A program made the position numbers and the translations under genes. This document shows, piece by piece, positions 1 through 64,000 of a stretch of 64,000 nucleotides of DNA. Position 1 is the first letter of the stretch, and the number at the start of each line of letters is the position of its first letter. The DNA comes from a virus, in IMG/VR virus record IMGVR_UViG_3300035670_000062, positions 1 to 64,000 of that record. One strand, 5' to 3'. A model generated the notes under the pieces. That model did no database searches. It was not told the DNA's origin and was given only the letters and a program-made list of their open reading frames with translations.

Positions 1-102
1 GAAGATAAGCCAAATAATGAACGTGTAACAGATTATCAAACGGATGCTAATGTCGGCTGTAAAGAATTTGAACGACCGCCTCAAATATGGGTGGCTTCTT
101 AA
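1..102 (+). CDS. 3' end of a hypothetical protein (partial, ...EFERPPQIWVAS*)
   Basis: Open frame from position 1 to TAA at 100-102. Confidence 0.5.
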   Translation, partial: EDKPNNERVTDYQTDANVGCKEFERPPQIWVAS

Positions 103-166
103 ACTGAACGCTAACTATTATATATATGTAATTGTATTTAACTTATTAAAAATTAACTAATTATAA

Positions 167-964
167 ATGAAGATTCTTGAAATTTTTGCAGAAAAATTAA
201 GATATAAAAATTATTCACCTCGAACAATTAATGTATATAAATCATATCTTAGTAATTTTATCCAACTTAATAATATAAAAGACCCACATCAGGTTACAAC
301 CAACCAAATTATTAAGTTTTTGGAATCATATAATTTTACATCAACATCTCAACAGAATCAATACATTGGATGTCTTAAATTATTTGCTAAATATATTCTG
401 AATAAGAAAGACATACATTTATCTAAAATAGAGAGACCTAAACAAGAAAAAAAATTACCTAGAGTTATTGATTCCAAATATATAAAGCTGCAGTTATATA
501 AAATAAAAAACATAAAGCATAAAACCATTTTAACATTAATTTACTCAGTAGGATTAAGGGTTTCTGAAGTTGTTAATTTAAAAATTATGGACATCGATTC
601 AAATAGGATGATTATTCATATTAAAAATGCTAAGGGAAGAAAAGATAGAATAGTACCATTATCTCAAAATGTTTTAGAATTATTGAGAAAATATTACAAA
701 GAATTCAAACCAACTGAATACCTGTTCAATGGACAAAATTCATTTCAATATTCAATAGGAAGCTGCCAGAAAATATACAAAAAATATATTGATTATAATT
801 CTTCTATTCATACTTTAAGACATTCAAGTTTTACAAACTTATTAGAGTCTGGAACTGATTTACGAATTATTCAAAAAATTGCAGGACATAGTTCAAGTAA
901 AACAACTGAAATATACACTCATGTTTCAAATCAACTATTAAATACAGTAAAACTTCCTATATGA
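167..964 (+). CDS. Tyrosine recombinase (XerD/integron-integrase-like, N-terminal SAM-like domain)
   Basis: Catalytic R-K-H-R-H-Y set intact: GLRVSE, KGRK, HTLRHS, AGH, TEIY; N-terminal YSPRTINVY. Confidence 0.92.
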   Translation: MKILEIFAEKLRYKNYSPRTINVYKSYLSNFIQLNNIKDPHQVTTNQIIKFLESYNFTSTSQQNQYIGCLKLFAKYILNKKDIHLSKIERPKQEKKLPRVIDSKYIKLQLYKIKNIKHKTILTLIYSVGLRVSEVVNLKIMDIDSNRMIIHIKNAKGRKDRIVPLSQNVLELLRKYYKEFKPTEYLFNGQNSFQYSIGSCQKIYKKYIDYNSSIHTLRHSSFTNLLESGTDLRIIQKIAGHSSSKTTEIYTHVSNQLLNTVKLPI

Positions 965-968
965 TTTG

Positions 969-1000
969 TTTGGTTATTTAAGAAATTATTCATATATTTA
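969..1000 (+). promoter_or_regulatory. Bacteroidota-type promoter TTTG-N20-TATATTTA
   Basis: Member of the repeated promoter family in this window. Confidence 0.55.
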
Positions 1001-1023
1001 TATATAATTAAAAACCAATACAT

Positions 1024-1314
1024 ATGAACTGTAAAAAATGTAATTCTGTAATTCCTCAAAAACGTCTTGAAATTTTACCTCATACTAAAGTATGTGTAAA
1101 TTGTTCCACTGAAAGTTCAAAAAGAGGAGTTCCTGTGATGAGAGGAACAGGAGACCACACTTGGGTAGATTTAGAAATTCTTACTCAAGAACAATTTAAT
1201 GAATATAATGACATGATGAATAAATCTGTAAATAAATCATTCAAAACTCCTAATGGAGTGGAAGAAGAAACTATGGAAAATAAAAAGATTAATTTAAATG
1301 ATTTAGAAGATTAA
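1024..1314 (+). CDS. DksA/TraR-type C4 zinc finger protein
   Basis: CKKC...IPQKRLEILPHTKVCVNC motif. Confidence 0.8.
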   Translation: MNCKKCNSVIPQKRLEILPHTKVCVNCSTESSKRGVPVMRGTGDHTWVDLEILTQEQFNEYNDMMNKSVNKSFKTPNGVEEETMENKKINLNDLED

Positions 1315-1316
1315 TT

Positions 1317-1973
1317 ATGCCATCAGCAAAACCTATATCTAAAACTCAAATAATGGAAGCCCTAGATAAAGTTAACTCAGTTACTGCAGTTGGAAGATAT
1401 CTAGGGGTTTCCTACATTCATATAAAAAAATATATGAAACTTTACATTGATGAAGAATCAGGTAAAACATTATTTGATAAATATAAAAACCCTAAAGGTA
1501 AAGGTATTCCTAAATTTTCTAAAACTAAAGGTTGGGGTAAAGAACCATATTTAAGAGATATTTTAGAGGGAAGAATAAGTGCTCAAAACTTTGACCATAA
1601 TAGACTTAAATATAGATTATTAGATGAAGGGTATCTAGATCAAAGATGTGATAATTGTGGTTTTTGTGAACATAGAATATCAGACTATAAAGTTCCACTA
1701 ATACTTAACTTTAAAGATAAAAATAAAAATAATTGGATTAAAAATAACATACATATGCTATGTTATAATTGTTTTTTCCTTCTTGTAGGTGAAGTATTTA
1801 CTGAAAAAGATATATCCCAACTCGAAACCTCAAACGTCATAAATAAAACATCTGAACATGTTGAATTAGAACTTGATGAATATCAAAAAGAAAGATTAAA
1901 ATCATTAGGTTTAGGTCTTGTAAAAGAAAATAACAATGATGATCCTTATTCTCTAGTTAGTTATAAAGAATAA
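1317..1973 (+). CDS. HTH + degenerate HNH-like zinc-binding protein
   Basis: N-terminal HTH-like segment, CDNC and LCYNC motifs; the usual catalytic His position reads LILNFKD. Confidence 0.6.
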   Translation: MPSAKPISKTQIMEALDKVNSVTAVGRYLGVSYIHIKKYMKLYIDEESGKTLFDKYKNPKGKGIPKFSKTKGWGKEPYLRDILEGRISAQNFDHNRLKYRLLDEGYLDQRCDNCGFCEHRISDYKVPLILNFKDKNKNNWIKNNIHMLCYNCFFLLVGEVFTEKDISQLETSNVINKTSEHVELELDEYQKERLKSLGLGLVKENNNDDPYSLVSYKE

Positions 1974-1989
1974 TATATTTATAATTGAG

Positions 1990-2145
1990 ATGAAAAATAA
2001 AAAACATAATAAAATTATTGAAGATTACGATAATCAAAAACAAAAACATCTGGAAAAGTTGGCATCTCAAATTTTAAAAAAAGACGAATATAACCAGAAA
2101 TTAAAAGAAAAAAATATTAAAGGAGATTTTCTAAAAAAATTTTAA
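1990..2145 (+). CDS. Small basic hypothetical protein (51 aa)
   Basis: ATG..TAA frame filling the gap, preceded by TATTTATA. Confidence 0.6.
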   Translation: MKNKKHNKIIEDYDNQKQKHLEKLASQILKKDEYNQKLKEKNIKGDFLKKF

Positions 2146-2150
2146 TAATT

Positions 2151-2447
2151 ATGGCTACAACTTTAAAAGTAAAGAACGAAGAGGAATGGGAGATGCTTGT
2201 GGAACAAAAAGATATAAGAATATCAAAAGCCTTAATAGATACTGTTATTAAAAATATTAATGGTAAAAAAAGATATTATCATGCTCTTTCAATTGTTTAT
2301 TTAGATGAAGATAGAATATTTGATTTAACTATAGAAAAATCTAATTTTTTATTTACATTAAAAGAAAATCTCCAAATATTCGAAAGAGAAGAACAATACG
2401 AAGAATGTGCTAAAATAAAAAAAGCCATTCAATCATTCGAAAAATAA
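2151..2447 (+). CDS. Hypothetical protein with C-terminal UVR-like motif
   Basis: EQYEECAKIKKAI. Confidence 0.6.
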   Translation: MATTLKVKNEEEWEMLVEQKDIRISKALIDTVIKNINGKKRYYHALSIVYLDEDRIFDLTIEKSNFLFTLKENLQIFEREEQYEECAKIKKAIQSFEK

Positions 2448-2468
2448 AAAAATATTAAAAAAATAGTT

Positions 2469-3200
2469 ATGAATAAAGGATTAATAGAATCAATAATAAA
2501 GAAATACTATCTTTCTGAAAACGAATCAGTAAAATGGGTTATTAAAGATAATTCATTATCCATTGATTTTACTTCTCAAAATAAAGACCTTATAGGTAGT
2601 ATAAAATGTAATAATGTTGGTATTAATGATTGTGAATTAGCAATATTTGATACAAAGAAATTATTAAACTTAATAAGTATATGTTCTGATAATTTAGATA
2701 TTTACCCATTTTCTCATAAATCAACATTCAATAAGATTCATATTAAAGATGAAAATTATGAATCAATTTACCATTTAGCTGATCCTATATTAATCAAAAA
2801 ACCTGGGACTGTAAATGTACCTAAATGGGATGTTATATTTAATATTCAAAATAAGGATATATTATCATTACTAAAAGCTAAATCAGCCTTATCAGACTCA
2901 AACAACTTATTACTAAAAGTAGAATCAAATCTTCAAACAAATAAAAGTAATTTAATATTTCATTTTGGTGATGAAAATGGATACAATAATAAAATTATGT
3001 ATAACATTCCATTACAAGAGAAATATAATGAAATTTCAATTCCATTTAGTTCAAATCTAGTAGGGAATATATTAAAAGAAAATAAAGATTCAACATCAAG
3101 TCAAATAAGTATATTTGAAAAAGGATTGATGAAAATGGAATTTAAAATTGGAGATATAGAATCAACTTATTATATTGTAAGATTAGAAATAAATAATTAA
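2469..3200 (+). CDS. DNA polymerase sliding clamp (T4 gp45-like)
   Basis: Size 243 aa, AIFDTKKLL..., Y-LADP motif, C-terminal STYYIV; replication context. Confidence 0.7.
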   Translation: MNKGLIESIIKKYYLSENESVKWVIKDNSLSIDFTSQNKDLIGSIKCNNVGINDCELAIFDTKKLLNLISICSDNLDIYPFSHKSTFNKIHIKDENYESIYHLADPILIKKPGTVNVPKWDVIFNIQNKDILSLLKAKSALSDSNNLLLKVESNLQTNKSNLIFHFGDENGYNNKIMYNIPLQEKYNEISIPFSSNLVGNILKENKDSTSSQISIFEKGLMKMEFKIGDIESTYYIVRLEINN

Positions 3201-3213
3201 AATAGTTTTAAAA

Positions 3214-3519
3214 ATGGAAGAACAAAAATTTGAATTAGAACCTTTATTTGACGCAGTAATCGTAAAACCTTTAGAAATAGAGGAGAAAAAATTTGGTAAC
3301 ATTATAGTACCTGATATTGGAAAAGATAGAAATGAACATGGAATAGTAGTAGCAATAGGACCAGGTAGACATGTAGCTGGATTAGGTTGGATACCTACAA
3401 TACTACAACCAGGAGATACAGTCATTTTACCTACAGTTGGGTTTACTAAATTACAACATGAAGGAGAGGATTATTTGATTGGAAATGAAACATTAGTATT
3501 AAGTAAAATAATAAAATAA
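3214..3519 (+). CDS. groES: Co-chaperonin GroES
   Basis: LEPLFDAVIVKP, GNIIVPD, GIVVAIGPG; directly upstream of groEL. Confidence 0.93.
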   Translation: MEEQKFELEPLFDAVIVKPLEIEEKKFGNIIVPDIGKDRNEHGIVVAIGPGRHVAGLGWIPTILQPGDTVILPTVGFTKLQHEGEDYLIGNETLVLSKIIK

Positions 3520-3523
3520 AAAT

Positions 3524-5161
3524 ATGAAAAAACAAGTTATAGAAAATGGCTCAACATCAAGAGAAAAATTATTAAAAGGGATAAATAAACTTTCAGATGC
3601 AGTAGTATGTACTTTAGGACCTAATGGTAGAAATGTTTTATACATTAAAGACCATCAAGTAATCTCAACAAAAGATGGAGTAAGTATAGCAAAACATATT
3701 CAAAATTTAGAAGACCCCATCGAAAATTTGGGAATTCAATTGATTAAACAAGCTTCAATCAAAACTGCTGATAATGCAGGTGATGGTACTACTACATCAA
3801 CGTTATTAGCTTCAAAAATGGTAAATGAGGGTGTAGTTAGACTAAATAATGGTGCTAATGCAATTGACATTAAAAGAGGAATTGATTATGCAGTAGAGAA
3901 AGTAATTAATGAAATTAAAAATGTTTCTCAACCTATAAAATCTCAAGATCAATTAGAACAAATAGCAACAATTTCAGCTAATAATGATGAATCAATTGGA
4001 AAATTAATTTCAACAGCATTAGAAAAAGTAGGAAGAGAAGGTATTGTACATATTGAAAATTCAAAAACAGGAGAAACTTATTTAGAAACAGTTGAAGGTA
4101 TGCAATTCGATAGAGGATATAAATCCCCTTATTTTGTAACTAATAACAATACTATGAGTTGTGTTTTGAATGATGTTTATATATTAATAGCAGATTATAA
4201 ATTTACACAAGTAAGAGAACTATTACCTATTTTAGAAAGTGTTTCTAGTGCAAATAAATCTTTATTAATCATTGCTGAAGATATTGATAATGAAGCATTA
4301 GCAACTTTAATAGTAAATAAAATGAGAGGTATCCTTAAAGTTTGTGCTGTTAAAGCTCCTGATTTTGGGGAAAGAAAAAAATTAATTTTAGAAGATCTTG
4401 CTGTATTAACTGGAGGTCAAGTTTTTTCACCTGAAAAAGGAATGAAATTAGATAAATTTAGTTGGGAATGGTTTGGTGAAGCGAGAGTAGTAACAGTAGG
4501 AAAAGAAAAAACAACTATAATTGATGGAAAAGGTAAAGAAAAAGACATTAATGATAGAATTGAAGAATTAGGTAATCAAATTGGTTTAGCACAAACTCCA
4601 TTTGAAAAAGAAAGATTACAAGATAGAATATCTAAATTTATTGGAGGTGTTGCAATTGTTCATGTTGGTGGAATGACTGAAACTGAGATGTATGAAAAGA
4701 AAGATAGAGTTGATGATGCTTTACATGCTACAAAAGCTGCAATTGAAGAAGGTATTTTACCTGGTGGTGGTGTTGCTTTATTAAAAGCATCTCTTAAATT
4801 AAATGACATCCCAGAAAAAAGTTCAGATTTCAATTTTGGTGTTAGTATTGTTAAAAAAGTATGTAAATCTCCTTTCATCCAAATATTAACAAATGCAGGG
4901 TATGATAATTTAAATATTATAAATCATTTAAATAAAATATTAGAAGATGGAAATGCTTGGTCTGGTTTTGATATTAAAACTAATCAACTCATAGATATGA
5001 AAGAAATGGGTATTATTGATCCTTTAAAGGTTACTAAAAACGCTTTATTAAATGCTTCATCAATTGCTGGGACTATATTATTAACTGAATGTGTAGTGGT
5101 TGATAGGAATGATGATGAAAAAGAAGATAATGGAGTTGATTTGAGTGCTCTAGGTATGTAA
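3524..5161 (+). CDS. groEL: Chaperonin GroEL
   Basis: TLGPNGRNV, TKDGVSIA, AGDGTTT, EGMQFDRGY, KAPDFG, GGGVAL. Confidence 0.98.
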   Translation: MKKQVIENGSTSREKLLKGINKLSDAVVCTLGPNGRNVLYIKDHQVISTKDGVSIAKHIQNLEDPIENLGIQLIKQASIKTADNAGDGTTTSTLLASKMVNEGVVRLNNGANAIDIKRGIDYAVEKVINEIKNVSQPIKSQDQLEQIATISANNDESIGKLISTALEKVGREGIVHIENSKTGETYLETVEGMQFDRGYKSPYFVTNNNTMSCVLNDVYILIADYKFTQVRELLPILESVSSANKSLLIIAEDIDNEALATLIVNKMRGILKVCAVKAPDFGERKKLILEDLAVLTGGQVFSPEKGMKLDKFSWEWFGEARVVTVGKEKTTIIDGKGKEKDINDRIEELGNQIGLAQTPFEKERLQDRISKFIGGVAIVHVGGMTETEMYEKKDRVDDALHATKAAIEEGILPGGGVALLKASLKLNDIPEKSSDFNFGVSIVKKVCKSPFIQILTNAGYDNLNIINHLNKILEDGNAWSGFDIKTNQLIDMKEMGIIDPLKVTKNALLNASSIAGTILLTECVVVDRNDDEKEDNGVDLSALGM

Positions 5162-5325
5162 TTATTTTAGAAAGTAAAAGTGGTGAGTTAGGTTTAAGGA
5201 TATTACTAACTATTAAATGTGAAGATCGACAATCAACCAACTTCTCTAAAATTAAAGATTTGGTTCTCTGTAGATAAAACAGGGAACCATTTCATCTTTT
5301 TTAAATTAAAAAAAAAATAAAAGTT

Positions 5326-6591
5326 ATGTTTTGGTTAATTGAAAATGAGGAACAACTAAATAAGTTCATCAATAAAAAATATGATGATGTATTTATAGAA
5401 ATTATTCCATTCTATAATAAAGAACATCCTATTAATAATCCTATTAGTTTAATTTATATTAGACCCATTAATTATTATAAGGGTTATATGTTAGCTTTAA
5501 ATCATCAAGAAACATTTTCTGTAGATATAGATAAATTAGATGATTTGATTCAATCTTTTGATAAAATTTATACATATAATAAAAAGGATTTCTTATTTTA
5601 TTTTTTTAATAAAAATATTATTGATATCTCCTTAATAAATGATTCATTTAGATCATTTAAAACATCAATCCATAAAAGTTTAGAGAATAAATCTGAATAT
5701 TCAAATTATATAATTCCAATCACAAAACATTATGAATCCTGTGAAGTTAATTTTAAAGAATTAAAACCATATTTTAATAAACCATATAATAAATTTTTCA
5801 ATGATAAAGCAATACTGGTATTCAACCATATCGAGAGAAATACAATCAAACTTGATACAAATAAATCCAAACAATTCTTCCCACACATTGATAAAGATTG
5901 TTTATATTCACACTACAACTTAAAAACAACAACAACTAGACCATCTAATACATTTGACAGTATAAATTTATTGTCTCTTGATAAAAAAAGTGGAGAAAGA
6001 ATATGTATTATTCCTAACAATGACTTATTATTTGAAATAGATATAAGCGCATATCATCCTTATCTACTATCTAAATTAATTGGATATGATTTTGGAAACT
6101 CAGACATCCATGCTGAATTTGCTGAGATATATGGAGTTGATTATGATAAAGCTAAAATTATTACATTTAAACAATTATATGGAGGTATTTGGGATGATTA
6201 TAAAGACATCCCATTTTTCAGAAAAACAATAACATATACAAACAAAATATATGAACAATATATTTCTGAAGGATTTATTGAAGCTCCAATATCAAAATAT
6301 AGATTTGAAAAAGATAAGTTAGGTGATCTTTCTCCTACTAAATTATTAAATTATATACTTCAATCTATTGAAACATCTAATAATGTTAATATATTATGGG
6401 ATATAATTAAAATAATCAGAAAAAAGAAAACAAAATTAATATTATATGTTTTTGATTCATTCTTATTAGATGTAGATAAAGATGAAAAAGATGTTTTATT
6501 TGAGATTCTAGAAATATTTAAAAAAAGAAATCTTAACATAAAAACAAAGTGGGGTTTAAATTATGAAGAATTAAAAAAAATGGAATTATGA
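5326..6591 (+). CDS. Family A DNA polymerase (short, polymerase domain)
   Basis: TTTTRPS, motif A FEIDISAYHP, motif B KAKIITFKQLYG, LNYILQS, motif C variant YVFDS. Confidence 0.8.
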   Translation: MFWLIENEEQLNKFINKKYDDVFIEIIPFYNKEHPINNPISLIYIRPINYYKGYMLALNHQETFSVDIDKLDDLIQSFDKIYTYNKKDFLFYFFNKNIIDISLINDSFRSFKTSIHKSLENKSEYSNYIIPITKHYESCEVNFKELKPYFNKPYNKFFNDKAILVFNHIERNTIKLDTNKSKQFFPHIDKDCLYSHYNLKTTTTRPSNTFDSINLLSLDKKSGERICIIPNNDLLFEIDISAYHPYLLSKLIGYDFGNSDIHAEFAEIYGVDYDKAKIITFKQLYGGIWDDYKDIPFFRKTITYTNKIYEQYISEGFIEAPISKYRFEKDKLGDLSPTKLLNYILQSIETSNNVNILWDIIKIIRKKKTKLILYVFDSFLLDVDKDEKDVLFEILEIFKKRNLNIKTKWGLNYEELKKMEL

Positions 6592-7046
6592 TACAAGAAA
6601 TAAAAAAACAATATATTTATGAGGGTAATAATATTACTCAAGAAATGTTAAAAAACAAATTATTATGTACTTTTGTCAATGAAGAAAGATTAGAATCTTT
6701 CATGGATAATATAATACATAGTTATAACATATCTTTCAATAAACTATTCATATTATCATCAGTTGATAATAATGAATTTATGATTACTTATAATATAGAT
6801 AGTAATAAAGATGGTAGCACAGAACTATCTATTATTGATGGAACTGTAATAGTTCATCGAAAAAAAGATTACAATTGTTTGTATAGTATCAATGCATTAA
6901 ACGCTATAATTAAGGAGCAAAACAATAATACATTAGATAATACGTTTATGATAAATTGGAGTTTATATAAAAACTGTATTTTATTATCTAATGAAGGTTA
7001 TCTTAAAAAAATCCCAACAAAAATATATAAAATTGTAAATTTATAG
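6588..7046 (+). CDS. Conserved phage hypothetical protein
   Basis: ORF in replication block (VHRKKDYNCLYSINALN). Confidence 0.6.
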   Translation: MIQEIKKQYIYEGNNITQEMLKNKLLCTFVNEERLESFMDNIIHSYNISFNKLFILSSVDNNEFMITYNIDSNKDGSTELSIIDGTVIVHRKKDYNCLYSINALNAIIKEQNNNTLDNTFMINWSLYKNCILLSNEGYLKKIPTKIYKIVNL

Positions 7047-7097
7047 TTTGGATATTCAAAAAATAGTTATTACATTAAAATCAAAAACAAAACAAAT

Positions 7098-7919
7098 ATG
7101 AACTTAAATGAGATCAAAAACAAGTTGTCTTCATTGAACAACAAGGGGAAGAATCAACCCAAAGAAAAAAAAGATTACACTTTAATTTACTGGAAACCTA
7201 AAACTGAGGGGAAATATCAAATTAGATTTGTTCCTTCTAAAATTAATCAAGACAATCCATTTCAAGAAATTCAAATGCATTATGGGATTGGAAAATTTCC
7301 TATAGTAGCATTAACTAACTGGGGTGAAAAAGATCCAATTGTTGAGTTTGTGAAAGCATTACGTTCATCTTCTGATAGTAATAATTGGGAAATTGCTAAA
7401 AAAATTACCCCAAAATTAAGAATATTTGCTCCTGTTATTGTTAGGGGTGAAGAAGATAAAGGTGTAAGATTATTTGAATTTAGTAAATCATTATATATGG
7501 ATTTATTATCTATTGCTGATGATGAGGATTTTGGAGATTTTACTGATATTAAAAATGGATTTGACTTTACATTAAAAGCAAATAAAATTGATGGGAGGCC
7601 TGGATTTGATTTGAGTGTTACTCCAAAACCAAAACAAACACCATTATCAACAGACTCAAAACTAGTAAGTGAATGGTTAGAAAATCAACCAGAATTACTT
7701 GAAGAAAGATATAAATATACTTATGATAAGTTAAAAGAAGAATTACAAAATTATCTTGCAGGTGGTGATGAAGATGAAGAACCTATTGAAACAAAATCAC
7801 CAACTCCAATAGCTCCTCCTAAATCAACACTTCAACCAAGAACTACACCAAAAGATAAATTTGATGCAACTTTTGAAGATGAAGACGAAGAATATGAAGA
7901 TAATGATTTACCTTTTTAA
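7098..7919 (+). CDS. Single-stranded DNA-binding protein (gp32-like)
   Basis: YWKP..QIRFVP, FTDIKNGFDF, acidic tail ending DNDLPF. Confidence 0.85.
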   Translation: MNLNEIKNKLSSLNNKGKNQPKEKKDYTLIYWKPKTEGKYQIRFVPSKINQDNPFQEIQMHYGIGKFPIVALTNWGEKDPIVEFVKALRSSSDSNNWEIAKKITPKLRIFAPVIVRGEEDKGVRLFEFSKSLYMDLLSIADDEDFGDFTDIKNGFDFTLKANKIDGRPGFDLSVTPKPKQTPLSTDSKLVSEWLENQPELLEERYKYTYDKLKEELQNYLAGGDEDEEPIETKSPTPIAPPKSTLQPRTTPKDKFDATFEDEDEEYEDNDLPF

Positions 7920-7944
7920 ATAAAAAAAATAAAATAGTTATAAA

Positions 7945-9036
7945 ATGGCAAAAAAGAAATCACTTACTGAAGCAGCAAGTAAAGAACTAAAATCTGCTTT
8001 TAGTTTAGATAATTTTAAATCAAATAAAGGTTTAAATAATAATGTTAAATTTAAAGAACAAAAATGGATTCCATTTTCAACACCTTTAGCTGAGGCATTA
8101 TCACTACCAGGAATACCAATGGGTCATATAACATTAGCTAGAGGAAGAAGTGATACTGGGAAAACTACATTAATGATAGAAGCCGCAACAGTAGCTCAAA
8201 AAATGGGTGTATTACCTATTTTTATTATTACTGAGATGAAATGGGATTTTGAGCATGCTATAAAAATGGGATTTGAAGCAACTCCTGTAATAGATCCTGA
8301 AGATCCTGAAAATGTAAATTATGAAGGATTTTTCTTATATGTAGATAGGTCAACTGTATCAACTATTGAAGATGTAGCTTCATTTATTATAGATTTAATG
8401 GATGAACAGAAAAAAGGTAATTTACCATATGACTTATTATTTTTATGGGATTCATCAGGTTCTATTCCATGTAGAATGAGTGTTGAAGCAAAAAGTAACA
8501 ATCCACAATGGAATGCTGGAGCTATGGCAACTCAATTTGGGAATTTTGTAAATCAAAAATTTACAATGTCTAGAAAATCAAATTATCAATATACAAATAC
8601 ATTTTTTGTAATTAATAAAGTAGGAGTTCAACCTGCTGATGGGCCTATGGCTAGACCTAAAATGACTAATAAAGGTGGAGATGCGTTATATTGGGATGCT
8701 TCATTAGTAATTACATTTGGGAATGTTACAAATTCAGGTACTTCTAAAGTAAAAGCTGTAAAAGGAGGTAAAAATGTTGAATTTGCTAAAAAAACAAAAA
8801 TAGCAATAGATAAAATACATTTAGATGGAGGTGTAGCAACTCAATCAACTGTAGTAGTAACACCACATGGTTTCATAGACAATACAGACTCAGCTATTGC
8901 TAAATATAAGAAACAACATTCTAATTCTTGGTTTAATGGAGAAAAAGGAGAAATTTCTATTATTGAAGATAATAGTGAATGGGATGAAAAACAATCCATA
9001 GCTGATATATTAGAAGACCTCAAGGAGGAAAATTAA
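7945..9036 (+). CDS. uvsX: RecA/UvsX-like recombinase
   Basis: GIPMGHI, Walker A GRSDTGKTT, Walker B LFLWDS, INK, GG-AL. Confidence 0.88.
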   Translation: MAKKKSLTEAASKELKSAFSLDNFKSNKGLNNNVKFKEQKWIPFSTPLAEALSLPGIPMGHITLARGRSDTGKTTLMIEAATVAQKMGVLPIFIITEMKWDFEHAIKMGFEATPVIDPEDPENVNYEGFFLYVDRSTVSTIEDVASFIIDLMDEQKKGNLPYDLLFLWDSSGSIPCRMSVEAKSNNPQWNAGAMATQFGNFVNQKFTMSRKSNYQYTNTFFVINKVGVQPADGPMARPKMTNKGGDALYWDASLVITFGNVTNSGTSKVKAVKGGKNVEFAKKTKIAIDKIHLDGGVATQSTVVVTPHGFIDNTDSAIAKYKKQHSNSWFNGEKGEISIIEDNSEWDEKQSIADILEDLKEEN

Positions 9037-9047
9037 ATAAGAAAACG

Positions 9048-9079
9048 TTTGGCTCTGTTAAGAGCCATTCGTATCTTTA
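9048..9079 (+). promoter_or_regulatory. Promoter with internal inverted repeat (GGCTC...GAGCC)
   Basis: TTTG-gctctgttaagagccattcg-TATCTTTA. Confidence 0.7.
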
Positions 9080-9095
9080 TATTAAATAAAAAACA

Positions 9096-10112
9096 ATGGA
9101 TAAAAAATCACTTTTAAAATTACTATCTGAAACTAGTCAATATACTGAAGAAAATGGGGAAAGATATTTACTTATAGATTCATTAAATTTATTCTTCAGA
9201 AACTTCAGTACAATAAATGCAGTAAATAATAATGGGCATCACATTGGAGGAGTAGGTGGATTCATGAGATCATTAGGTGCTATGATTAAACTTATACAAC
9301 CTACAAAAGTATACTGTATATTTGATGGAATAGGATCTTCACAAAACAGAAAGAACATAATAACCGAATATAAATCAGAAAGACATACTAATAGAATAAC
9401 TAATTGGGATGTATTTGAGGATTTAGATGATGAAGATGAATCTAAAGTAAATCAAATAGTTCGAATTATTCAATATTTAAAAACATTACCTGTTCATACT
9501 ACTTCTTTAGACAGGGCTGAAGCTGATGATATAATTGCTTATATAAGTAAAAAACTAATCAAATCAAAAAATGATAAAGTATTCATATTATCAAGTGATA
9601 AAGATTATCTTCAACTAATAAATAAACAAATCATGGTTTATAGACCTATTGATAAAGTTTTATACACTGAAGATAAATTTATTGAAGAATATGGAATTCA
9701 TCCTAAAAATTTCATTTTATATAAAATGCTAATGGGTGACAATTCAGATAAAATAACAGGAGTTAAAGGATTAGGTAAAACAAAACTACCTAAATTATTC
9801 CCTGAACTATTTGAAGGTGAAATTTCATTTGATGATTTAATTAATATATGTGAAAATAAATTGAAAGAACATATAATATATGCTCGTATATTATTTGAAA
9901 TAGATCGATTTAAAGATAAATTTAAAATAATGGATCTACATAACCCTATGTTAACTGAATATAATAAAATGTATTTAGATGATTTTATAACAAACAACGA
10001 AATCAGATTCCATCCAGAATTATTTATTAAAATGTATAATGAAGATCAAATTGGGAATCTTATTAGGAATGTAGACAGTTGGTTAGATGTTTGTTTTAAA
10101 CAATTAAAATAA
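9096..10112 (+). CDS. 5'-3' exonuclease / flap endonuclease (T4 RNase H-like)
   Basis: LLIDSLNL, FDG, YK..R, EADDII, SSDKDYLQL, GDNSDKITGVKGLG. Confidence 0.93.
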   Translation: MDKKSLLKLLSETSQYTEENGERYLLIDSLNLFFRNFSTINAVNNNGHHIGGVGGFMRSLGAMIKLIQPTKVYCIFDGIGSSQNRKNIITEYKSERHTNRITNWDVFEDLDDEDESKVNQIVRIIQYLKTLPVHTTSLDRAEADDIIAYISKKLIKSKNDKVFILSSDKDYLQLINKQIMVYRPIDKVLYTEDKFIEEYGIHPKNFILYKMLMGDNSDKITGVKGLGKTKLPKLFPELFEGEISFDDLINICENKLKEHIIYARILFEIDRFKDKFKIMDLHNPMLTEYNKMYLDDFITNNEIRFHPELFIKMYNEDQIGNLIRNVDSWLDVCFKQLK

Positions 10113-10118
10113 TAAAAC

Positions 10119-11477
10119 ATGGTGTTAAAAAGTATAGAGGATTATGGACCTCATTTTCAATCAAAATTAATCGCATCTTTATTAACGGATAAAGAATTTT
10201 TAATCAACATTTCAGATAATCTTAATAGTGAGAATTTTTCAAATGATTCTCATAAATGGATTTGTGAGCAGATTATTAAGTATTATAAAATTTATCATAC
10301 TACACCTTCATTAGATTCATTAAAAATCGAAATGAAAAAGGTAGAAAATGATATATTAAAATTAGCAATAAAAGAAAAACTTAGAGAAGCATATTCATTA
10401 GCTGAATCTGATGATTTAAAATATATTCAACAAGAATATTCAACATTTATATTAAATGAAAACATAAAAAGAGCATTACTTACTTCAGTTGACATGTTAA
10501 AAGTTGGGGATTATGATTCAATAAGAACACTAATCAAAAACGCTATCAAATCAGGTGAGGATAAGAATATAGGTCACGATTATAATATTGATATTGAAAC
10601 TAGATATAGGGCTGATGCTCGTTCACCTATCCCATTTCCATGGGATGCATTTAATAAAATAACTCAGGGAGGATATGGTGATGGTGATTTAGTTTTATTG
10701 TTTGGTAATCCAAAAGGGGGTAAATCATGGGGTGCAATTGCTATGGCCGCTGAAGCTATAAAATTAGGTTATGATATCGTTTTTTATGCCTTAGAATTAG
10801 GAGAAAATTACGTTGGTAAACGATTTGATGCATGTTTAACAGGAATACCAGTAGATCAATTAGATAATCATAGAGATGAAGTTGAAAAAATATTAGCTAC
10901 TATTAAAGGTAAGTTAGTAATTAAAGAATATGCGCCTAAAAGAGCAACATTAAATACAATTGAATCACATTTAAATAAACTTGATTTTAAACCTCATGCT
11001 ATATTTATTGATTATTTAGATTTGTTAGCTAACAGGAAATCAAGAAGTGAGAAAAAAGATGATATTGATGATGTGTATGTAGATGCAAAAGGATTAGCAA
11101 AAGAATTAAAAATTCCTATAGTTTCTCCTTCACAAGCAAATAGAACAGGTGCTGATAAAGCTATTTTAGAAAGTGTTCATATAGGTGGAAGTTATGAAAA
11201 AATAATGATTGCCGATATTGTTATTTCATTATCCAGAAATAGAAAAGATAGAGTAGAAGGAACAGGAAGGTGGCATATTATGGGTAATAGATATGGAGCT
11301 GATGGATGTACATTCTATTCAAAGAATATAGATACATCAATGGGTCATTTTGAAATAGATGAAGTCCCTATGGATGACGATGAAATTGAAAACATGCATA
11401 AATCAGCTAAAAAAGAAATAGATAAATCAGAAAAGAAAGCATTAAAAGAAAAATTCTATGAACTAGGATTAGGATAA
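10119..11477 (+). CDS. DnaB-like replicative helicase (gp41-like)
   Basis: Walker A GNPKGGKS, LEL, IFIDYLDL, SQANR, NRYG. Confidence 0.92.
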   Translation: MVLKSIEDYGPHFQSKLIASLLTDKEFLINISDNLNSENFSNDSHKWICEQIIKYYKIYHTTPSLDSLKIEMKKVENDILKLAIKEKLREAYSLAESDDLKYIQQEYSTFILNENIKRALLTSVDMLKVGDYDSIRTLIKNAIKSGEDKNIGHDYNIDIETRYRADARSPIPFPWDAFNKITQGGYGDGDLVLLFGNPKGGKSWGAIAMAAEAIKLGYDIVFYALELGENYVGKRFDACLTGIPVDQLDNHRDEVEKILATIKGKLVIKEYAPKRATLNTIESHLNKLDFKPHAIFIDYLDLLANRKSRSEKKDDIDDVYVDAKGLAKELKIPIVSPSQANRTGADKAILESVHIGGSYEKIMIADIVISLSRNRKDRVEGTGRWHIMGNRYGADGCTFYSKNIDTSMGHFEIDEVPMDDDEIENMHKSAKKEIDKSEKKALKEKFYELGLG

Positions 11478-11499
11478 TATTTATATAAAAATTAAAACA

Positions 11500-12453
11500 A
11501 TGTCAGTAACACAACCAAGATTATTTTATAAACCATTCGAATATCAACAAGCATTCGAATTTTTTAAAAACCAACATAGAGCTCACTGGCTGGCAGATGA
11601 AGTACCTTTATCATCAGACATTAATGATTGGAAAATGAAATTAACAGAATCAGAGAAAAATTTAGTTGGTAATATTTTAAAAAGTTTTACTCAAACAGAA
11701 GTACATGTAAATGATTATTGGTCAACTAAAGTATCTTTATGGTTTCCAAAACCTGAAATACAAGCAATGGCTAGAGCATTTGCTGATTTCGAAAGTATCC
11801 ATGCTGAGGCTTATGGAAGATTAAATGAAGAGTTGGGATTGGATGATTTTGAAGCGTTTATGGAAGATGAAACAGCTAAAGCTAAAATAGATAGATTAGT
11901 AGAATTATCTGGAGATACACTTGAAGAAAAAGCATTATCTTTAGCTGTATTTTCTGCGTTTACTGAAGGTGTAAATTTATTTTCATCATTTGCTATATTG
12001 ATGTCTTTTCAATTAAGAAATTTAATGAAGGGAACAGGACAAATAGTTGCATGGAGCGTAAGAGATGAATCATTACATTCGACTGCAGGTTGTTGGTTAT
12101 TTAAAACACTAATAGCAGAACATCCAGAAATTAATACACAAGAATTTAAGAATGAAATCATTAAAGCTTGTAAATTAAGTGTACAACTTGAATTTGACTT
12201 CATTGATAAAGCGTTTGAAATGGGGGATATTGAGGGATTAACAAAAGAACAATTAAAAGCATTTATTAAAGTAAGAGCAAACCAAAAAATAACAGAATTA
12301 GGTTATTCTAATGTTTATTTTAATATTGATGAAGAAGCATATAGTAAAATGGAATGGTTTGGGCATTTGACAAGTGGATTAGAAATGGCTGATTTCTTTT
12401 CTTCTAAAGTATCAACGTATTCTAAATCGACGTCAGATTGGGATGACATTTAA
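11500..12453 (+). CDS. nrdB: Ribonucleotide reductase class I beta subunit
   Basis: KPFEY, W..EV.LSSD, ESIH..Y, EGVNLFSSF, RDESLH, DFF. Confidence 0.96.
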   Translation: MSVTQPRLFYKPFEYQQAFEFFKNQHRAHWLADEVPLSSDINDWKMKLTESEKNLVGNILKSFTQTEVHVNDYWSTKVSLWFPKPEIQAMARAFADFESIHAEAYGRLNEELGLDDFEAFMEDETAKAKIDRLVELSGDTLEEKALSLAVFSAFTEGVNLFSSFAILMSFQLRNLMKGTGQIVAWSVRDESLHSTAGCWLFKTLIAEHPEINTQEFKNEIIKACKLSVQLEFDFIDKAFEMGDIEGLTKEQLKAFIKVRANQKITELGYSNVYFNIDEEAYSKMEWFGHLTSGLEMADFFSSKVSTYSKSTSDWDDI

Positions 12454-12473
12454 TAATCACTTCATGTAAAATG

Positions 12474-12505
12474 TTTGGCTCCATAAGGAGCCATTCGTAT
12501 CTTCA
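12474..12505 (+). promoter_or_regulatory. Promoter with TGGCTCC-N4-GGAGCCA inverted repeat
   Basis: Repeated motif. Confidence 0.7.
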
Positions 12506-12543
12506 TATTATAAAATTAATTAATAAAAAAAAATAAAACAAAT

Positions 12544-12768
12544 ATGAATAAGATTATTTTAATCATTGTAACATTAATTTTAATAAATGTTGCTTACTTT
12601 TTATCACCTTTTAATGTCATCTTTTTATTAAATGTTGTTAATATGTTATCATTGATATTATTAATGGGAGTTAATTTATTTCTTTTAAGAAACCTAATCA
12701 AAACATACCTTGAAGAAACTATGACGGAGCCAGAATTAACATTACTTGAATTTGATGAAGAAAATTAA
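12544..12768 (+). CDS. Small membrane protein
   Basis: Two hydrophobic helices, acidic tail. Confidence 0.6.
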   Translation: MNKIILIIVTLILINVAYFLSPFNVIFLLNVVNMLSLILLMGVNLFLLRNLIKTYLEETMTEPELTLLEFDEEN

Positions 12769-12789
12769 TGTAAAACATTTATTAAAAGT

Positions 12790-13497
12790 ATGAGAAAATT
12801 AGTTATAGGAGACATACATGGTTGTTATGAAGAGTTTTTACAAGTCTTATTAAAATGTAGATTTGATACTGAAAAAGATACTTTAATTAGTTTAGGTGAC
12901 TTAGTAGATAGAGGACCTGATTCATTTAAAGTAGTTGATTTTATAATGAAATTACCTAATAAAATTTGTATTAGAGGTAATCATGATAAAGTGTGGGAAG
13001 AATATTTAGAAACTGGTGTGCATCCTTGGAATTTTATGCAAGGATCTCAAGAAACATTAGATTCTTACAATAGAGAAAAAAAACACAACAAAGAATTATT
13101 AGAACAACATTTAGAATTTTTTCAATCACAATTGAATTATTATTTAGACGAAAATGGAAACTTATTTGTTCATGGAGGATTAAATAGACATACTCGTTTA
13201 AAATGTCAAACAGATCACATGTTTTATTGGGACAGAGATTTTTTTATTCAAGCTTTATCAAGTGGATTATTAATAAATAATATGTTTAATAATGAATTTA
13301 AAATAAAAGAACCTACTGTCAAGAGAGTATTTTTAGGTCATACACCTACTGTAGCTTTTAACATACCAGATAACGATAAACCTATATTTGCAGCTAAAGG
13401 TAAAGTAATTAATTTAGACACAGGTTGTTGTTTTGGTAACAAATTATCAATAATGGACATTGATACTTTAGAGTATTGGCAGTCTGATAAAAAGTAA
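12790..13497 (+). CDS. Ser/Thr protein phosphatase-like metallophosphoesterase
   Basis: GDIHG, GDLVDRG, RGNHD, VHGG, GHTP, DTG. Confidence 0.93.
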   Translation: MRKLVIGDIHGCYEEFLQVLLKCRFDTEKDTLISLGDLVDRGPDSFKVVDFIMKLPNKICIRGNHDKVWEEYLETGVHPWNFMQGSQETLDSYNREKKHNKELLEQHLEFFQSQLNYYLDENGNLFVHGGLNRHTRLKCQTDHMFYWDRDFFIQALSSGLLINNMFNNEFKIKEPTVKRVFLGHTPTVAFNIPDNDKPIFAAKGKVINLDTGCCFGNKLSIMDIDTLEYWQSDKK

Positions 13498-13813
13498 TTG
13501 TACCAAATGTAATAATTTAAATAATAATATTTAATTTTCGAAGATAATCAATTTAAAGTAGGAACTTATGAAAATAGGTAAGGGATGAGATTGGGTGAAG
13601 AAAATGTAGCTACTAGGGAACATGGGGGTAAGACTGAAGCAACGAGGTAAGTAAGGAATGAAGTAATGATAAACACGGGTAATAACTGCTATTTAATAAG
13701 AACATGGATCTGACCCATCTTTCCCGCCACTCCAAGCATTTCTTCGCGTTCTTTAATATATCTTCACAGACTTGTGTCCATTATACATATGTGAAAGAAA
13801 AAATAAGTCGAGA

Positions 13814-13868
13814 AATTAAGCAAAGAATTAAGCAAAGAATTAAGCAATGTGGGTAAGAAATTGCTTAA
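13814..13868. repeat. Tandem 12-bp repeat AATTAAGCAAAG x2.8 plus inverted half-site TTGCTTAA
   Basis: Copies at 13814, 13826, 13838; inverted at 13861. Confidence 0.85.
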
Positions 13869-14504
13869 GGTTCTTAAAACATTATCAAATGTAGACAAGG
13901 TTCATAAATGTTCACAACTCCTCATCTTTTATGTAACCCTTCATCCAACTTTGACTTTTTCCTACATATTTATAACAAATAATGAGACATTATTGTAAAA
14001 TGTAATGTCAAATCGAGTAATGCAAAAGGAGCATAAGCTTGTTATAATGTTGGACAATTTATTTAGTTTTTATAAATAAAGTGAAAAATATTACATTATT
14101 GTTGAAGTTTCGGGATTGGTTACGACGTAGCTGTTAGTATTTCGCCTTGATGGCTCAGAACACAGACTTTCCTACATAAACACAACAGTAATATATGTTT
14201 TTCTATTATTTTAAGGCGATTTAAAACGCTCAAACATAATAAGCGCAGATGATAGCGTATAAACATAAAGTCGCCCATTTAAACGCAGTAGTTTAAGTGA
14301 GCTCACCCCGGGTAAACAAATAAACCATACAAATAGGGGTATATAAAAAGACATCAGGTTGAAAAAGACTTACCTGTGATTGTATGGAGTGAATGTAGGA
14401 TTGAAATATTTTACATTAGCTTTATTAACATGATTAAACGTTTTCATCTTTACATTAATTTGTAAGGACATTATTGTCTCCAGGCATCCACTTCTACATA
14501 AATG

Positions 14505-14536
14505 CTTGGCTACCTGAATGATGTTACGTATCTTTA
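14505..14536 (+). promoter_or_regulatory. Early-type promoter
   Basis: CTTG-N20-TATCTTTA followed by AAAGTTATG start. Confidence 0.7.
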
Positions 14537-14563
14537 CATTATAAGAAAATATAAATAAAAGTT

Positions 14564-14866
14564 ATGAAAAATTTAGTAAAAACAATCAATTCATTAAGAG
14601 AAGAAGAACAAATCAAGGTAATGTATAATGGTGAAGAATATTTTATTCAATGCTATTTAGAATTTAGTACAGGTGGTAAATCAATGTCAATGTATAAAAA
14701 ATCTAATTATGGCAGTTACCAGTCAATGAATATTGATAAAATAACCAACAAATATATTTCTTTATACACCTATGATATGCTTGGAAATAGAAATATTGCT
14801 AAAATAAAAATTGCAGACATATCAATGTCAGAAGAGGTTGAAACTGAACAAACACTTTCATTATAG
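14564..14866 (+). CDS. Hypothetical early protein
   Basis: ORF with own promoter and AAAGTTATG start. Confidence 0.7.
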   Translation: MKNLVKTINSLREEEQIKVMYNGEEYFIQCYLEFSTGGKSMSMYKKSNYGSYQSMNIDKITNKYISLYTYDMLGNRNIAKIKIADISMSEEVETEQTLSL

Positions 14867-14868
14867 TG

Positions 14869-14900
14869 TTTGGTTATCTGAGATATTCATCGTATCTTTA
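14869..14900 (+). promoter_or_regulatory. Early-type promoter
   Basis: TTTG-N20-TATCTTTA. Confidence 0.7.
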
Positions 14901-14936
14901 TGGTATAAGATAATTAGTTAATTAAAAATAAAAGTT

Positions 14937-15221
14937 ATGAAAACAATTGCAGATTTAAATTTAACCCAACTTGAAACACAAGTATTAACTTGTTTAATAG
15001 ACATGTTATACGCAGAAGAAGGATTTAGTGACGTAGAAGTTAGAGACATAGCCCATGAAATAAAAGTAACTAGTAAAAGTGTTAGAGGAGCAGTAGGCAG
15101 TTTAGTTAAAAAAGGTATAATATACACTGAGGAAACAAATACATGGGGAGCTCCAAAACATCAATTAATATACTTACAATCAGACTATTATTTCCTTCAC
15201 CCAGAATGGTCTAAACAATAA
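14937..15221 (+). CDS. Winged-helix DNA-binding protein
   Basis: LTQLETQVL...DIAHEIKVTSKSVRGAVGSLVKKGII. Confidence 0.7.
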   Translation: MKTIADLNLTQLETQVLTCLIDMLYAEEGFSDVEVRDIAHEIKVTSKSVRGAVGSLVKKGIIYTEETNTWGAPKHQLIYLQSDYYFLHPEWSKQ

Positions 15222-15235
15222 AAAACATCTACAAC

Positions 15236-15391
15236 ATGAAAGACATAATAATAGGAATTTTAATATATATGATATGGAATTCCTCAGTTCATTTACTTTA
15301 CCCTAATTTACTCCCAGCAATTTTTACTTTATGGATATTAATAATGATTGGGGAATTTATAATTACATTTAACAAAAACAAAACAACATGA
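15236..15391 (+). CDS. Small membrane protein (51 aa)
   Basis: ATG..TGA overlapping next ATG, hydrophobic. Confidence 0.5.
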   Translation: MKDIIIGILIYMIWNSSVHLLYPNLLPAIFTLWILIMIGEFIITFNKNKTT

Positions 15392-15666
15392 TATACACAA
15401 TAATTTCTATATTCGTATTCCCATCTATAATAGCATACATGACATTAAGTTTAATGGAAGATAAAGCAAAATTCTTTGTAGGACTATTAGTGGCAATTTT
15501 AGTAGCTGGGATAATAATGTTTACTACTATACTTTCTATAATGTACGTCGAAGAAAAAACTATAGAAAATATACATTCAGGTAAGTATGAAGTGATTCGC
15601 ATGTATACTATAGAGCAAGGAGACACAGTTGATACTCGTTTTAAATTGAAGAAAATAAAGAAGTAA
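15388..15666 (+). CDS. Membrane protein
   Basis: Two TM segments. Confidence 0.6.
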   Translation: MIYTIISIFVFPSIIAYMTLSLMEDKAKFFVGLLVAILVAGIIMFTTILSIMYVEEKTIENIHSGKYEVIRMYTIEQGDTVDTRFKLKKIKK

Positions 15667-15677
15667 TTGTAGGAATG

Positions 15678-15709
15678 TTTGGCTGCCTAAGAGATGATTC
15701 GTATCTTTA
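15678..15709 (+). promoter_or_regulatory. Early-type promoter
   Basis: TTTG-N20-TATCTTTA. Confidence 0.7.
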
Positions 15710-15734
15710 TGGTATAGGAAATTAGATAAAAGTT

Positions 15735-16130
15735 ATGACTACATTTAAAAAAGGTGACATAGTAGTATTAGTAGAGGATACTATGATGGCTTGTAGGTAT
15801 GGGAGTACAGCAAGAGTTATTAATGGATTAAATGATGATGAGATGATTGAGATTGAGTGGTTGGAGACATTGGATCGTAAGGAAGTTAAGACTCCACATT
15901 CAAGGCAAATGAATGGTTGGTATGATGCTAATAGATTTAAATTATGTCCTGAGTCTATTGTTGATGAAGAATCTCCTAAATTATACACTGCAGAGCAAAT
16001 GATTGAATTTGCTACGATGTTTACTGTATATTCTACTGATGAATTAGAGGCTTATAATGACATATGCAAACAAAGAGAAAATGAAGAGTATGAATTATAC
16101 CTTAAATTAAGTGCTAAATATAATAAATAA
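15735..16130 (+). CDS. Hypothetical protein (SH3-like N-terminus FKKGDIVVL)
   Basis: ORF with promoter. Confidence 0.65.
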   Translation: MTTFKKGDIVVLVEDTMMACRYGSTARVINGLNDDEMIEIEWLETLDRKEVKTPHSRQMNGWYDANRFKLCPESIVDEESPKLYTAEQMIEFATMFTVYSTDELEAYNDICKQRENEEYELYLKLSAKYNK

Positions 16131-16143
16131 ATAAATACATACA

Positions 16144-16446
16144 ATGAAGGAAGCAAAACAACGTGGGAGAAAAGCAGGCGTATCGTCTAAAAAATGTTTA
16201 GTAAGAGATGAATTATTACATCCATATGAAATTCATATCGATGAAGGTTCACATACATATTTACTTGTAGATTCAACTACAGGATTGAATGTAGCGTATT
16301 ACACTACTTTACCTCATGTATTAAAAGGTATATTGAGGCATAAATTGGTGCCTAGTGAAAAAGTGTACACGTTGCGACAATATCAAGAGGAAATGGAGAT
16401 GTTGAATGACAGAATGATGGATTTGTTAGGTATGAGACTTACATAA
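16144..16446 (+). CDS. Hypothetical protein with AT-hook-like RGRK
   Basis: ORF track. Confidence 0.6.
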   Translation: MKEAKQRGRKAGVSSKKCLVRDELLHPYEIHIDEGSHTYLLVDSTTGLNVAYYTTLPHVLKGILRHKLVPSEKVYTLRQYQEEMEMLNDRMMDLLGMRLT

Positions 16447-16831
16447 ATCTTTCTACCGTACGCTATATGTAACAATAATTTATCATGGTGTATGGTTATC
16501 GCGAAGTTGAATGTATGTAGTTGCGGGGTATTTCCCGCGTACATTGTTCACCATACGGTATGTATGCGTAATTATTATGTATATAGAATGCGCGTTGATA
16601 TCATCGTATATGTATGTAGTGGGTAAGATGTAATTATACTAAAACAGCCAGATCCAATACCCCTTACGCGTCGAAGCATATATATGTATATACCCCAACG
16701 TCCCACACATAAAGTTTACAAATGTGAAATGTTTGTAAAGACCCAAATTACGTAAAAGATTCTTCTTAAAAAAAAGTAGCGATCGACATTGATATATACT
16801 TATATATTTTAAAAACACTTACGTGAGGATA

Positions 16832-16863
16832 CTTGGCTACGTAGACGATGTTTCGTATCTTTA
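16832..16863 (+). promoter_or_regulatory. Early-type promoter
   Basis: CTTG-N20-TATCTTTA. Confidence 0.7.
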
Positions 16864-16885
16864 TGTATATAAAAAAATAAATAAA

Positions 16886-17737
16886 ATGAAAACATTAAAT
16901 TTAGTAAATATTGAACGAAGTGATATAAAATATCGTATTGATGAATTCCCTGATGGACAACAACAAGTTGTAATAGACACAGTAATTTACATTAGTAATG
17001 AACTTATTGTTGTAAAGTCTCGTTTAAATAACTTTCAAGATCTTGAACTTATTATTTGTGCTACTAAATCGTTACGTAATCTTGGAGTTAAAGAAATTCA
17101 TCTTTATACTCCATATTTTTTAGGTAGCCGAAGCGACAGACAGTTTGAAGAAGGAAGTAATAATTATCTTCGTGATGTAATTTGTCCTATTATCAACAGT
17201 CTTAACTTTGAATCTATAACTGTATTAGATCCTCATAGTGATGTATTAGAAGCTTGTTTAAATAATTTCAGAAAAAAACCAAACTCAGCATTAGTTAAAT
17301 TTGCTTTATATGATTTATATGAAGACATACCTTCTAAACAAAATTTCATTTTAATATCACCAGACGCAGGCGCAAGTAAAAAAATCTACAAGTTAGCCGA
17401 GCAAATTGATTACAAAGGAGACGTGATTACTTGCAGTAAAGATAGAGACGAAAAAGGTAAGTTAACTAAATGTGTTGTACCCTCTATACCATCAGGTAAA
17501 GACATAATCATTGTAGACGATATTTGTGATGGAGGGGCTACTTTTATCAACATTGCCAAAGAAATTAGAAATACTGAAGGATTTAATAATAAAATATGTC
17601 TCATTGTAACTCATGGTATATTTTCTAAAGGATTTAATGAGTTGTCTGAGTATTTTGATAATATATATTGTACAAATAGTTATTCAAATGTAAATGTAGG
17701 TCCTGGTTTTGTTAAACAGTTAGAAACATTTATGTAG
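16886..17737 (+). CDS. prs: Ribose-phosphate pyrophosphokinase-like protein (probable NARP1 ADPR-PP synthetase)
   Basis: FPDG, PYFLGSRSDR, DPHS, SPDAGA, IVDDICDGGATF, VTHG; start moved to ATG 16886 after the promoter. Confidence 0.9.
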   Translation: MKTLNLVNIERSDIKYRIDEFPDGQQQVVIDTVIYISNELIVVKSRLNNFQDLELIICATKSLRNLGVKEIHLYTPYFLGSRSDRQFEEGSNNYLRDVICPIINSLNFESITVLDPHSDVLEACLNNFRKKPNSALVKFALYDLYEDIPSKQNFILISPDAGASKKIYKLAEQIDYKGDVITCSKDRDEKGKLTKCVVPSIPSGKDIIIVDDICDGGATFINIAKEIRNTEGFNNKICLIVTHGIFSKGFNELSEYFDNIYCTNSYSNVNVGPGFVKQLETFM

Positions 17738-17742
17738 GGATG

Positions 17743-17774
17743 TTTGGTTACCTGAGTGATGTTTCGTATCTTTA
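17743..17774 (+). promoter_or_regulatory. Early-type promoter
   Basis: TTTG-N20-TATCTTTA. Confidence 0.7.
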
Positions 17775-17794
17775 TATTAACAAATAAATAAAAA

Positions 17795-19270
17795 ATGAGT
17801 TTAAAAATTAATCCTTTACTGATGACAGATGGATACAAAACAAGTCATAGACTTATGTATCCACCAAAAACAACTCTTGTATATAGTAATTATACTTGTA
17901 GAAGTGCTAAATATATGCCTGACATAGCTAAAAATGTTGTTGTGTTTGGCATTCAATATACATTTAGATATATTGATGACATATTCAGAAATGAATTTTT
18001 TAGTAGAGACAAATATCAAGTATGTCAAGAAGCTAAACAATATTTAAGTTCTTATTTAGGGACTGATTATGATGTATCACATTTTGAGGAATTACATGAT
18101 TTAGGTTATTTACCTATTAGGGTGAAGGCTTTGGAAGAAGGTACAGTTGTTCAAACAGGTATTCCTTTGTTTACTATTGTAAATACCCACTCCGATTTCT
18201 TTTGGATAACTAATTTTTTAGAAACTCTTATATCTACATTAATTTGGAAACCTGTACATTCAGCTTCCTTAGCTTATGGTTATAAAAAAATATTAACTAA
18301 ATATGCTGAAGAAACGGGTATAGATCCTATGTTTGTAAATTTTCAAGGACATGATTTTAGTTTTAGAGGCATGCAATCCCCAGAAGCTGCTATTAGTTCA
18401 GGAATGGGATTTTTAACATCTTTTATGGGAACCGATACATTACCTACTTTACAAGCTATAAAATATTATTATGGTGATGATAATGTAGGATTTAGCGTTC
18501 CTGCATCTGAACATAGTGTAATGTGTTCCCATGGTAAAGAAGGGGAAATAAATACTCTTAAATATCTTATGAAACAGTATCCTACAGGTATATTATCTGT
18601 AGTAAGTGATACATGGGATTTATGGAAACTTATTACAGAATATTTACCTCAACTTAAAGAAGAAATTTTATCAAGAGATGGTAAACTTGTAATTAGACCT
18701 GACAGTGGTGATCCTGTTGACATTATTTGTGGTCAACAATTTGATTATAAAATAAAAACTTCTAAACCAGAACATAAAGGAGTAATTGAACTTCTTTGGG
18801 ATATATTTGGTGGTACTGTAAATGAACAGGGTTACAAAGTGTTAGATCCTCATATTGGTTGTATTTATGGCGACAGTATTACTCCCGAAAGAGCTATTCA
18901 AATAGCTGAAAGACTTAAAGCTAAAGGATTTGCTAATCAAGTAGTATTAGGGATTGGTAGTTATTCTATGGGGTATGCCACTAGAGATAATCAAGGAGGT
19001 GCTGTTAAATCTACTTATGTAGAAGTTGATAATGAAGCTAGACCTATATTTAAAGATCCTATTACTGATGATGGTACTAAAAAATCTGCTAAGGGCTTAC
19101 TAATGGTTACTAAAGATGATTTAGAAAATTATATAGTTTTATCTAATGTTAGTAAAGGAGAAGAATCACAAGGGTTATTGAAACTTATTTACGAAGATGG
19201 TAGTTTTTATAATACTACTACATTAAATGAAATAAGAAATAGATTAGAAAGTAATATTAAACATTCATAA
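17795..19270 (+). CDS. nadV: Nicotinamide phosphoribosyltransferase-like protein (probable NARP1 Namat)
   Basis: TDGYKTSH, HDFSFRG, SVPASEHS, SVVSDTWD, IRPDSGDP, IYGDSI, KDPITDDG.KKS.KG. Confidence 0.94.
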   Translation: MSLKINPLLMTDGYKTSHRLMYPPKTTLVYSNYTCRSAKYMPDIAKNVVVFGIQYTFRYIDDIFRNEFFSRDKYQVCQEAKQYLSSYLGTDYDVSHFEELHDLGYLPIRVKALEEGTVVQTGIPLFTIVNTHSDFFWITNFLETLISTLIWKPVHSASLAYGYKKILTKYAEETGIDPMFVNFQGHDFSFRGMQSPEAAISSGMGFLTSFMGTDTLPTLQAIKYYYGDDNVGFSVPASEHSVMCSHGKEGEINTLKYLMKQYPTGILSVVSDTWDLWKLITEYLPQLKEEILSRDGKLVIRPDSGDPVDIICGQQFDYKIKTSKPEHKGVIELLWDIFGGTVNEQGYKVLDPHIGCIYGDSITPERAIQIAERLKAKGFANQVVLGIGSYSMGYATRDNQGGAVKSTYVEVDNEARPIFKDPITDDGTKKSAKGLLMVTKDDLENYIVLSNVSKGEESQGLLKLIYEDGSFYNTTTLNEIRNRLESNIKHS

Positions 19271-19277
19271 TGAAATG

Positions 19278-19309
19278 TTTAGCTACGTAGACGATGTTTC
19301 GTATCTTTA
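19278..19309 (+). promoter_or_regulatory. Early-type promoter (near-identical to the 16832 copy)
   Basis: GCTACGTAGACGATGTTTCGTATCTTTA shared. Confidence 0.65.
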
Positions 19310-19369
19310 CAGTGTAAGCATTTAAATACATTTAAATGTCATACTAAACAAATAAACACATTAAATAAT

Positions 19370-20254
19370 ATGACTCAAACAATAGGATACGCGTGTATAT
19401 CTTCTCTACTAAAAGAAAATACCACCAACAGAACAATTAGACTAAAAACATATCAAGAAAAAGGACTAGCTTTAGTGTCTAACTTGGCATTACAAAATGT
19501 AAAAGATCTAGTAAAACTAATAGAACACAATGAAAAAAATGCTATTAGATTTTTTAGAATGTCTTCCAACATATTCCCATGGCAGTCTACTTACGAGTTA
19601 GAAGACCTAGTTGACTACGATGAAATTTACGCTACATTAAAAATTGCTGCTTCATTAATTAAAAAATACAATCATCGTATTACAACTCACCCAGGACAAT
19701 TCAACGTTTTAGCTTCTCCTAAAAAGTCTGTCGTAGACAGAACAGTCAGAGACTTACGAGACCACGCCATCATAATGGACATACTTGAATTAAGCCAAAC
19801 ACCATACAATAAAATCAACATTCACGTAGGTGGTGCATATGGTGACAAAGACAAAGCATTGAAAACATGGTGTGAAAATTTCCAACTCCTACCAGACAAT
19901 GTCAAAAGTAGACTAACTATTGAAAATGACGACAAGGCTGCTAGTTTTAGTGTTAAAGATTTACTGTACATTTATGAAAATTGCAATGTACCTATAGTAT
20001 TCGATTATCATCACCATACGTTTAACACTGGAGGATGCAGTGAGGAAGAAGCGTTTAATTTGGCGTACAATACGTGGCATGGCATTAAACCTATATGTCA
20101 CGTTTCTGAACCAAGAGATCTAAAAAAGCCTAGATCACATCATGATTACATTTTGAAAAAGGTAAATACATACGGTAAAGAAGTAGATTTAATGTTTGAA
20201 TGTAAACAAAAAGACGCAGCTGTGTTGAAATACAGAGAACTTTTTCTTACATAA
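19370..20254 (+). CDS. uvsE: UV damage endonuclease
   Basis: IGYAC, FFRMSS, HPGQF, NIHVGG, IENDDK, VFDYHHH, ECKQKD. Confidence 0.95.
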   Translation: MTQTIGYACISSLLKENTTNRTIRLKTYQEKGLALVSNLALQNVKDLVKLIEHNEKNAIRFFRMSSNIFPWQSTYELEDLVDYDEIYATLKIAASLIKKYNHRITTHPGQFNVLASPKKSVVDRTVRDLRDHAIIMDILELSQTPYNKINIHVGGAYGDKDKALKTWCENFQLLPDNVKSRLTIENDDKAASFSVKDLLYIYENCNVPIVFDYHHHTFNTGGCSEEEAFNLAYNTWHGIKPICHVSEPRDLKKPRSHHDYILKKVNTYGKEVDLMFECKQKDAAVLKYRELFLT

Positions 20255-20256
20255 CA

Positions 20257-20288
20257 TTTGGCTTCCTAAGGAACTATTCGTATATTTA
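20257..20288 (+). promoter_or_regulatory. Promoter
   Basis: TTTG-N20-TATATTTA. Confidence 0.6.
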
Positions 20289-20315
20289 TATTATAATAAA
20301 AAACAAATAAAAGTT

Positions 20316-21104
20316 ATGGAAACATTAGTAAAAAGAGGTCGTCCAATAAAACAGAAAGAGTCTGTTAAGATTGAAAAAAAAGCTATTTCATTATTTAGAG
20401 GAAATGATTTATATTTCAATGAATCACTTTTTATACCATTTAAAACAAAAACTGAAATAGATTTAATTTTATCAACTGAAGGAGGTTTAATGCCTGGTAC
20501 ATCGATGATGTTAGCAGGTGGTCCTGGGTCAGGGAAATCCACGTTAGTAATGGACATGTTGTCTAAATTTACGATGCAAGGATTAAAATGTTTACTAATT
20601 CAAGGAGAAATGGATCAGATAGGACATTATAAATACTGTAAAAGAGTTCCTACATTTGGTTGCGTTCAGACATTATTTTTAAAGGACTATGTAGACAATG
20701 TAAAAGAAACTTTTGAGGAGGTTCTTGATTTAGGATACGATGTTATTGCAATTGATTCTATAGCTGAGGTTTTAGATATGTATAAAGATCAAAATGGAGG
20801 CACTATTAAACAAGCTGAATCTTGGTTTTTGAAATTACAAGACGAGGTTAAAAAAGGTAAAAATTCTAAAGGATATTATACGTCATTTATTAACATCCAA
20901 CAAATGACTAAATCAGATGAGTTTGCAGGAAGTAATCGTTTGAAACATATGATGGAAGCATTTGCTAAAGTTGAACGTAGTAGAGATGGACTTGAAAGAA
21001 CAATACATTTTGAAAAAAACAGAGACTGTGATAAAGATTTTAAAATCTATTTTTCAATATACAAAGATGGAGTACATTTTGCATTTAACCAAAATGAAGA
21101 ATAA
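20316..21104 (+). CDS. RadA/Sms-like RecA-fold ATPase
   Basis: GGLMPG, GGPGSGKST, IAIDSI, TKS.EFAGSNRLKH, KNR; N-terminal KRGRP. Confidence 0.85.
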   Translation: METLVKRGRPIKQKESVKIEKKAISLFRGNDLYFNESLFIPFKTKTEIDLILSTEGGLMPGTSMMLAGGPGSGKSTLVMDMLSKFTMQGLKCLLIQGEMDQIGHYKYCKRVPTFGCVQTLFLKDYVDNVKETFEEVLDLGYDVIAIDSIAEVLDMYKDQNGGTIKQAESWFLKLQDEVKKGKNSKGYYTSFINIQQMTKSDEFAGSNRLKHMMEAFAKVERSRDGLERTIHFEKNRDCDKDFKIYFSIYKDGVHFAFNQNEE

Positions 21105-21156
21105 AGAAAGTGGAGGAGTAATCCTCCTTCCATATATTTAACCAAAATTAAAAAAT

Positions 21157-21276
21157 ATGAGCTGCTCAGGAGGAAAATCAACAAAAAAAGGAAACTATAA
21201 TAAAGCGAATAATTTAAAGAAACCTACAGGATACACTGTAGATAAAAAAGGAAATATTAAACCAATATACAAATAA
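21157..21276 (+). CDS. Small basic peptide (39 aa)
   Basis: MSCSGGKSTKKG...PIYK*, fills the intergenic gap. Confidence 0.5.
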   Translation: MSCSGGKSTKKGNYNKANNLKKPTGYTVDKKGNIKPIYK

Positions 21277-21282
21277 AACGTT

Positions 21283-22092
21283 ATGAAGTACAAATTTATC
21301 CCCGTCGATAACAATATCGATAAAGCGATAGCATTCGCTAACACACTAGATTCAAATAACATTAAAAATGTTCAACGAATCAAACAAAAACCATTTTATA
21401 TCGAAACGTTAGATATAGTTGAAATGCTACAAAACGAAGGTTTTAAATTAAAAGGCGTAGCTGAACAAAGAGGTAAAAGTAAAAAAATTGATTCGCATTA
21501 TCTTGATTTGCATCATCCTGATTTTAAAATGTATGATAGAAAAGGTAATATCGAATCATTGTTTACTGTTAAACTATCAAACAGTACAAGCGGTAACACA
21601 GCGCTTGAAATTCAACCAGGAGCGTTTCGTTATGTTTGCGTAAACAATATGATGCATCGCGATTATGCTGTAGCTAAAGTTAAACATACTGAAGTTGATT
21701 ATAATAAGATTCCGCAAATCATTGCTCAAGTAGTTAATCAAGCTGATATGTATTTAGATTCGTTTAGAAACTTTAAAAATATTATATTAACGCATGAACA
21801 AGCTAATGCTCTTGCTAGAGATGCATATCGAATTAAATTTGATAGTACATTTGATTTGAATAGAGCAGATTATGTTGATTTTTTAAGAAATGCTCAAGTT
21901 GATACTAAGCAAGAAGAAAAAGTATTGCAATTACTTAAAGTTAATCGTGTTGAAGATGAAGGTAACGATTTATGGGCGGTATTCAACAGAATACAAGAAA
22001 ACTTAACAGCTGATGTTCGTAACTTTAAAACAGATATTAAATTAAACCAACAACTATTCAGCTTAGCTGATCAATATGTTTTAGCTGTTTAA
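21283..22092 (+). CDS. DUF932/DUF945-family protein
   Basis: LSNSTSG, GAFRYVCVN, R.EDEGNDLWAVFNRIQE, N.QLF.LA. Confidence 0.8.
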   Translation: MKYKFIPVDNNIDKAIAFANTLDSNNIKNVQRIKQKPFYIETLDIVEMLQNEGFKLKGVAEQRGKSKKIDSHYLDLHHPDFKMYDRKGNIESLFTVKLSNSTSGNTALEIQPGAFRYVCVNNMMHRDYAVAKVKHTEVDYNKIPQIIAQVVNQADMYLDSFRNFKNIILTHEQANALARDAYRIKFDSTFDLNRADYVDFLRNAQVDTKQEEKVLQLLKVNRVEDEGNDLWAVFNRIQENLTADVRNFKTDIKLNQQLFSLADQYVLAV

Positions 22093-22130
22093 AAATTATT
22101 TTTTTATATATTTATAATAAATTTAATTAA

Positions 22131-22613
22131 ATGGCTAAAATTGTAATATTAAGCTGTACTAAGTCGAAACTAGATAAACCATCACAAGCACAAGAATTAT
22201 ACTCAGCCTCTCCTACTTTTCAGAAGACATTGGAATATGGTAAATCATTAAGTCCAGATAAAATGTTTATCTTATCTGCAAAGCATCATTTAGTACCTTT
22301 AGATAAAGTATTATCACCATATGATTTGACATTAAAAGAAATACCTAAAGAAGAAAAGACAAAATGGGGTATAGAAGTTATAAAACAAATGAAATCTAAA
22401 GGTATAAATCCTGAAAAAGATAAATTTGTATTTTTGACAGGTACTGAATATATGAAACCACTACAAGAATATATTCCTGAGTCTAACATTGAAACTCCAT
22501 TAGAGGGTAAACGTATGGGAGAAAGAATGAAATGGCTTAATACTCAAATTAATAAGTTAAATGAAGTGTTTAAAAAAATAAAACAAATGATATATGAAAG
22601 TATCAAAAGATAA
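22131..22613 (+). CDS. DUF6884-like protein
   Basis: ILSCTKSK, AQELY, ILSAKHHLV, PYDLTL, PLEG.RMGER. Confidence 0.7.
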   Translation: MAKIVILSCTKSKLDKPSQAQELYSASPTFQKTLEYGKSLSPDKMFILSAKHHLVPLDKVLSPYDLTLKEIPKEEKTKWGIEVIKQMKSKGINPEKDKFVFLTGTEYMKPLQEYIPESNIETPLEGKRMGERMKWLNTQINKLNEVFKKIKQMIYESIKR

Positions 22614-22824
22614 ACTACAAGAAATGATAACTTTATATTTAAACGATATAGAGGATTATGGGACTAGTAAAGAATTTTTATTAGCAGAGTCAACATTGTC
22701 TCCTTATAAACAACTCATAACTGAAAATAAAAAGCCAGTTAATGAATTAATAAAAGAAATGATTAGTAGTTCTGGAGATTCTGTGGTTATTGCTGATTTT
22801 TTAGATTATATAAGAGAAATATAG
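22594..22824 (+). CDS. Hypothetical protein
   Basis: ORF track. Confidence 0.6.
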   Translation: MKVSKDKLQEMITLYLNDIEDYGTSKEFLLAESTLSPYKQLITENKKPVNELIKEMISSSGDSVVIADFLDYIREI

Positions 22825-22850
22825 TATATTAAAACTTTTCTTACAAAATG

Positions 22851-22882
22851 TTTGGCTCCCCAAGGAGCCATTCGTATTTTTA
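22851..22882 (+). promoter_or_regulatory. Promoter with TGGCTCC-N4-GGAGCCA inverted repeat
   Basis: Repeated motif. Confidence 0.7.
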
Positions 22883-22901
22883 TATCATAATAAAAAATAA
22901 C

Positions 22902-23198
22902 ATGAATATAAATGAATTAATATTATTAACAAAAGATATATCTATTGAAGTAGCTAAACTTCATTCAATGATAGGATGTGGGCAAAGATGTATTCAAAAT
23001 TTTATAAATGAGAATAATCTTAATGGTGTTGAAATAATTGAATATTTGATAAAAAATCCCAAAAGTAAATTAGATATTAAATGTTTTATTACTAATAGTA
23101 AATGTATTTCAAAGAGAGAAATAAAATTAAGAAAAAAATTTTTAACCAAATTTAAAAATAAAAGTTATGATACAAAAGGGTATAGCTTTAGTTGCTAA
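22902..23198 (+). CDS. Hypothetical protein
   Basis: ORF; start moved downstream of the promoter. Confidence 0.55.
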   Translation: MNINELILLTKDISIEVAKLHSMIGCGQRCIQNFINENNLNGVEIIEYLIKNPKSKLDIKCFITNSKCISKREIKLRKKFLTKFKNKSYDTKGYSFSC

Positions 23199-23422
23199 AA
23201 ATGTTTATAAGATGAATAGTTAGGAACTAATATTCTTGTTATTGGTAAAGAATATGTTGTAGATTACATTGAGGGAGGAAAATATTTCTCATAACTGAAA
23301 TAGATGTTGATCATGTTTTTAGCTTAATAAAGGGTAAATCAAGCTATTTTAAGAAATTTTTTGATGAAAAAAATCATAATTTATTAAATTCTTTTAAAAA
23401 TGAACAAAATAGATACATATAA
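23167..23422 (+). pseudogene. Frameshifted small gene remnant
   Basis: Typical AAAGTTATG start, then protein-like pieces in shifted frames (LVIGKEYVV; EIDVDHVFS) broken by stops. Confidence 0.4.
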
Positions 23423-23591
23423 TCATATTATTAAATGTTTAGAAAGTGTAAATAATATTATTCAATTAGAAGCAATTTATAATATGATAAATAATTATAT
23501 TAATAAATTTGGTCATGATGAATTTATTGTAGAAGTTGAATGTAAACTTTTGAAATTTTTAGATGGTCATACATCAGATTATATTATATAA
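23400..23591 (+). CDS. Hypothetical protein
   Basis: ORF track. Confidence 0.6.
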   Translation: MNKIDTYNHIIKCLESVNNIIQLEAIYNMINNYINKFGHDEFIVEVECKLLKFLDGHTSDYII

Positions 23592-23603
23592 TGTAAATAA
23601 ACA

Positions 23604-23996
23604 ATGAAAGAGAGAATTAAAAATGAGATTATAAAAATTGCAGGTAAGAATACCACTTTTTTAGAGTCTAAAAAATCAATTGAAAAAAGGGAGAAAAAAT
23701 TATTCATTGAAATGTTAGATGAATTAAGAAAACTCCAAACATTAAGTGATAATCTAATGGAAGATTATGGAATTAATTTATTCATATATGAACAGATTTA
23801 TTGGGATGTTATAGTGAAGCTAATAATTAATAAGTATGGAGATGATGTTGGGTTGGTAATGGTTTGGTGGGCTTGTGATGTATTAGATCCAAAAAGTGAT
23901 GAAAATATTATTATGGATATTGATACAGAAGAAAAATTCATAGTTAAATCCCCTTCTCAAGTATATAATGCTCTTAAAAAACTTAAAAAAATATAA
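23604..23996 (+). CDS. Hypothetical protein
   Basis: ORF track. Confidence 0.65.
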   Translation: MKERIKNEIIKIAGKNTTFLESKKSIEKREKKLFIEMLDELRKLQTLSDNLMEDYGINLFIYEQIYWDVIVKLIINKYGDDVGLVMVWWACDVLDPKSDENIIMDIDTEEKFIVKSPSQVYNALKKLKKI

Positions 23997-23999
23997 GTT

Positions 24000-24239
24000 A
24001 TGTTATTTGAAATAGATTTTAATAGGGAAGTTGATGATAAATTTTTAGAAAGTATTGGTGCTAAATGGTATGAAACGGGTAGTACAAAATACGCGCCTTT
24101 CGAAATATTAAAAATAGAAATAAATTCTTTTGATGAGTTAGAAGAAATACTTAAAAAAGTAGACAAGGAGAAAGAAGGGATGTATAGTGCTATAGTTAGT
24201 TTTGATCCACCTTGTATATTCTTAGATAAAGAAGTTTGA
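24000..24239 (+). CDS. Hypothetical protein
   Basis: ORF track. Confidence 0.65.
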   Translation: MLFEIDFNREVDDKFLESIGAKWYETGSTKYAPFEILKIEINSFDELEEILKKVDKEKEGMYSAIVSFDPPCIFLDKEV

Positions 24240-24241
24240 TT

Positions 24242-24349
24242 ATGGGTACATTTGAAATAATAATGATGGTAATTTTCTCACTAATATTTTTCGTCCCAAT
24301 ATTATTTGGTGATAAGAATGATGATGGGGAAGATGATATAATGGGTTAA
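24242..24349 (+). CDS. Small single-TM peptide (35 aa)
   Basis: ATG..TAA, hydrophobic helix plus acidic tail. Confidence 0.45.
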   Translation: MGTFEIIMMVIFSLIFFVPILFGDKNDDGEDDIMG

Positions 24350-24372
24350 AAACATAGAAAAAAATAAAAAAT

Positions 24373-24726
24373 ATGGATAGAATAGAAATAAATGGAATAT
24401 GGTATGTTCGGGAAGACATGTCTACTAATGTAGAAATTGCTAATGAAGTAACTATTTTTGAAGGTGCAGTTTGGGAAGATGATATGTGGTGTTTTGAAGC
24501 TGCTAGGATAAAGAAGGAAGATGGGAGTTTCTATGATGGTTTCAGTATTGATGTTTTAAATAAAAAAACGGAAAAAAAAGACTATATTGATAATATGTTT
24601 TATATGGATGGATTAATAGAAGGATTAGATGAATCTATTAAAGATGCTAAAATATATTTAGATGATAGAGGAATAAATAGTTTAATATCATTTATAAAAT
24701 ATTTAAAAAACGAAGGGTGGTCATGA
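24373..24726 (+). CDS. Hypothetical protein
   Basis: ORF track. Confidence 0.65.
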   Translation: MDRIEINGIWYVREDMSTNVEIANEVTIFEGAVWEDDMWCFEAARIKKEDGSFYDGFSIDVLNKKTEKKDYIDNMFYMDGLIEGLDESIKDAKIYLDDRGINSLISFIKYLKNEGWS

Positions 24727-25658
24727 ATAAATTAGATAAAGATTATCAAAATCTTGTAAAAGATATACTAGAAAATGGTGTGATTAAATCAGATCGCACG
24801 GGAACGGGTACAATAAGTCTATTTGGTAAACAAATTAGACATAAAATGAGTGATGGTTTTCCTTTACTTACAACTAAAAAGATGCCATTTAAAACAATTG
24901 TAACTGAGCTTCTTTGGTTTCTCCGTGGAGATTCAGATATTCGTTTTTTATGGAAAAATAATTGCCATATTTGGAATGGAGATTGGTATAAACAATATTC
25001 AAAATCTTGTTCAAATCCTTATTCATTAGAAGAAATGATTAAGTTTGGATTAGAATGGGAACAAAACTCAAGAAATTTTCATAGGTCTATTTGGGATTTA
25101 GGTCCTATCTATGGTCGTCAGTGGAGAAATTGGGATGCTATTTTTGATGGAGGAATAGATCAAATCACAAACCTAATCAACGACCTTAAAACAAATCCAG
25201 ACTCAAGGAGATTAATAGTCTCAGCTTGGAATGTAAGTGAATTAGATAAAATGATTCTTCCTCCTTGTCATAATTTTTTTCAAATGTACTCTATTGAAAA
25301 AGAAGGAAAACGTTATTTAAGCATTATGGTTAATATCAGGTCTAATGATATACCTTTAGGATTACCATTTAATATAGCAAGTTATGGTTTACTACTTGAA
25401 ATTATAGCTAAAGAAGTAAACATGATTTCAGATGAACTTATAATTAATATAGGAGATGCTCATATTTATTTAAATCAAATAGAAGGAATTAAAGAACAAT
25501 TAAATAGAGAACCATTCCAATTACCTAAATTAAAAATTAAACAACATTCTATTGATGAACCAAGTCCCTTAACAAAACCCCAATATTGGTATCCTGAGGA
25601 TTTTGTAGTTGGAAATTACCAATCTCATCCTACTATTAAACTTCCCTTATCAAATTAA
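24723..25658 (+). CDS. thyA: Thymidylate synthase
   Basis: DRTGTGT, FPLLTTKK, ELLWF, GPIYGRQWR, SRR, LPPCH, RSND.PLGLPFN, DAHIY. Confidence 0.97.
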   Translation: MNKLDKDYQNLVKDILENGVIKSDRTGTGTISLFGKQIRHKMSDGFPLLTTKKMPFKTIVTELLWFLRGDSDIRFLWKNNCHIWNGDWYKQYSKSCSNPYSLEEMIKFGLEWEQNSRNFHRSIWDLGPIYGRQWRNWDAIFDGGIDQITNLINDLKTNPDSRRLIVSAWNVSELDKMILPPCHNFFQMYSIEKEGKRYLSIMVNIRSNDIPLGLPFNIASYGLLLEIIAKEVNMISDELIINIGDAHIYLNQIEGIKEQLNREPFQLPKLKIKQHSIDEPSPLTKPQYWYPEDFVVGNYQSHPTIKLPLSN

Positions 25659-25675
25659 AAATAAATGGGGATTTG

Positions 25676-25707
25676 TTTGGTTGTTCAAAAAATGATTCGT
25701 ATCTTTA
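25676..25707 (+). promoter_or_regulatory. Early-type promoter
   Basis: TTTG-N20-TATCTTTA. Confidence 0.7.
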
Positions 25708-25737
25708 TAATATAAGAAACAAATAAAAATAAAAGTT

Positions 25738-25959
25738 ATGACAATATTTAATGGTGATATTTATGATTTAGGTCAAACTATAAATGGTGTATCTAAATTT
25801 ATATTCTTCAATGATAAATGGCATTACTACAGTCAGAATATTACAAGAGAATATGAATACTCTCAAGAAGAATTAACTAATCTTATTCATCAAGATAAAT
25901 TAGATGGATGGGATGAGGTTACATTTTTAGGAAATATTTTTTCATATATAAATGATTAA
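25738..25959 (+). CDS. Hypothetical protein
   Basis: ORF with promoter. Confidence 0.65.
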   Translation: MTIFNGDIYDLGQTINGVSKFIFFNDKWHYYSQNITREYEYSQEELTNLIHQDKLDGWDEVTFLGNIFSYIND

Positions 25960-26375
25960 TGAATATGAGTAATAAAAAAATTCCATTAAGTTATACTATT
26001 TTATATGCTAAAGGTTGGTATGAAAAGAGTGACAATCTTATAGAAGATTTAAAAGAAACATTAAGATTGGATGACTATACTCCATTTAGTAAAAATGATG
26101 TCCTTTCTATTCTTATTAGGAATTACCAAGAATATTCAAAAAAAGAACTTATAGATATTATATCTACAATACATCCTGATAATGTATGGAAAGTTAGTTA
26201 TCCTGGGGATAAAGAATGGGATTTATATGATGCTGTAGTGTATTATATTTTATCATACTTTAGGTTTTTAAATAATAATGAATGGGAAATTAAAACTCCT
26301 AATTATAGAGGTAAATTAAAGAGAAACCCAGATATAGAAGTAAAAACAATAATTAAATATTTTAATAATAAATAA
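25959..26375 (+). CDS. Hypothetical protein
   Basis: ORF track. Confidence 0.65.
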   Translation: MNMSNKKIPLSYTILYAKGWYEKSDNLIEDLKETLRLDDYTPFSKNDVLSILIRNYQEYSKKELIDIISTIHPDNVWKVSYPGDKEWDLYDAVVYYILSYFRFLNNNEWEIKTPNYRGKLKRNPDIEVKTIIKYFNNK

Positions 26376-26376
26376 T

Positions 26377-27717
26377 ATGAAATTAGAAATTTTAGAAAAC
26401 AGTAAAAATTATACATGCTCAGTTGTAGAAATACGAGATGTATTTGACATTGAAGGAGCAGATAACATTAAGAGAACTATTGTAAATGGTAATACAGTAG
26501 TCATACCTAAATCAGTTAATATAGGCGATAAAATGCTATATTTTGTGTCGGGTACTAAATTATCACATGATTATTGTCATAAAAATAATTTATACGATAA
26601 GAGTGAGGAAAACTATGATAATACTAAAAAAGGTTTTATCTCATTTAAAAATAAAAGAGTAAAAGCAATTAAACTCAGAGGTATTATCTCAGATGGTATG
26701 TTAATGAGTTTAGATTCATTATTACCATTTATTGAAAAAGGAAACATTTTTTCATTAAAAGTAGGAGATGAATTTAATACTATTAATGGTAATATATTAT
26801 GTGAAAAATATATTGTTGTTGAAAAAAATTCAGGGTTAAGTAATAAGTCTCAAAAAACAAAAACTCCTAAAATATCTAGATTAGTTGACAATCAATTTCA
26901 TTTTCATAATGACACTTCTAATCTTAGAAAAAATATACATAAGATAGATCCTAATGACACTATTAGTATTCATTATAAAAAACATGGTACTAGTTTTGTT
27001 GCAGGAAATATTTTAGTAAAAAAGAATTTAAAATGGTATGAAAAGTTCCTACAAAAACTAGGAGTAAATATTGTAGATACTGAATATGATGTTGTTTATT
27101 CTTCAAGGAAAGTAGTTAAAAATCAACATTTAAATTCTAATACTGAGCATTTCTATCAAGATGATATTTGGGGGTTGGTTACGAAGGATATTAAACATTT
27201 AATACCTAAGAATTGGACATTATATGGTGAGATAGTAGGATACACTCCATGGGGTTCACCCATACAAGGTAAATATGATTATGGTTGCAAACCAGGAGAA
27301 TATAAAACTTACATATATAAAATATCTATTGTTAATCCTGATGGTAAAGTTATTTATCTAACTGATAAACAAATTCAGGAATGGTGTGATAAAGTAGGAT
27401 TATTATATTCAGATACCTTTATTTATTATGGTACTATAGATAGTTTATTTGAAAGTATGGAATTTAATGATTGGGATGCTTTGCATAGGGAAGTAGAAAG
27501 AGATACTTGGCAGGAAACATTATTAGATTATTTAGAATATAAATACAATGAAAAAGACTGTTACATGTGTATAAATAAAGTTCCAGAAGAAGGTATTATT
27601 CTTAGAGTTGAAAAATTTGAGGAATATGAAGCATACAAACTTAAATCCAAAAGATTTACTCTGATGGAATCAGATGAACAAGAAAATGGAGTAAGTAATA
27701 TTGAGGATAATAACTAA
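26377..27717 (+). CDS. RNA ligase (Rnl2/DRB0094-like) with N-terminal OB/tRNA-binding-like domain
   Basis: IEGADNI, RVKAIKLRG.ISDG, motif I KKHGTS, SSR, YGEIVG, EEGIILR, KLKS. Confidence 0.85.
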   Translation: MKLEILENSKNYTCSVVEIRDVFDIEGADNIKRTIVNGNTVVIPKSVNIGDKMLYFVSGTKLSHDYCHKNNLYDKSEENYDNTKKGFISFKNKRVKAIKLRGIISDGMLMSLDSLLPFIEKGNIFSLKVGDEFNTINGNILCEKYIVVEKNSGLSNKSQKTKTPKISRLVDNQFHFHNDTSNLRKNIHKIDPNDTISIHYKKHGTSFVAGNILVKKNLKWYEKFLQKLGVNIVDTEYDVVYSSRKVVKNQHLNSNTEHFYQDDIWGLVTKDIKHLIPKNWTLYGEIVGYTPWGSPIQGKYDYGCKPGEYKTYIYKISIVNPDGKVIYLTDKQIQEWCDKVGLLYSDTFIYYGTIDSLFESMEFNDWDALHREVERDTWQETLLDYLEYKYNEKDCYMCINKVPEEGIILRVEKFEEYEAYKLKSKRFTLMESDEQENGVSNIEDNN

Positions 27718-27732
27718 TTAAAACATAGGAAA

Positions 27733-27984
27733 ATGAATGTAGAAGATATTATAGCTAAAAATGATTTTATTATCACTAAGTATTGGAAAGAAGGATTAAA
27801 ATTTGTAAAAGAGAAAAAATGGGATGAAGCTCAAGATTGTTTTGATATGGGGATAGCTATTATTTCATTTTTATCTTTGAATAATGGAGTCAAAGATGAT
27901 GATGTATTAGAAAAAGTGAAAAAAGAAGTTTGGTTACAGAGGTTTTGGGTATTAGGATTAGAAAATAATAATTTATTACTTTAA
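27733..27984 (+). CDS. Hypothetical protein
   Basis: ORF track. Confidence 0.6.
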   Translation: MNVEDIIAKNDFIITKYWKEGLKFVKEKKWDEAQDCFDMGIAIISFLSLNNGVKDDDVLEKVKKEVWLQRFWVLGLENNNLLL

Positions 27985-27986
27985 TT

Positions 27987-28433
27987 ATGAGTGAAAATAA
28001 AAAATACTTTATTCTTTTATTTGTTATTATGATTGGATTCATATTTACAAATACATCTACTAAAAATGTTTATTATAATGATAAACTTATAACTCAAGAA
28101 TCTATTGGAGATTCCTTAACATTAGATAATATTCGAGATTATATATTAGTAATAGGTATAAAAAAGCCTGACATAGTATTAAGGCAAGCTATTTTAGAAA
28201 CTGGGTGGATGAAATGTAAAAATTGTAGTTTAGATTATAATAATTTATTTGGTTTTAGATATCGTAAAAAGTATATTAAATTTAATCATTGGAAAGAATC
28301 TGTTCATTATTATGCTAATTGGCAATATTATAAAGGATATGTTGAAGGAGATGATTATTATGAATGGTTGGAAAATATTGGATATGCTGAAGATATTAAT
28401 TATAAAGTTAAATTAGAATCTGTAAAATTATGA
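27987..28433 (+). CDS. Glucosaminidase-family peptidoglycan hydrolase with N-terminal TM anchor
   Basis: QAILETGW, NNLFG, GYAED..Y. Confidence 0.8.
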   Translation: MSENKKYFILLFVIMIGFIFTNTSTKNVYYNDKLITQESIGDSLTLDNIRDYILVIGIKKPDIVLRQAILETGWMKCKNCSLDYNNLFGFRYRKKYIKFNHWKESVHYYANWQYYKGYVEGDDYYEWLENIGYAEDINYKVKLESVKL

Positions 28434-28636
28434 GGTATTTATATAATCATAATGATATATTATATATGGTAATTGAATCTAGATTCTGTCATAATTTTAA
28501 GGATTTAGAAGAAGTTAAAAAGTATAAGGAAATTATTGAAGTAGACCATGTATTAAAAACAAATTCTAAATACTTATTTTGTCTAAAAATAGAAGATGCT
28601 GAGGTTGTTGATAATATAGAAAATATCTCGGAATAA
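28430..28636 (+). CDS. Hypothetical protein
   Basis: ORF track. Confidence 0.55.
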   Translation: MRYLYNHNDILYMVIESRFCHNFKDLEEVKKYKEIIEVDHVLKTNSKYLFCLKIEDAEVVDNIENISE

Positions 28637-28652
28637 TAATATTTATTATAAA

Positions 28653-28880
28653 ATGAGTTTCCCTATTTCATTCGAAAATTTTAAAAATTCTCCAACTACC
28701 GCATTAGCGTTTTTATTATTGATTGTTGTTGGGTATTTATATGTTGATAATAAATTAGTATATAAAGATACTATATTAGAACATAAACAAAGAATTGAAA
28801 AAATTGAGAATGATAATAAAGAATTAGAAAATAAAATAGAAGTTTTAAATCAAAAATTAATCCAATGCTTAAATACTTAA
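28653..28880 (+). CDS. TM + coiled-coil protein
   Basis: Hydrophobic helix then heptads; TATTTAT motif upstream. Confidence 0.6.
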   Translation: MSFPISFENFKNSPTTALAFLLLIVVGYLYVDNKLVYKDTILEHKQRIEKIENDNKELENKIEVLNQKLIQCLNT

Positions 28881-29182
28881 CTCTTATACTAATAATATTA
28901 GCTTTAATATTCATTAACTTATATTATTCAGACACCAAACAATTATATACATATAGATCTAACAAATCCTCAGTTTTATCACAGTCTGATAGTTTAATTG
29001 CTAATTTTGAAGTTGACATTAGAGCTAAAACTTTATATAATGATAGTTTAATTAATGTAATTTCAAATAAAGATAAAAAAATAGAAGAATTAAATGGAAT
29101 TATTAAAGATTTAAAATACTTAATTAAAATAAATAACAAACCTAAAAAAATAGAAATAATTCATGATGATATAGATATGTAA
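28865..29182 (+). CDS. Signal-anchored coiled-coil protein
   Basis: N-terminal TM. Confidence 0.6.
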   Translation: MLKYLTLILIILALIFINLYYSDTKQLYTYRSNKSSVLSQSDSLIANFEVDIRAKTLYNDSLINVISNKDKKIEELNGIIKDLKYLIKINNKPKKIEIIHDDIDM

Positions 29183-29200
29183 ATCATATCTAGTAAAATG

Positions 29201-29232
29201 TTTGGCTATATGAATTATTATTCGTATCTTTA
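29201..29232 (+). promoter_or_regulatory. Early-type promoter
   Basis: TTTG-N20-TATCTTTA. Confidence 0.7.
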
Positions 29233-29260
29233 TGTTATAAGAAATTAAAAAAAAATAATT

Positions 29261-29458
29261 ATGAAAAACAGATTATCATTAGAGGAAGAAAAGTATTTAA
29301 ATAAATTAAATAGAATGAATGCTTTAGAAATTATTGATGAAGAAGCTATAAAATGTATTGATATCATTTATATAGAAGATGAAGAAGATTACATGATTAT
29401 AGAGAAACAAATTGCAATGATTGACGCTGTTCTTAAAGCTAGAATGATTAAAAATTAA
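29261..29458 (+). CDS. Hypothetical protein
   Basis: ORF with promoter. Confidence 0.6.
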   Translation: MKNRLSLEEEKYLNKLNRMNALEIIDEEAIKCIDIIYIEDEEDYMIIEKQIAMIDAVLKARMIKN

Positions 29459-29463
29459 TAATT

Positions 29464-29559
29464 ATGTTACCTTTTCAAATTATACTTATATTCCTTGTAA
29501 CTTATGTAGTTGGGATTATAATATTAGAGAAAGAAAAAAAGGATGAAAATAAGCATTAA
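29464..29559 (+). CDS. Small single-TM peptide (31 aa)
   Basis: ATG..TAA, hydrophobic. Confidence 0.4.
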   Translation: MLPFQIILIFLVTYVVGIIILEKEKKDENKH

Positions 29560-29563
29560 AATG

Positions 29564-29595
29564 TTTGGTTATTTAGAAAAATATTCGTATCTTTA
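29564..29595 (+). promoter_or_regulatory. Early-type promoter
   Basis: TTTG-N20-TATCTTTA. Confidence 0.7.
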
Positions 29596-29635
29596 TATCA
29601 CACGATTAAATAATAAATAAAAAAAAATAAAAGTT

Positions 29636-29821
29636 ATGAAAAAACAAGAAAAACAAAATTTGTTAGTTACATTAAATGGTTTAGAAAGAAAAAATAAATT
29701 TAACTCAACTTGGGATAATAGAGTAAAAATGTGTTTCGATAAATCAGGTTCATATAGTTTTGAAGAATTAATATCAAAAGATTTCAATTCAGCAAAACAA
29801 TTAGTATTAATGTTTAAATAA
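29636..29821 (+). CDS. Hypothetical protein
   Basis: AAAGTTATG start. Confidence 0.6.
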   Translation: MKKQEKQNLLVTLNGLERKNKFNSTWDNRVKMCFDKSGSYSFEELISKDFNSAKQLVLMFK

Positions 29822-29829
29822 TAAATTAT

Positions 29830-30045
29830 ATGAGTGATTTTTATAAAAATATTCTTGAATTTCAAGATAAAAGAGTTTCAAAACTTTGTGTAACTTTTGG
29901 TATAACTAAAGGTTATTTAGATATGTTGATGAGTCAAGATAAAATCTCTAAAAAAGATGTTGAAGTTCTAATTAACAGAATGGAAAAACTTTGGGGACAA
30001 ATTCAAGATTCAAAACTTGATAAGATACAAATGGAATTACTGTAA
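29830..30045 (+). CDS. Hypothetical protein
   Basis: ORF track. Confidence 0.6.
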   Translation: MSDFYKNILEFQDKRVSKLCVTFGITKGYLDMLMSQDKISKKDVEVLINRMEKLWGQIQDSKLDKIQMELL

Positions 30046-30052
30046 ATTCCTT

Positions 30053-30126
30053 GGACTCGTAGCTCAGGTGGTTAGAGCAAGAAACTCATAATTTCGAGGT
30101 CGGGAGTTCGAATCTCTCCGGGTCCA
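30053..30126 (+). tRNA. tRNA with CAT anticodon (Ile2 or elongator Met)
   Basis: Cloverleaf, GGACTCG/CGGGTCC acceptor, CT-CAT-AA loop, GTTCGAAT. Confidence 0.9.
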
Positions 30127-30147
30127 CTACATATTTATAAGATATAT

Positions 30148-30218
30148 CGCGGTTTGGTGTAATTGGTAGCATTCAGGGCTCATAACCCAGAGGCCAGGTT
30201 CGAGTCCTGAATCCGCAA
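30148..30218 (+). tRNA. tRNA-fMet(CAT)
   Basis: C1:A72 mismatch, GGG/CCC anticodon stem. Confidence 0.9.
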
Positions 30219-30228
30219 CTAAAAATAA

Positions 30229-30314
30229 GCATCTATGGCGGAATTGGTAGACGCGCGGGACTTAAAATCCCGTCCTCAGAAATGGGGGTGTAGGTTCGAT
30301 TCCTACTTGATGCA
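30229..30314 (+). tRNA. tRNA-Leu(TAA)
   Basis: Cloverleaf with long variable arm. Confidence 0.92.
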
Positions 30315-30323
30315 CTTAAATAA

Positions 30324-30394
30324 TGCCGAATCGTCTAATGGCAGGACATTAGGTTTTGGTCCTAAGTGTGGAGGTTCGAATCCTTCTTCGGCAA
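30324..30394 (+). tRNA. tRNA-Gln(TTG)
   Basis: TTAGG-TTTTGGT-CCTAA anticodon arm. Confidence 0.92.
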
Positions 30395-30402
30395 CATAAA
30401 AT

Positions 30403-30474
30403 GCTCCGTTCGACAAGTGGTTAAGTCATTGCCCTTTCACGGCAAAGTCACGGGTTCGAATCCCGTACGGAGTA
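30403..30474 (+). tRNA. tRNA-Glu(TTC)
   Basis: TTGCC-CTTTCAC-GGCAA anticodon arm. Confidence 0.93.
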
Positions 30475-30506
30475 CTAAATATTAAATTAAAATAAATAAA
30501 TCGGTT

Positions 30507-31433
30507 ATGAAAAACAAATCATTGGCTACAAAAGGGTTATCAATTTCTCAAGCACAATCAATTTCTAATCTTTGTTTTCAAAGAGCAAGAGAAATAGCTG
30601 CGGAATTATCTAAAGTAAATAATAGTTCTAAAACTATTTTTATTGATGGTTTAGAATTTACTAAACAACAACCTAATCCAATACCTGAAAATGTAATTAG
30701 TTTGCTTGAATTAAAAGCTAAATTACATGCAACTCAAGCATTTCTAATGGAAAATATTAAAGCTAAGGATCAATTAATTAAATCTATTAAATTTGAAGAG
30801 CTAGATTTATCTGAATTTTCATCATTGAATCCTAGACCCGTTATGGAAACATATTCAGAAAAATTACCTGAATTAGTAGATGAAATTTTGGGATGGGGTC
30901 AGTTATCTGAAACAGAGTATAATGAATATTTAGAGGCTGAGGCTTATGCTTCTCATATAGGTCAATTTATCCATAAAGATGGTAAATTAGATATTTTAAG
31001 AAATGAACTTTCTAGCATGGATTCATTAGAATTTATGGAGATAGAAACAGGCAAAAAGACTCCAGTTAGAGTAAGTTCACATCATACTCCTGAGCAGCTT
31101 TATAATATCCATGAACAATTGGCTACGTTGCATAGAAAATATGAGCAAAAAGTTAATTATTTTAAGGCTAAAGTTAAGAACCTAGTCACAATGGAAAATG
31201 CTAGGATTTCTAAAGAAAAACAAATTATATCTTCTAGGATTGAGTCTAAAAATAAAGAATTAAAAGAAAAATATGAATCAGAAATGAATGAGTATTCTAA
31301 TAAAATTAGCAATGAAATATTTAAATTTGAAGAAGCTAAATATGATAGAATCAAAGAAGCATCAGAACTTAAAATTAATGTTGATAGTAGGTTTCAAGAT
31401 GTTGTAGATATGTTTTTAAATAAAATTGAATAA
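30507..31433 (+). CDS. Helical/coiled-coil hypothetical protein (EAEAYASHIGQFIHKDG motif)
   Basis: ORF track; directly followed by a long structured non-coding element. Confidence 0.8.
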   Translation: MKNKSLATKGLSISQAQSISNLCFQRAREIAAELSKVNNSSKTIFIDGLEFTKQQPNPIPENVISLLELKAKLHATQAFLMENIKAKDQLIKSIKFEELDLSEFSSLNPRPVMETYSEKLPELVDEILGWGQLSETEYNEYLEAEAYASHIGQFIHKDGKLDILRNELSSMDSLEFMEIETGKKTPVRVSSHHTPEQLYNIHEQLATLHRKYEQKVNYFKAKVKNLVTMENARISKEKQIISSRIESKNKELKEKYESEMNEYSNKISNEIFKFEEAKYDRIKEASELKINVDSRFQDVVDMFLNKIE

Positions 31434-31437
31434 TATT

Positions 31438-31797
31438 GTGGTGGTAATTTAGGGAGTAGACATAAGTTGATCTCCCTAAATTTTTATATAAAGGAATAAA
31501 GATACATGTAAATTAATATTGACTTATGCATTAAGATGCATATACATATAATTATTTGTAAAATAATTAAAACAAAATTATATCGCTCCTTTTACAATAA
31601 AAATAATCTGAGATAGAACTCATCCAATATTCAGGTTACTGAAATTCATAGAGAAAGTATAAAAACTTTACCACTAGACAGATAATTGAATATTAAAAGA
31701 GACTTAGCATTTGACATTGCCTTTATGTAAAAGGAGGTCTTTGAATTTGTTGTTGAATTTGATTTAGTCTATTTTCTTTATTTCTTTATAACACCAT
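31438..31797 (+). ncRNA. Putative large structured ncRNA (~360 nt)
   Basis: Nested helices 31487-31502/31775-31790 (16 bp), 31586-31596/31726-31736 (11 bp), 31446-31456/31472-31482; loop pseudoknot to 31519-31528. Confidence 0.7.
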
Positions 31798-31810
31798 TTA
31801 TTGTATTTTG

Positions 31811-31842
31811 TTTGGCTCCCCAGGGAGCCATTCGTATCTTTA
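31811..31842 (+). promoter_or_regulatory. Promoter with TGGCTCC-N4-GGAGCCA inverted repeat
   Basis: Repeated motif. Confidence 0.75.
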
Positions 31843-31872
31843 GTATATAAGAAACAAATAAAAATAAAAGTT

Positions 31873-32778
31873 ATGACAACACAAACAAAAATGAAAATTG
31901 GTTACGATTCAATTACTAAATTGTATACATTCTTAAATGGGGATTTTTTATATAATGGTAAATCAACAAAAGATCCATTAAGAGCTAATACTTACAATAC
32001 CTTAATTACAACCTCAGAAAAACCAATTACAATTGAAAAATCAACTTCTATAAAGAAATTAATTGGATATCAAAATGAAAAAGATAATACTATTATATCT
32101 CAAGATGAATATGATAATTTATTAGAAGGGATTAATAAAGAGTGGAATGATGATGAAAATGAATGGGAATTTGGAAATATAGAAGACGAGATAAAATATA
32201 ATATTATATGTAAATCTTATACTCCCAAATATGAATATGAAACTCAATTAACTCAAATCGAATTTGAAATAATTGAATATCCAGCAAGTCAATATGATGA
32301 AATTATTCCATTATATTCATTAGATGCTAAAAATATTTTTGAAACTAAATGTACTTTTACTCCAAATCTATTTAAAACTTTTAGAGAAATATGTGAAAGG
32401 GAATATGGAATAGAAGCCAAAAATATAGAAAATGCAACTCATTCAGGAATTAGATATATAAAAATTAATAATGAATATATTCAAGGAATGGATGATTTTA
32501 ATATGAGATATAATAAATCTATTATAGATTCATATGATGGATGTATTGAAAGAATGGATACTCTTAAAAAAGATTTAAATAATATATTATCATTTCATTT
32601 TGCTAAAAAATCTCAAAAAATTCTAGATACTACTACATTAGGAGGATTTTTAACCGAATTAGATTCTATTAGAAATACCATTTATAAGTTAGAAATCAAA
32701 ACTAAAAGTTATGGAGATTACCAAAATGCATGTGGAAAAATCAATAAATTAATTAATCTAATCATTGAAAAAAATTAA
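31873..32778 (+). CDS. Hypothetical protein
   Basis: Start moved to AAAGTTATG at 31873. Confidence 0.75.
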   Translation: MTTQTKMKIGYDSITKLYTFLNGDFLYNGKSTKDPLRANTYNTLITTSEKPITIEKSTSIKKLIGYQNEKDNTIISQDEYDNLLEGINKEWNDDENEWEFGNIEDEIKYNIICKSYTPKYEYETQLTQIEFEIIEYPASQYDEIIPLYSLDAKNIFETKCTFTPNLFKTFREICEREYGIEAKNIENATHSGIRYIKINNEYIQGMDDFNMRYNKSIIDSYDGCIERMDTLKKDLNNILSFHFAKKSQKILDTTTLGGFLTELDSIRNTIYKLEIKTKSYGDYQNACGKINKLINLIIEKN

Positions 32779-32779
32779 A

Positions 32780-32959
32780 ATGAATAATAAATTTTATAAA
32801 TCTAAAATAATAGGCAAATCATACTCCGCAAATGAATATATTAACCATGGTTATGGTGGTATAATGTATGGTAAAAAAGATTTACCACATAATGAATATC
32901 CTTATGAAATAATTTATGAAACACAGAAAAAATATATTAGGAGGCAGTACCTCAAATAA
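32780..32959 (+). CDS. Hypothetical protein
   Basis: ORF track, start adjusted. Confidence 0.5.
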   Translation: MNNKFYKSKIIGKSYSANEYINHGYGGIMYGKKDLPHNEYPYEIIYETQKKYIRRQYLK

Positions 32960-33206
32960 ACCTACATCAACCATAGAATTAGTTAAAGTTCCTGATGAAG
33001 TTATTGTTGAAATACAAAGAGAAGAAATAGAGACCCTTAAAAAAGAAATAGATAAGTTAAAATATAAATCCGAAAATAAGATAATAACAGAACTTAAAGA
33101 TAAAAATAGAAGATTAAAATCTGAAAATAAGAAGTTAAAACTTCAATTAGATGTTTTAAATAATAAAATTAGGAAGTTTAATTCAAAAACCTTACCAAGA
33201 GGATAA
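32916..33206 (+). CDS. Coiled-coil hypothetical protein
   Basis: ORF track. Confidence 0.55.
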   Translation: MKHRKNILGGSTSNKPTSTIELVKVPDEVIVEIQREEIETLKKEIDKLKYKSENKIITELKDKNRRLKSENKKLKLQLDVLNNKIRKFNSKTLPRG

Positions 33207-33225
33207 TAATTTCTATTTGATTTTG

Positions 33226-33257
33226 TTTGGCTCCCCAGGGAGCCATTCGTATCTTTA
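33226..33257 (+). promoter_or_regulatory. Promoter with TGGCTCC-N4-GGAGCCA inverted repeat
   Basis: Repeated motif. Confidence 0.75.
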
Positions 33258-33281
33258 GCGTATAAGAAACAAATAAAAGTT

Positions 33282-33686
33282 ATGTTATACGAATTGATTG
33301 TAAAAAGTAAAATTAATACTTATAGAAGTAGAATTACTTCTTCTAATACTATTAATATTTCTAATGGAATTTATAGAGAATTTAAATATCAATATTCTCA
33401 CCCCATTATACCACCTAGTTTAGTAAGTTTAAATGATAAAAAATTTATAGTACCTGAGTGGATAGAGGTTCATCCTAATACTGAATTAACAGATATTGAG
33501 TGGATAAAACCTATAAAAGAATATGTAAAACCTAATATTGAAATAATTGAATTTAAATCATCATCTAGTTCAGAAATTCATAGAGTTACTATTAAAGATG
33601 GGAAGATGAAATGTTCATGTATGGGATTCTTTAGGGGGAGAGGAAAGTGTAAACATACAAAAGAAGTTGAAGAAAGTAGAAAGTAA
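33282..33686 (+). CDS. SWIM zinc-finger protein
   Basis: CSCMGFFRGRGKCKH. Confidence 0.8.
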   Translation: MLYELIVKSKINTYRSRITSSNTINISNGIYREFKYQYSHPIIPPSLVSLNDKKFIVPEWIEVHPNTELTDIEWIKPIKEYVKPNIEIIEFKSSSSSEIHRVTIKDGKMKCSCMGFFRGRGKCKHTKEVEESRK

Positions 33687-33697
33687 GTAATGATTTG

Positions 33698-33729
33698 TTT
33701 GGCTCCACAAGGAGCCATTTGTATCTTTA
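33698..33729 (+). promoter_or_regulatory. Promoter with TGGCTCC-N4-GGAGCCA inverted repeat
   Basis: Repeated motif. Confidence 0.7.
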
Positions 33730-33773
33730 GCGTATAAGAAATTAAAAATAATTGTAGAAGAAATAGAAAAAAT

Positions 33774-34847
33774 ATGAAAAAATTACCAACATTATATAAG
33801 TATAATACTAAAAATAAAGCTCAACAATGGGAAATTATTGTTGAGGGAAATTCATTTTACACCATAGAGGGATTGGTAGATGGTAAATTAACTATTTCTT
33901 CTTCTACATTATGTGAATCTAAAAATGTAGGTAAATCAAATGAAACTACTCCTCAAGAACAAGCTTTTTTTGAAGCTAAAGCTAAATGGCAAAAGAAACT
34001 AGATGAAGGTTATAATGAAGTTTTAACTACTCAAGTTAAATTTATTAAACCTATGTTAGCTCAAAAATATGAAGATTATAAGAAATTAATGTTTAAAAAT
34101 AGAACATTTATTCAACCTAAATTAGATGGTTTAAGATGTGTAAATGGGAGTAATAAACAAATGAGTAGAACAGGTAAAGAATATTTGTCTACTCCTCATT
34201 TAAATCAATCAACTACATTATTAGATGGTGAGTTATATTCCCATGAGTATAAACATGATTTTAATACTATAGTAAGTTTATGTCGTAAGACTAAACCTAC
34301 AAAAGAAGACATTGAGTTGAGTTCTAAAATAATTGAATATTGGATATATGATTTACCTAATGATGGTAGAGTATTTTCTAAAAGATTTGAAGATGTTTTA
34401 AAATTAGTTGAATTAAATCCCATGTTTAAAGTAGTACCTACGTATGAGGTTTTTAATGAAGAAGATATCGAAAAATATCACTTACAGTTTATCGAAGAAG
34501 GATATGAGGGAAGTATTATTAGAATGGATATGGGAGGTTACGAAAATAAAAGAAGTAAACAATTATTGAAAAAGAAAGATTGGATGGATGAAGAGTTTAC
34601 AATATTAGATATAGAATCAGGTAAGGGACAGTTGAGTGAAATTGCTGCTAGACTTATACTTCAACTACCTAATGGTGAAACTTTTAATAGTGCATTAAAT
34701 TGTAATCATGAAGAAATGAGTAGAATTTTTGTTAATAAAGAAAGTATAATAGGTAGACAAGCTACTGTTAAGTTTTTTGATTACACTCCAGATGGAAAAC
34801 CTAGATTTCCAAAAGTTGTAGTTATTGATAGATGGAGTTTTGAATAA
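33774..34847 (+). CDS. lig: ATP-dependent DNA ligase
   Basis: PMLA, KLDGLRC, LDGELY, YDL, EGYEGSIIR, KRS..LLKKK, PRFP. Confidence 0.93.
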   Translation: MKKLPTLYKYNTKNKAQQWEIIVEGNSFYTIEGLVDGKLTISSSTLCESKNVGKSNETTPQEQAFFEAKAKWQKKLDEGYNEVLTTQVKFIKPMLAQKYEDYKKLMFKNRTFIQPKLDGLRCVNGSNKQMSRTGKEYLSTPHLNQSTTLLDGELYSHEYKHDFNTIVSLCRKTKPTKEDIELSSKIIEYWIYDLPNDGRVFSKRFEDVLKLVELNPMFKVVPTYEVFNEEDIEKYHLQFIEEGYEGSIIRMDMGGYENKRSKQLLKKKDWMDEEFTILDIESGKGQLSEIAARLILQLPNGETFNSALNCNHEEMSRIFVNKESIIGRQATVKFFDYTPDGKPRFPKVVVIDRWSFE

Positions 34848-34944
34848 TATTAAACAAGCAAAAAACTAATCAAATACCAAGTTTCATTACCCTTAATAGG
34901 ATGTGTTTTAAAGGTATTTTATAAATTAATTATATTATTATATT

Positions 34945-35268
34945 ATGAAAAAAGTTATTATAATGTGTTTATTTCCTATAACTATGTGGAGTCAACAATC
35001 TACATTGAACTATAAAACACCCATTAAATTCAACCTAAATACAAACAATGTAACTTATTCAAGTTATTCTTATTCACCTATAGGTCCTGGTTTGATGTTA
35101 GGTGGTGCTATTTTTACTACAGCAGCATTATTAACTGTACCTAATTATAATGTAAGGGGAGTTCAACAATATTCTCCTTATGTAAAAACAACACCTAGAT
35201 TTACAGCTATGATGTTGGGAATTGGTTGTTTCAGTATTGGGACTGTTTTAACAATTGGGGGAAGATGA
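34945..35268 (+). CDS. Secreted/membrane protein
   Basis: Signal peptide and two TM segments. Confidence 0.6.
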   Translation: MKKVIIMCLFPITMWSQQSTLNYKTPIKFNLNTNNVTYSSYSYSPIGPGLMLGGAIFTTAALLTVPNYNVRGVQQYSPYVKTTPRFTAMMLGIGCFSIGTVLTIGGR

Positions 35269-35582
35269 AACTTATTTATAAAATAATATCAGATCACCCT
35301 GAGGTGAAAGATCATCCAGATGTTGTAAAATTAATAGATTATATTGATAATCTTGAGGAGAGTAAAATTAAGAAGGAACAAGATTTAAAATTTAATAAGG
35401 AATTATTATATCTTGAATTACTCAGAGAAATTTATAAAGATATATTATTTCAAATCGAACAAGATGAATTATCAATAAGATTTAAAGAAACAAATAGAGT
35501 TGATTTTAAAGAATGTTTAATTTATTTAAAGAAATATTTAGATAAATTTCAAGAGGAAAATAAAGTAAATTTAAATAGATAA
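35265..35582 (+). CDS. Hypothetical protein
   Basis: ORF track, start adjusted to ATGA overlap. Confidence 0.6.
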   Translation: MKLIYKIISDHPEVKDHPDVVKLIDYIDNLEESKIKKEQDLKFNKELLYLELLREIYKDILFQIEQDELSIRFKETNRVDFKECLIYLKKYLDKFQEENKVNLNR

Positions 35583-35601
35583 AAAAACTCCCACGAAATC
35601 A

Positions 35602-35633
35602 TTTGGTTACCTGAAAAATGGTTCGTATATTTA
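35602..35633 (+). promoter_or_regulatory. Promoter of leader/tRNA operon
   Basis: TTTG-N20-TATATTTA; a second TATTTATA motif near 35675. Confidence 0.7.
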
Positions 35634-35688
35634 CAGTATAAGAAAGAAAAGATCGACTTAAAAAAGAAAACACATATTTATAATAAAA

Positions 35689-35808
35689 ATGAAAAATTGT
35701 AGCCTAAATATTAACCTTACGAATACATGGAGTCGCCCGACTAATCATGATGGGGTCTATTCATTTAGAGCGAAATCATCAGACAAAATAAAACCACCCG
35801 GTTTATAA
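35689..35808 (+). CDS. Putative attenuator leader peptide MKNCSLNINLTNTWSRPTNHDGVYSFRAKSSDKIKPPGL
   Basis: 39 codons, 31 distinct, 18 amino acids; between promoter and terminator in front of the tRNA array. Confidence 0.75.
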   Translation: MKNCSLNINLTNTWSRPTNHDGVYSFRAKSSDKIKPPGL

Positions 35809-35843
35809 ATAGAATTATATATAATAATTATATCAACCCGGGT
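35796..35843 (+). promoter_or_regulatory. Putative antiterminator hairpin
   Basis: ACCCGG (35796-35801) pairs with CCGGGT (35838-35843) in the terminator 5' arm, closing an AT-rich inner stem (AATTAT/ATAATT). Confidence 0.65.
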
Positions 35844-35869
35844 TTACAAAGTTAAGCTCGGGTTTTTTT
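35835..35869 (+). terminator. Intrinsic terminator immediately upstream of the tRNA array
   Basis: AACCCGGGTTT-loop-AAGCTCGGGTT followed by T7. Confidence 0.85.
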
Positions 35870-35876
35870 GTTTTAA

Positions 35877-35948
35877 GGCTTTTTAGTTTAATTGGTAAAA
35901 TACGATACTTGTAATATTGAGAAAATGGTTCGAATCCATTAATGGCCT
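35877..35948 (+). tRNA. tRNA-Thr(TGT), weak acceptor stem
   Basis: CGATA-CTTGTAA-TATTG arm, GGTTCGAATCC. Confidence 0.8.
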
Positions 35949-35956
35949 CTTAAAAT

Positions 35957-35968
35957 TGTTCTTTGACA
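35957..35968 (+). promoter_or_regulatory. boxA-like Nus antitermination site
   Basis: TGTTCTTTGACA, versus rrn boxA TGCTCTTTAACA. Confidence 0.6.
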
Positions 35969-35986
35969 TATTGGAAATTAAAAAAT

Positions 35987-36069
35987 GGAAGTGATCCGGC
36001 TGGATGAGGAGCTGTTCTTGAAAAGCAGTAATGCTTATGGTATTGTGAGTTCGAGTCTCACCGCTTCCG
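35987..36069 (+). tRNA. tRNA-Ser(TGA)
   Basis: CT-TGA-AA loop, long variable arm, G73. Confidence 0.85.
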
Positions 36070-36075
36070 CAATAA

Positions 36076-36151
36076 CGAGTAGTAGAGGAGTCAGGTTTAT
36101 CTCGCTTGGTTTGGGACCAAGAGCACGCAGGTTCGGATCCTGCCTACTCGA
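36076..36151 (+). tRNA. tRNA-Pro(TGG)
   Basis: CTTGG-TTTGGGA-CCAAG. Confidence 0.9.
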
Positions 36152-36193
36152 CTAAAAATAAAATCATATAATTATGAAAAGTGACAAACAAAC

Positions 36194-36267
36194 GCTCTCG
36201 TAACTCAGTTGGATAGAGTACTAAGCTTTTAACTTAGGAGTCAATGGTTCAAATCCATTCGGGAGCA
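36194..36267 (+). tRNA. tRNA-Lys(TTT)
   Basis: CTAAG-CTTTTAA-CTTAG. Confidence 0.92.
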
Positions 36268-36274
36268 CAAAAAT

Positions 36275-36349
36275 GGTCTATTGGTGAAGTGGCTATCATC
36301 TCTGCCTGTCACGCAGAAGTAGACGGATCGTAACCGTCATGGACCGCCA
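36275..36349 (+). tRNA. tRNA-Asp(GTC)
   Basis: TCTGC-CTGTCAC-GCAGA, encoded CCA. Confidence 0.9.
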
Positions 36350-36353
36350 AAAT

Positions 36354-36429
36354 ATATCCTTAGCTCAGTTGGAAGAGTAACATGTTTACATCATGAAGGT
36401 CCTAGGTTCAAGTCCTAGAGGATATACCA
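36354..36429 (+). tRNA. tRNA-Val(TAC)
   Basis: ATATCCT/AGGATAT acceptor, TT-TAC-AT loop, CCA. Confidence 0.88.
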
Positions 36430-36435
36430 TCACAA

Positions 36436-36483
36436 GTAGAGGACATTGGCCGTGTAAAGGTGCCACTACCAAGAAAGATGTCC
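36436..36483 (+). ncRNA. Small pseudoknot-capable element in tRNA spacer
   Basis: GTAG/CTAC, GGACAT/ATGTCC, TGGC/GCCA. Confidence 0.35.
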
Positions 36484-36489
36484 AAATTT

Positions 36490-36570
36490 GGGAGATTATA
36501 CCGTAGAGGTAGCGGGGCAGCCTGTAAAGTTGTTACGAAAGTTCGGGTGGTTCGACTCCATCATCTCCCA
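36490..36570 (+). tRNA. tRNA-Tyr(GTA)
   Basis: CT-GTA-AA loop, long variable arm. Confidence 0.88.
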
Positions 36571-36577
36571 CTTCTAA

Positions 36578-36691
36578 GGGTAAAACGCTTCCTGAACCGA
36601 TGTTGGGAGGTTATTGAAGAGTGGTTAAAGGCCATAATATATCTTTGTCGGGGATATATAGTTTTGTAAAAGCTTCAATTTAGTTTTACCC
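36578..36691 (+). ncRNA. Unidentified multibranch structured RNA (~114 nt) within the tRNA array
   Basis: GGGTAAAAC/GTTTTACCC closing stem, ATTGAAG/CTTCAAT, three further hairpins. Confidence 0.6.
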
Positions 36692-36701
36692 CCGGTACTT
36701 T

Positions 36702-36773
36702 GGCTCTATGGTGAAATGGTTATCACTGCGGACTGTTAATCCGTCATTCCAAGTTCGAGTCTTGGTGGAGCCG
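36702..36773 (+). tRNA. tRNA-Asn(GTT)
   Basis: GCGGA-CTGTTAA-TCCGT. Confidence 0.92.
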
Positions 36774-36782
36774 CAATAAAAC

Positions 36783-36859
36783 AGACACATATACCCTCCG
36801 CCTGATACGCGGTAGAAAGGTTAATTGGTTGCATGTAGGTTCAAGTCCTACTGTGTCTA
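36783..36859 (+). tRNA. Atypical tRNA-Ile(GAT)-like RNA lacking a D-arm
   Basis: AGACACA/TGTGTCT acceptor, CCGC-CTGATAC-GCGG arm, perfect T-arm, 22-nt segment between anticodon arm and T-arm. Confidence 0.65.
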
Positions 36860-36864
36860 CATTT

Positions 36865-36947
36865 GGAAAATAAAATAGAGAGGATCTATAACCGCCTGCT
36901 AAGCGAGTTGTACCATCAGGTATGTGTTTCGAGTACACTGTTTTCCG
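36865..36947 (+). tRNA. tRNA-Ser(GCT), atypical D/T loops
   Basis: CT-GCT-AA loop, long variable arm, G73. Confidence 0.75.
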
Positions 36948-36949
36948 CT

Positions 36950-37025
36950 GTGTTCATAGTGTTAAGGGTTAGCACGTTTGGTTGTGGTTCAAAAAGTATG
37001 GGTTCAAATCCCATTGAACACCCCA
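36950..37025 (+). tRNA. tRNA-His(GTG)
   Basis: TT-GTG-GT loop, C73, CCA. Confidence 0.88.
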
Positions 37026-37028
37026 ATT

Positions 37029-37100
37029 GCGGATTAGGTTATGGTAACCAAGAGGCCTCCAAAACCTCAGGACAAGGTTCGATTCCTTGAGTCTGCGCCA
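37029..37100 (+). tRNA. tRNA-Trp(CCA)
   Basis: CT-CCA-AA loop, G73, CCA. Confidence 0.85.
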
Positions 37101-37105
37101 TGTAA

Positions 37106-37178
37106 GGGAGTATAGCAAAGATGGTTTATGCGCTGGACTGAAAATCCAGAGATACAGGATCGTTACCTGTTGCTCCCA
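37106..37178 (+). tRNA. tRNA-Phe(GAA)
   Basis: CTGGA-CTGAAAA-TCCAG. Confidence 0.9.
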
Positions 37179-37190
37179 CAAAAATAAAAT

Positions 37191-37263
37191 GGGTCTGTGT
37201 CCGAGTGGTTACAGGTGACTTCCTGCAAAGTTGTTTACATAGGTTCGAATCCTATAAGACCCT
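37191..37263 (+). tRNA. tRNA-Cys(GCA)
   Basis: CT-GCA-AA loop, U73; mismatched anticodon stem. Confidence 0.82.
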
Positions 37264-37270
37264 CTAAAAT

Positions 37271-37344
37271 GCCTATATGGCGGAATTGGTAGACGCGCTT
37301 GATTTAGGATCAAGATTTTACAGGTTCGAGTCCTGTTATGGGTA
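37271..37344 (+). tRNA. tRNA-Leu(TAG), short variable region
   Basis: Leu-type D-arm GGCGGAATTGGTAGACGC, CTTGA-TTTAGGA-TCAAG. Confidence 0.85.
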
Positions 37345-37349
37345 CAAAA

Positions 37350-37422
37350 GTATTCTTAGTTCAATTGGATAGAACCTCTAACTACGGATTAGAGAATGTA
37401 TGTTCGAGTCATACAGAATACT
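37350..37422 (+). tRNA. tRNA-Arg(ACG)
   Basis: TCTAA-CTACGGA-TTAGA. Confidence 0.9.
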
Positions 37423-37427
37423 CAAAT

Positions 37428-37499
37428 GTCTCTATAGTTCAATGGATAGAATTTTTCTCTTCTAAAGAAAAGATGCTGGTTCGAATCCAGCTAGGGATA
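37428..37499 (+). tRNA. tRNA-Arg(TCT)
   Basis: TTTCT-CTTCTAA-AGAAA. Confidence 0.9.
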
Positions 37500-37505
37500 C
37501 TAAAA

Positions 37506-37578
37506 GCGGGTATCGTATAATGGTTAATTACACTAGCCTTCCAAGCCTGTGATGTTGGTTCGATTCCAACTACCCGCT
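37506..37578 (+). tRNA. tRNA-Gly(TCC)
   Basis: GCGGGTA/TACCCGC, CT-TCC-AA, U73. Confidence 0.9.
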
Positions 37579-37596
37579 CATATATTTATTTTAAAT

Positions 37597-37670
37597 GGGG
37601 ACGCATGTACCAAGACTGGCGAAGGATACTTGCAATATCCTTGTGGTGGATTTGATTTCCACCGTCTCCA
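37597..37670 (+). tRNA. tRNA-Ala(TGC)
   Basis: G3:U70 acceptor, GGATA-CTTGCAA-TATCC. Confidence 0.82.
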
Positions 37671-37673
37671 CTT

Positions 37674-37847
37674 TATTTTACTGGATTGGGCCAGTTAAAA
37701 TAGTTGCTTAAGCCCAAAGCGTTATATTACATAATATAGATGCAATGCATGTAGTTTAGCAGCTTAGACACCATTCGAGTGAAAGCTGTAGGGATAGATA
37801 CCTAGTATTTTAAGAGAAGAATAGTAACTTAATCTCAAACCATCTAT
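37674..37847 (+). ncRNA. Putative pseudoknotted RNA at the 3' end of the tRNA operon
   Basis: Hairpin 37674-37702 whose loop TTGGG matches CCCAA 37713-37717; AGTTGCT/AGCAGCT; ATAGATG/CATCTAT. Confidence 0.5.
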
Positions 37848-37856
37848 GCGAATTTG

Positions 37857-37888
37857 TTTGGCTCCTCAGGGAGCCATTCGTATCTTTA
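37857..37888 (+). promoter_or_regulatory. Promoter with TGGCTCC-N4-GGAGCCA inverted repeat
   Basis: Repeated motif. Confidence 0.75.
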
Positions 37889-37918
37889 TGGTATAAGAAA
37901 CAAATAAAAATAAAAGTT

Positions 37919-38464
37919 ATGAAAACATTAGTTAAGCATCTTAAAAATGAGAGAATTGGAGAGATAATCAAAGAAAATCCCAAAACATTTTTAGTTAAAA
38001 CTCTAAAAGTAGGATATGAAACTATATATGAAAAGGTTTTATGGAAAAAGGAAGATGTATCATCTTATACAGAACCAGTTAAAGAAAAATCATTTTATGA
38101 TAAAATGAGAGAACGAAATATGGAAGACGCAAAAAACCTACCTACAACTCCTAAAGAAGCATCTCAAACAATTTTGTTGTTAAAAATGGCTATTATAGAT
38201 AGAGTAGAAAAAATTGAAAAAAGAGATCATAAAGAAGATAACATATTTACTTTTAGAGAAAAATCTACAGACAGATTTGGCTTTACAGAAAATTATGTTA
38301 ATATATTAATGCAAATGGCTTATGATGAGGGTCATAAAAATGCAACCGAAACTTTAACTAAAAGATATAATTCTTCTACTCAATTAATGAAAGATGCTTT
38401 AGATAAAATAAAGGATGCTTTAGATGATGCTAATTGGATTGAAGAATGTAATTGTAATTATTAA
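37919..38464 (+). CDS. Hypothetical protein
   Basis: AAAGTTATG start after promoter. Confidence 0.7.
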   Translation: MKTLVKHLKNERIGEIIKENPKTFLVKTLKVGYETIYEKVLWKKEDVSSYTEPVKEKSFYDKMRERNMEDAKNLPTTPKEASQTILLLKMAIIDRVEKIEKRDHKEDNIFTFREKSTDRFGFTENYVNILMQMAYDEGHKNATETLTKRYNSSTQLMKDALDKIKDALDDANWIEECNCNY

Positions 38465-38467
38465 AAT

Positions 38468-38734
38468 ATGAGGAAAGAAAAAGTTATATCCTTAATATCA
38501 GGAAGGATTCAAACAGAATATGAGAAATATTCTGATAAGGGAATGGATTGGGCTCAAATTTCAGCTAAAAAAATATATTCTTCTCTATTTATGGATAAAG
38601 AGGGGGGTAAAGAATTTTATAGTAAAGATGAAGTTAGTTCATTATTATTTAAAGCAATAATAGAAAATAAAGAGTTCCCTACCTATACAGACTTAACAAA
38701 CCACATAAAACAATTTAAAGAAAAAAATATGTAA
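38468..38734 (+). CDS. Hypothetical protein
   Basis: ORF track. Confidence 0.65.
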   Translation: MRKEKVISLISGRIQTEYEKYSDKGMDWAQISAKKIYSSLFMDKEGGKEFYSKDEVSSLLFKAIIENKEFPTYTDLTNHIKQFKEKNM

Positions 38735-38736
38735 TT

Positions 38737-39267
38737 ATGAAAAATTTAATAAGAACTTTTAAAAATGGAGTAAAAAATTTAATAAAATGGTTTCCTATTA
38801 TTTGGAAAGATAGAGATTGGGACCAACATTATATTTATGAAGTTTTAAAATTTAAACTCCAAAAACAGGCAAAATATATTTCTCAAAGAGGAAACCATCT
38901 TTCAGCTCAAAAAGATGCTCGTAATATGAATATATGTACTTCCCTTATTCAAAAAATCCAAGATGGTTATTACGAGTTAGAATATATGAATTATTGTATA
39001 GATAAGACTTGGTTTGAACCTATTAAAGATTCATATTCATGGGAAAGAGAAATATTAGATGAAAATTATGATTCATATTTCAAATTATATCCCTTAATCT
39101 ATAAAAAAGTTATTAATGATGAAATAAAATATTATGATATTAATAATGTTCATGGCAGCGAACGAAAAGAAAGGATTGCTATGAGTATAGCTCAATATAA
39201 TCAAAAAAGAGCCCAAGACTTATTATTTAAAATAATGAATGAACAGATTAATAGTTGGTGGGATTAA
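38737..39267 (+). CDS. Conserved phage protein (WFPIIWKDRDWD...WWD type)
   Basis: ORF track. Confidence 0.7.
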   Translation: MKNLIRTFKNGVKNLIKWFPIIWKDRDWDQHYIYEVLKFKLQKQAKYISQRGNHLSAQKDARNMNICTSLIQKIQDGYYELEYMNYCIDKTWFEPIKDSYSWEREILDENYDSYFKLYPLIYKKVINDEIKYYDINNVHGSERKERIAMSIAQYNQKRAQDLLFKIMNEQINSWWD

Positions 39268-39315
39268 TGTAGAATAACAAATAACTTTATATTTATATAT
39301 AAACAATATACTATT

Positions 39316-42300
39316 ATGAAACTAACAAAACTTTTAAGTCTATTTATAACGTTTATTGCTGTATTTATTAATATTAATACATACGCACAATACAACACAG
39401 GATTCGAAGGGTCAGATGAAACTAAAACATCCTATGCTTCTGGTGATGTTATTTTAAGTGGTATTCAATGGAATATGACTGAGGCATTGATTGGTACTCT
39501 TTCTAATGATAAAAAGATTGGTAGTCGATCCATGCGTATGAGGAGAAATGGTACTATTCCAGGAACAGCAACTATGTTGAATGATAAACCTGATGGGATT
39601 GGTACTATATCCTTTAAATATGCTAGATTTGGTACTGAAACAGGTCAGCCAACGTTATTTGTGGAATATAGTATAGATGGGGGTATTTCATGGACTCAGG
39701 CAGGATCATCCATAACATCTTTCCCAAATAGTTTAACAAATTGGTCAGCAACTATTAATCAGGGTGGGAATGTTAGGATTAGATTTAGAACAAATACTGG
39801 TGGTACCAGTCAAAGAAGGTTTAATATAGATGACATTCAATTAACCAACTACATACCAGCATGCTATCAACCAACTGCTTTTGGAACAGCATCAGCTCCA
39901 ACAACTCCAACTCCCCTTACAATAAGCACGTGTACATACGCAGGAGAATACAACACTATAAACTCTATAGTCTCAGGTCAAACTTATCAATTCGAATCTA
40001 GTATTGGAAGTGATTGGCTTGTTTTAACTGATGCTTCAAATAATCTTATTACTTCAGGCACCTCTCCTATAAATTGGACAGCAAACTTTAGTGGTACAGT
40101 TAGATTACATATTAGTACTAACTCTAATTGCGGGACTCAAAATATATGCAGAACAACCAAAGTAACTTGTCTTTCTTGCATTCCACCTCCTTGCATCCAA
40201 CCAACACCATTTATATCAATTAATGCCCCAACAACTCAGTCTCAACTAACAATAAGCACGTGTACTTATGCAGGGGAGTATAACACTATAAATTCTGTAG
40301 TTTCTGGGAGTACTTATCTATTTGAGTCTAGCATTAATACAGATTGGCTTGTTTTAACTGATGCTCAAAATAACCTACTCGCATCAGGTACCTCATCAAT
40401 TAACTGGACAGCAACCTTTAGTGGTACAGTTAGATTGCATGTTAGTGTGGATAATAACTGTGGCATTCAGAATGTATGTAGAACAACTAGTGTAATATGT
40501 ACTTCATGCATTCCAGTTCCTTGTACTCAACCTACACCATATGTGTCAATAAACGCACCTACAATTCCAACTCCCCAAATCATCACCAACTGTACATACG
40601 CTGGAGAATACAATACTATAAATTCTGTAGTTTCTGGGAGTACTTATCAATTCGAATCTAGCGTTGGAACTGACTGGCTTGTTTTAACCGATGCTTCAAA
40701 TAATGTAATCGTTTCTGGAAGTTCACCTATAAATTGGACGGCAAATTTTAATGGCACAGTCCGACTTCATGTTAGTACCAACTCTAATTGTGGAACTCAA
40801 AATGTATGTAGAACAACTACTATAACATGTAACTCTTGTCAATTTCCTCCTATTATAAGCTCTTTTACTCCAACTAATACTTGCTTTAACAGCAACGAAC
40901 AAATTATCATAACAGGACAAAACTTTACAAATGTTATAAGTGTAAGTTTAGGAAACAATAATGTTCAATCATTTGTTGTAAATAGCTCAACTCAGATAAC
41001 CATTTCAATTGGTTCAAGTATGTCTGGTTTTATTACTGTAGTTACACCTGGAGGTAGTACAACTAGTTCGAGTATTTTTACAGTAAATGCATCTCCCTCT
41101 CAGTCAGTTTCGGTTATTAATGTTGGATGTTTTGGTGATTCTAGTGGAAATATTAACCTAACTCCATCAGGTGGAAGTGCTCCATATTCCTTTAGTTGGA
41201 ACAATGGCGTCACTACTGAAGACTTAACAAACGTACCCGCTGGGATATATTCAGTAATTATCACCGATCAAAATAATTGTACCACTTCAACGTCAGTAAC
41301 AATAACCCAACCAACATCAACTTTAAACGATTCTATTGTTAAAACTAATGTTCTTATTTATGGTAACTCAACAGGAGCAATAGACTTAACAATGTCGGGT
41401 GGTACAGCTCCATACACATACTTATGGTCTAACGGAGCGACCACTGAAGACCTTACTGGTCTTGCCGCAGGAACCTACACTGTAACAGTTACTGATGCTA
41501 ATGGTTGTCAGCTTATAACAAGTGTAATAATTGAAGAACCTATTGATTGTACTATTGGTGATATTGAAGGGGCTCAAATATTATGTGGTTACTCTCAAGT
41601 CAGTTACACAATAGAAATACCTTCATGTGTTGTAAACTACTATTGGAATATGCCACAAGGAATGACGATAATTGATGAGGACACTGACGTAGCTGGATAT
41701 ATTACTGTGGATGTTTCAATTGATGAGTTAGATTTTGTATCGGGTGATATAATTTTTACTGCTGTTTATAGTGGAGGTACAAGTTCAGATACACTAGCTG
41801 TTAGTCAAATTCCATTTACACCAGAATTTATAACTACGGCTACTTGTGGTATACCTAATACTACTGTCACTTTTGAAGTAGAAGAAATTGAAGGTGTTGA
41901 AAGTTATGTTTGGACTCAACCAAATTTATCTAGTTTATTGTTTGGGCAAAATACAGACTCAGTTCGTGTAAAATTTGGTTCATTGTTTAATAGTGGAACA
42001 CTTTCGGTTGTTGCTACCAACCTTTGCGGTTCGAGTCCTGCTGCTGAATTCTTTATTTTAGCACCTCCCGCTACTGCAAATAATATTCAAGGACCAACTA
42101 CAATATGTTCAGTGGAGCCTTCACAACTTTATTATGTGGATTCGGTTGCCAATGCTTCCTACTACATTTGGGGTATGCCAAACGGAGCAACAATTATTTC
42201 AAATCCAGCTACTAATGATTCGGTTAATGTAATGTTCCAAAACTTTAGTTCGGGTGTAATTTCTGTGAAATCAGCAAATACCTGCGGAAGTTCCTCAATG

Positions 42301-43689
42301 AAATACTTAACTGTAACGGCTCCTTCTATTGCTGCACCAACGGGAATATCTGGTCCACAATCAGTTTGTTCGTATGTAGGAACAGGTCAGATTGTCAATT
42401 ACACAACCCCAATGGTGTCTGGAGTGACTAATTATATTTGGTCTATGCCTTCAGGAGCAACTATAAGTAATGGTTTGGGAACCAATACAATTGGTGTTCA
42501 GTTTGCTGCTGGATTTACAGGTGGTAACATAGGAGTGTCATTAAGTAATGGCTGTAGTTTAAGTCAACAATCAACATTACAATTATTGGGTGTGTCTGCA
42601 GGAGGTGCACCTCAATATATAGATCTTAATGGACAGTCTAGTGTTTGTTCGTTCATCGGTACTGGCAGCACTGTTTATAGTGTTACTCCTCCAATAGGAG
42701 CAAACAGTTATGTTTGGTCGGTACCTAATGATGCAACTATCATCAGTGGTTCAGGTACATCAAGTATTACTGTTTCGTTTGCTTCAAGTTTTGTAACCGG
42801 TACGATATCTGTTACCGTAATAACGAATTGTGGGACAACCTATCAACAATCTAAAACAGTGACAAAAATCCCTTCTGATGCTGGAGCGATAACTGGACCA
42901 AATTGTATTTTACTTGGATCAACTTATACCTATTCAATAGCAGCAGTTTCTGGAGCCACATCTTATCACTGGACGGTACCTTCAAATGCCACTATTACTA
43001 GTGGACAATGGACTTCAAGTATTACTGTACAATACTCAAATTCGTTTTCTGGTGGGGATATGACAGTTACACCTATTAATAGTTGTGGTAATGGAACATC
43101 CTCAACTATTACTATAGGTTTGGCAATAGTTGTACCGAGTCAAATTTTTGGTGCTACTTCGGTTTGTTTAGGTCAAACATTGACCTACTATGTTACACCT
43201 GTACCTACTGCCACATACTATATTTGGGCTGTTCCAGTTGGTATGGCTATAATTGGATATCAATATGGTGATAGTATCGTTGTGTCAGTAGATAATCAAT
43301 TTATTTCAGGTTTAATTTCTTGTAAATCTGTAAATGACTGTGGCAGTAGTCCAATGCGATACTCAAACACTATTTCAACCGGCAACTGTTCTACGGCTAT
43401 ATCAACATCACCTCAAGTTATTACTAAAATAAGTATAAATGAAAATAATGAAGTTGGATTATATCCAAATCCAACAAATGATAAAACATTTATTAAACTA
43501 ATAAACAATGAAGAAAAGTTAATAAAAATTATAATTTATGATAATAGTGGTAGATGTATATTTAATCAAGTTATAGATATAGATGGAGATTCAAACTTTA
43601 TAGATTTATCTATGTATAATTCTGGGGTTTATTTAGTTTTTATTATAACAAGTAATAGCAAGGATATATATAGAGTAATTAAAATTTAA
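39316..43689 (+). CDS. Large secreted adhesin-like protein: signal peptide, 3x110-aa repeats, IPT/TIG, SprB repeats, PKD-like repeats, T9SS type A C-terminal domain
   Basis: GGTAPYTYLWSNGATTEDLTGLAAGTYTVTVTDANGC (SprB), Y.W.VP..ATI.SG (PKD-like), LYPNPT...IYDNSGR...SGVYLV (T9SS CTD). Confidence 0.9.
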   Translation: MKLTKLLSLFITFIAVFININTYAQYNTGFEGSDETKTSYASGDVILSGIQWNMTEALIGTLSNDKKIGSRSMRMRRNGTIPGTATMLNDKPDGIGTISFKYARFGTETGQPTLFVEYSIDGGISWTQAGSSITSFPNSLTNWSATINQGGNVRIRFRTNTGGTSQRRFNIDDIQLTNYIPACYQPTAFGTASAPTTPTPLTISTCTYAGEYNTINSIVSGQTYQFESSIGSDWLVLTDASNNLITSGTSPINWTANFSGTVRLHISTNSNCGTQNICRTTKVTCLSCIPPPCIQPTPFISINAPTTQSQLTISTCTYAGEYNTINSVVSGSTYLFESSINTDWLVLTDAQNNLLASGTSSINWTATFSGTVRLHVSVDNNCGIQNVCRTTSVICTSCIPVPCTQPTPYVSINAPTIPTPQIITNCTYAGEYNTINSVVSGSTYQFESSVGTDWLVLTDASNNVIVSGSSPINWTANFNGTVRLHVSTNSNCGTQNVCRTTTITCNSCQFPPIISSFTPTNTCFNSNEQIIITGQNFTNVISVSLGNNNVQSFVVNSSTQITISIGSSMSGFITVVTPGGSTTSSSIFTVNASPSQSVSVINVGCFGDSSGNINLTPSGGSAPYSFSWNNGVTTEDLTNVPAGIYSVIITDQNNCTTSTSVTITQPTSTLNDSIVKTNVLIYGNSTGAIDLTMSGGTAPYTYLWSNGATTEDLTGLAAGTYTVTVTDANGCQLITSVIIEEPIDCTIGDIEGAQILCGYSQVSYTIEIPSCVVNYYWNMPQGMTIIDEDTDVAGYITVDVSIDELDFVSGDIIFTAVYSGGTSSDTLAVSQIPFTPEFITTATCGIPNTTVTFEVEEIEGVESYVWTQPNLSSLLFGQNTDSVRVKFGSLFNSGTLSVVATNLCGSSPAAEFFILAPPATANNIQGPTTICSVEPSQLYYVDSVANASYYIWGMPNGATIISNPATNDSVNVMFQNFSSGVISVKSANTCGSSSMKYLTVTAPSIAAPTGISGPQSVCSYVGTGQIVNYTTPMVSGVTNYIWSMPSGATISNGLGTNTIGVQFAAGFTGGNIGVSLSNGCSLSQQSTLQLLGVSAGGAPQYIDLNGQSSVCSFIGTGSTVYSVTPPIGANSYVWSVPNDATIISGSGTSSITVSFASSFVTGTISVTVITNCGTTYQQSKTVTKIPSDAGAITGPNCILLGSTYTYSIAAVSGATSYHWTVPSNATITSGQWTSSITVQYSNSFSGGDMTVTPINSCGNGTSSTITIGLAIVVPSQIFGATSVCLGQTLTYYVTPVPTATYYIWAVPVGMAIIGYQYGDSIVVSVDNQFISGLISCKSVNDCGSSPMRYSNTISTGNCSTAISTSPQVITKISINENNEVGLYPNPTNDKTFIKLINNEEKLIKIIIYDNSGRCIFNQVIDIDGDSNFIDLSMYNSGVYLVFIITSNSKDIYRVIKI
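39862..40851 (+). repeat. Three intragenic 330-bp tandem repeats
   Basis: Units start at 39862, 40192 and 40522 (CTYAGEYNTINS...DWLVLTDA...GTVRLH). Confidence 0.9.
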
Positions 43690-43711
43690 TATTTATATTA
43701 AAATAATTAGT

Positions 43712-43954
43712 ATGAAAAAATTTATAATGACTATGCTTTCTAATAATTCAGGAGTATCTTCAAAACGAGTAATTGCATTTATAGGGTTCTTATTTTTATC
43801 AATAAGTATGTTTATTACTGTCTTTAAAAAAGAAGCAACCCCATCTCAATCATTAGTAACAGCAGTTGAAACTATTATAATAGTAGCATTAGGTGGTTCT
43901 ACTGTTGAAAAATTTTCAAAACAAAACTCAAAAATCAATCCAGAAGACGAATGA
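43712..43954 (+). CDS. Putative holin-like two-TM protein
   Basis: Two TM helices, overlaps endolysin start. Confidence 0.5.
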   Translation: MKKFIMTMLSNNSGVSSKRVIAFIGFLFLSISMFITVFKKEATPSQSLVTAVETIIIVALGGSTVEKFSKQNSKINPEDE

Positions 43955-44826
43955 TACTACAAAAAGGAAGCAAAGGTAAATTAGTTATTAACCTACAAAA
44001 TTTTCTAAAAATAACCCCAGATGGTAATTTTGGGCCTATGACTGAAGTGGCAGTTAGAAATTGGCAATTAAAAAATAATATTAAAGTAACAGGAGTTGTT
44101 GATTCTGTAACTTGGGATTCAATGGGATTAGCATCTACAGATGAATCTGAAAGAAACAACCATCAGGAAAATATTATAATAAATAAAGATTTTCTTCCTA
44201 AAGGAGAATATATGAATGGACCAACTAAAAAAGAATGGTTATTTTTACATCATACTGCTGGGTGGAATGATCCTTATAAAGTAATAAAATCATGGGGTAG
44301 AGACAATAGAGGAGCTATTGCTACTGAATTTGTATTAGGTGGTCCTAGTATAACTAATAATGATAATAAGTTTGATGGTGAAATTGTTCAAGCGTTTCCT
44401 GAAGGAGGATATGGTTGGCATTTAGGGACAGGAAATAATGAAATGCATAGAAATTCTGTTGGTATTGAAGTGTGTAATTTTGGTTACATTAAAGATGGTA
44501 AAACATACACAGGTAATGTAGTAAATCCTAATCAAATTGTTGAGTTAAAACAACCATTTAGAAAATATAAACAATGGCATAAATATTCTGACAATCAGTT
44601 AAATGCTCTTAAAAATCTTATTCTATATATAGCCAACAGAGACAACATTGATGTTAGAAAAGGATTACCTGAGTTGATTAAAACTATGGGAGTAGATGCT
44701 TTTGATTTTGTTAATATAAAACATGTAGAAACTAATAAAGGTTTATGGAATCATACAAACGTGAGATCAGACAAATTTGACATGTTTCCTCAACAAGAAC
44801 TTATAGACATGTTATTAAGTTTATAA
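43951..44826 (+). CDS. Endolysin: peptidoglycan-binding domain + N-acetylmuramoyl-L-alanine amidase
   Basis: LQKGSKG..V..LQ..L..DG.FGP.TE.AV..WQ; LHHTAG, WH.G, SVGIEVCN, H. Confidence 0.88.
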   Translation: MILQKGSKGKLVINLQNFLKITPDGNFGPMTEVAVRNWQLKNNIKVTGVVDSVTWDSMGLASTDESERNNHQENIIINKDFLPKGEYMNGPTKKEWLFLHHTAGWNDPYKVIKSWGRDNRGAIATEFVLGGPSITNNDNKFDGEIVQAFPEGGYGWHLGTGNNEMHRNSVGIEVCNFGYIKDGKTYTGNVVNPNQIVELKQPFRKYKQWHKYSDNQLNALKNLILYIANRDNIDVRKGLPELIKTMGVDAFDFVNIKHVETNKGLWNHTNVRSDKFDMFPQQELIDMLLSL

Positions 44827-44828
44827 TA

Positions 44829-45836
44829 ATGAAAAAATATATATTCCCTTTTATAATTGCTCTATCTGCAATTAGTGTTAGTGCGTCTGCTGCTTTCTAT
44901 AGTGTATATGGTTTATTTAAATTATTTAGTGGTGCAGGTATTGCTATTATTATTATGGCTTCTGCACTTGAAATATCAAAATTAGTAGTAGCTTCATTGT
45001 TACATCAGTATTGGAAGGAGTTAAATAAGTTACTTAAAATATATTTGTCTGTAGCTTTAGGGATATTAATGCTTATTACTAGTTTAGGTATATATGGATT
45101 TTTAACTCATTCATATCAGCAAACATATAATGCATCTATGATGGTTGAAAATCAATTAGAATTAATTGAAAATAAACTCGATTATTTTAATAATAATATA
45201 GATAATATAAACTCACAAATATCCCTTAAATCTCAACGAATTATCACTTTAGTTGAACTTAGAACTCAACAAGAAACTAGATTAGATTCATTATATAATA
45301 AAAATAAATACAAACAAGCTAAAGCAACTGAAGGGGTTATATTTGAAGCTAATAATGATATTAAGTTTTTGGAAAAGGAAATGGATACTTTAAATATAAA
45401 TTTAAATAAATGGAATGATTCAATTAATATTACTAAATATAAAATATTAGAATTAACCAACAATAATCAAGCTTCAGCTGAGTTAGGTCCCTTAAAATAT
45501 TTATCAAACCTATTAAATAAACCAATGGATCAGATTATAAATTGGTATATGCTTTTAATCATATTTGTATTTGATCCTTTAGCTATAGCTTTAGTATTAG
45601 TTGCTAATTTTACTTTTTCAAAGATTAAACCTAAAAAATTATATTATACTAAAGATTCACCTGTTATATATGAAGAAAAGAAGGAGGAAATAATCTCCCA
45701 ACAAAGTGATTTACCTGAAGATGTAATTGATATTGATGATAGAATTAGTAACATATTGAATAGTGATTTAAGTGAAAAAAAGAAAAATAAAATAATTAAT
45801 CAAATAAAAAATGATGATTTAACTATAAATTATTAA
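44829..45836 (+). CDS. Multi-TM coiled-coil membrane protein
   Basis: Three N-terminal TMs, ELGPLKYL, IIFVFDPLAI. Confidence 0.75.
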   Translation: MKKYIFPFIIALSAISVSASAAFYSVYGLFKLFSGAGIAIIIMASALEISKLVVASLLHQYWKELNKLLKIYLSVALGILMLITSLGIYGFLTHSYQQTYNASMMVENQLELIENKLDYFNNNIDNINSQISLKSQRIITLVELRTQQETRLDSLYNKNKYKQAKATEGVIFEANNDIKFLEKEMDTLNINLNKWNDSINITKYKILELTNNNQASAELGPLKYLSNLLNKPMDQIINWYMLLIIFVFDPLAIALVLVANFTFSKIKPKKLYYTKDSPVIYEEKKEEIISQQSDLPEDVIDIDDRISNILNSDLSEKKKNKIINQIKNDDLTINY

Positions 45837-45855
45837 AACCACTTCTATGAATTTG

Positions 45856-45887
45856 TTTGGCTCCACAGGGAGCCATTCGTATCTTTA
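45856..45887 (+). promoter_or_regulatory. Promoter with TGGCTCC-N4-GGAGCCA inverted repeat
   Basis: Repeated motif. Confidence 0.75.
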
Positions 45888-45926
45888 TATTATAAGATTA
45901 ATTAATAAAAACAAAAAATAAAAGTT

Positions 45927-46703
45927 ATGAAAACAAAACAATGGTTACAAGAAAATGTAAAATCAATTTTTACAACAAGTGGTAGTGAAAATACATCAGA
46001 AAAATACACACATATCCCAACTTATAAAGTTGTAGAAGACATGGAATTATTGGGATGGGAAGTTGAAGAAGCTAAAGAAGTTAAAGCTAGAAAAAATGTA
46101 GGTTTCCAAAAACATCTTTTAATTTTTAGAAATCCAAATGTTGTCATTAATGGAAAAGATGGTGATACAATTCAACCACAAATCATATTAACTAATTCAA
46201 GTGATGGTAAGAATGCATTTTCTTTCAGAGCAGGTATGTATAGATTCATTTGCGAAAATGGATTAATAATTGGTGAAAATATTGTTGAACCAATTAAAAT
46301 AAGACATATGGGTTATTCATTTGAGGATTTAAGAATTAGTATTAATTCAATAATTGAAAAACTTCCACTTACTGTTGAGTCAATGAATAAAATGAAAGAA
46401 ATTGAATTAAATGAAACTCAATTAGTTGAATTTGCTAACAAAGCCTTAACTGTTAGATTTACAGAAGAAGAATTAAAAACATATAAAGTTGACATCTTTA
46501 ATTTACTTCAACCAACACGAGATGCTGATTCAGGAAATGGTTTATGGGAAATATTTAATGTATTTCAAGAAAAAATTATTAAAGGAAATTTTCAATATTT
46601 CAATGGTAAAAAATATAGAAAAGCTCGCCCAATTAAAAACTTCAATCAAGATTTAGAAGTCAATTCAAAATTATTCGATTTAGCATTAGAATATGTTTCA
46701 TAG
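45927..46703 (+). CDS. DUF932/DUF945-family protein (second copy)
   Basis: SEKYTHIPT, KH...FR, ILTNSSDG, GMYRFICENG, LWEIFNVFQE, N.KLFDLA. Confidence 0.85.
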   Translation: MKTKQWLQENVKSIFTTSGSENTSEKYTHIPTYKVVEDMELLGWEVEEAKEVKARKNVGFQKHLLIFRNPNVVINGKDGDTIQPQIILTNSSDGKNAFSFRAGMYRFICENGLIIGENIVEPIKIRHMGYSFEDLRISINSIIEKLPLTVESMNKMKEIELNETQLVEFANKALTVRFTEEELKTYKVDIFNLLQPTRDADSGNGLWEIFNVFQEKIIKGNFQYFNGKKYRKARPIKNFNQDLEVNSKLFDLALEYVS

Positions 46704-46721
46704 AAATATGAAAAAATAATT

Positions 46722-46748
46722 AAAGCTCCTATAAATGGAGCTTTTTTT
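46722..46748 (+). terminator. Intrinsic terminator
   Basis: AAAGCTCC-tataaat-GGAGC-T7. Confidence 0.85.
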
Positions 46749-46919
46749 ATCTAATCTTATATATAAACATATGTTTATTTCTTACTTTAAGTCGATTTAA
46801 AACCATTTAAATTAAAAATCATATATTTCATCAATAGTAATAATATAACGTTTTTAATTAATCTTATCTTAATTGATTATTATTTTGTTTGGTTATATTT
46901 TATTCGTATATTTATAATC

Positions 46920-47354
46920 ATGAATGTAAATAAAATATTTAATCTTTTTGGGAATGATGAAGTTCCTGAGGATAATAATGAAATTGATAATATTATTGAT
47001 TGGAGGGATACACCTACATATAAAATAGGTATGTTCAAGAAAATCATTATTAATAATAAGATGATTAAAAATGTTTTTATAAAAAATTTAAAGGAAAATG
47101 GCATTATAGATTTAGATGAAGAAGACATGGAAAAAGCTGGTGAATTTTTAGCTTATAATAGGTCATGGGATTATATTAAAGATTGTGATATTAATAATGA
47201 TGTTTGGAAAGATGCATTGTTGTTATCAAATAAAGAAGAAATTATTTCTATATTAATCAATTCAATCTTATTCTTTGAAAATTCTGAAGAATATGAAAAA
47301 TGTGCACTTTTAAAAAGTATTTTGGATTTTTTAAATTTAAATTTGGCTTCGTAA
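46920..47354 (+). CDS. Hypothetical protein with C-terminal EEYEKCA (UVR-like) motif
   Basis: ORF track. Confidence 0.7.
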   Translation: MNVNKIFNLFGNDEVPEDNNEIDNIIDWRDTPTYKIGMFKKIIINNKMIKNVFIKNLKENGIIDLDEEDMEKAGEFLAYNRSWDYIKDCDINNDVWKDALLLSNKEEIISILINSILFFENSEEYEKCALLKSILDFLNLNLAS

Positions 47355-47545
47355 AAAAAGTTTTATAACTATACGATAGGGGTGTTTAGAGAGATACTTA
47401 AAAGTATAAATAACATGAGAGAGATGAGAGATAGGAGAACATGAGATAACTGAGATAATAGGTGGTTATATGTTTACATATATCGCTAAGGAAAATGAGT
47501 TATAAAATAACATAATAAGAATTATAAATAATATAAATATAGAAA

Positions 47546-47716
47546 ATGAGAAACAAAGAACTAACATTGAGACGATTGAGAACCTTAAGTGGAATGTTAA
47601 AACAACTAGATACTCTAGTTAGACGAGGGGGGAGTTTGACAGATATAAACAATCTACAAATAGAAATAACCAATATTATTCAGGATATCGATGATATTAT
47701 TTCAAGAGAAGATTAA
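47546..47716 (+). CDS. Small hypothetical protein (56 aa)
   Basis: ATG..TAA helical ORF below the track cutoff. Confidence 0.55.
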   Translation: MRNKELTLRRLRTLSGMLKQLDTLVRRGGSLTDINNLQIEITNIIQDIDDIISRED

Positions 47717-47759
47717 TACGCTCTAATTAACTTACATAAATATAAAATAAAAAACAGTT

Positions 47760-48566
47760 ATGAACTTAACACCAGAACAACTTAAACAAAATTGGGATAC
47801 ATTAATCAATTATATTGAAACATATATCTCCAACCCTAGAAAAAAACATCTATTAAATTTCTATAATAAATTTCAGGATAGGTTAATGTTTATCCCAGCA
47901 TCAGGAAAAAAAGAATATCACAATGCATTCCCAGGTGGATACATAGATCATATTAATAGAGTAGTTGAATGTGCTTTAAAATTACATGGTGTTTGGACTG
48001 AAATGGGTTCAAATTCAAATACATATTCAATTGAAGAACTTGTATTTGCTGCTATAAATCATGATTTAGGTAAATTAGGAGATGAATATGAAGATGCATA
48101 TATTCCTCAAACAGATCAATGGAGACGAGAAAAATTAGGAGAGGATTATATGAATAACAATAAAATAGCATATGCATCAATTCCTGATAGAGGATTATAT
48201 TTACTTCAATTACATGATATTAAATATACATTCAATGAAATGGTAGCTATTCAGACTCATGATGGTTTATATGATGAGGGTAATAAAAAATATTTAATGG
48301 GATATCATGCAGACACTAAACCTAGAACTAACTTAATTTATATATTACATCAAGCAGATATGATGGCTTCAAGAATTGAATTTGAAAAAGAATATAAGTT
48401 CCCTTCAATCAAATCCCCTTCAGAAAAACTATCATCTAAAAAGTCAGATGATAATTTTAGTTTAGTTAATTCAATGCAACCTAAAACCTCAACTTCAAAA
48501 TCAAAAGAAAAAGCATTATCAACAATTAAAAGTGATAATTTGTTGGATATGTTAAATAAAATGTAA
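47760..48566 (+). CDS. HD-domain phosphohydrolase
   Basis: PAS...YHNAFPGGY.DH, HDLGK, HDG.Y, LHQAD. Confidence 0.88.
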   Translation: MNLTPEQLKQNWDTLINYIETYISNPRKKHLLNFYNKFQDRLMFIPASGKKEYHNAFPGGYIDHINRVVECALKLHGVWTEMGSNSNTYSIEELVFAAINHDLGKLGDEYEDAYIPQTDQWRREKLGEDYMNNNKIAYASIPDRGLYLLQLHDIKYTFNEMVAIQTHDGLYDEGNKKYLMGYHADTKPRTNLIYILHQADMMASRIEFEKEYKFPSIKSPSEKLSSKKSDDNFSLVNSMQPKTSTSKSKEKALSTIKSDNLLDMLNKM

Positions 48567-48570
48567 ATAT

Positions 48571-48873
48571 ATGATATACATAATAATAACATTGTCAATA
48601 CTATTAATATTAGCTATTTTTATTATAGTTAATCTATTAATAAGAAACGAAAAACAAGAAGATATACTAATTGAATATTTTAAATACATTGATAAAATAT
48701 CTAAAGTAATAACAATATCTTCAAAAAAGATAAAAGAAGTAGATTATGCTGGTTCATTTGAAAATGATGATGAAACTGGGACTATATTTAAATCAATAAA
48801 GGAAATCCAAGATATTTTAAATCAATTTATAGTACATACAATTAAAGAAGAAGAAGATGCCAAAAAAATCTAA
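48571..48873 (+). CDS. TM-anchored hypothetical protein
   Basis: N-terminal TM, GSFENDDETG. Confidence 0.65.
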   Translation: MIYIIITLSILLILAIFIIVNLLIRNEKQEDILIEYFKYIDKISKVITISSKKIKEVDYAGSFENDDETGTIFKSIKEIQDILNQFIVHTIKEEEDAKKI

Positions 48874-49732
48874 AAATCAATACTTCACAAGAGAAACTGA
48901 GGATGCAATTGTATTATACAATAATACAACAGATCCTATTGAAAAAAATAAAATATATGAATTAAAAATTCATCAACCTTTATTTAAGTTGACTCAAAAT
49001 ATTATTCATACATTTAAATTTTATTATACTGAAGTAGATAATATTGAACATCTTCAACATGAATTAATAATTTTTGCTTTAAGTAAAATCCATTTATATG
49101 ATAGAAAAACAAGTCTTAATAAAAGATTTAATAAAATAATTACAAAGGAGTTTAATGAAATATATAATGGTGATTTTGAAGCTTATATAGGTGATCATGA
49201 TGATGTAACTCAAGATCAAATCAATGATTTTATATCAACATTAAATATATCTGAAAAATGTAAGGAGAAACTATTAAAGATAACTCCTCCTAAAGCATTT
49301 TCATATTTTGGTACTATTATTAAAAGATGGTTAATTAATTATAATAAAGAAAATTATAAAAAATTATTAAATAATACTCCAACAGGTGACTTAAAGGAAG
49401 CAGACCAACTAATTGATGAAAATAATGAAGATCCTATTATATCTGAATTTTTAGATTTTTACATTTCATATGTAGAAAAGAATTTTGATAAATTATTCAT
49501 AAAGTATGAAGATAAACAAATAGCTGATGCTGTATTGGAAGTAATAAGAAGAAGAAATTCAATTGATATAATTCATAAAAAAGCATTATATTTACAAATA
49601 AGAGAAATATTACATATAAATGGTATCACAGAAGTAAAATCACCAAGAATTACAAAAAATACCAAAAAATTATACACTATTCTTAAAGAAAAATACTATG
49701 AATTCAATGAGAATATGAATGATGGCTATTAA
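48857..49732 (+). CDS. Putative late-transcription sigma factor (T4 gp55-like)
   Basis: N-terminal NQYFT..., KAFSYFGTIIKRWLI region-2-like motif; precedes structural genes. Confidence 0.6.
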   Translation: MPKKSKNQYFTRETEDAIVLYNNTTDPIEKNKIYELKIHQPLFKLTQNIIHTFKFYYTEVDNIEHLQHELIIFALSKIHLYDRKTSLNKRFNKIITKEFNEIYNGDFEAYIGDHDDVTQDQINDFISTLNISEKCKEKLLKITPPKAFSYFGTIIKRWLINYNKENYKKLLNNTPTGDLKEADQLIDENNEDPIISEFLDFYISYVEKNFDKLFIKYEDKQIADAVLEVIRRRNSIDIIHKKALYLQIREILHINGITEVKSPRITKNTKKLYTILKEKYYEFNENMNDGY

Positions 49733-49758
49733 TAATATTTATACCAAATATAATAAAT

Positions 49759-50118
49759 ATGAGCTTAGATAAAAAAATATTTAAAAATAAAACATATTCA
49801 GACTTACTGGGTGAGATTTATACTAATCAAAAAAAGAAAGAAACACAAATAAGTGCATTAATCAATGAATTAAAACCATTAATTAATGAGATAGGTGATG
49901 CTACATTACTAGTTCCATTAATTAAAGAATACATGGAATTAGGTATTAAAAACGATGAAGCATTAATAAAACTAGCAACAATCTTCCAAAGAATATTCTC
50001 AAATACTCCATCAGAAGATGGAAATTATGGCTTATCAGAAGCAGAAAAAGAACAGATATTAAAAGAAGCTAAAAACATAGGTAAATCACTCCCTCCAGGA
50101 GAAACTAAAAATGATTAA
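49759..50118 (+). CDS. Conserved hypothetical protein
   Basis: ORF track. Confidence 0.7.
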   Translation: MSLDKKIFKNKTYSDLLGEIYTNQKKKETQISALINELKPLINEIGDATLLVPLIKEYMELGIKNDEALIKLATIFQRIFSNTPSEDGNYGLSEAEKEQILKEAKNIGKSLPPGETKND

Positions 50119-51361
50119 TAGAAAAGGAATTAATGCTAATAATCCATCAACAGCTCCATCCTCATTAAATAAAAAAAATTCAAATAACAATAGAATAGGA
50201 AGAGTTAAGGATATAATTCTAAATGAAAATTTTCCAAATATTGAACAATATGGTGGTGTAAATGCTATTGGTAGTGTATTCTATGAAGACGCAGAAGTAA
50301 TAGGTAATAGTTTAGGTCTTGCTAAACCATTAAATCCCAACATTCAATCTTACCCATTAATAAATGAATTAGTAATAATCCATAAATTACCTTCACAAAA
50401 CATAGGAGAAAATAACACCGATAAAGTATCATATTATTCTCAAATAATTAATATTTGGAATCACCCCCATCATAACGCTTATCCATCTACATTAGATTTT
50501 TTAAATCAAGGTAGTGCTAATCTTAATGAATCTTATAAAGATAATGAAGCTGGAGTAATAAAAACTAGTGAAAATAATTTTGAAGATATATCATTAGATA
50601 GTCCATCAAACCCAACCCAACCAAAATTTATAGAAAAAAGCAATATTCAACCTCTACTTCCTTTCCCTGGAGATAATATTATACAGGGGAGATTTGGAAA
50701 TAGTATTAGATTTGGAAGTACTTCATTTAATGACAGAGATTTACTAAATAATTGGTCTGATGATGGAGAGAATGGAAACCCAATAACTATAATCAGAAAT
50801 GGCCAACCAGATGGAGAAAATGAAGGTTGGAAACATATTACTGAAGATATAAATAATGATAAATCATCAATATATTTAACTTCAAATCAAAAAATTAATA
50901 TTAAATTACCTAGTAATAAATTTAATTCTTTTAGACAACTCCCAACATTACCTTCACAATATAAGGATTCTCAAATATTAATATGTTCAAATCAAATAAC
51001 AATATCTTCAAAAAAAGATAATATATTTATAAATTCAAATAAATCTATAAGTTTATCTTCAAATGAAAATGTAAATATAGATTCAAAACAAACAGTAGTA
51101 AGTTCATCTGATATTAAATTAGGTGGTGAAAATGCTGAGGAAAGACTAGTTAAGGGAGATACTTTATTAAAAAATCTAAATTTTATGTTAGATTCATTAT
51201 CTTTACTTGTATCTGCTATGGAAGTACAGCAGTTATGGCCTGGTGGTCTTCCTACTCCTGATGGAGTTACAATGATGACCGCCAACACATTAAAAAATAA
51301 TATTAAATTAGTAAAAAAAGACTTAACAAACATCTTATCAAAAACCACTAAAGTAATATGA
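50111..51361 (+). CDS. Baseplate hub/spike protein (gp5-like)
   Basis: OB-like N-terminus YPLINELV, GDNIIQGRFGNSIRFGS, beta-helix-like tail, LVKGD. Confidence 0.6.
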   Translation: MINRKGINANNPSTAPSSLNKKNSNNNRIGRVKDIILNENFPNIEQYGGVNAIGSVFYEDAEVIGNSLGLAKPLNPNIQSYPLINELVIIHKLPSQNIGENNTDKVSYYSQIINIWNHPHHNAYPSTLDFLNQGSANLNESYKDNEAGVIKTSENNFEDISLDSPSNPTQPKFIEKSNIQPLLPFPGDNIIQGRFGNSIRFGSTSFNDRDLLNNWSDDGENGNPITIIRNGQPDGENEGWKHITEDINNDKSSIYLTSNQKINIKLPSNKFNSFRQLPTLPSQYKDSQILICSNQITISSKKDNIFINSNKSISLSSNENVNIDSKQTVVSSSDIKLGGENAEERLVKGDTLLKNLNFMLDSLSLLVSAMEVQQLWPGGLPTPDGVTMMTANTLKNNIKLVKKDLTNILSKTTKVI

Positions 51362-52461
51362 AATTTAAAACATCAGGAACTATAATCAATTCCCAAGAGG
51401 AACCAATAATAGGATGTATTATAACTTCATCTAATGGATATTCTACTGTTACTGATAAAGAAGGAAAGTTCATATTAAAAGGAGAATATGAAAAGGGATT
51501 TCCATTCACTATTGAAATTTCTAATCCCCTTTATTCTTCAATAAGTAAAATCCCCTTTACTTTAAATGGTGATATAATAGAAAATGTAGGAATTATAAAA
51601 TTGATTCAACAGGACAAAACATTAAAAGATTCTACTATTTCAAATTCATTAATATCATCTCAACATCTAGAATTATTAAAATCATCAAAATCTAATTTTG
51701 AGACTTTACAAATGAATACTTTAATTGGAGTTGGAGAAAAAATTAAATATGATATCTTACCAAGACTAATAGAAGAAATTGTAAAATTTGGTATAACTTT
51801 AACACCTAAAATAAATCCTAATAATATTTTAGATCAAAAAATATTTTGTCCATCTGATATTAATATTATTATATCAAATAAAAATAAATTAGTCAAGAGA
51901 ATAAATATTATTTATCAAACATTAAATAGAGTTAAAATTGTAGTATCAACAACAGATAAAATAATAACAGCATCACAAATAGCAATTGAAATATTAAAAC
52001 TTACACCTACACCTGCCCCTCCTGGTGTGTCAAGTTCCCTGATTGAAATTGAAAATAAACTAAGAAAATATAAAATCATATCATCCGTTACTCTTATTAT
52101 CTTAACGATAATAATCGATTTACTCAGGCAGTTAATTGATATGTTAAATATGCTAGATAAATTAGTTGCTCATTGTATTCCTGATAATACAAATAATATG
52201 GAATTATTATCACAAGAATTGCTTGCTTTAACTCAACAACAATCACAAATACAACCAGTCATAACTAATGTAAATGGTTTTGAAATGGGTGTAGAAAGTG
52301 AACCTAATACTATTAATCAAATAAAAAGAAAAAGAGCTATAGCAAAAAATAAAAAAGGAATAATAATGCTAAAAGGAGAATGGTCTTACAGTTCAATTGA
52401 ACAAATTTTGATAGATGAATTAGTGTTCTATATTCAACAAAACGATTTAAAAGCAGATTAA
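51358..52461 (+). CDS. Virion-associated hypothetical protein (N-terminal carboxypeptidase-regulatory-like beta domain)
   Basis: G.II...EPIIG....TVTDKEGKF. Confidence 0.55.
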   Translation: MKFKTSGTIINSQEEPIIGCIITSSNGYSTVTDKEGKFILKGEYEKGFPFTIEISNPLYSSISKIPFTLNGDIIENVGIIKLIQQDKTLKDSTISNSLISSQHLELLKSSKSNFETLQMNTLIGVGEKIKYDILPRLIEEIVKFGITLTPKINPNNILDQKIFCPSDINIIISNKNKLVKRINIIYQTLNRVKIVVSTTDKIITASQIAIEILKLTPTPAPPGVSSSLIEIENKLRKYKIISSVTLIILTIIIDLLRQLIDMLNMLDKLVAHCIPDNTNNMELLSQELLALTQQQSQIQPVITNVNGFEMGVESEPNTINQIKRKRAIAKNKKGIIMLKGEWSYSSIEQILIDELVFYIQQNDLKAD

Positions 52462-52478
52462 CTTAATATTTATAACAA

Positions 52479-52808
52479 ATGAAAACATCAGAACTAAAAA
52501 ATTTAATAAAAGAGGCAGTAAGAGAGGCAATTAAAGAAGAATTAAAAGAAATATTATTAGAAGCAATAAAATCTCCTAAATCTCAAATTAATGAACATAT
52601 GATACCTCAAGTAAATTTATCCTCATCATCACCTCAAACAATGATAGATAAAAGAAGAGCGTATCAAGATGTAATAAATCAAACATCTCTAAATTTTTCA
52701 TCTAAAGATATATCACAACCATTTATCCCAACTCAAACAGATCCTATAAATGGTGCATTACCTTCTGGTGAATTAAGTATGGATCAAATAATGAATCTAA
52801 TGAAATAA
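52479..52808 (+). CDS. Hypothetical protein, MKxSELK..IKE family
   Basis: ORF track, TATTTATA upstream. Confidence 0.7.
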   Translation: MKTSELKNLIKEAVREAIKEELKEILLEAIKSPKSQINEHMIPQVNLSSSSPQTMIDKRRAYQDVINQTSLNFSSKDISQPFIPTQTDPINGALPSGELSMDQIMNLMK

Positions 52809-53215
52809 TGGCATTTAACCAACAACAAATAAATCCCCTAGATATAGATCCTAATGTTGCTATTGGAATTAATATTCCATTTTCTGCATTAGCTGTATTT
52901 ACATCTAATTATACAACAAAAGATGCAATTAGAAATAATTTATTAAATTACTTTTTAACTAATAATGGGGAAAGATTCATGAATCCATTATTTGGAGGTG
53001 GGTTAAGAGGATTTTTATTTGAACAAATAACAAATAATAATTTAGAATTTCTTGAAGGAACTATTAGTAATGATATAGCTGATTCATTTCCTAATGTTAT
53101 AGTAGATACTTTAAATATATTAAAAAATGAAGATAAAAACACTATAATAATAGAATTTAAATACAGCATAAGAAATACTAATATTCAAGATTCAATAGAA
53201 ATATCATTTCAATAA
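52808..53215 (+). CDS. Baseplate wedge subunit (gp25-like)
   Basis: NL.N..LTN.GERFMNP.FG.GL..FLFE. Confidence 0.9.
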   Translation: MAFNQQQINPLDIDPNVAIGINIPFSALAVFTSNYTTKDAIRNNLLNYFLTNNGERFMNPLFGGGLRGFLFEQITNNNLEFLEGTISNDIADSFPNVIVDTLNILKNEDKNTIIIEFKYSIRNTNIQDSIEISFQ

Positions 53216-55065
53216 TGGAAAATAAATCAATAAAATACATAAATAGAGACTTTTCAAGTTTTAAAACAAAATTAGTAGAATTTGCTAAAACATATTTTCC
53301 TAATTCATATAATGATTTCTCACCCTCTTCGCCAGGGATGATGTTTATGGAAATGTCAGCCTATGTTGGAGATGTTATGTCATTTTACTTAGATAATCAA
53401 ATCCAAGAAACATTCATACAATATGCGAGACAAGATAATAATTTATATGAATTAGCATACATGTTTGGATATAAACCAAAAATTTCAACAGCAGCTCAAA
53501 CAACAATAGACATATACCAACAAGTCCCAGCAATATTATCAGGTTCTAGTTATATACCTGATTATTCTTATGCTTTAACATTAAATGAAAATACTACATT
53601 ATCATCACCTATATCAGATAAAGTTAGTTTTTTAATAGAAGATAGATGTGATTTCAGTGTTTCAAGTTCATTTGATCCAACTGAAGTTTCTATATACCAA
53701 ATAGCAGGTAATATACCTCAATATTTTTTATTAAAAAAATCAAGAAAAGCAGTTTCAGCAAATATAAAAACTCAATCATTTATATTCAATGATTTTACAC
53801 CATTTCCAACAATATCAATAACTGATAATAAGATATTAGGAATACTTGATATAACTGATAGTGATGGAAATAAATGGTATGAAGTAGATCATTTAGGACA
53901 AGAAATGGTATTTGATAATATAAAAAATACAAATCCAAATGACCCAAATACATACACAGATATTGATGTTCCATTTTTATTAAAATTAAAGAAAATCCAA
54001 AAAAGATTCTCAACAAGAATTTTAAATAAAACAACACTCCAAATCCAGTTTGGTGCTGGTAATCCTAATTCAATTGATGAAGAAATAACTCCTAACCCAA
54101 ATAATGTAGGTTTAGGATTACCATTTAAAAAAACAAAACTTACAACAGCTTTCTCACCTGATAATTTCTTATTTACAAATACTTATGGAATTGCTCCAAC
54201 TAATACAACTCTAACAGTAAGGTATTTGTCTGGTGGTGGGGTTGAAGCTAATGTCCCCTCAAATTCTTTAACAAGAATAAATAAAAATACAATAAAATTT
54301 AATTCAATAAATTTAAACTCATCAACAGCTGACTATATATTCAATTCATTATCAACAACTAATCCTCAAGCAGCAGATGGAGGAGGATCAGGAGACTCAA
54401 TTGAAATTATAAGACAAAACACATTAATGAGTATTTCAGCTCAAAATAGATCAGTAACATCAAATGATTATTTAATTAGAGCTCTTAGTATGCCTAGTGA
54501 TTATGGTACAATTTCAAAAGCTCATATACAACAACCTCAATTAGTAGATAATCAAGTATCAACAATTGAAACATTAAATTTATTTGTTTTATCTAAAGAT
54601 AATAATGGGTATTTATCAACATCATCAAATACTTTAAAAAATAATCTAAGAACATACTTGTCTCAATATAGAATGATTGGAGATAACATTGAAATAAGAG
54701 ATGCTTTTATAATTAATATAGCAGTTGATTTTGAAATTATAGTACTTCCTAATTTTAATAATAATCAAGTAATTTTATCTTGTATAGAAGTATTAAAATC
54801 ACATTTCAATATAGATAATTGGCAAATCAATCAACCAATTTTCTTACGTGATATATATGTAAAATTAGATAGAGTAGAAGGAGTACAAACAGTAAAAAAC
54901 ATAAAAATAAGTAATAAAGCTGGAGTATCCCTTGGATACTCAGAATATGGTTATGATATTGAAGGAGCAACACAAAATCAAATAATTTACCCATCATTAG
55001 ATTCAAGTATATTTGAACTAAAATACCCAAACCAAGATATAAAAGGGAAAATATCACCATTATAA
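53215..55065 (+). CDS. Baseplate wedge subunit (gp6/J-like)
   Basis: DFSSFK..L, DFS.SSPG, AYVGDV.SFY, IQFG.G, GG.GDSIE.IR, QNRSVT.NDY. Confidence 0.9.
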   Translation: MENKSIKYINRDFSSFKTKLVEFAKTYFPNSYNDFSPSSPGMMFMEMSAYVGDVMSFYLDNQIQETFIQYARQDNNLYELAYMFGYKPKISTAAQTTIDIYQQVPAILSGSSYIPDYSYALTLNENTTLSSPISDKVSFLIEDRCDFSVSSSFDPTEVSIYQIAGNIPQYFLLKKSRKAVSANIKTQSFIFNDFTPFPTISITDNKILGILDITDSDGNKWYEVDHLGQEMVFDNIKNTNPNDPNTYTDIDVPFLLKLKKIQKRFSTRILNKTTLQIQFGAGNPNSIDEEITPNPNNVGLGLPFKKTKLTTAFSPDNFLFTNTYGIAPTNTTLTVRYLSGGGVEANVPSNSLTRINKNTIKFNSINLNSSTADYIFNSLSTTNPQAADGGGSGDSIEIIRQNTLMSISAQNRSVTSNDYLIRALSMPSDYGTISKAHIQQPQLVDNQVSTIETLNLFVLSKDNNGYLSTSSNTLKNNLRTYLSQYRMIGDNIEIRDAFIINIAVDFEIIVLPNFNNNQVILSCIEVLKSHFNIDNWQINQPIFLRDIYVKLDRVEGVQTVKNIKISNKAGVSLGYSEYGYDIEGATQNQIIYPSLDSSIFELKYPNQDIKGKISPL

Positions 55066-55084
55066 TATATTTATAATAAAAAAT

Positions 55085-55573
55085 ATGAAAATTTTAAACG
55101 AAATAGGAAATTTAATACTACTTTTAATAGCTGTAGTTTTAGGTTCAATATTATTACCTATAGGTATTTTATGGAATGTGTATAAATCTATATTGAAATC
55201 TAAAGGTTATAAATTTTTAACAACTATTAAATTAATATTATTATATTGGTTGAGATTGTTATATCAAGTGTGGGTTGTTATTAAACAAACATTTCTATAT
55301 GTTGCTTATTTAATAGATTTATTAGGTAATGTGATATTAGGAGAATTATTAGAATCAACAATGTCTAAATCACCTCAACATCTATTTGGGAGAGGGGAAA
55401 TAACAATTTCTGCAGCTTTAGGATACTTAAAAAGAAGAAATGAATTAACATTAGTTGGGAAAATTTTATGTAAAATATTAAATAAATTAGACCCACATTA
55501 TGAAGATCATTGCATATCATCTATTGAGTTATATGAATATAAAGAATCTTTAAAAACAAAATCAAAAAAATAA
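55085..55573 (+). CDS. Membrane protein
   Basis: Hydrophobic segments, IDLLGNV, TISAALG, DHC. Confidence 0.65.
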   Translation: MKILNEIGNLILLLIAVVLGSILLPIGILWNVYKSILKSKGYKFLTTIKLILLYWLRLLYQVWVVIKQTFLYVAYLIDLLGNVILGELLESTMSKSPQHLFGRGEITISAALGYLKRRNELTLVGKILCKILNKLDPHYEDHCISSIELYEYKESLKTKSKK

Positions 55574-55574
55574 A

Positions 55575-55871
55575 ATGAAAAGAAGTGAATTAAGACAACT
55601 TATTAGAGAAACATTAAACCAAGTTAATGAAAACGAATATTATGGTGAAATCCAAGAACCATTAAACCTATATGATAAATTAGATGAAGTCCTAACAGAT
55701 TCTATGATGACATTCAGTATGGGAACCTCTGAAGAAGATTTTGACTCAGCTGATAATACTCAAAAAGATAAAATTCAAGATATAATGGATCAAGCTATCA
55801 ATTATTTACATAAATCAAAAATATCATTTGATGAGGTAATACGATTAATAGGAAAAGATTACCAAAAATAA
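55575..55871 (+). CDS. Hypothetical protein, MKxSELR..IRE family
   Basis: ORF track. Confidence 0.7.
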   Translation: MKRSELRQLIRETLNQVNENEYYGEIQEPLNLYDKLDEVLTDSMMTFSMGTSEEDFDSADNTQKDKIQDIMDQAINYLHKSKISFDEVIRLIGKDYQK

Positions 55872-55898
55872 AAAAATAACAGTTATTAAATAAAAATT

Positions 55899-56636
55899 AT
55901 GGAAGAAAAAAAGTATGATTTCCCAACGGAAACAGTAGAATTACCATCAAAAGGATTAATATATCCTAAAGACAATCCACTATCATCTGGTAAGATAGAA
56001 ATGAGATACATGACAGCATATCATGAGGATATTCTTACGAATCAAAACTACATTAAACAAGGTATTGTATTAGATAAATTAATCCAAGCATTAATAGTAT
56101 CGAATGTTAACTATGATGATTTAATAGTAGGAGATAGAAACGCAATCCTAATATCAGCAAGAATATTAGCTTATGGTAAAGATTATACATTTTTATATAA
56201 AGATGAAGAAATTACAGTCGATTTAAGTGAACTTGAATTAAAATACCTAGATGAAAAAGACATAACTCCAGGTATAAATCAATTTCATTTCCAATTACCT
56301 CATACAAATACATCAATAACATATAAATTATTGACTAATGAAGACGAGAGAAAAATTGATAATGAAATAAAAGGTATTAAAAAAATTCATAAAACAGCCT
56401 CACCTGAATTATCAACAAGATTGAAATATTTAATTACATCTGTTAATGGAGATAGTGATACTAAAACTATTAGAGAATTTGTTGATAAACATATGTTAGC
56501 AAGAGATTCAAGAGCCTTAAGAGAACATATCAAAAACACTCAACCAGATATTTTATTAACATTTAATAATGGTACAGAGGAGGGTACAGTGCCTATTACG
56601 GCAGGATTTTTTTGGCCTGACTCTGGAATATCGTAA
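55899..56636 (+). CDS. Baseplate hub assembly / tail assembly chaperone (gp26-like)
   Basis: VELPSKG, MTA.HEDIL, GDR.AILI.AR..YG, ends FFWP; upstream of tape measure. Confidence 0.75.
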   Translation: MEEKKYDFPTETVELPSKGLIYPKDNPLSSGKIEMRYMTAYHEDILTNQNYIKQGIVLDKLIQALIVSNVNYDDLIVGDRNAILISARILAYGKDYTFLYKDEEITVDLSELELKYLDEKDITPGINQFHFQLPHTNTSITYKLLTNEDERKIDNEIKGIKKIHKTASPELSTRLKYLITSVNGDSDTKTIREFVDKHMLARDSRALREHIKNTQPDILLTFNNGTEEGTVPITAGFFWPDSGIS

Positions 56637-56895
56637 AAGTTTATTTATTATGATCCATCAAATAGTTACATTTGGTGGAGGTGGGTATGATTTTGAAACA
56701 GTATATAGAATGCCTATTTGGTTAAGAAAATTTACATACTTACAAATAGTAGAACAAAAACAAGCTGAAAAAGAAGAAATAAACAAAGTAAAAAATAAAT
56801 CAAATTCAAATCAAACAAAATTTAATTTGGGAGATAAAGTCCCTCAACAATTAAAACAAACAAACAACACATACAACACAACAATGAAAAAATAA
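56569..56895 (+). CDS. gp51-like chaperone extension (probably made by frameshift, or from ATG 56650)
   Basis: VY.MPIWLRKF motif; overlaps the previous ORF in the +1 frame. Confidence 0.6.
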   Translation: MVQRRVQCLLRQDFFGLTLEYRKSLFIMIHQIVTFGGGGYDFETVYRMPIWLRKFTYLQIVEQKQAEKEEINKVKNKSNSNQTKFNLGDKVPQQLKQTNNTYNTTMKK

Positions 56896-56935
56896 AGCCC
56901 TAAATAGGGCTTTTTTTGTCTATTTATAATAAAAT
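56892..56935 (+). terminator. Terminator fused to TATTTATA late-promoter motif
   Basis: AAAGCCCTA-aa-TAGGGCTTTTTTT then TATTTATAA. Confidence 0.85.
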
Positions 56936-56941
56936 AAAGAT

Positions 56942-59308
56942 ATGGCTGATTCTGAAGAAATAGAAAGAAATAAAGCATTACAAGAATCATTAGATTTAAT
57001 GGATGAATTATTATTTGCAAGTAGGGATTTTACCTCAGAAGTTAGAAAAGTTGCTAAATTACATTTCCAAAATAATGAACAAGTAAATGCTACTGTAAAA
57101 GGATTTAGAGATATTTCAAAATCAGTAGCTTCATATTCTACTATTATTAAAGATGTTTATAAAGGAACAGCATCAATAAGAACTCTTGAAAAAGAACAAG
57201 AAAAATTTTTAAAAACTAGAAAAAACTTTGAAGTCGAATTCAATCAAGCTCTTGGTTCAATAAAACTCACAGAAGAACAAATTAATAAAATAAAAAAAGG
57301 ACAATTAGATGTATTTGCTGCTATAGGGGATAAGGGAAGTGAATTTGGAGATCAAACTAATAAGCTTACAGAAGTACAATTTTCACTTTTAGAATTATAC
57401 CAGGAACAATTAAGTATATTAAGGGAAGAGAATGAAGCAATGGAAGAGGCTTCTCGAAGAGCTAAAAATATTGAAGCATCTATGGGAGGGGTAGGAACTG
57501 CATTTGAAGGAATAGAAGGAGTCATGGATAAACTTGGACTTGGAAGTTTAAGTAAAAAAATGGGATTTGCTAAAGCACAAGCAGACATGAAAGAACTAGC
57601 AGCAGAGATTACAGATGGTGGAGATAGAAGTGCTACATTAGGAGAAAAATTTAAAATAGCAGGAGCAGGTATAAAATCCATGGCTTCAAGTTTAGCATCA
57701 GCTTTTGGACCTATGGCTATAGCATTGATTGTTATAACACAAATAGTAAAAGCATTTAAGGCATTAGATGAACAATCAGGAAAACTAGCTAAAAGTATGG
57801 GTATATCATATAATGAAGCAGTAAATCTAAATGCAGAATTTAGAGACATGGCTTCTAATTATGGAGATTCACTAGTTACTTCTAAAGATATAGCAGAGTC
57901 CCAATCTAAATTAAACGAATTATTTGGAACAGGAGTTAAATTTTCAGGAGAAATGGCTGCTGAATTCTCATCAGTCCAAAAAAGATTAGACTTGTCAGAT
58001 GAAGCTATGAAATTATTTACTAAAAATCAATTAATTTCTGGTAAAAGTATTAAAACTCAATTAAAAGATGTCAATGCTACTACATTAAAAATGAATGAAC
58101 AATATGGTTTAGGTTTAAGTTTTAAACAAGTTCAAGAAGGTATAAGCAAAGCATCTAACGCAGTACAATTAACAAATAAAGGAAATGTAAAAGAACTTAC
58201 AAAAGCTGTTTTTGCTGCTAAAAATTTAGGAGTAGAAATGTCTAAAGTAGAAGCTATATCAAACAGTTTATTAGATTTTGAATCTTCAATAGCATCTGAA
58301 CTTGAAGCTGAATTACTGTTAGGTAAAGACATAAATCTTGAAACAGCTAGACAAGCAGCATTACAAGGAGATGTAGCTAAAGTAGCTGATGAAGTTATGA
58401 AAAATAAAGCTATAATGAATGCTTTCGACACTAAAAATGTTATAGCACAAGAAGCAGCAGCTAAAGCATTAGGTATGAATAGAGATGAATTAGCTGACAT
58501 GATAATGCAACAAAAACAATTAGAAGGTATAAGAAAAAATGGCTTTGAAAATATGGCCGCTGCTCAGGAAGAATATAATAAATTAAGAGCACAAGGCATG
58601 TCTGCCGAGGAAGCAGCAGCTAAAATAGGAGATAAATCATTACAAGATCAACTAGAATCAGTGTCAGTAGCACAAAACCTTGAAGCAGTAATGGCTTCTA
58701 TACAAGAAATATTTGTAGGTATGGTTGAACCTATATTGATGGCAGTAAATTCAATGATAGAATTAGTTGGTGGAGCTGATAATTTGGCTGCTATATTAGT
58801 AACAATATTAGGTATTTACACAGCTATAAAATTAGCTATACTAGGAGCTAATATGGCGGCAACTATAGGATTAGCTCTTAAGAAAAAAGAAGTAAAAGAA
58901 GAAAAATCAAAAGCATTAGCATCAGCTGGCAGTATTACTTCAGCTTTTATTCTAAATCCAATAGCAGCAGGTATTGGATTAATAGCAGGATTAGCAGCAA
59001 CAGCCTTGGTTATTAGTCAAATGAAAGATGGTATGATTGATCCTAAAGGAGGAATGATAGTTTCAGGAGAAAAAGGTACAATCCAATTAGATAAAGAAGA
59101 TAGTATAATAGCAGGAACAAATTTATTTGGAGGAGGAAATGGAAAAAATCAAACATCAAATAACAATCAAGATAATTCTCAAATAATAGCCCTACTCCAA
59201 CAACAAAACCAACTACTGAGACAAATGTTATCTAAATCTACAACATTAGAAATGAATGGAGATAAAGTAGGTCAAGGTATCCAAAAGGCAGACAGAGCAA
59301 TACAATAA
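56942..59308 (+). CDS. Tail tape measure protein
   Basis: Long Ala/Gln-rich helical protein, LLDFESSIASELEAELLLG, follows chaperone pair. Confidence 0.8.
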   Translation: MADSEEIERNKALQESLDLMDELLFASRDFTSEVRKVAKLHFQNNEQVNATVKGFRDISKSVASYSTIIKDVYKGTASIRTLEKEQEKFLKTRKNFEVEFNQALGSIKLTEEQINKIKKGQLDVFAAIGDKGSEFGDQTNKLTEVQFSLLELYQEQLSILREENEAMEEASRRAKNIEASMGGVGTAFEGIEGVMDKLGLGSLSKKMGFAKAQADMKELAAEITDGGDRSATLGEKFKIAGAGIKSMASSLASAFGPMAIALIVITQIVKAFKALDEQSGKLAKSMGISYNEAVNLNAEFRDMASNYGDSLVTSKDIAESQSKLNELFGTGVKFSGEMAAEFSSVQKRLDLSDEAMKLFTKNQLISGKSIKTQLKDVNATTLKMNEQYGLGLSFKQVQEGISKASNAVQLTNKGNVKELTKAVFAAKNLGVEMSKVEAISNSLLDFESSIASELEAELLLGKDINLETARQAALQGDVAKVADEVMKNKAIMNAFDTKNVIAQEAAAKALGMNRDELADMIMQQKQLEGIRKNGFENMAAAQEEYNKLRAQGMSAEEAAAKIGDKSLQDQLESVSVAQNLEAVMASIQEIFVGMVEPILMAVNSMIELVGGADNLAAILVTILGIYTAIKLAILGANMAATIGLALKKKEVKEEKSKALASAGSITSAFILNPIAAGIGLIAGLAATALVISQMKDGMIDPKGGMIVSGEKGTIQLDKEDSIIAGTNLFGGGNGKNQTSNNNQDNSQIIALLQQQNQLLRQMLSKSTTLEMNGDKVGQGIQKADRAIQ

Positions 59309-59333
59309 TGTATTTATAATAAAACCAATAACT

Positions 59334-59561
59334 ATGTCATTACTAAATAAACTTCAAACACAAGGTTCTCCATTATCAAATAATGGTGTAACACCTTTAA
59401 CATCAGTATTTATTACAACTGGATCACCATTACATAATCAATATTCATTAAATGGTAATCCTACATTATCAGGAAAACCATCACCATCATTATTAGATAT
59501 GAATGGTCAAGTACCACCTTACAATTATGCAGACAATGCACCTGAAGGGGCTAGCTTTTAA
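59334..59561 (+). CDS. Small virion-associated hypothetical protein
   Basis: ORF track, TATTTATA upstream. Confidence 0.65.
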   Translation: MSLLNKLQTQGSPLSNNGVTPLTSVFITTGSPLHNQYSLNGNPTLSGKPSPSLLDMNGQVPPYNYADNAPEGASF

Positions 59562-61480
59562 TGAGTCTAATAACTAAAAATACAAATTTAAAATCATTAG
59601 GGTTTGGTAAGGATAGACCTGGTGGTGGGAGTAGTAATCAACCATACATCAAGTCAAAACCTGAATCTCAAACTCCAAATGAGGATTTTATCCTTAGAGG
59701 AGGACTTAGAGCACCTGAAAGAGCAGCTGAAGATTTAGAAAGAATGACTAAAATGTTATTCGATTTAAAATCACCTAAAGGATTATTATTCACTGTAAAA
59801 CAAAATTTATTATCTAGACTTTCCGTAGCCACTGAAGCCAGTATAGGACCTGCATATGGTAGTCCATCATTCATAAACACATCAACAAATGATTTACTAT
59901 GGACTAAATCAGCCGTAAATCAAGGTATTTACAACCCATTATCTTCCCTACTTCAAGTAAGTACAGGATATCTAGGCAACCACCTAAATACATTTGGTAT
60001 CAACCCATATTCGCCTTTAACTAACGTCATTGAAACTAATTTCTTACCTAATCTAGGATTAATTAGATATGAAGACGCAGTTAAACAAACTACTACTCTT
60101 ACTAAAAGAATAAAAGTTCAAGAGTATAAACAAGACCCCAATGGAAGAAAAGATAGTTTTCTAGGAACAATTCCTTACACTATAGTTTCATCTAATAAAA
60201 GAGTACCTATAGGTGAAAATGGTCAGCAAAATAGATTAATTTATCTATATGAAAAACATACAGCAATTAAATCAGAAAACCCAACATTATTAATAGAATA
60301 TAATGGTGGTCCTGGTGCTGTTATGGGAGTAGGTAAAACTCAAATTAAATTTTCAAGGGAACAAAGAACGGGTATAAATAATTTTAATTTAACAACTAAT
60401 CCATTTTTCCTTAAGGGAGGAATTGAATCATCTCCAACTTCAAGAGAAGATGACCTTAAAACAATAAATCTATTAGGATTATCAAAACTATCAAAACAAT
60501 CAGAATTATCTGAACCCCTTGAAGAAAATTTAACCTTAGATAAATACACTGGATATAATGAAGATTTCCAAAAAATTACAATAGAACCAGAAATAAAATC
60601 TGAACCAATAATTGTTGATTTTAGAGGATTATACCCATATAGTGATTCAAGTAAAGTAATTGAAGGAAATGATGGTTCAAGAATAAATCAAAGATCCCCA
60701 GGGAGAAAAGATGTTGAAGGTAAGACTTTAAATAAATATTCATTATCCAACAAACCAAAAGCAGTTGATAAAATAAATGCATATCCAATATATGAATCAC
60801 CACTAAGAACAAAAACAGAAACAGAAGATATTGGAAATGATTTAGTAAAATTCAGAATAGGAGTTATAAATGGTAATAAAAAAGAATATATCCATTTTAG
60901 AGCATTTATAGATTCATTTAGTGATTCATATTCAGGAAAATGGGACCCATTAAATTACATGGGAAGGGGAGAAAGTTTTTACAAATATGGTGGGTTTGAG
61001 AGAAATATAAGTCTTTCATTTACAGTAGCAGCCCAATCAAGAGCAGAATTAATACCACAATATCAAAAATTAAACTTTCTAGCTTCAACTTTAGCTCCTA
61101 ATTATGGAGGTTCTGATTATATGGGAGGTCAATTAATTTCTTTGACTATGGGTGGATGGTTATATGAACAAATAGGATTTATTTCTCAAATAACTTTAGA
61201 TGTTCCACAGGAATCCCCATGGGAAATAGGTATTGATGATGATGGGAATTATAGTAGAAATGAAAAAGACGAATATAATAAAACAGTTAAAGAATTACCT
61301 CACATAGTAAAAGTTACTGGTCTCCAATTCACTCCAATCCACTCATTTAGACCTGAAAAACAAAAAATTGATTTTAACGAAAGTGGAGATATAGAATCAT
61401 ATGGTGAACAAAGATTTATTGCTTTGGATGCAGGAAGGGAAGATACTAATGGTTGGAGTTATATCCCCCCAAAACCATAA
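59561..61480 (+). CDS. Tail/baseplate structural protein (tube-initiator-like C-terminal domain)
   Basis: FRAFIDSFSDSY...W....YMGRGE.FYKY.GFER.ISLSF. Confidence 0.65.
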   Translation: MSLITKNTNLKSLGFGKDRPGGGSSNQPYIKSKPESQTPNEDFILRGGLRAPERAAEDLERMTKMLFDLKSPKGLLFTVKQNLLSRLSVATEASIGPAYGSPSFINTSTNDLLWTKSAVNQGIYNPLSSLLQVSTGYLGNHLNTFGINPYSPLTNVIETNFLPNLGLIRYEDAVKQTTTLTKRIKVQEYKQDPNGRKDSFLGTIPYTIVSSNKRVPIGENGQQNRLIYLYEKHTAIKSENPTLLIEYNGGPGAVMGVGKTQIKFSREQRTGINNFNLTTNPFFLKGGIESSPTSREDDLKTINLLGLSKLSKQSELSEPLEENLTLDKYTGYNEDFQKITIEPEIKSEPIIVDFRGLYPYSDSSKVIEGNDGSRINQRSPGRKDVEGKTLNKYSLSNKPKAVDKINAYPIYESPLRTKTETEDIGNDLVKFRIGVINGNKKEYIHFRAFIDSFSDSYSGKWDPLNYMGRGESFYKYGGFERNISLSFTVAAQSRAELIPQYQKLNFLASTLAPNYGGSDYMGGQLISLTMGGWLYEQIGFISQITLDVPQESPWEIGIDDDGNYSRNEKDEYNKTVKELPHIVKVTGLQFTPIHSFRPEKQKIDFNESGDIESYGEQRFIALDAGREDTNGWSYIPPKP

Positions 61481-61535
61481 AGACATTTGGCTACCTCCTA
61501 ATTTCTTCTTATATTTATAACAAATAACAAACTAA

Positions 61536-61835
61536 TTGTCTAGATACTCTCAAATACCTCAAATTAAATCCCCTAATAGGAAATTAATGTATAAAAACAT
61601 TAAATATCCTCAAATACCAAGAAATATTAATGATATTTATGTTTACACTACTATAGGAGACAGATTTGATACTTTAGCATTACAATATTATAATGATTCT
61701 TCATTATGGTGGATTATATCAATTGCAAATGAATCATTACTTCAAGATTCTTTAATTCCCCCAATTGGGTCTCAAATTAGAATACCTACAAATTATTTAA
61801 ATATTTTAGATGAATTTAATAGAATAAACATATAA
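61536..61835 (+). CDS. LysM/gp53-like baseplate protein (TTG start)
   Basis: GDRFDTLALQYYNDSSLWWIISIAN...G.QIRIP. Confidence 0.85.
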   Translation: MSRYSQIPQIKSPNRKLMYKNIKYPQIPRNINDIYVYTTIGDRFDTLALQYYNDSSLWWIISIANESLLQDSLIPPIGSQIRIPTNYLNILDEFNRINI

Positions 61836-62187
61836 AAATAAACAAATAAACATGAAAAAATCAGAACTAAGACAAATCATTAAAGAAGAAATTTCTAAAG
61901 TATTAAAAGAAGATACAAATACTGAAGTCCAAATAACTCCATATTATGATTTTTATAAAATAATTTTTCCATCAGGATTCGAAGATGAATTTTTCGAATC
62001 TAAAGATGAAACTAAATTATTTACAGATACAATAATGGGAAACAACCATTATAATAAATTAATTGATAATTTAAAGAAGAACAATATTCCATATAAAGAA
62101 AGAAAAGCAAGATTAGATAATTCTGTTAGAATAGAAATACCTAGAACTTTATGAAATTAGATGAATTTAACAGAATAAACATATAAA
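61806..62187 (+). repeat. 31-bp direct repeats (61806-61836, 62157-62187) flanking one gene
   Basis: TTAGATGAATTTAA(T/C)AGAATAAACATATAAA, 30/31 identical. Confidence 0.9.
61852..62154 (+). CDS. Hypothetical protein, MKxSELR..IKE family
   Basis: ORF track. Confidence 0.7.
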   Translation: MKKSELRQIIKEEISKVLKEDTNTEVQITPYYDFYKIIFPSGFEDEFFESKDETKLFTDTIMGNNHYNKLIDNLKKNNIPYKERKARLDNSVRIEIPRTL

Positions 62188-62226
62188 GCCCTAAATAGGG
62201 CTTTTTTTATCTATTTATAATAAAAT
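62183..62226 (+). terminator. Terminator + TATTTATA motif, 43/44 identical to 56892-56935
   Basis: Direct comparison. Confidence 0.85.
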
Positions 62227-62231
62227 CAGGT

Positions 62232-63350
62232 ATGGCTAATATAATAGGAGAACCTTTTAAAGATTATGTAAATAGTCAAATTGAAGCTAGACAAGAAGTT
62301 CATGGTAAAATTTCTGATAGGACTATAGATGAAATTCAATATCTTAATTCAAGAAATGCTTGGATTAAAATGGCATCTGGTATAACTATAGATAAAGAAA
62401 GATTAGGCTATTTAAAAAAATCTAACCCACTAATCACAGATTCTATGTTAGGTAAAGAGTTAGCAATGAAATACATTTTATTTAATGGAATATCGACAGT
62501 AAGTCAAACATTAATAAATGATCCTAATGATTCAACCAAACAAATCCAGCAAGGAACATTATCTCAAAAGTCTGGTTTAAGTGATAAAAACTCTTCATAC
62601 GATTATACCTCTCAATTTAAATATTCTCCAATGCCTGGTATATTGAATGCTGATATAAGATGTATAAATAGAGGTTCAATCAAAAAAGCAACAATTAATA
62701 TTAAAGTTCATAATAAATATCAGTTAGATATAATTGATACTTTATATATGAGATTAGGATATACTGTAATGTTAGAATGGGGTTATGATAAATATTGGGA
62801 TGATAAAACTAAATCATTAGAAAAAATGGGTCCATCTTTAATAGACAATGAATATTGGCAAGATATATACAACAATACTGATTATTCAAAATGGTTACCT
62901 AAAATAGAAGAGAGAAGAAAGATATGTAGAGGAAATTATGATGGAATGATGGGTATGGTTACTAACTTTTCTTGGAATTTTAATAGTGATGGTAGTTATG
63001 ATGTTAAAATAGAAGTAATAAGTTTAGGAGATATCATAGAATCACTTAAAGTAAATTTACCTCCACTATCAACAGAAACAGACAAAAGTTTATACGCACA
63101 ATTTGCAACAAATAGTTTTGGAATATCTGCCGAAGTTCTAGAAGCATACAGAAATAGCCAAGATGAAAATTTCTTCTCTTTACTAGAAAAAAATAAGAGT
63201 AAAAACAGAATATATAATTATTTTTATAATATAAGAAAATACTACAATACTCTCCCACAATCAGATATAGAATATTATACAAATACAGGTGAAGAACGTT
63301 TCGATTATACAACCACCAAACCAATTCCTGGATTAAGTGGAGCAGGCTAA
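62232..63350 (+). CDS. Baseplate hub-like structural protein, N-terminal part
   Basis: PMPGI, GSIKKATI, LYMRLGYTVMLEWG, GNYDGMMG.VTNFSW...DGSYD. Confidence 0.7.
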   Translation: MANIIGEPFKDYVNSQIEARQEVHGKISDRTIDEIQYLNSRNAWIKMASGITIDKERLGYLKKSNPLITDSMLGKELAMKYILFNGISTVSQTLINDPNDSTKQIQQGTLSQKSGLSDKNSSYDYTSQFKYSPMPGILNADIRCINRGSIKKATINIKVHNKYQLDIIDTLYMRLGYTVMLEWGYDKYWDDKTKSLEKMGPSLIDNEYWQDIYNNTDYSKWLPKIEERRKICRGNYDGMMGMVTNFSWNFNSDGSYDVKIEVISLGDIIESLKVNLPPLSTETDKSLYAQFATNSFGISAEVLEAYRNSQDENFFSLLEKNKSKNRIYNYFYNIRKYYNTLPQSDIEYYTNTGEERFDYTTTKPIPGLSGAG

Positions 63351-63363
63351 ATAAAAAAATATA

Positions 63364-64000
63364 ATGAGTAAGAAAATAGAATTTAATATAAATAATATAG
63401 GACTTAATGAAATAGGTAAAACATTAAATCCAACTATAGAAGATACTTCCGAGAATGTGAGGAATAATTATATGAATGAATGGAATACTAATGTTACATA
63501 CCCCATATACACTCCCGAAATTGACTCATCAGATATAATAAAACTATTTATTAAAAATGAAGAAGAAAGTTTTTTTATTAGATTAGGTACTTTATTAGGA
63601 TTCATTAATGATAAAATAATTCCTAAGATAGAATCAACCTCCCAACCATTAATTACTATAGATACTGATGAAAAAACTAACATATGTTATGTTATAGATA
63701 ATATTATATCTAACGATATAAGAAAAGTAATAATAAAAAATGATAGATTTTATAATGGAACTGAAACTGAAGATTTTTTATTTACTGGGTTAAATGATTT
63801 TATAGTAGAAGAGTATGATAGTAGTACATTATATGGTCAAATAATGAACATTTATATAAATTTTAATGAAGTGTTAACGTTATTTGATAATGTAGATGAA
63901 AAAAATGAAATTAATTTATTTGAAATTTTATCCTCTATATGTAAAATGATAAATCAATGTTTAGGAAATGTAAATAATTTAGAACCTATAATTGATGAAG
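63364..64000 (+). CDS. Structural protein (partial, runs off the window)
   Basis: Open frame from ATG 63364 to the window end; FIRLGTLL motif. Confidence 0.7.
   Translation, partial: MSKKIEFNINNIGLNEIGKTLNPTIEDTSENVRNNYMNEWNTNVTYPIYTPEIDSSDIIKLFIKNEEESFFIRLGTLLGFINDKIIPKIESTSQPLITIDTDEKTNICYVIDNIISNDIRKVIIKNDRFYNGTETEDFLFTGLNDFIVEEYDSSTLYGQIMNIYINFNEVLTLFDNVDEKNEINLFEILSSICKMINQCLGNVNNLEPIIDE

Follow-up and report, generated by a model that had tools for sequence, protein, structure and literature searches.

Comparison of homologous loci identifies a conserved structured RNA of about 360 nt on the plus strand of the analysed viral DNA, a stretch of 64,000 nucleotides referred to here as the window. 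The predicted RNA spans positions 31438–31797, from the 5′ strand to the 3′ strand of its closing helix P1, as delimited by alignment, RNAalifold, and pair counts. It lies directly 3′ of the gene of a 308-residue partner protein, P308 (positions 30507–31433, plus strand, defined by the open reading frame and protein alignment), the stop codon of which occupies positions 31431–31433. On sequence evidence, we assign the RNA to a new family, the P308-associated hexamer RNA. Members of the family follow a P308-family gene on the same strand and share the order of elements P1–GGU–H1–P2–variable region–P3–inner hairpins–UUG tract A–P3′–UUG tract B–P2′–AAC–P1′, and the RNA in the window has all of these features.

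The RNA and the P308 gene occur together. Homologues of the RNA were sought with nhmmer profiles, the full alignment having more than 400 columns. The RNA is present in all 76 viral P308 loci with enough downstream DNA, and in all 62 such loci from metagenomes. In the search starting from the RNA, the P308 gene was located directly upstream and on the same strand in 85 of 87 RNA loci, and the remaining two are cut by the contig end. Thirty-three chance matches to the sequence pattern contain neither the P308 gene nor the RNA, and a second pattern scan agrees. The tie to the upstream gene, which the first-pass annotation had proposed, is far beyond chance, and as judged from these loci it is obligate wherever testable, over deep divergence. 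None of 12 nearby proteins of the window has a homologue in the flanks of 80 related loci; the P308 gene and the RNA are, by this comparison of sequences, the sole conserved unit.

The P308 family comprises at least 2548 clusters at 90% identity and at least 785 at 50% identity, from freshwater, marine, sediment, and gut or faecal phages with genomes of ~100–430 kb. The surveys place the gene–RNA pair in hundreds of uncultured phages and indicate that it is abundant and old. Distant relatives of P308, with 22–26% protein identity, are encoded by ~97-kb phages. Their genes are followed by 250–460 nt free of open reading frames, in which the elements keep their order and two tracts with UUG phasing recur. 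The downstream structure and the hexamer phase, the loss of which was looked for among the homologues, are thus kept even at this divergence. A DNA search of GenBank phages and protein searches with four members of the P308 family gave no match; a fifth query, L288, retrieved the uncultured relative PQ006092.1 and one unannotated record. One GenBank record carries an annotated 58-residue coding sequence over the expected position of the RNA. Matches to P308 in bacterial genomes are confined to five contigs of metagenome-assembled genomes, which are probably mis-binned phage DNA. A query of IMG/VR with P0243 yielded no loci, and a metagenome scan with the P0216-group profile returned family-1 loci only.

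In most loci, the RNA starts 1–10 nt past the stop codon. Five tRNA genes (positions 30053–30475, plus strand) end 31 nt before the P308 gene in the window, with no terminator found between them and the gene. Neither promoters nor terminators were detected in the intervals separating the tRNAs, the P308 gene, and the RNA. Such an arrangement, together with the strand always shared with the gene, would suit an RNA confined to a cis role, a 3′ untranslated region whose closed, highly paired fold guards the mRNA end in a tRNA-array transcript cut by RNase P, RNase Z, and RNase E-type enzymes. The tracts might then serve as an operator, through which P308 or a host factor tunes P308 synthesis. This explanation seems to us rather doubtful. 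Among 49 distinct family-1 RNAs examined, 13 are intact but separated from the gene by inserts of 70–760 nt, up to an extra open reading frame. Moreover, some 360 nt with eight covarying helices and loops that stay invariant over 22–26% protein identity far exceed the needs of end protection, and where tRNA genes lie inside the RNA (L322 and L330), their processing would detach most of it.

The fold of the RNA was evaluated by counting pairs in 34 homologues. Compensatory changes were found in 46 of 52 pairs, which are distributed among eight helices. The pairing cells are 88.1% paired, against 36.7–51.8% when the partners are slid, and the covariation score of 0.499 (0.10–0.17 for slid partners) was reached by none of 500 shuffles. 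RNAalifold alone gave compensatory changes in 29 of 36 pairs. The fold z-score of the element on the plus strand, −6.3, likewise exceeds chance. Within the helices of the family-1 alignment, G-U and U-G combinations greatly outnumber A-C and C-A (133 against 25), and the plus strand is therefore the RNA. In the second branch of the family, 33 of 56 pairs are compensatory, and the corresponding counts are 68 and 6.

The RNA is closed by two helices. P1 is formed by GTGGTG (31438–31443) and CACCAT (31792–31797), with compensatory changes in five of its six pairs and an invariant G-C pair at alignment columns 15/461. P2 joins positions 31487–31502 to 31775–31790 by 16 bp, 15 Watson-Crick and one G-U, and changes on both sides occur in 15 of 15 pairs. 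An invariant GGU (31443–31445) follows the 5′ strand of P1. On the 3′ side (31775–31797, delimited by alignment), the P2 strand is followed by an invariant AAC (31790–31792), the last base of which opens P1. Hairpin H1 (31446–31482) has an 11-bp stem, 31446–31456/31472–31482, and a conserved loop, 15 nt long in the window (TAGACATAAGTTGAT; family consensus UAAGCACAAGCCGAU), with an inner 2-bp helix. Downstream of the 5′ strand of P2 is an AU-rich variable region (31503–31583). The alignments show that most homologues form a variable hairpin here; in certain distant relatives (L322 and L330), the equivalent region contains tRNA genes.

The interior of the RNA is organized by the long-range helix P3, in which CTCCTTTTACA (31586–31596) pairs over 11 bp with TGTAAAAGGAG (31726–31736). 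Nine of ten P3 pairs are compensatory. The 5′ strand is pyrimidine-rich and immediately preceded by an invariant CGC, and the 3′ strand, which divides the two hexamer tracts, is 11–13 nt long among homologues. Hairpin H4 (31608–31622), CUGAG-AUAGAA-CUCA, is nearly invariant; L039 has the compensatory variant UAGG/CCUA, and longer hairpins take its place in L056, L068, and L076. Helix P5 (31626–31694), formed by AATATTCA (31626–31633) and TGAATATT (31687–31694), encloses a variable hairpin; 96% of its cells are paired, and six of its eight pairs are compensatory. P1, P2, P3, and P5 had all been recognized in the first-pass annotation; each is present where it was placed and covaries in homologues.

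Other pairings were not retained. The first-pass annotation had described H1 as half of a pseudoknot, its loop pairing over 10 bp with positions 31519–31528. The hairpin itself covaries and stands, but the loop pairing amounts to seven contiguous pairs, occurs in this phage only, and is not conserved. The best complement of the loop in homologues falls at scattered positions, with no covariation. An alternative pairing of AAAACUGAG with CUUAGUUUU rivals H4 in single-sequence folds, and was rejected because L056, L068, and L076 exchange H4 for unrelated longer hairpins while GACUUAG stays. An AGACU/AGUCU helix would place an A-C mismatch in 36 of 102 RNAs and was discarded as well.

The two hexamer tracts flank the 3′ arm of P3. 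Tract A (31702–31725, defined by column counts and a sequence logo) contains four units, ACTTAG CATTTG ACATTG CCTTTA. Its family consensus, ACUUAG UUUUUG UCUUUG CCUUUG, is preceded by a conserved GAG. Tract B (31738–31773) contains five units, TCTTTG AATTTG TTGTTG AATTTG ATTTAG, followed by TCTATT; the family consensus ends in GUCUAUAU. Across family-1, the units have the form NN-U-U-U-G, four before and five after the P3 arm. Among 102 distinct RNAs, the G is conserved in 91%, and the U residues one, two, and three positions before it in 85%, 98%, and 78%, respectively. The two spacer positions nearly exclude G (0–4%), and the second is C in 45%. The strict six-nucleotide phase reported in the first-pass annotation is thus real and conserved, as is the G of each unit. 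Its register, however, was set one base off, since the conserved units end on G. No consistent pairing partner for the tracts was found among the homologues. An exact match to four repeats of TTG-N3 occurs in tract B, with 0.83 matches expected across the whole window. The number of units is similar but varies between branches (3–4 + 4–5), and the constant word shifts with the protein branch, from UUUG to YUUG.

A hidden small coding region, or a DNA element such as a replication origin, a packaging site, or a Bacteroidota TTTG promoter array, is disfavoured already by these data and strikes us as extremely improbable. TTTG is the −33 box of Bacteroidota promoters and also part of the −7 box. 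The fold z-score of the element is similar on the two strands (−6.3 on the plus strand and −6.0 on the opposite strand), as a DNA element might give, and six-base phasing elsewhere in the database belongs to coding regions; the additional matches to the pattern AGACTTAG(N3TTG)x3, for instance, are unrelated coding regions. The excess of G-U over A-C in both branches, however, shows pairing kept on the plus strand only, and the compensatory changes preserve pairing rather than sequence. Reading of the tracts as coding sequence was rejected, as many homologues have stops in every frame and the conserved and variable positions of the hexamers do not track codons or their wobble positions. The length of the P3 3′ arm varies, and therefore no reading frame runs through it.

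P308 contains the conserved motifs GLSxSQAQSxSN, QAFLMENIKAKD, EAEAYAxHIGQFIHK, and HRxYEQxVNYFKAK in the family alignment. The protein is mildly acidic, with a pI of ~6. Its AlphaFold2 model (pLDDT 84, pTM 0.75) is composed of a helical bundle, two β-hairpins, and a long C-terminal helix, so that the term "coiled-coil protein" of the first-pass annotation is too simple. Searches of Pfam, PHROGs, NCBIfam, and PADLOC gave no family match and no recognizable RNA-binding domain, and a search of the PDB by sequence gave no match. Comparison of the model with PDB folds (Foldseek, VIA-align wide) was equally negative, the best VIA Z score of 7.2 being at noise level. The sole return of a BFVD fold search is a member of the same family. 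The ESM Atlas was uninformative: weak rows for NFACT/RqcH (TM 0.25–0.31) are coiled-coil noise, as is a single match to Seryl_tRNA_N. An internal duplication is not supported by alignment of the two halves with hhalign (probability 0.65%). Judged by its predicted model, P308 represents an orphan family with a fold that resembles nothing solved.

The wider neighbourhood of the pair is rich in genes of RNA metabolism. An RNA ligase gene (phrog_968 / PF09414) is located at 26377–27717 on the plus strand of the window, and the same ligase family is encoded 3′ of the RNA, along with a phosphoesterase and a kinase, in about one-third of related loci. This link to RNA repair may reflect the shared ancestry of one lineage. 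In 37 of 80 loci, tRNA genes are found no more than 600 nt upstream. Of 61 distant loci, 22 have a tmRNA gene upstream, and in 17 the 3′ end of the RNA directly adjoins a tRNA. The RNA is followed, outside its 3′ boundary, by a GC-palindrome hairpin with a promoter-like module (31798–31872, plus strand), which precedes the ATG of the next gene at 31873. This module is repeated at least ten times in the genome; relatives have a terminator hairpin at the equivalent position.

The RNA corresponds to no family in Rfam, in agreement with the first-pass annotation, which had also placed it among tRNA genes. A search of the whole window against Rfam 15 at the gathering score detected tRNAs and one Pistol ribozyme elsewhere, and nothing on the element. 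The models covered include those for RNase P, 6S, HEARO, and the freshwater motifs, besides GOLLD, ROOL, tmRNA, and Y RNA. With E values up to 10, region 31300–32000 gave noise only, the best score being 21.9 bits against a threshold of 47. In 16 related loci, the matches were tRNAs and one tmRNA, all outside the element. A tmRNA combines a tRNA-like domain, with T arm and acceptor end, and a tag frame closed by a stop. The RNA is not a tmRNA, as neither ARAGORN nor the Rfam model calls it and no frame is kept through the tracts; both do call genuine tmRNA genes adjoining distant relatives. A type III toxin-antitoxin system was also rejected. ToxIN-like systems have ~36-nt tandem repeats upstream of an endoribonuclease toxin gene, whereas the RNA studied here is downstream of its gene, has 6-nt units, and has no PADLOC match. 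Preprints on the discovery of non-coding RNAs by language models do not describe the element.

GOLLD (RF01998) and ROOL (RF03087) are likewise large, ornate non-coding RNAs of phage tRNA regions with unknown function, and the stable RNAs C and D of the T4 tRNA cluster are similarly unexplained. The P308-linked RNA matches neither the GOLLD nor the ROOL model and is tied to one protein family, whereas GOLLD and ROOL form RNA-only assemblies without an obligate partner gene (bioRxiv 10.1101/2024.12.08.627333). The Salmonella rsr-yrlBA-rtcBA RNA-repair operon combines Ro60 (Rsr) with Y RNAs (PMC7790460). The likeness consists of the gene order, with an RNA-binding protein (putative for P308), a structured RNA closed by its paired 5′ and 3′ ends, and an RNA ligase, and of a setting of tRNA damage and repair. 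Unlike Ro60, P308 has no TROVE/vWA architecture, and no Y RNA model fits the RNA. The ligase, too, is of the ATP-dependent Rnl type, accompanied by a separate kinase and phosphoesterase, and is found in only about one-third of loci.

The layout of the tracts recalls RNAs that are read periodically by proteins. TRAP of Bacillus is a 75-residue β-sandwich protein that binds as an 11-mer to (G/U)AG repeats in leader RNA and controls transcription and translation. Both RNAs present a short conserved triplet at a fixed spacing of 5–6 nt, with ~9–11 units, in a strand that is single in TRAP targets and predicted to be so in the hexamer tracts, and by analogy one subunit per unit is the proposed logic. 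P308, however, has a predicted helical orphan fold of 308 residues, with no Pfam TrpBP match and no homology to TRAP; the word is UUG, and the two tracts are set in a 360-nt scaffold 3′ of the gene. The comparison with TRAP is an analogy of layout only. Cas7 proteins on crRNA keep a six-nucleotide register in which every sixth base is treated differently, and the hexamers resemble this register, again by analogy. Unlike in class 1 CRISPR systems, there is no array or repeat-spacer structure at the locus, and PADLOC, NCBIfam, and Pfam detect no Cas family.

We hypothesize, by analogy with these systems, that copies of P308 line up on the hexamers and form a defined RNA-protein particle, which we regard as the best explanation, though a tentative one. 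The RNA would most likely be transcribed with the tRNA cluster and the P308 gene as one transcript. P1 and P2 would close the molecule, and H1, H4, P5, and the long-range P3 would shape it, leaving two single-stranded stretches with a UUG every six bases, in four and five units. Adjacent copies of P308 might each occupy one unit, or some constant number of them, and the scaffold would thereby dictate how many proteins bind and in what geometry. The logic would be that of TRAP on (G/U)AG repeats, Cas7 on crRNA, and Vipr on vrRNA, carried out by an unrelated protein. Because the pair resides in tRNA and tmRNA arrays, often near RNA-repair enzymes, its role is placed in RNA or tRNA metabolism during infection. 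The stability of the RNA, its direct binding by P308, the stoichiometry, and the cellular role are what we infer in this proposal. Counting against it, P308 has a pI of ~6 and lacks a recognizable RNA-binding domain, the number of hexamers is not constant, and the linkage of gene and RNA is equally expected from a purely cis role on the mRNA.

Alternatively, the RNA may act as a decoy or sponge and capture a host factor that recognizes single-stranded U-rich sequence, such as an RNase E/G/Y-type nuclease, Rho, ribosomal protein S1, or an anticodon nuclease, with P308 loading, protecting, or recycling the RNA. E. coli RNase E prefers RN|WUU, and each hexamer unit resembles this site. Nine exposed U-rich units with one G each would suit such a sponge, and so would a UUG core kept across very distant branches, as expected of a conserved host target, and a location among genes for tRNAs and RNA repair, with which phages counter tRNA-cutting defences. 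We nevertheless consider a sponge unlikely, as it has no need for strict six-base phasing, for a split by a helix arm, or for an obligate partner protein, and the bases flanking the word differ between protein branches (UUUG in one, YUUG in the other).

The phased tracts can also be compared with VIPR. Its vrRNA consists of 9–16 YNNGG units and a structured tail, and copies of Vipr form a filament along the RNA (bioRxiv 10.64898/2026.04.26.720920 and 10.64898/2026.04.26.720927; the former also cites the six-nucleotide register of Cas7 on crRNA). As in vrRNAs, a constant word alternates with two variable bases in about nine units of a phage-borne RNA with a structured invariant part. The RNA could then be a guide, in which P308 copies hold UUG and the variable bases, two or three per unit, together spell a gapped code that recognizes DNA or RNA targets. 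This seems very unlikely. The period is six rather than five, the word is UUG/UUUG rather than GGY, and the 4 + 5 units are split by a helix arm and embedded in the scaffold, not appended to it. Each locus has a single RNA and lacks a vap gene. The spacer positions differ in 11% and the core in 6% of comparisons among 145 close pairs, so that the spacers change faster and are not hypervariable. The exclusion of G and the 45% of C at the second position leave no free four-letter code. The partner protein in VIPR is a RAMP, with an RRM core, a G-loop, and a thumb. Unlike it, the P308 model has no β-α-β-β-α-β (RRM/RAMP) core, and no RAMPs are among its PDB fold matches. A broader version, in which P308 polymerises in a six-base register and the non-constant bases are offered for gapped recognition of a nucleic-acid target, is in our judgement improbable. 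Its targets could be damaged tRNAs, a competing element, or host transcripts. If true, it would provide a third independent periodic RNA-protein filament, after Cas7/crRNA and Vipr/vrRNA, and a new RNA-guided or RNA-templated machine in phage tRNA arrays.

Neither P308 nor the RNA has a name, domain, or fold match. Annotation at present overlooks the RNA, and an Rfam entry for the family is warranted. The retention of a 360-nt RNA with one protein over deep divergence implies a basic activity in large phages, and its location suggests a tie to the biology of tRNA, tmRNA, and RNA repair. The phased UUG tracts are a concrete handle for mutation. If copies of P308 do line up on them, the pair would represent a new solution to periodic RNA recognition beside TRAP, Cas7, and Vipr, and a scaffold of defined stoichiometry that might be usable.

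The gene of the 308-residue protein P308 (30507–31433, + strand) is located in the AT-rich window, which is part of a 113-kb uncultured phage contig and contains 20 tRNA genes and one Pistol ribozyme. Five tRNA genes, the last ending at 30475, lie upstream of it, and the next gene starts at 31873. The gap of 439 nt that follows the P308 gene is divided between the structured RNA element (31438–31797, +) and, in its last ~75 nt (31798–31872), a separate GC-palindrome and promoter-like module. The module is ~45–80 nt long, is composed of a hairpin GGCTCC-N4-GGAGCC and a promoter-like part, and occurs in at least 10 copies in the genome, on the + strand and before genes; further copies (+) are at 33214–33278, 37839–37918, 45834–45916, 25695–25737, 33694–33751, 22849–22900, and 12472–12533. 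The Pistol self-cleaving ribozyme is full-length (37680–37745, +; RF02679, 55.8 bits, E 1.9e-7) and is positioned ~100 nt past the last gene of a second tRNA array that extends to 37579. Auxiliary genes around the element (17795–19270, 24717–25658, 26377–27717, 33774–34847) encode nicotinamide phosphoribosyltransferase, thymidylate synthase, an RNA ligase (phrog_968), and an ATP-dependent DNA ligase.

The element folds much better than its shuffles (z = −6.3), with a similar value for the opposite strand (z = −6.0). All helices listed in the first-pass annotation are found in the window at the positions given there, and they belong to a covarying structure: the closing helix is P1, the 16-bp helix is P2, the 11-bp long-range helix is P3, and AATATTCA/TGAATATT is P5. 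RNAalifold, applied to 34 diverse copies from close P308 homologues (family 1), identified compensatory changes in 29 of 36 pairs. The final structure, obtained from this result by adding P1 and extending P2, P3, and hairpin H4, has 52 pairs in eight helices. Across the 34 copies, 88.1% of paired cells can pair, versus 36.7–51.8% when the partners are slid by 1–3 columns; both sides change in 46 of the 52 pairs, and the covariation score is 0.499 versus 0.10–0.17 in the slid controls. None of 500 shuffles reached any of these measures. The helices could alternatively represent a set of DNA palindromes; however, G-U/U-G cells outnumber A-C/C-A cells in the family-1 alignment (133 versus 25), which shows that the pairing is maintained on the + strand and that the element is an RNA. 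The observed element is real, with support well beyond what a single sequence could give. The earlier interpretation holds in part: the structured RNA is tied to the upstream protein, but the proposed pseudoknot is not conserved, as the best complement of its loop is at scattered sites among homologues and lacks covariation. Rfam contains no match to the element, either at the gathering score or at E up to 10, and the element is outside every catalogued RNA or protein family searched.

The phased hexamers noticed in the window recur across 102 distinct RNAs as NN-U-U-U-G. The first position of the unit is A (42%), U (37%), C (17%), or G (4%), and the second is C (45%), U (35%), or A (20%), with 0% G; they are followed by U (78%), U (98%), U (85%), and G (91%). 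Four units form tract A, between P5 and the 3′ strand of P3 (P3′), and five units form tract B, between P3′ and the 3′ strand of P2 (P2′). Partition-function folding of 40–50 members identified no consistent pairing partner for the tracts. A phased repeat of this kind could belong to a coding region, but stops break the reading frames, the helix arm separating the tracts varies in length among members (11, 12, or 13 nt), and the conserved and variable unit positions do not match codon wobble.

P308 has no match in Pfam, PHROGs, NCBIfam, PADLOC, or GenBank phages, and no sequence match in the PDB. Its family comprises at least 2548 clusters at 90% identity, all labelled 'hypothetical', and at least 785 clusters at 50% identity. 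AlphaFold2 provided a confident model from 27 sequences (pLDDT 84, pTM 0.75), in which the slightly acidic protein is predicted to form a helical bundle with two β-hairpins and a 60-residue helix. Searches with the fold (Foldseek against the PDB, VIA-align against 48,161 chains, BFVD) produced nothing above noise apart from a family member. Helix faces carry several invariant His, Glu, Asn, and Gln residues, which, given this invariance, may form a metal or RNA-contact site.

The gene and the RNA are linked from both directions. A protein-based search of IMG/VR yielded 80 loci with P308 homologues (46–63% identity), in which the DNA 3′ of the gene is conserved at 70–82%. An nhmmer profile detected the element in all 76 loci with downstream sequence; the sequence of the remaining four stops too soon. 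In the reverse direction, starting from the RNA, an exact 15-mer of hairpin H4 matched 120 IMG/VR stretches. The whole RNA is present in 87 of them; in 85 its immediate upstream neighbor is the P308 gene, in the same orientation, and the remaining two are cut by a contig end; the 33 chance matches have neither gene nor RNA. A pattern search with tract A agreed with this result, its additional matches being unrelated coding regions, and a metagenome scan added 62 loci, all with the RNA. The flanks of the 80 related loci contain no homologue of any of 12 neighboring window proteins, and thus the conserved unit is the gene–RNA pair. The position of the RNA would also suit a cis-acting 3′ UTR. In loci with long gaps (420–974 nt from stop to RNA core), the RNA is intact and the extra DNA separates it from the stop codon. 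A ~90-residue conserved ORF without a known family is inserted there in eight loci (L012:5229–5501 and seven others), and genes for HNH and GIY-YIG homing endonucleases often occur immediately upstream of the pair.

A second, distant branch of proteins, 22–26% identical to P308, retains the motifs GLSxSEAxxxSN, ...AWLREAIKAK, EAxAAHIGKxIH, and HRxxExKxNxYKA. Its members are placed on 65 viral contigs, many of ~95–100 kb. Almost all of their genes are followed by 250–460 nt without an ORF, comprising a hairpin at the stop codon and then two UUG-phased hexamer runs ~12 nt apart. An alignment of 13 distant RNAs has the same order of elements: H1, long P2, variable hairpin, P3, inner hairpin, tract A, P3′, tract B, P2′, and AAC. 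Compensatory changes occur in 33 of 56 pairs, and G-U cells number 68 versus 6 for A-C; the constant word is YUUG, compared with UUUG in family 1. Since layout and phase are kept at such low identity, RNA and protein have long travelled together. The refuting condition named in the first-pass annotation, homologous genes without a conserved downstream structure and hexamer phase, was checked on the homologues and did not refute the element. In a rodent-faeces relative in GenBank, bajarodcaudo virus 1 (PQ006092.1), a 58-residue hypothetical protein (XHH63432.1; L347:6918–7094, equal to 88046–88222) spans the stretch 3′ of the P308 homologue where the RNA is expected. It is probably a false gene call, judging from its relative L288, whose protein is 82% identical and whose locus includes the RNA.

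The pair resides among tRNA, tmRNA, and RNA-repair genes. Of 80 loci, 37 have tRNA genes no more than 600 nt upstream, and 22 of 61 distant-branch loci have a tmRNA gene no more than 800 nt upstream. The tmRNA genes of the ~97-kb phages (L288:2078–2462, RF00023, 73.8 bits, and 21 other loci of L282–L346) are 22–754 nt upstream of the P308-like gene. A tRNA or tRNA-like gene begins at the RNA 3′ end in 17 distant-branch loci; the one at L288:3638–3720, with ~16 sister loci, has a normal acceptor and T arm and an oversized or odd anticodon region, and is labelled 'tRNA-???' by ARAGORN. In a sub-branch with a 379-residue protein (L322:3640–4200, L330:3637–4100), the RNA's variable region, which separates the 5′ hairpin from the hexamer tracts, houses a tRNA gene and further tRNA-like sequence. 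Processing of this tRNA would leave a two-piece RNA joined by P2 and P3. ARAGORN called a suppressor-type 'tRNA-Stop' 75 nt upstream of the P308 gene in L046, a hint that some of these phages recode stop codons. About one-third of the family-1 loci that have 3.5-kb flanks encode three enzymes 3′ of the RNA: a calcineurin-like phosphoesterase, a P-loop kinase, and an Rnl-type RNA ligase. Phosphoesterase, kinase, and Rnl-type ligase constitute the healing-and-sealing set of T4 tRNA repair. The window has a ligase of the same family (26377–27717), 2.8 kb upstream of the P308 gene.

What we infer about the function of the gene–RNA pair comes from its anatomy and neighborhood. A closed scaffold, nine exposed UUG units in strict phase, and an obligate partner over deep divergence lead us to propose, tentatively, a docking mechanism as the simplest one: P308 copies would dock on the units side by side, and the scaffold would set the number and geometry of the docked copies. 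The RNA might instead be a decoy for a host RNA-binding enzyme. TRAP binds (G/U)AG repeats, and Cas7 on crRNA follows a 6-nt register, as the hexamers do. In the recently described VIPR systems, constant GGY words are separated by pairs of variable bases, and the RNA is lined by a filament of Vipr copies (bioRxiv 10.64898/2026.04.26.720920). These three are the closest working analogies for docking of P308, but membership tests failed for each. Judging from its model, P308 would be neither a TRAP nor a RAMP protein. A VIPR-like guide would also have variable bases between constant ones; however, VIPR differs in period and constant word, and the variable bases of the hexamers exclude G and, in comparisons of close relatives, vary only about two-fold more than the core (11% versus 6%), which counts against membership. 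Together, the element and P308 appear to constitute a new, abundant phage RNA–protein module.

Follow-up and report, generated by a model that had tools for sequence, protein, structure and literature searches.

In the enterobacterial amino-acid leaders, such as those of thr (Thr/Ile), ilvGMEDA (Ile/Leu/Val), trpL, hisL and pheL, a promoter-proximal short ORF is followed by a terminator that lies before the first structural gene, one strand of the antiterminator is located near the 3′ end of the ORF, where it can be covered by the terminating ribosome, and the regulatory codons are related to the product of the operon. The same arrangement, with a putative antiterminator strand, is seen in the leader described here, which precedes a tRNA array in a phage genome. 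There are also differences. The enterobacterial leaders control biosynthetic enzymes, whereas the phage leader precedes tRNAs and would sense the tRNA supply itself; the former contain runs of codons for one to three amino acids, while the latter has one to three codons each for up to 17. The trp leader has a 1:2 anti-antiterminator, whereas the phage leader has no evident 1:2 hairpin and read-through is predicted for it when it is not translated. Finally, the phage element differs from the enterobacterial leaders in being phage-borne, in belonging to Bacteroidota-type hosts and in being followed by a boxA.

Other described systems share some of these properties. T-box leaders likewise read the status of a tRNA and choose between a terminator and an antiterminator; however, they bind uncharged tRNA directly and free of the ribosome, each reads one tRNA, they control synthetase or amino-acid genes, and we find no T-box match here. 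In tnaC and pyrBI, termination is likewise decided by where the leading ribosome stands with respect to the polymerase, but tna depends on Rho and on an arrest that Trp induces at the stop codon, in pyrBI it is UTP that is sensed, by way of polymerase pausing, and neither gates tRNA genes. A boxA ahead of a long untranslated RNA operon is also found in rrn antitermination (boxA, NusB/NusE, NusA, NusG, SuhB) and in lambda nut; the phage boxA differs from these in its placement after a putatively regulated terminator and the first tRNA. Full-text searches of the literature turned up no account of tRNA genes controlled by a leader peptide, and none of boxA in phage tRNA arrays.

From the analysis presented below, we consider it probable that the locus is a multivalent, ribosome-mediated leader-peptide transcription attenuator, which senses the tRNAs of its own array and gates the phage tRNA operon. 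The sequence comparisons make a strong case for such an attenuator in the superfamily of leaders to which the locus belongs, and a moderate one for the studied locus itself.

Anatomy of the leader

The window, i.e. the whole stretch of DNA that was analysed, covers 64 kb from the start of an IMG/VR contig that is 113 kb long and belongs to an uncultured phage. Its G+C content is ~28%, the + strand holds nearly all of the long ORFs, and its genes include those for a baseplate wedge protein, GroEL, nicotinamide phosphoribosyltransferase and DNA ligase. Searching the GenBank phages by blastn gave matches to the tRNAs only and no useful close relative, and a tblastn search of the GenBank phages with the downstream protein gave zero matches. 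With the flanking proteins as queries, the relatives found in IMG/VR and the JGI metagenomes were at 44–49% identity only, and the exact terminator pattern, when used to search for relatives, had zero matches. The flanking proteins are singletons when clustered at 90% identity; the downstream protein has homologues (P0003–P0013) at 65–78% identity. The features of the locus are collected in Table 1.

Table 1. Features of the leader region and the tRNA array, with positions in the window
Feature	Position	Strand	Basis and remarks
Promoter of a repeated phage family	35602..35642	+	Own-genome search and motif scan; Bacteroidota sigma-A type
Leader ORF, 39 codons	35689..35808	+	ORF call, family HMM match, rare codons
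Antiterminator 5′ strand ACCCGGTTT (putative)	35796..35804	+	Codons 36–39; pairs with 35835–35843
AT-only hairpin inside the antiterminator helix	35809..35833	+	Folds
Intrinsic terminator	35835..35874	+	5′ arm 35835–35846, loop 35847–35852, 3′ arm 35853–35864, then U tract
tRNA-Thr (tgt), first gene of the array	35877..35949	+	ARAGORN, Rfam; between terminator and boxA
boxA-type 17-mer	35958..35974	+	Identical to the boxA of Bacteroidota rRNA-operon spacers
Rest of the array	35982..37670	+	ARAGORN, lowered threshold, folds; Ile-like and Ala-like genes by eye and fold

The promoter is made up of TTTGG (35602–35606), a −7 box with the sequence TATATTTA (35626–35633) and TATAAG (35637–35642). It belongs to a family that is defined by TTG, a spacer of ~19 nt (N19) and a TAnnTTT(G/A) box, a pattern of the Bacteroidota housekeeping type, and of which a motif scan of the + strand finds ~25 copies. 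Downstream of every copy come an A-rich leader and an ATG, and because the leader ORF stands in the same context of promoter, A-rich leader and ATG, its start resembles that of the real genes of the phage. Bacteroidota-type hosts are not known to use initiation led by a Shine-Dalgarno sequence.

The leader ORF, whose stop codon is at 35806–35808, uses 31 distinct sense codons for 18 amino acids. Codons 2–28 and codons 2–39 each specify exactly 17 amino acids, and Glu, Gln and internal Met are absent. In these respects we agree with the initial annotation of this DNA, which had placed a promoter, a 39-codon ORF, a terminator and, 8 nt further on, a tRNA array where we find them, and which had recognised that the 17 amino acids of codons 2–28 are exactly those of the array. 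At least one codon for each of these 17 amino acids lies within codons 2–31 (35692–35781), the part of the ORF in which a ribosome, if it stalled, would not cover the strand of the putative antiterminator.

Seven of the codons, AGC, ACG, CGC, CCG, GGG, GTC and GCG, had been described as atypical for this DNA, and each indeed makes up only 0–7% of its synonymous family genome-wide. GC3 is 29% in the leader ORF vs 14% genome-wide, and genome-rare codons account for 10 of the 38 leader codons after the start. Many leader codons are NNG or otherwise rare and read by wobble by the U34 tRNAs of the array, which, we infer, would make the sensor more responsive. The excess of codon diversity that the initial annotation also implied is not borne out at this locus: among random open frames with the leader ORF's own base composition, 28–33% contain at least 17 amino acids and 7–9% reach at least 30 codons, and the codon diversity of the ORF is ordinary when set against a composition-matched null (p = 0.34). 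Exact equality with the amino-acid set of the array is found in ~2e-4 of random frames (1e-4 for Jaccard = 1). We stress that the same set recurs in a plainly non-coding ORF (37595–37711) that overlaps the Ala-like tRNA and a ribozyme, and therefore the set match at a single locus needs caution. Taken alone, the locus goes beyond chance only in part.

The stem of the terminator is 12 bp long (35835–35864, −15.3 kcal/mol), the U tract extends to 35874 and the structure sits 8 nt before tRNA-Thr, leaving a gap that is too short for a promoter. The idea that the terminator or the U tract might conceal a promoter was considered and rejected, since no acceptable −33/−7 pair was seen on reading the sequence. 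Homologous terminators, with compensatory changes, are present in relatives. The core of the complementarity between leader and terminator, which had been noted previously, is formed by ACCCGG at 35796–35801 (codons 36–38), 24 nt past codon 28, and CCGGGT at 35838–35843; the antiterminator strand ends ~2–4 nt before the leader stop codon and the helix consists of 6 bp, one mismatch and then 2 bp. When the nascent RNA is folded up to a point before the terminator 3′ arm, the six core pairs form with a probability of 0.75–0.99, and with the antiterminator formed, parts of the terminator arm stay free to start strand displacement. The antiterminator duplex has an energy of −11.5 kcal/mol, which is not significant on its own (dinucleotide-shuffle p = 0.19). 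In the whole fold, the structure with the antiterminator is at −24.8 vs −32.3 kcal/mol for that with the terminator, i.e. the terminator is favoured by ~7.5 kcal/mol; the switch at the studied locus can only be kinetic, and it is probably leaky.

The fold of the untranslated leader still makes the antiterminator (P 0.73–0.96), and read-through is therefore the predicted default of a leader free of ribosomes, which is a default state different from that of the classical model. Neither an anti-antiterminator (1:2) nor a pause hairpin was encountered at the locus, and the family alignment contains no conserved 1:2 helix. Between 35640 and 35876, Rfam, T-box included, gave only sub-threshold matches at chance level: the L20 leader scored 28.9 bits vs a threshold of 58.7, and NsiR1 scored 24 bits vs a threshold of 39.

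The tRNA array and its boxA

With default settings, ARAGORN finds 15 tRNAs in the array. Ser-tga and Ser-gct were found by ARAGORN at a lowered threshold, and Rfam has a weak match to Ser-tga. After tRNA-Thr, the genes follow in the order Ser-tga, Pro, Lys, Asp, Val, Tyr, Asn, Ile-like, Ser-gct in the first half and His, Trp, Phe, Cys, Leu-tag, Arg-acg, Arg-tct, Gly, Ala-like in the second. The Ile-like gene (36783–36859), in which the D arm is absent, and the Ala-like gene (37597–37670), which has a G3.U70 pair, were recognised by reading and folding only. Consequently, of the 19 tRNA genes that had been annotated, 17 are supported by tools and the Ile-like and Ala-like genes are found by none; an array of 19 is plausible. 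The placement of a tRNA-Thr between terminator and boxA is an arrangement common to many related phages.

The boxA-type 17-mer GTTCTTTGACATATTGG occurs once in the 113-kb contig, between tRNA-Thr and tRNA-Ser, and it stands 7–13 nt before tRNAs in all four phages that were compared. Exact copies of the 17-mer are present in >115 IMG/VR contigs and in >120 bacterial genomes, the latter almost exclusively from Bacteroidota. Its location in Pedobacter and Niabella is the 16S–23S spacer, where the spacer tRNAs precede it and the 23S gene follows; this interval is the classical position of the spacer boxA in rrn operons. Since the 17-mer is identical to the rrn boxA of the Bacteroidota, the host of the phage is very probably a member of this phylum. 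It is an rrn-type boxA both by its identity to the sequence of the host phylum and by its position in the transcript, downstream of the promoter and the terminator. For the same reasons, namely that it equals the rrn boxA and lies within the transcript, we rejected the 17-mer as an internal promoter.

Because the boxA is downstream of the terminator, the array must be transcribed from upstream through the terminator; and because the array is read through the terminator with the boxA beyond it, the switch precedes the point at which a termination-resistant complex would assemble. From the shared sequence and its position we predict that the phages borrow the rRNA antitermination system of the host for their tRNA operons. 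The biology of NusB, NusE and boxA has been described previously (PMC3177189).

Related leaders and competing explanations

Loci from IMG/VR were gathered via motif scans, and the limits of the arrays were set by rule. They contain 68 terminators directly before a first tRNA, which is often Thr and is then followed by the boxA. Nearly all of the 68 terminators have a short ORF of 18–51 codons that ends 22–40 nt upstream and mostly begins with Met-Lys-Thr/Asn, so that short leader ORFs are present where the initial annotation had suggested looking for them, upstream of the tRNA arrays of related phages. At 50% identity, the ORFs cluster in ~20 families. Motifs like N-x-W-S/F recur across the leader families.

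All three of the distant relatives examined (G001, G003 and G004) have the same architecture as the studied locus. In G001 (187 kb), a Bacteroidota-type promoter is followed by a 27-codon ORF (L021, 18648–18565, minus strand), a terminator (18535–18508) and directly by tRNA-Cys, after which come an 86-codon ORF and then two tRNA-Val and three tRNA-Leu genes. Leu, Val and Cys make up half of the short ORF's residues, and a 9-bp segment in its last codons complements the 5′ arm of the terminator. G003 (L023, 1460–1567) and G004 (L027, 968–1060) each contain a homologous short ORF, with GGGCTC near its 3′ end matching GAGCCC of the terminator before the big array.

The largest family comprises 39 complete members, 26 of them unique (alignment A2). 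The ATG, the frame and the stop codon are kept in 39/39 complete members; there are three indels inside the ORF, each of 3 nt, while indels of 1–4 nt occur outside it, in the 5′ leader, in the spacer and in the loop of the terminator. The stems of the terminators contain compensatory changes. The best match of an HMM built from alignment A2 in the studied genome is at 35668–35889 (E = 0.0036), from which we take the studied locus to be a divergent member of this family. The pN/pS ratio of the family is 0.75 and the second codon position is the most variable, so that amino-acid identity seems to matter little; at the same time, there are blocks within the ORF that are invariant even at third codon positions, which points to a constraint at the RNA level beyond what the attenuator model accounts for. 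A GGG:CCC pairing was considered as the conserved antiterminator of the family and rejected, as it has only 3 invariant pairs.

For each family representative, the 5′ arm of the terminator was paired with the stretch that begins at the ATG and ends just before this arm, and the best duplex was compared with those of 300 dinucleotide shuffles. A complement to the own terminator is found in 13/20 representatives at p ≤ 0.05 and in 9/20 at p ≤ 0.01, the complementary segment of each representative having a sequence of its own that fits its own terminator. As controls we used 42 ordinary terminators after long genes at the same loci, and of these one has p ≤ 0.05 and none p ≤ 0.01, the p-values being evenly spread around a median of 0.53; a terminator/antiterminator pairing, which the initial annotation had expected in related arrays, is predicted in most of the representatives. 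In two subgroups of the largest family the antiterminator is not significant in the shuffle test. Of the 15 representatives that reach p ≤ 0.1, 13 have the end of their complementary segment at −1 to +18 nt from the stop codon, which, given an expected fraction of 0.22, corresponds to a binomial p = 2e-7; a ribosome terminating there would have this end within its footprint. The stop-proximal geometry supports the earlier proposal that a ribosome at the stop masks ACCCGG, although at the studied locus the helix is weaker than the terminator. Likewise, attenuation of the trp/his type, as originally suggested, is supported by the comparison of ~20 families, but at the locus itself its antiterminator falls short of significance and no 1:2 hairpin is evident.

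The amino-acid sets of the leaders resemble those of their own arrays (Jaccard index, random-ORF null), with a Fisher p of ~2e-10, or ~4e-8 when recalculated from the per-instance values without the studied locus, p-values that, like the others obtained across families, overstate independence because the families are partly homologous and the array limits are rule-set. The studied locus has a Jaccard index of 1.0 (p = 1e-4). When the pairings of leaders and arrays are permuted, the mean Jaccard index is 0.426 ± 0.019 vs 0.525 observed, and 0 of 20000 permutations reach the observed value, which is the covariation between leader and array that had been anticipated in the initial annotation. That the exact mirror between leader and array at the studied locus is due to chance was an explanation we dropped after these cross-family tests.

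The correspondence extends to codons. In arrays with one type of Leu isoacceptor, the Leu codon box of the leader matches the Leu anticodon of the array in a ratio of 20:3, and this holds although TTA dominates in these genomes. The Arg codon boxes match the array anticodons 8:2; for the Ser codon boxes the ratio is 14:11 and there is no signal, ARAGORN often missing Ser tRNAs. Phages of the large family divide their tRNAs between two arrays. Ala, Asp, Glu and Gly are missing from the first leader as well as from the first array, and the second leader contains Gly, Asp, Glu and Leu, as does its array. Compared with this homologous family, the studied leader has Asp, Gly and Ala and is without Gln, and the same is true of its array. 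Across the families, leader diversity is only slightly above that of the composition-matched null (Fisher p = 0.003).

The RNA-level constraint is one of several observations that would also fit an independent small gene or small RNA, possibly of dual function, upstream of the array, the tRNAs being expressed through constitutive leakage of the terminator or by means of a phage or host antitermination factor and the amino-acid match reflecting ancestry plus chance. The blocks without variation at synonymous sites and the pN/pS of 0.75 indicate a role for the RNA; a cut by RNase P at the 5′ end of the tRNA would free an RNA of ~230 nt that ends in a hairpin and a U tract; the antiterminator at the studied locus is weak; and a non-coding ORF elsewhere in the window has the same amino-acid set by chance. 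We nevertheless regard this explanation as unlikely, given that the frame is kept in 39/39 members with ORF indels of 3 nt only, that the complement stands just before the stop in 13/15 families, a signal absent from the 42 control terminators, that the match between leader and array survives permutation of the pairings, and that the Leu codon boxes follow the array anticodons.

The same invariant blocks could belong to an RNA switch that binds a protein or a ligand, be it riboswitch-like or sensing tRNA in the manner of a T-box, with the terminator as its expression platform and the ORF incidental. RNAalifold proposes a long-range helix between the start-codon region and the 3′ end of the ORF, and a UGG is present in mid-ORF in 14/20 representatives vs 6.8 expected, which could be an RNA motif and not a Trp codon. 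However, the long-range helix is without covariation, no Rfam family, T-box included, reaches its threshold at the leader, and if the ORF were incidental, its frame, its ATG and a stop adjacent to the antiterminator would not be retained across families that are otherwise unrelated in sequence. The amino-acid match of leader and array would also be left unexplained, and we judge such a switch to be very unlikely.

Read as a codon, the enriched UGG would place a Trp in the middle of the peptide, as would suit a nascent-peptide arrest similar to that of TnaC or SecM, in which some signal makes the ribosome stall on a conserved peptide that contains Trp, termination depends on where it stalls and codon content is not sensed; the N-x-W-S/F-type motifs of several families could be taken in the same sense. 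Arrest is nonetheless highly improbable in our view: the amino-acid sequence is weakly constrained (pN/pS and second codon position, see above), Trp is absent from six families, and since most arrays include tRNA-Trp, a Trp codon is also expected if the leader is matched to its array. Finally, the ORF might be spurious, an open frame that by chance falls within a non-coding leader, with a promoter before it and the terminator after it, and that has no significance for regulation at this locus. This would agree with the ordinary diversity of the ORF and the non-significant local antiterminator, but it can be largely dismissed in view of the exact equality of the amino-acid sets (p ~1e-4 to 2e-4), the homology of the locus, positional as well as in sequence, to a widespread family of leaders and the presence of the architecture in 3/3 distant relatives.

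Proposed mechanism and its meaning

The attenuator that we favour draws together the anatomy of the locus, the alternative pairing obtained in silico, the geometry that recurs with covarying sequences and the statistical match between leaders and arrays. In the proposed mechanism, host RNA polymerase would start at the phage promoter (35602–35642) and transcribe the 39-codon leader, which is presumably translated, with the ribosome coupled to the polymerase. If translation proceeds smoothly to the stop codon (35806–35808), the ribosome would cover ACCCGGUUU (35796–35804); with ACCCGGUUU covered, the terminator (35835–35864 plus U tract) would fold and transcription would stop 8 nt before tRNA-Thr. 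If, on the other hand, the ribosome lags or stalls at any of codons 2–31, ACCCGG would pair with CCGGGU before the 3′ arm of the terminator emerges. The physiological trigger would be slow decoding within this stretch, which offers at least one codon, often rare and read by wobble, for each of the 17 amino acids served. As the initial annotation proposed, the delay may result from starvation or from tRNA cleavage of the PrrC, RloC or PARIS type. Once the antiterminator has formed, the polymerase would read through into tRNA-Thr and then the boxA (35958–35974), which would bind the Nus factors of the host, so that the long untranslated array may be transcribed processively. The new tRNAs would restore decoding of the leader and close a negative feedback loop; because the leader codons are those read by the tRNAs of the array, the product of the array would feed back on its own synthesis. 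Compared with the codon runs of the his, leu and pheA leaders, a single codon per tRNA would be a weak sensor.

In a broader form, we hypothesize that the leaders constitute a widespread, codon-resolved homeostat of tRNA supply in Bacteroidota phages, in which each array is under negative feedback from a leader whose codons, often rare ones decoded by wobble, are read by exactly the tRNAs of that array and the boxA provides processivity, a generalization to which we give even odds. Such a homeostat would represent the first known attenuator of tRNA genes and the most multivalent leader known. Our confidence is equally balanced on the corollary that such a homeostat raises tRNA output only when decoding by its own tRNAs is slow. 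Under this reading, the cause of slow decoding could be a mismatch with the codon usage of the host, host shut-off or the action of host anticodon nucleases.

Although tRNA arrays are common in phages, very little is known of what sets their expression. If the proposed mechanism is true, leader-peptide attenuation, familiar from textbooks as a mechanism of amino-acid operons, would have a further use in the feedback sensing of tRNA supply, in which one small ORF monitors up to 17 decoding activities. Since the leader would report which shortage turns the array on, it would provide an experimental handle on the purpose of phage tRNAs, i.e. compensation for codon usage vs escape from host tRNA cleavage. 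It would further imply that the coupling of ribosome and polymerase is used for regulation in Bacteroidota, and that these phages carry a compact natural sensor of translation capacity.

BoxA and structured elements of the tRNA arrays

Inside the main tRNA array of the phage we observed a 17-mer identical to the boxA of Bacteroidota rrn spacers (coordinates of this and the other features are listed in the table). The same 17-mer is also present within the tRNA arrays of four loci fetched from relatives (L021, L022, L023 and L027), and in the distant relatives G003 and G004 it is found again downstream of internal promoters. More than 115 IMG/VR contigs contain it, about half of them with a copy 7-13 nt 5' of a tRNA.

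In the main array, tRNA-Tyr and tRNA-Asn are separated by a structured element some 115 nt long. Folding (-34 kcal/mol, z = -2.0) predicts that a 9-bp stem closes it and that it contains three or four hairpins; it has no match in Rfam and received no tRNA call except a weak ARAGORN 'Asp' at lowered threshold. A tRNA-Ile(GAT)-like gene, called by neither ARAGORN nor Rfam, has acceptor, anticodon and T arms and no D arm, and its variable region holds a D-loop-like sequence. Immediately 3' of the array's final tRNA-like gene, and 5' of the next promoter, Rfam identifies a self-cleaving ribozyme of the Pistol class (RF02679; score 55.8 bits, threshold 34.5), which may have a role in 3'-end processing of the array's transcript.

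Coordinates of features in the window and in relative locus L022
Feature	Location	Strand
Region at first tRNA cluster	29830-30052	+
Hairpin at stop codon of 71-codon ORF	30033-30038 / 30045-30050	
Promoter with spacer hairpin	31799-31850	
Promoter with spacer hairpin	33214-33265	
Promoter with spacer hairpin	33686-33740	
BoxA 17-mer	35958-35974	+
Structured element	36578-36692	+
tRNA-Ile(GAT)-like gene	36783-36859	+
Pistol ribozyme	37680-37745	+
Promoter with spacer hairpin	37845-37900	
Promoter with spacer hairpin	45844-45900	
Anticodon-CTA tRNA	L022 9961-10037	-

Promoters and a suppressor tRNA

In many copies of the phage promoter, the spacer that separates the -33 element from the -7 element contains a GC-rich hairpin, GGCTCC-N4-GGAGCC (examples in the table); these copies look like a terminator and a promoter combined in one unit. 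In the 187-kb relative G001, a tRNA with anticodon CTA stands behind its own promoter. This tRNA, labelled 'Pyl' by ARAGORN, is an amber suppressor and suggests, as a hint only, that G001 recodes TAG.

First tRNA cluster and the largest leader family

The first tRNA cluster (Met, Met, Leu-taa, Gln, Glu) is without a leader-terminator unit. A 71-codon ORF ends 8 nt 5' of it, with the C-terminus Gln-Met-Glu-Leu-Leu, whose residues are precisely those that the cluster's tRNAs serve, and its stop codon is spanned by a 6-bp hairpin that has no U tract.

In the alignment of the largest leader-ORF family (A2), two in-ORF blocks, at columns ~104-123 and ~153-173, are invariant, synonymous sites included. 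RNAalifold pairs the 3' end of the ORF with the start-codon region, without covariation. The invariant blocks, which a model of attenuation by leader translation leaves unexplained, are a constraint on this family at the RNA level.
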